Positions 1 to 6,944 of a DNA stretch of 6,944 nt are shown piece by piece; positions within the stretch are counted from its first letter, which is position 1; every line of letters begins with the position of its first letter. The notes beneath the pieces are model-generated. The model was given only the letters and a program-made list of their open reading frames with translations. It was not told the DNA's origin and did no database searches. Source of the DNA: a virus; the IMG/VR virus record IMGVR_UViG_3300022693_002623, positions 1 through 6,944 of that record, one strand, 5' to 3'. The position numbers and the translations under genes are program-made.

Positions 1-144
1 CGGCTGGTTCGAGTTGACCGATGATCAAGCGAAGGACTGGCGTCAGAACGTTCCTGAGGGCGCAGTCGTTATTATCGACGAAGCGCAGCAGCTGTTCCCG
101 GTACGTCCTTCCAGTCGCCCGGTACCCGATGGTTTAACCGCGCT
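1..144 (+). repeat. Terminal direct repeat, left copy (identical to 6801-6944). Signature of circular closure or a tandem unit
   Basis: Base-by-base comparison of both ends shows 144/144 identity. Confidence 0.97.
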
Positions 145-892
145 CGAAACGCACCGTCATTACGGCTATGACGTGTTTTTTATTACGCAGGAGCCCGGCT
201 TGCTGGACAGCCACGCCCGCAAGATCGCAAACGAACACTTTCACTACGTGCGCCCGTTCCAAGCGCCGATGATCACCGAGTATCACTGCGGTACCGGCGC
301 CATCTCACCGAGCAACCGCGCCGATCTGGCCCGCTGCTCGCAGAAGCGCAAGCCGCTCCCTAAAGCGGCGTTCGGCCTGTATCACTCCGCCGAGGTCCAT
401 ACCCATAAGTTTAACCCGCCCAAGATGCTGTACATCCTGGGCGCCCTGGTCCTCACGGCTGCGGGTGCGTGGTGGTGGTTCTTTAGCAGTTTCAGCATTG
501 GCGGCGTAGATCCCGACGCTGCAAAACAGACGGTCGAGCAGGGCGTACCCATGGCGCCAGGCACAATGCCCACAGAGTCACCCGGCTCCTGGGCCGAGCT
601 ACTCACTCCCGCCGTCTCCGGCGTTCCGTATACCGCCCCGATCTACCGCGAGGCCGCTATGAACGTCCAGGCGGTGCCGGTGGTGTCCGGCTGCATGGCC
701 TTCCGCAATAATCAATCTGATTGCCGCTGCTACACCCAGCAGGGCACTCGAATTCGTGATATGTCCCTGTCGATGTGCAAGCGCGCCCTGGCCGACGGCG
801 TTTTTAACCATCTTGCCAGCGCCGATCCTGCTCCGTCGCGTGCGCCTGACGAGTCGCCTCGCTACAATTCCGGTTCTGATGATCGGGGCTGA
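1..892 (+). CDS. zot: Zot/pI-like phage assembly ATPase, C-terminal about 297 codons (continuation of 6679..6944 across the circular junction)
   Basis: The open frame runs from base 2 to the stop at 890-892. The TTG at 14 used by the ORF track is an internal Leu codon. Contains VVIIDEAQ (Walker B-like), a TM segment MLYILGALVLTAAGAWWWFF, and a C-terminal Cys motif (CMAFRNNQSDCRCYTQQGT) as seen in Zot-family pI proteins. Confidence 0.9.
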   Translation, partial: GWFELTDDQAKDWRQNVPEGAVVIIDEAQQLFPVRPSSRPVPDGLTALETHRHYGYDVFFITQEPGLLDSHARKIANEHFHYVRPFQAPMITEYHCGTGAISPSNRADLARCSQKRKPLPKAAFGLYHSAEVHTHKFNPPKMLYILGALVLTAAGAWWWFFSSFSIGGVDPDAAKQTVEQGVPMAPGTMPTESPGSWAELLTPAVSGVPYTAPIYREAAMNVQAVPVVSGCMAFRNNQSDCRCYTQQGTRIRDMSLSMCKRALADGVFNHLASADPAPSRAPDESPRYNSGSDDRG

Positions 893-1022
893 GCGGCCTT
901 AATGCGATAATCGAATAAGCGGGAAATCATTGACATTTCCAAAACTACATATAAGTCGCTGTTGTTAAACGACTTTTCAAAAGTCAATACCTTTTATCTT
1001 ATTCTAAAAACGCATAACGCCT

Positions 1023-1077
1023 GCAAGCTGCGGGCGAGGGGAGGCGGAGGAACGACGCACCCCCGCCCGCTGCTTGC
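1023..1077. other. Long GC-rich imperfect hairpin in the main intergenic region (candidate packaging signal or minus-strand origin)
   Basis: GCAAGCTGCGGGCGAGGGG (1023-1041) pairs with CCCCCGCCCGCTGCTTGC (1060-1077). That gives 17 bp with one T-T mismatch and one bulged A, and an 18-nt loop. It follows a 28-35% GC stretch (hand count, 901-1020) containing small palindromes: GGAAAT/ATTTCC at 922-940 and GACTTTTCAAAAGTC at 971-985. Confidence 0.55.
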
Positions 1078-1094
1078 CGTTCCCCCGCGGTTGT

Positions 1095-1148
1095 CTAAAT
1101 CCCATATCTTGTGCGCCTGGCGTTAACCTGGCGCACCACATCTTGTGT
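1095..1148 (+). repeat. Hairpin-iteron element, copy A (candidate Rep origin or recombination site)
   Basis: Gapless alignment with 2342-2395 matches 45 of 54 positions, including a 23-nt perfect block (CTAAATCCCATATCTTGTGCGCC) and an 11-nt perfect block (ACATCTTGTGT). Internal hairpin: GTGCGCC (1111-1117) pairs with GGCGCAC (1130-1136). ATCTTGTG occurs on both flanks (1106-1113 and 1140-1147). Confidence 0.8.
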
Positions 1149-1153
1149 TGGGG

Positions 1154-1480
1154 TTAAACGTCCAGCAGGTATTGCACTGGCGATCGGTGCTTCCGTTCCA
1201 GTTCCAGCTTGAGCTGCTCCACAATCCAGAGGCTCATCACGTCGCCGGCGCTGTATTCGACCCCGGCCGGGTCGATCAGGAAGCTTCCGCGCATCCGCCA
1301 GTGTGACCAGGTCGGGCAGCTGGTCGGTAAGCGGCCGTCTCGATGGATGGTTAGCAGTTGGAGTGCCCAGGCCGGTGCCTGGTTAGATCTGAGGTATTTC
1401 CGTGCTGTGCTGACGTGGACGCCGATCAGGTCGGCGATTTGGCGGGGGTGCAGCCCGAAGGCCGCTGTTCTGAAGTCCAT
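1154..1480 (-). CDS. Small DNA-binding regulator with N-terminal HTH (resembles DUF3653-type phage proteins from memory)
   Basis: 108-aa ORF. Strong SD GGGAGA lies 5 nt upstream of the ATG (minus strand, 1486-1491). HTH-like segment QIADLIGVHVSTARKYL. The tail WSHWRMRGSFLIDPAGVEYSAGDV resembles the W-x-W-R-x-R-G-x-L-x-x-P-x-G motif. Starts 23 nt downstream of the preceding minus-strand ORF, so the two likely form an operon. Confidence 0.7.
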   Translation of the reverse strand: MDFRTAAFGLHPRQIADLIGVHVSTARKYLRSNQAPAWALQLLTIHRDGRLPTSCPTWSHWRMRGSFLIDPAGVEYSAGDVMSLWIVEQLKLELERKHRSPVQYLLDV

Positions 1481-1503
1481 ATCGATCTCCCGTTACCGGA
1501 AGA

Positions 1504-1893
1504 TCATGCTACTTGACGCTTTAACCCGGGCCGATCCTCTATTGAACATAATATACAGAGTCGATCCGTCAGCCAGATCCCATAGGGCAGGGCAATCAAG
1601 CCAAAAATCGTTGCAGCTGAATGGCTTACGGCTCGAAATCGGGCCTTCCACATTTCAACCCGCTCAGGGTCCTCCGAGCGTTCCGCTCGCGCCAGCTCAC
1701 ATATCGCGATGACCTCTGCGGGATCCATTTCGATCACTTCCGCTATCTTCCATGCCGTTTCGTTGCTGAAGCCTGTCCCGCCCTTGATCGTAGAAATCGC
1801 CGCTTTCGTAAGGCCTAAGCGTTTCGCTGCTGCGTAATCGCTCGGAAGGCCAAGTTTTTCTCTGTACATCACGATCAGCTCATATGGCGTCAT
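1504..1893 (-). CDS. Cro/CI-type HTH repressor-like protein with a hydrophobic C-terminal segment
   Basis: 129-aa ORF. SD GAGAGGA lies 7 nt upstream of the ATG. HTH-like segment YAAAKRLGLTKAAISTIKGG. Transcribed divergently from the replication/structural operon, like inovirus immunity repressors. The C-terminal stretch AATIFGLIALPYGIWL is hydrophobic. Confidence 0.7.
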   Translation of the reverse strand: MTPYELIVMYREKLGLPSDYAAAKRLGLTKAAISTIKGGTGFSNETAWKIAEVIEMDPAEVIAICELARAERSEDPERVEMWKARFRAVSHSAATIFGLIALPYGIWLTDRLCILCSIEDRPGLKRQVA

Positions 1894-2003
1894 TCTGGCG
1901 TCCTCTCGGTGAGATGGTTCAATTATTCTTGACTACCCTTCCCCCTACAAGGTAAAAACCGTTTTAACCGGTTCAGAGACTCTGAACCAATAAGAAAAGG
2001 GGA
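1894..2003. promoter_or_regulatory. Divergent promoter/operator region between the repressor operon and the + strand operon
   Basis: + strand candidate: TTGACT (1929-1934), 18 nt, TAAAAA (1953-1958). Minus-strand candidate: TTGTAG (rc of 1945-1950), 17 nt, AATAAT (rc of 1922-1927). Palindromes: AAAAC-C-GTTTT (1955-1965), AACCGGTT (1966-1973), and a perfect 19-bp GGTTCAGAG-A-CTCTGAACC (1970-1988). An extra GGTTCA half-site sits at 1916-1921. Confidence 0.55.
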
Positions 2004-2009
2004 ATGGGG

Positions 2010-2192
2010 ATGACCGAACGCTGCCGCCTTTGCGATGAACCCGCCGAACTCGGGGATCTGTGCGTCGAGTGCGAAGACCGCGCTATCACTGATTCCACTG
2101 CCTCGCCATGTCCGTTGTTCTTTGACTATCAGACCCGTGTGCTCATCGGTTGGATTGCTTTGTGGGATCTCCGAAGGGAGCTGCGTCCATGA
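2010..2192 (+). CDS. Small Cys4 (CxxC-x8-CxxC) zinc-ribbon-like protein, first gene of the + operon
   Basis: The ORF track starts at 2004. The in-frame ATG at 2010 has better spacing to the SD AAGGGGA (ending 2003). Sequence: MTERCRLCDEPAELGDLCVECEDR... The stop overlaps the next start (ATGA at 2189-2192). Confidence 0.55.
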   Translation: MTERCRLCDEPAELGDLCVECEDRAITDSTASPCPLFFDYQTRVLIGWIALWDLRRELRP

Positions 2193-2590
2193 TCGTCAAG
2201 CTTTCGCCCTACATGTCCCCCTTTGCCCCGCCCGCTGAGCCCGGCGTTTACTGGCTCGGCCTGGAACACCAGGGCTACGCGCTCCACGACGGTCACGTCG
2301 TCGCCTGGATCGAGCGCCGCCGAGCTAAGCTGGCTGCCGCGCTAAATCCCATATCTTGTGCGCCAGGCAGCTGCCAGGTGCACAACATCTTGTGTCCATC
2401 TTCGGAAAGCGTCGAGTTGGTATTGGCCTCCTGCGGCCTCGGCCACATGGCCGCGCCTCGCCGGCCTCAGCGTTTCAGCCATGACCCCGATTTTCTACAC
2501 GCGCTGGCGTCGGATGGCATTCGGGCCGCAGGCCGTAGGGTAGGGCGTGAGCCTGCCCGGCCTCGCCGGCAGCAGGAGCGCCGCTCATGA
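2189..2590 (+). CDS. Hypothetical protein (133 aa). Repeat copy B is embedded in its coding sequence
   Basis: The internal ATG at 2189 in the 2150..2590 ORF is preceded by SD GAAGGGAG (2173-2180) and overlaps the upstream stop as ATGA. The N-terminal about 50 aa look protein-like (MIVKLSPYMSPFAPPAEPGVYWLGLEHQGYALHDGHVVAWIERRR). The C-terminal half is Arg/Pro/Ala-rich and low in complexity. Confidence 0.45.
   Translation: MIVKLSPYMSPFAPPAEPGVYWLGLEHQGYALHDGHVVAWIERRRAKLAAALNPISCAPGSCQVHNILCPSSESVELVLASCGLGHMAAPRRPQRFSHDPDFLHALASDGIRAAGRRVGREPARPRRQQERRS
2342..2395 (+). repeat. Hairpin-iteron element, copy B
   Basis: Same architecture as copy A. GTGCGCC (2358-2364) pairs with GGTGCAC (2377-2383) with one G-T wobble. 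The inner stem is GGC/GCC. ATCTTGTG occurs at 2353-2360 and 2387-2394. Confidence 0.8.
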
Positions 2591-3027
2591 AGCGCCGCGA
2601 TCCGATCCCGCACCTTATCGCCGTAGGCGATGACAGGCCGCAGAACGCCGCTGAACAGCGCACAGGCGTTTCACGGCCGTTACCTCGCCCCCGGTCCCCC
2701 TGGGACCCGCACGGCCCCCAGACGGCCTCACAGCGCACGCTGGCGCGATTCCGGGCAGCCCGGCGACCCGCTGCCGCACCGAACGGGAATCCCCGCCCTG
2801 AACAACGCCTTTCACGGCCCAGCAGCTCTCACCAGGTCGAGCTGCAACTCGATTTGTTCCCCACCCCGGTGTCTTCCCCCGAGTCTCCCACCGGGGCTTT
2901 TTCTTCTGCCGATCGGCACGATCGGCAAGGGGCGGTCCTTGTAACACCGCCCCTTTGTCTCATGAGTGAGACTTCCACCGACCGTTTGGACAGTACTTCC
3001 GACTGTCCAGGGGGTGACCGCGAATGA
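2587..3027 (+). CDS. Hypothetical Pro/Arg-rich protein (146 aa). Coding status and frame uncertain
   Basis: Has ATGA overlaps at both ends (2587-2590 with the upstream ORF, 3024-3027 with rep). However, the product is low-complexity, the region is very GC-rich, and ORFs of similar length exist in another + frame (2630..2944) and on the minus strand. Confidence 0.3.
   Translation: MKRRDPIPHLIAVGDDRPQNAAEQRTGVSRPLPRPRSPWDPHGPQTASQRTLARFRAARRPAAAPNGNPRPEQRLSRPSSSHQVELQLDLFPTPVSSPESPTGAFSSADRHDRQGAVLVTPPLCLMSETSTDRLDSTSDCPGGDRE
2927..2972 (+). terminator. Tandem hairpins about 50-100 nt upstream of rep (terminator/attenuator-like, or an ssDNA origin structure)
   Basis: Perfect 9-bp stem AAGGGGCGG (2927-2935) / CCGCCCCTT (2947-2955) with an 11-nt loop, followed by TGTCT. 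A second hairpin GTCTCA-TGAG-TGAGAC (2957-2972) follows immediately. The palindrome GCCGATCGGC lies at 2908-2917. Confidence 0.35.
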
Positions 3028-4046
3028 TGATCGACTGGGTCACCATCCGGGTGCCGTACGAGGAGCTCAGCGATCACGCCAGGGCCGTCTGCCTGACTAT
3101 TGGCGACCGGATCACCCGCTACTGCCCCCAGACAGGTGATGAACGCTGGACGTCCGCTGCTTGGGACAGCATCCGGAGCGATTCTCACCAGATCGCGCTG
3201 AAAGCCGGCGGGGCCGAACTCTGGATTCAGGGGTCACCCGCAAGGGTCATCGGCAGAGGTGACGCCGTGTTTGGTGCCGGGGCGTCTGCCGCGCTCGATC
3301 TGCGTGGCTGCGCCGATCACATGATCAGGTGGGTGGCCGCCCATCTGGGCACCGATCTGCCCGGCCCGGAAGCCTGGATTCTGTCCCGCATCGATGTGAC
3401 CGAGAACTTGGCGCTTTCGAGTCTCGCTGAGGTGCGCCAGGCACTTTCGATCTTGCGGGAGTGCGAGGGTGGCCGTTACCGGGTCAGCCAGCAGGCAGGC
3501 GACACCGTGTACTGGTCGCATCGATCAAAGCACCGGGCGGGCAAGGCGTACGCCAAGGGCCCGCACCTGACGTACATGATGAAAAAACCCGACTACACCG
3601 GGTGCAACTACACGGCGCAAGAGATCGCGGATGCAAACCGCCTTTTGCGCCTGGAATTGAAGCTCGGGCGCGCATGGTTCGAGCGCCATGACTGGCTGAC
3701 GTTAAAACCCGAGGAATTGAAGGCTGAGTGGAGCAGCTACTTCGAGCGAATGATTGGAGATGCGGATATGACTGGCGAAGACGAACTCAAGGAACGTGTT
3801 TTTCAGGTGGCTAAGACGGAAGGGCAGGCTAAAGCGGCGCTCGGGCTGTGGGCGCTTATTCAATCTCGCGGATGGGAAGCCGCCCGGGAATTACAGAGTC
3901 GTCCCACGTGGTACCGCAATTTAAAGATTCTCCGGGCTGCTGGCCTGGGTGATGCCGATCTGGCTAAAGGTCAGGTCGTTCCGATCCGCAAGCGCATTAT
4001 CGAGGCGCAAGCGGTGACTTCCTGGGCGCAACTGCACGCCGCTTAA
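3024..4046 (+). CDS. Rolling-circle replication initiation protein (inovirus gene II-like; Rep_trans/CRI-like)
   Basis: 340-aa ORF. The N-terminus MMIDWVTIRVPY and the Tyr motif GDTVYWSHRSKHRAGKAYAKG (Y-x-x-x-R-S...K-x-Y-x-K) match my recollection of these Rep families. It sits directly upstream of the ssDNA-binding gene. SD-like GGGGGTGA lies at 3010-3017. Confidence 0.8.
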   Translation: MMIDWVTIRVPYEELSDHARAVCLTIGDRITRYCPQTGDERWTSAAWDSIRSDSHQIALKAGGAELWIQGSPARVIGRGDAVFGAGASAALDLRGCADHMIRWVAAHLGTDLPGPEAWILSRIDVTENLALSSLAEVRQALSILRECEGGRYRVSQQAGDTVYWSHRSKHRAGKAYAKGPHLTYMMKKPDYTGCNYTAQEIADANRLLRLELKLGRAWFERHDWLTLKPEELKAEWSSYFERMIGDADMTGEDELKERVFQVAKTEGQAKAALGLWALIQSRGWEAARELQSRPTWYRNLKILRAAGLGDADLAKGQVVPIRKRIIEAQAVTSWAQLHAA

Positions 4047-4063
4047 AGATAGGTAGAGACGTT

Positions 4064-4351
4064 ATGAAAATTGAAATTATCAAAGGCCATGAGCAGCCCA
4101 TCTCCCGGATGATCACTACTCAGACTGGTCAGAAAACGATTCACGAACAAACCGCCTACGCACACATGGGCGGCGCTTTTCCCGTGGAATTTAAAATTCC
4201 TCTGAACAGCCACGGCGACGCCTACCCAGTAGGCGAGTACACCCTGCACCCCGGTTCGTTCAGCGTTAACCGCTTCGGCAGTCTTGAGATTAATCGTTTC
4301 GAGATTCGCCTTGTCGCTGAAAAGTCCCTGTCAGCGGCTAAGACTGCGTGA
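4064..4351 (+). CDS. ssDNA-binding protein (inovirus gene V-like)
   Basis: 95 aa, immediately downstream of rep. The sequence pattern (AYAHMGGAFPVEFKIPL...YPVGEYTLHPGSFSVNRFGSLEI) is typical of small OB-fold gene V proteins. Confidence 0.75.
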   Translation: MKIEIIKGHEQPISRMITTQTGQKTIHEQTAYAHMGGAFPVEFKIPLNSHGDAYPVGEYTLHPGSFSVNRFGSLEINRFEIRLVAEKSLSAAKTA

Positions 4352-4530
4352 TTTTCGCCAAGCGGAGCGCGGAGGGGCTTTGCCCCGGAGGTCCGAGGGA
4401 CCGTTACCCGTATGGGATGAGACCCAGGCTCAGCGATGTTATGCGCCCTGTGGGTTTCCCGCACGGCTCAGTTACAGAGTAGGGCCCGCTCCGCAGGACG
4501 GACACAACCGTTTCAGAAACAGGAAAAAAA
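4352..4530 (+). other. Structured non-coding spacer between the gV-like gene and the coat module
   Basis: No credible ORF. Three short GC stems with 3-nt loops: GGGGC-TTT-GCCCC (4374-4386), GGTCC-GAG-GGACC (4390-4402), TGTGGG-TTT-CCCGCA (4449-4463, one G-T). They are enclosed by an 8-nt complement, GCGGAGCG (4362-4369) / CGCTCCGC (4487-4494). Confidence 0.5.
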
Positions 4531-4734
4531 ATGGAATTAATAGCGTGTGATGGTGAATGGCAACAAGGCCCCGATGGGTCAGCTATTTGTTCTGGCACGC
4601 TTCAGGTCGTCCCCGGTGGTGGTCCTTTTGGTTTGCCACCGATGACGTACGACGATGCCAATATGCTTCTAGCCTCTATCGGCATCCTTTGGGCTGCGGT
4701 GTTCTGTGTTCGGCAGGCTCGCAGATTATTTTAA
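4531..4734 (+). CDS. Small membrane-anchored protein, candidate minor coat protein (g7/g9 position)
   Basis: 67 aa. AGGA plus an A-run lies upstream of the ATG. C-terminal TM segment MLLASIGILWAAVFCV is followed by the basic tail RQARRLF. Located just upstream of the major coat gene. Confidence 0.55.
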   Translation: MELIACDGEWQQGPDGSAICSGTLQVVPGGGPFGLPPMTYDDANMLLASIGILWAAVFCVRQARRLF

Positions 4735-4753
4735 CCTCGCGTGGAGAAACGTC

Positions 4754-4885
4754 ATGGATTTTACCGGCGTTGATACTGCGATCACCGGTGCACTCACCGA
4801 CCTGTCTCCGATTGGTCTGGCTGTGGTGACTGTGATTGCAGGCATCTGGGCGTTCCGGCAAGTCAAGAGCATGCTGGGACGTTAA
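4754..4885 (+). CDS. Major coat protein (g8p-like, 43 aa, no cleavable signal peptide, Pf3-like architecture)
   Basis: Hand translation: MDFTGVDTAITGALTDLSPIGLAVVTVIAGIWAFRQVKSMLGR. It has an acidic N-terminus, a hydrophobic core and a basic C-terminus. SD GGAGA (4743-4747) lies 6 nt upstream. A strong terminator follows immediately, as after gene VIII in Ff phages. It is below the ORF-track length cutoff. Confidence 0.8.
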   Translation: MDFTGVDTAITGALTDLSPIGLAVVTVIAGIWAFRQVKSMLGR

Positions 4886-4891
4886 TCAGGG

Positions 4892-4915
4892 TGGCCCCTT
4901 CGGGGGCCATTTTTA
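4892..4915 (+). terminator. Rho-independent terminator after the major coat gene
   Basis: TGGCCCC (4892-4898), TTCG loop, GGGGCCA (4903-4909), then TTTTTAT. Confidence 0.85.
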
Positions 4916-4949
4916 TCTCCGAGCGACTACCGGTCTTTGGGAGATAAAA

Positions 4950-6368
4950 ATGGGAGGTGTTTATGGAAGGGGATTTTGGTCCGTGGCTTTACTTCTTCGT
5001 TGTGCTGGTTTCGCTGTGGGGCTTGCTCTCAGTTCGTTAGCAAATGCACAGACCACGGAGTTTTCCGGGATTATTCAAGCCACTTCATGCGATCCCAGTG
5101 AAACTGATAATGTTCCTGAAAACTGTGATAGCGCCGAATTTCAGCTAGAGTTAGATGCTTTCTCGGTGCGGCAGGGTTGGACGCTAGTTGCTCAAGATGT
5201 TGTTAACGTCTCGTCGTTCGTTCGCAATTATCGCTTCTTTTTTTGCGAGGATATTAAGCCCGGTGGGTGGTATTTCACAGGGCAGCATTCCTTATCGCCG
5301 TTCAAGTGCGTTTACTCGCGTGAGCCGCCGCCGGAACCGGAGTGCTCCCTGTCGCCAGGCACTACAGCATGGTTCGATAGCAATCTTGCTTCCGTCTGCG
5401 CTCAAAACTGTGAATGGACAACGCCGCCCGGTGGCACGCTCGCTATATGCCTTGGGCCTGATGGCTCTGACTGCCGTTACACTCGCAAATACACAAGTCA
5501 GGACCAGTACTGTGAAAACCCTTCCGGTCAGCCTGAGCCCGTTCCTAAGTCAACGTTCGAGGAATACACCGACGAAGACGGCTGTTATTACGACACTAAT
5601 GGCCAAAAGTTTTGTTCAATCCCTTCGGACAGCCCCTGCCCGAATTACGTGACTATCGAGGGAACTAAGTACTGTCGCGGAGCCGAACCCGACGACGGCG
5701 AACCGGACCCGCTTCCCGATCACGATAGCGACGGTGACGGAATCCCTGATCGCCAGGACGATAACCCCGATGATCCCGACGCCGATGGCGACGGCACGCC
5801 AGACGGGGAGCAGGACGGTGACGGTAACGGGATACCTGACGGCGATCCCGGCGGCATAGCCGACGATGGCGAAGGCGACGGCAACGAACCCGGCGACGGT
5901 TATCACGACGGTGGCACCTGCGAACCAGACGAGCGCGTAGAACCGGAGTGCTCCGAAAACATGGACCCGATTCAGTGCGCCCTGGCGATCGAGCTTTTCC
6001 ACGTTCGTTGCGATGCCACGATGGAACACGCTGACTTCATCGGTGACGAGGAATATCTCGAAGGCCCCTCGATCACCAGCGGCGAAGACGGCGACGGTGA
6101 CGGCCAGCCGGACAACGCCATTCCCACAGCGTCGTTAGACGCTAGCACCGTGGTGTCTGGCCTCTCCGAGGACACCATCAGTTTCGGGAACCTCGCTTGT
6201 CCCGCCGACAAAACCTTCTCGATGCCGGGCGCTTTCGGCGGCTCGTTCACCCTGTCCTGGGAGCCGATCTGCGACTGGGCCGCGATGGTCCGGCCGATCG
6301 TTATCGCCCTCGGCTACCTCATGTCCGCGCTGATCATCCTGCGCAAATTCTCCGGAGGATCTGACTGA
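4950..6368 (+). CDS. Adsorption / minor coat protein (g3p-like, 472 aa): signal peptide, Cys-rich N-terminal domains, acidic D/G/P repeat linker, C-terminal membrane anchor
   Basis: The start is moved from 4836 to the in-frame ATG at 4950, because 4836-4949 overlaps the coat gene and its terminator. SD GGGAGA lies 5 nt upstream. Signal peptide: MGGVYGRGFWSVALLLRCAGFAVGLALSSLANA|QT. About 20 Cys residues. Repeats such as DSDGDGIPD, DADGDGTPD and DGDGNGIPD. C-terminal TM segment IVIALGYLMSALIIL followed by RKF. Confidence 0.8.
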   Translation: MGGVYGRGFWSVALLLRCAGFAVGLALSSLANAQTTEFSGIIQATSCDPSETDNVPENCDSAEFQLELDAFSVRQGWTLVAQDVVNVSSFVRNYRFFFCEDIKPGGWYFTGQHSLSPFKCVYSREPPPEPECSLSPGTTAWFDSNLASVCAQNCEWTTPPGGTLAICLGPDGSDCRYTRKYTSQDQYCENPSGQPEPVPKSTFEEYTDEDGCYYDTNGQKFCSIPSDSPCPNYVTIEGTKYCRGAEPDDGEPDPLPDHDSDGDGIPDRQDDNPDDPDADGDGTPDGEQDGDGNGIPDGDPGGIADDGEGDGNEPGDGYHDGGTCEPDERVEPECSENMDPIQCALAIELFHVRCDATMEHADFIGDEEYLEGPSITSGEDGDGDGQPDNAIPTASLDASTVVSGLSEDTISFGNLACPADKTFSMPGAFGGSFTLSWEPICDWAAMVRPIVIALGYLMSALIILRKFSGGSD

Positions 6369-6679
6369 TGCCCGCTTTCCTGCAAACCCTCGGTGTTTGG
6401 CTGTTCGGCGCGATCAGCGGCATGGTTGGCCGTGTGCTGGTCTCCCTTGGTATGGGCGTCGTCGCTTATACCGGCGTCGTCGAACTTGGCGACCAGCTGG
6501 TTAACCTGGTCAGCCAGCACTTCGGCGCCGCCTCCGATGTTTTAGCCCTGGCCAGTATCGCCGGTGTCGATGTGTTCATCAGTCTGGTGATATCCGCCCA
6601 CCTTGGTCTGCTGGCCTGGATCATGGTTGTCAGCGGTTTCAAGCGCCTGTCGTTCATGGCCGGGCAGGGCGCTGAATAA
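6368..6679 (+). CDS. g6p-like minor coat / membrane protein (DUF2523-like)
   Basis: 103 aa with several hydrophobic segments. TGATG overlap with the g3-like stop and TAATG overlap with the zot start. The position between g3 and pI is conserved in inoviruses. Confidence 0.7.
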   Translation: MPAFLQTLGVWLFGAISGMVGRVLVSLGMGVVAYTGVVELGDQLVNLVSQHFGAASDVLALASIAGVDVFISLVISAHLGLLAWIMVVSGFKRLSFMAGQGAE

Positions 6680-6944
6680 TGTTCGCCCTGGTCACCGGAA
6701 CACCGGGCGCCGGCAAGACGTCCAGCACGTTGCTCCGCTTTAAGGACGTAAAGAATCGCCCAGTGTTTTACAGGGGTATCCGGGATTTGAGCCCAGACCT
6801 CGGCTGGTTCGAGTTGACCGATGATCAAGCGAAGGACTGGCGTCAGAACGTTCCTGAGGGCGCAGTCGTTATTATCGACGAAGCGCAGCAGCTGTTCCCG
6901 GTACGTCCTTCCAGTCGCCCGGTACCCGATGGTTTAACCGCGCT
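6679..6944 (+). CDS. zot: Zot/pI-like assembly ATPase, N-terminal part (open at the window end, continues at base 145 via the repeat)
   Basis: Hand translation: MFALVTGTPGAGKTSSTLLRFKDVKNRPVFYRGIRDLSPDLGWFELTDDQ... Walker A is GTPGAGKT. It is in frame with 14..892 (6814-6679 = 135). The full gene is 1,014 nt, encoding 337 aa. Confidence 0.92.
   Translation, partial: MFALVTGTPGAGKTSSTLLRFKDVKNRPVFYRGIRDLSPDLGWFELTDDQAKDWRQNVPEGAVVIIDEAQQLFPVRPSSRPVPDGLTA
6801..6944 (+). repeat. Terminal direct repeat, right copy (identical to 1-144)
   Basis: Base-by-base comparison shows 144/144 identity. Confidence 0.97.

What the first reader, a model, noticed from the sequence alone, without database searches (positions are those of the whole stretch)
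1095..2395. Two direct copies of a hairpin-plus-iteron element bracket the whole regulatory module, one of them inside an ORF
Elements at 1095-1148 and 2342-2395 align without gaps at 45 of 54 positions, with perfect 23-nt and 11-nt blocks. A chance match of that length in 6.8 kb is negligible. Both have the same architecture. CCA[T/C]ATCTTGTG runs into a 7-bp stem (GTGCGCC), then a single symmetric mismatch, an inner GG/CC stem, a divergent loop, the return arm, and a second ATCTTGTG. Loop sequences differ (CGTTAA versus AGCT) while the stems are kept. The two central CCWGG pentamers, 11 bp apart, co-vary: both CCTGG in copy A and both CCAGG in copy B. The copies share orientation, lie 1,247 bp apart, and enclose both minus-strand regulators, the divergent promoter, the Cys4 ORF and the 5' end of ORF 2189. 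Copy A sits where an inovirus plus-strand origin is expected. A second origin-like copy in direct orientation is unusual. In engineered f1 phage, duplicated origins let gene II protein start at one copy and terminate at the other, yielding sub-genomic circles. Here that would give a circle of about 1.25 kb carrying the immunity cassette and a circle of about 5.55 kb lacking it. Alternatives: paired operator sites for one of the HTH proteins, or recombination sites for cassette exchange of the immunity region.
Basis: partly seen in the sequence, partly recalled or inferred. Interest (0 to 1): 0.72.

Follow-up and report, generated by a model that had tools for sequence, protein, structure and literature searches.

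The report
Conserved palindromic box pair, not origin
The two 54-base repeats are real and are conserved in related marine filamentous phages, but they are most likely an optional protein-recognition element next to the phage's integration genes, because the replication origin is a different, better-conserved double hairpin just upstream of the Rep gene.

Summary
The repeat is real: 45 of 54 ungapped matches, against a best of 34 in simulated sequence. The window is a circular 6,800-bp XerCD-integrating inovirus.

The origin reading fails. Every relative with this Rep family carries a double hairpin at 2929-2972. It shows strong compensatory changes and has the layout of the M13 core origin. 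The repeat is missing from many of these relatives, including complete circular genomes. It is also not the attP site (dif-like, 1541-1568). It does not follow the immunity type of the repressor, does not mark cassette-exchange breakpoints, and is not a canonical terminator.

Copy A is syntenic in about 15 relatives, in the zot/xafT-like intergenic region. Copy B is exactly 18 codons inserted in frame into the conserved gene orf2189. Only one sublineage has it, it evolves faster than A, and one relative has mostly deleted it.

The invariant positions form two 14-bp dyad boxes (CACAA-NATN-TTGTG) 34 bp apart, with no base-pair covariation. I read this as a dispensable protein-binding element, possibly for the HTH of the XafT-like protein. 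The function is not shown.

The parts
1095..1148 (+). Copy A of the 54-nt element, in the intergenic region between zot/pI (ends 892) and the stop of the xafT-like gene (1154).
   Evidence: repeat; syntenic homologues in about 15 related genomes, usually 5-6 nt from the xafT-like stop codon; hairpin z = -4.4.
1100..1113 (.). Box L of copy A, TCCCATATCTTGTG. It is a degenerate 14-bp dyad; type-2 relatives have CACAATATCTTGTG here.
   Evidence: invariant positions C8, A12, T13, T15, G17, G19.
1111..1136 (.). GC-rich central palindrome of copy A: GTGCGCC(T)GG, CGTTAA, CC(T)GGCGCAC.
   Evidence: fold. The GTGC/GCAC core is invariant in 16-18 of 18 variants.
1134..1147 (.). Box R of copy A, CACCACATCTTGTG (14-bp dyad, 1 mismatch to CACAA-NATN-TTGTG).
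   Evidence: 3 matches in the window against 0.2 expected; dyad positions are kept in 16-18 of 18 variants.
2342..2395 (+). Copy B of the element. It is exactly 18 codons (LNPISCAPGSCQVHNILC) in frame inside orf2189.
   Evidence: 2342 = 2189 + 153; homologues of orf2189 in L053 and L063 lack it. L061/P0124 has a 69-nt in-frame deletion that removes most of it. There are five sequence variants of copy B.
2347..2360 (.). Box L of copy B, TCCCATATCTTGTG.
2381..2394 (.). Box R of copy B, CACAACATCTTGTG (a perfect match to CACAA-NATN-TTGTG).
1154..1480 (-). XafT-like gene (N-terminal HTH plus DUF3653). It is the neighbour of copy A and the candidate binding protein.
   Evidence: 10 of 10 homologues hit PF12375, best E 3.6e-8; the NCBIfam VC1465 Xer activation factor family aligns over residues 8-91, E 6e-7, below the curated cut-off.
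1541..1568 (.). dif-like attP: ATTGAACATAA, TATACA, GAGTCGATCCG. It lies between the two copies.
   Evidence: Prophage junctions fall here in L026, L006, L058, L059 and L066.
2189..2590 (+). orf2189, a conserved gene of unknown function that hosts copy B.
   Evidence: six homologue clusters; 40% identity to a gene in an Alcanivorax jadensis inovirus prophage that has a different Rep family.
2929..2972 (+). The plus-strand origin candidate, which is not part of the repeat. Hairpin 1 is GGGGCGGT, CCTTGTAAC, ACCGCCCC. Then comes TTT. Hairpin 2 is GTCTCA, TGAG, TGAGAC.
   Evidence: found upstream of Rep in every locus that includes that region; 97% of cells paired, 9/14 pairs with changes on both sides, 0/500 shuffles as good; z = -6.5; same layout as the M13 core origin.
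3024..4046 (+). Rep (PF05144 / TIGR01629 II/X family).

Best explanation
The repeat is a conserved but dispensable cis-element. It belongs to the intergenic and lysogeny region of one clade of marine XerCD-integrating inoviruses, and it is not the rolling-circle origin. Its constant part is two 14-bp dyad-symmetric boxes, consensus CACAA-NATN-TTGTG, whose centres lie 34 bp apart on either side of a GC-rich and usually palindromic spacer. I infer that it works as double-stranded DNA, as a pair of binding sites for a dimeric sequence-specific protein. The best candidate is the N-terminal HTH of the XafT-like Xer activation factor. Its gene ends 5-6 nt from copy A, and its partner site attP lies between copies A and B. 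Binding could hold the activator on phage DNA near attP, or could regulate its gene. Copy A is the ancestral, strongly constrained copy. Copy B is a secondary copy that entered the conserved gene orf2189 as exactly 18 in-frame codons in one sublineage. It has since drifted, mainly in its centre. What is shown: the repeat is real; it is conserved and syntenic; copy B is an in-frame insertion; the repeat is separate from the origin, from attP and from the immunity operators. What is inferred: that a protein binds it, which protein, and what binding achieves.
For: (1) Twenty-one of 56 columns are invariant across 18 distinct variants, although the flanking proteins are only 42-48% identical between the window and L005-type phages. 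(2) The invariant positions fall into two dyads with an invariant A-T centre. In box R the symmetric positions are kept in 16-18 of 18 variants. The box consensus matches 3 times in the window against 0.2 expected, and the two best matches are the two R boxes. (3) The long hairpin shows no covariation: 76% of cells paired, no better than shuffles. Type-1 elements carry six non-compensated changes that destroy the outer stem, yet the box sequences are kept. Hairpin stability shows no +/- strand asymmetry, and copy B folds no better than shuffles. Because each box is itself palindromic, two direct copies form a long inverted repeat automatically, which accounts for the hairpin look. (4) The element type follows the adjacent xafT-like clade and not the HTH_3 immunity type. 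Three repressor types with three different promoter regions share the same type-1 element. (5) The xafT-like proteins keep an invariant putative recognition helix (T25, R27, R31). XafT of TLCphi has an HTH with no assigned DNA target (PMC6744903), and the DUF3653 domain of PSB15 binds a phage DNA hairpin (bioRxiv 10.1101/2024.03.19.585677). (6) The real origin is elsewhere.
Against: Adjacency alone would make the element and xafT co-vary, so point 4 is weak support. Phages whose XafT-like HTH is nearly identical lack the element: L006/L084 compared with L005, L053 compared with L005, and L063-65 compared with L026. So does L011. The site therefore cannot be required for XafT function. All four xafT-bearing lineages with a Rep_trans-family Rep lack it, so its presence follows the phage backbone as much as it follows xafT. 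Box L is only a half-dyad in the window's own type. In type-2 and type-4 elements, two spacer positions do change in a compensatory way between the arms (L002), which a hairpin or cruciform would predict. No binding has been measured, and a 34-bp spacing across a GC-rich palindrome is unusual for a simple operator pair.
Confidence: 0.38

Rival explanations
1. It is a single-strand DNA signal. The element folds as a hairpin in the packaged plus strand and serves as a complementary (minus) strand origin or as a packaging signal. Copy B would be a spare copy.
For: Every variant can form a stem of at least 9-10 bp. All copies have the same orientation. Copy A sits in the intergenic region beside other structured modules. 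In the zot/xafT spacer, every xafT-bearing PF05144 phage has this element, an AT-rich hairpin module, or both, and never neither, as if the two were interchangeable. Packaging hairpins of Xanthomonas inoviruses lie inside coding regions and are bound by a DUF3653 protein (bioRxiv 10.1101/2023.12.30.573655 and 10.1101/2024.03.19.585677).
Against: There is no covariation and no strand asymmetry. Copy B is no more stable than shuffles. L005 and L006 share about 88%-identical morphogenesis and Rep genes, yet only L005 has the element, which argues against a packaging signal. A GC-rich long hairpin shared with Rep_trans inoviruses is a better packaging candidate. The stem does not fit the published Xanthomonas consensus GGX(A/-)CCG(C/T)G.
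Confidence: 0.2
2. Both copies are Rep recognition and nick sites (secondary origins), so Rep can start at one and stop at the other and release 1.25-kb and 5.55-kb circles.
For: ATCTTG resembles the CTTG motif of superfamily-I nick sites (recalled; also cited for phiLf in bioRxiv 10.1101/2023.12.30.573655). The copies are direct repeats. In prophages L058, L059 and L066 they bracket the origin-to-zot block. Among xafT-bearing phages the element is found only with PF05144 Rep.
Against: A separate origin with the Ff layout and strong covariation accompanies Rep in all relatives. The element is absent from more than 10 Rep-bearing lineages, including the complete circles L007 and L011. The element stays the same while the putative Rep-binding palindrome varies (GTCTCA, GTCCCA, GTGCCA). 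The element's arms have no similarity to that palindrome. Among about 25 element copies in assemblies, none has a hybrid A/B junction.
Confidence: 0.05
3. It is a bidirectional transcription terminator or mRNA 3'-end stabiliser between the convergent zot and xafT-like genes. Copy B would be an internal attenuator upstream of Rep.
For: Copy A always lies between convergent genes. Where it is missing, a canonical hairpin with a T-run (L006, L011) or a GC hairpin (L007, L053, L063) fills the same gap. Type-2 elements have an A-rich 5' flank and a U-rich 3' flank on both strands.
Against: The terminator scan does not flag it. The window's type-1 copies have no U-tract. A terminator does not need 21 invariant positions across phages whose proteins are about 45% identical. 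The window already has a much stronger GC hairpin 20 nt away. An efficient terminator inside orf2189 would cut off Rep expression.
Confidence: 0.12
4. It is a small selfish palindromic element, like a MITE or a Rickettsia palindromic element (RPE). It copies itself within these phage genomes, and copy B is a recent in-frame insertion with no function.
For: The arms are conserved and the centre is variable. Distribution among close relatives is patchy. Copy B is a clean 54-nt in-frame insertion in a conserved gene, and one relative has partly deleted it. In L071 the order of the element relative to the AT-rich module is swapped.
Against: Only two insertion contexts are seen. Copy A is syntenic across deep divergence and nearly invariant within its type, loop included. 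There is no target-site duplication and no transposase. There is no sign of host-genome copies in the flanks examined, and the one weak hit lies inside an efflux-pump gene. Matches outside inoviruses are consistent with chance for the pattern used.
Confidence: 0.1
5. The copies are operators of the HTH_3 immunity repressor, or recombination sites that bound the exchangeable immunity cassette.
For: The two copies enclose the immunity region. Dyad boxes resemble Cro/CI-type operators (recalled).
Against: Three immunity types with different promoter-region repeats share the same element. Exchange breakpoints between the window and L066, L001, L003 and L004 lie at about 1494-1538, 1652, 1993, 2078 and 2177, not at 1095-1148 or 2342-2395. 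Most relatives have one copy only.
Confidence: 0.03

Closest known systems
Ff (f1/M13) plus-strand origin, and engineered or defective genomes with duplicated origins
   Same: The Rep is of the same Pfam family (PF05144). The idea that two direct origin copies give sub-genomic circles comes from this system.
   Different: The element that matches the Ff core origin in layout is 2929-2972: a nick-loop hairpin followed directly by a second palindrome. The repeat does not match it. The repeat is absent from many relatives that have this Rep.
RstR / dif-like attP / XafT lysogeny module of XerCD-integrating inoviruses (TLCphi XafT, 'CTX-I' inoviruses)
   Same: The gene order is the same: repressor, dif-like attP, HTH+DUF3653 protein convergent with zot. 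Prophage junctions fall at attP (PMC6744903; PMC12715192).
   Different: The papers I read describe no conserved DNA element next to xafT and no DNA target for its HTH. XerD activation by XafT was reported to be independent of DNA binding (PMC6744903). Several xafT-bearing relatives lack the element.
Packaging-signal hairpin of Xanthomonas phiLf-type inoviruses and its DUF3653 binding protein PSB15
   Same: Both are short GC-rich hairpins that can sit inside coding regions. The gene in the same genomic position encodes a DUF3653 protein that binds it (bioRxiv 10.1101/2023.12.30.573655 and 10.1101/2024.03.19.585677).
   Different: The Rep families differ: there is no detectable similarity to phiLf gII. 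The stem does not fit the published consensus. Here the protein also has an HTH. Close relatives with the same assembly genes lack the element.
14-bp dyad operators of lambdoid Cro/CI-type repressors, such as phage 434 ACAA-N6-TTGT (recalled from memory, not tested)
   Same: Both use ACAA/TTGT half-sites in a short perfect dyad, present in more than one copy.
   Different: The half-sites are 4 bp apart here, not 6. The boxes are not at a promoter and do not follow the immunity repressor type.
Rickettsia palindromic elements and other small palindromic repeats inserted in frame into genes (recalled from memory)
   Same: A short palindromic unit inserted in frame in a conserved protein-coding gene without breaking the ORF.
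   Different: There are only two sites per genome. One of them is ancient and syntenic, and there is no evidence of spread.

Membership tests
Plus-strand (rolling-circle) origin of a PF05144 Rep | Travels with the Rep gene in all relatives | tested here: not met
   The element is absent from L006, L007, L011, L013-L025, L027 and L084 although Rep is present. L007 and L011 are complete circles. The 2929-2972 double hairpin is present in every locus that includes the region upstream of Rep.
Plus-strand (rolling-circle) origin of a PF05144 Rep | Nick-loop hairpin followed directly by an initiator-binding palindrome, as in M13 | tested here: not met
   The M13 layout is reproduced by 2929-2972. 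The repeat has a different layout: two 14-bp boxes around a 20-bp spacer.
Plus-strand (rolling-circle) origin of a PF05144 Rep | Recognition sequence co-varies with Rep lineage | tested here: not met
   Hairpin 2 of the origin varies among lineages (5 of its 6 pairs change on both sides). The element arms are invariant across the same lineages.
Plus-strand (rolling-circle) origin of a PF05144 Rep | Nicked by Rep | not testable with these tools
   This needs an in vitro nicking assay.
XerCD attP / dif-like site | 11-6-11 architecture similar to host dif, with prophage junctions at the site | tested here: not met
   Junctions fall at 1541-1568, not at the repeats. The element has no dif-like arms when read directly.
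Operators of the HTH_3 immunity repressor | Sequence changes with immunity type, and the site lies at the divergent promoter | tested here: not met
   Three repressor types share one element type. Promoter regions carry their own repeats, for example GGTTCAGAGACTCTGAACC in the window.
Intrinsic (rho-independent) terminator | GC-rich stem, short loop and a U-tract directly after the stem | tested here: not met
   The scan of 800-3100 finds only 2881-2899. There is no U-tract after either copy in the window.
Structured single-strand element (conserved hairpin) | Base pairs kept through compensatory change | tested here: not met
   Only 3 single-cell double changes in 23 pairs; 76% of cells paired, no better than shuffles. 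Compare the origin, with 9 of 14 pairs and 0/500 shuffles.
Paired dyad protein-binding boxes | Invariant symmetric positions within each box, over-represented in the genome | tested here: met
   Box R symmetric positions are kept in 16-18 of 18 variants and the A-T centre is invariant in both boxes. There are 3 matches in the window against 0.2 expected. Box L is only a half-dyad in type 1.
Paired dyad protein-binding boxes | Bound by a specific protein | not testable with these tools
   This needs EMSA or footprinting.
XafT / DUF3653 Xer activation factors (the neighbouring gene 1154-1480) | HTH plus DUF3653 domain architecture | tested here: met
   PF12375 is hit by 10 of 10 homologues, best E 3.6e-8. 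The NCBIfam VC1465 family aligns over residues 8-91, E 6e-7, below the curated cut-off.
XafT / DUF3653 Xer activation factors (the neighbouring gene 1154-1480) | Gene lies next to a dif-like attP of an IMEX | tested here: met
   attP is 61 bp from the start codon, and the gene is the terminal gene of the prophages.
XafT / DUF3653 Xer activation factors (the neighbouring gene 1154-1480) | Activates XerD | not testable with these tools
   This needs a biochemical or genetic assay.
MITE / RPE-like mobile palindromic element | Many insertion sites, empty sites in close relatives, target-site duplication | tested here: inconclusive
   There are two contexts, plus a swapped module order in L071. Homologues of orf2189 without the insert are too diverged to define an empty site. 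No duplication is seen at the ends.
Known RNA families (Rfam 15) | Match to a covariance model | tested here: not met
   No hit at either copy, even at E up to 1.

The most novel reading that the evidence does not exclude
In the integrated prophage, copies B and A are direct repeats that bracket exactly the origin, Rep, coat and assembly block and exclude the split lysogeny module (L058, L059, L066). In the most novel reading, a nicking enzyme (Rep or a host HUH protein) cuts at ATCTTG/TG in both copies. This would let a single-copy prophage roll out a 5.55-kb infectious-type circle without XerCD excision and without the tandem arrays that CTXphi needs. The episome would also shed a 1.25-kb circle carrying the immunity and integration cassette.
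Probability: 0.04. Interest if true: 0.8.

Novelty: new variant of a known kind. Interest (0 to 1): 0.4.

Why it matters
Xer-exploiting filamentous phages move toxins and other cargo between bacteria. Their Xer activation factors (XafT family) carry an HTH domain that has no known DNA target. A conserved pair of dyad boxes beside the xafT-like gene, with a second copy on the far side of attP in one sublineage, gives a concrete sequence to test as that target, and so as a way to focus Xer activation on the phage's own attP.

Separately, this work locates the likely plus-strand origin for a large, uncultured group of marine inoviruses that have PF05144 Rep proteins. It also shows that a short palindromic cis-element can be carried in frame inside a phage gene. 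If the element turns out to be only a dispensable hairpin, the practical value is a caution. Repeats with hairpins in an inovirus intergenic region are not necessarily origins. Comparison across Rep-bearing relatives separates the two.

Tried and rejected
(1) attP or Xer site: rejected, because prophage junctions map to 1541-1568.

(2) Copy B drags along a remnant of the xafT 3' end (QYQLDA against QYLLDV*). A profile search of the six-frame translation found nothing. Flank alignments are marginal (score 18, p about 0.005-0.05) and are absent for other B variants. Inconclusive, so dropped.

(3) The '328-bp insertion relative to L004' reading: replaced. L004 simply lacks orf2189, and the true insertion is the 54-nt element within that gene.

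(4) Host REP-like repeat: the only hit in host flanks lies inside an RND efflux-pump gene, at E 0.007.

(5) Pattern hits outside inoviruses (tailed-phage contigs, a T4SS/relaxase region in L069/L074, AT-rich L070/L080). They resemble the element mostly at positions fixed by the search pattern or by palindromy, and their number is near the chance expectation. They were not used.

(6) CCWGG 'co-variation': not general across relatives.

(7) Strand asymmetry of hairpin stability: none found.

(8) Similarity to the phiLf origin and packaging signal: that Rep is unrelated and the stem consensus is not met.

(9) Near-identical and protein-level searches of the GenBank phage collection found nothing.

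(10) Solved structures for the XafT-like family: none.

(11) TAGCGA in the centre of some type-2 and type-3 elements recalls the CS-6 motif of ssoA origins (from memory). It is present in only 3 variants and was not pursued.
Full report
WHAT THE WINDOW IS. Bases 1-144 repeat at 6801-6944, so the window is one circular genome of 6,800 bp. It is an inovirus. Its genes are Rep of the II/X family (PF05144, 3024-4046), a gene V-type ssDNA-binding protein, coat B, a large pIII-like protein, pVI, and Zot/pI running across the join (6679..892). Two genes lie on the minus strand: an HTH_3 repressor (1504-1893) and a 108-aa HTH + DUF3653 protein (1154-1480). The nearest relatives are uncultured marine phages and prophages of Alcanivorax and Thalassospira. 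Nothing similar is in the GenBank phage collection.

THE OBSERVATION. The repeat is exactly as described: 45 of 54 ungapped matches, with perfect 23-nt and 11-nt blocks. The best match in 60 simulated genomes was 34. The hairpin anatomy and the four exact ATCTTGTG octamers are correct. The paired CCWGG 'co-variation' does not hold in relatives. Copy B's hairpin is not more stable than shuffled sequence (z = -1.8), whereas copy A's is (z = -4.4).

THE SURROUNDINGS: A KNOWN LYSOGENY MODULE. All ten homologues of the 108-aa protein hit DUF3653. NCBIfam aligns it end to end with the VC1465 Xer activation factor family, below the curated cut-off. That family is XafT of TLCphi (PMC6744903). A dif-like site, ATTGAACATAA-TATACA-GAGTCGATCCG, lies at 1541-1568 between the two minus-strand genes. 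Prophage-host junctions fall exactly there in L026, L006, L058, L059 and L066. The order repressor, attP, xafT, convergent with zot, is the arrangement described for 'CTX-I' inoviruses (PMC12715192). The repeat is therefore not the attachment site.

WHERE THE ORIGIN IS. In every locus that includes the region upstream of Rep (Rep 49-99% identical), a double hairpin lies 50-130 nt before the Rep start codon. In the window it is 2929-2972: GGGGCGGT, CCTTGTAAC, ACCGCCCC, then TTT, then GTCTCA, TGAG, TGAGAC. Across 20 distinct variants, 97% of cells are paired and 9 of 14 pairs show changes on both sides. No shuffle in 500 reaches any of the measures. The loop GTAAC and the CTT after the stem are invariant. 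The DNA fold has z = -6.5. The layout matches the M13 core origin read from NC_003287: GAGTCCAC, GTTCTTTAATA, GTGGACTC, followed directly by TTGTTCC, AAACT, GGAACAA. M13's initiator belongs to the same Pfam family. This sequence, not the repeat, is the element that behaves as the Rep origin.

DISTRIBUTION OF THE REPEAT ELEMENT. A profile of the element finds one copy in L002-L005, L008-L010, L012, L026, L054/55, L061, L071 and others. That copy always lies in the zot/xafT spacer and is usually 5-6 nt from the xafT stop. Two copies occur only in the window's sublineage: the window, L001/L076, L058, L059 and L066. Partial contigs L056, L060, L062, L067, L072 and L075 show copy B. The element is missing from three groups:
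- xafT-bearing relatives L006/L084 and L011, which have an AT-rich hairpin module there instead;
- all Rep-bearing relatives without the xafT module, including the complete circle L007;
- four xafT-bearing lineages that use a Rep_trans-family Rep, namely L053, L063-65, L086 and L088.
The element is therefore dispensable and limited to one clade.

COPY B IS AN IN-FRAME INSERTION. Position 2342 is 2189 + 153, so copy B is exactly 18 codons of orf2189. orf2189 is a real conserved gene, with six homologue clusters and a 40%-identical gene in an Alcanivorax jadensis prophage that has a different Rep family. The distant homologues lack the insert. L061 has lost most of it through a 69-nt in-frame deletion. 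Copy B exists in five variants whose centres differ while the flanks are 90-100% identical. Copy A is almost invariant within its type, including its loop. Copy A is thus the constrained copy and copy B is a tolerated secondary one.

WHAT IS CONSERVED IN THE ELEMENT. Eighteen distinct variants align without gaps, and 21 of 56 columns are invariant. A single long hairpin is not supported: 76% of cells are paired, no better than shuffles, with three isolated double changes. L005-type elements do form an 18-bp outer stem. The window's type has six uncompensated changes that abolish this stem, and it relies on an inner GC stem instead. Stability does not differ between strands. The invariant positions are explained instead by two 14-bp dyads, CACAA-NATN-TTGTG, at columns 6-19 and 40-53. 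In the window these are 1100-1113 and 1134-1147 in copy A, and 2347-2360 and 2381-2394 in copy B. Each has an invariant A-T centre. Two direct copies of a palindromic box are automatically an inverted repeat of each other. That accounts for the hairpin look without requiring a hairpin function.

WHO MIGHT BIND IT. The HTH_3 repressor is excluded. Three immunity types, each with its own promoter-region repeats, share one element type. Cassette-exchange breakpoints lie at about 1652-2177 and at attP, not at the repeats. Rep is unlikely, because the element does not change where the origin's second palindrome changes. The XafT-like HTH is the best remaining candidate. Its gene is adjacent, its clade matches the element type, and its helix has invariant T25, R27 and R31. 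No DNA target is known for any XafT (PMC6744903, PMC9226527). The case is weakened because near-identical HTHs occur in phages without the element. I put this reading at about 0.38. The rivals are an ssDNA signal (0.2), a terminator or RNA stabiliser (0.12), a selfish palindromic element (0.1), secondary Rep origins (0.05), and repressor operators or cassette-exchange sites (0.03).

WHAT REMAINS OF THE CIRCLE IDEA. In prophages, B and A are direct repeats around the whole origin-to-zot block. A start-stop mechanism would therefore yield a 5.55-kb phage-like circle from a single prophage. Nothing supports it: about 25 copies in assemblies include no hybrid junction, and the origin evidence points elsewhere. 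Only an experiment can exclude it.

VERDICT. The element has no described counterpart: there is no Rfam hit and no mention in the XafT, PSB15 or CTX-I papers I read. Even so, it is most simply a new variant of an ordinary kind of thing, a short protein-recognition or structural cis-element. Interest is moderate.

Noticed in passing
window 2929-2972: A double hairpin with an invariant GTAAC loop lies upstream of Rep in all relatives. It has strong covariation and the M13-like layout, and it is the likely plus-strand origin of this uncultured inovirus group.
   Followed up: yes
L055 (about 5307 and 5363, minus strand); L002, L003, L004, L026 just upstream of Rep: One Thalassospira contig carries two tandem copies of the origin hairpin 56 nt apart. 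Several relatives carry a second partial copy (3' half of hairpin 1 plus hairpin 2) just before the Rep ATG. These are true origin duplications, unlike the repeat under study.
   Followed up: partly
window 1541-1568: A dif-like attP with an XerD arm and central region matching host dif and a degenerate XerC arm. It overlaps the 3' end of the HTH_3 ORF, so integration changes the repressor's C-terminus.
   Followed up: yes
window 860-1022 (core 925-1003): An AT-rich module: ATTGACA, a small hairpin, then GTCAATACC. It is absent from L001, L003 and L004 but recurs in L002, L006, L011, L066 and L071, in a different order relative to the repeat element. It is a second optional, shuffling intergenic module of unknown function.
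   Followed up: partly
window 1021-1078: A very stable GC-rich hairpin with a G-run and a C-run (-27 kcal/mol, z = -5.6). Comparable long hairpins lie between zot and xafT in Rep_trans inoviruses (L053, L063-65) and at the zot 3' end of L005-L007. It is a candidate packaging signal or terminator.
   Followed up: partly
window 2881-2908: A terminator-like hairpin with a T-run lies inside orf2587, directly upstream of the origin. It is the only terminator-like site in 800-3100.
   Followed up: no
window 1504-2192 compared with L066, L001, L003, L004, L061, L005: There are at least three exchangeable immunity types (HTH_3 repressor plus promoter, with or without the Cys4 ORF) on otherwise near-identical backbones. 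Each type has its own promoter-region repeats, for example GGTTCAGAGACTCTGAACC at about 1970-1988 in the window.
   Followed up: partly
window 2189-2590 and L053 14199-14504, L063 8001-8360: orf2189 is a conserved small gene shared by inoviruses with two unrelated Rep families (PF05144 and Rep_trans). It always lies between the immunity region and Rep. No family is assigned.
   Followed up: partly
L058 6781-9063; L066 and L067 246-4437: CBASS-like operons (SAVED, DncV-like cyclase, E2/ThiF, JAB, Cap15) lie directly beside the integrated prophages at the dif region. They may be part of neighbouring IMEXs.
   Followed up: no
L063 500-13750: A tandem array of two copies of a Rep_trans inovirus prophage at dif, with three dif-like sites.
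   Followed up: no
window 4352-4530: A 179-nt non-coding stretch between ssb and the next ORF stays 96% identical to L004 although the ssb gene just upstream is replaced there. Its fold is not exceptional (z = -1.5).
   Followed up: partly
L069 6896-6943 and L074 8641-8688: A palindrome with the same arms (ATATCTTGTGC, 18 nt, GCACAAGATGTTGTGTT) sits between virB11-like and relaxase-like genes of a conjugative element. It is probably a chance product of the pattern search, but its position is oriT-like.
   Followed up: partly
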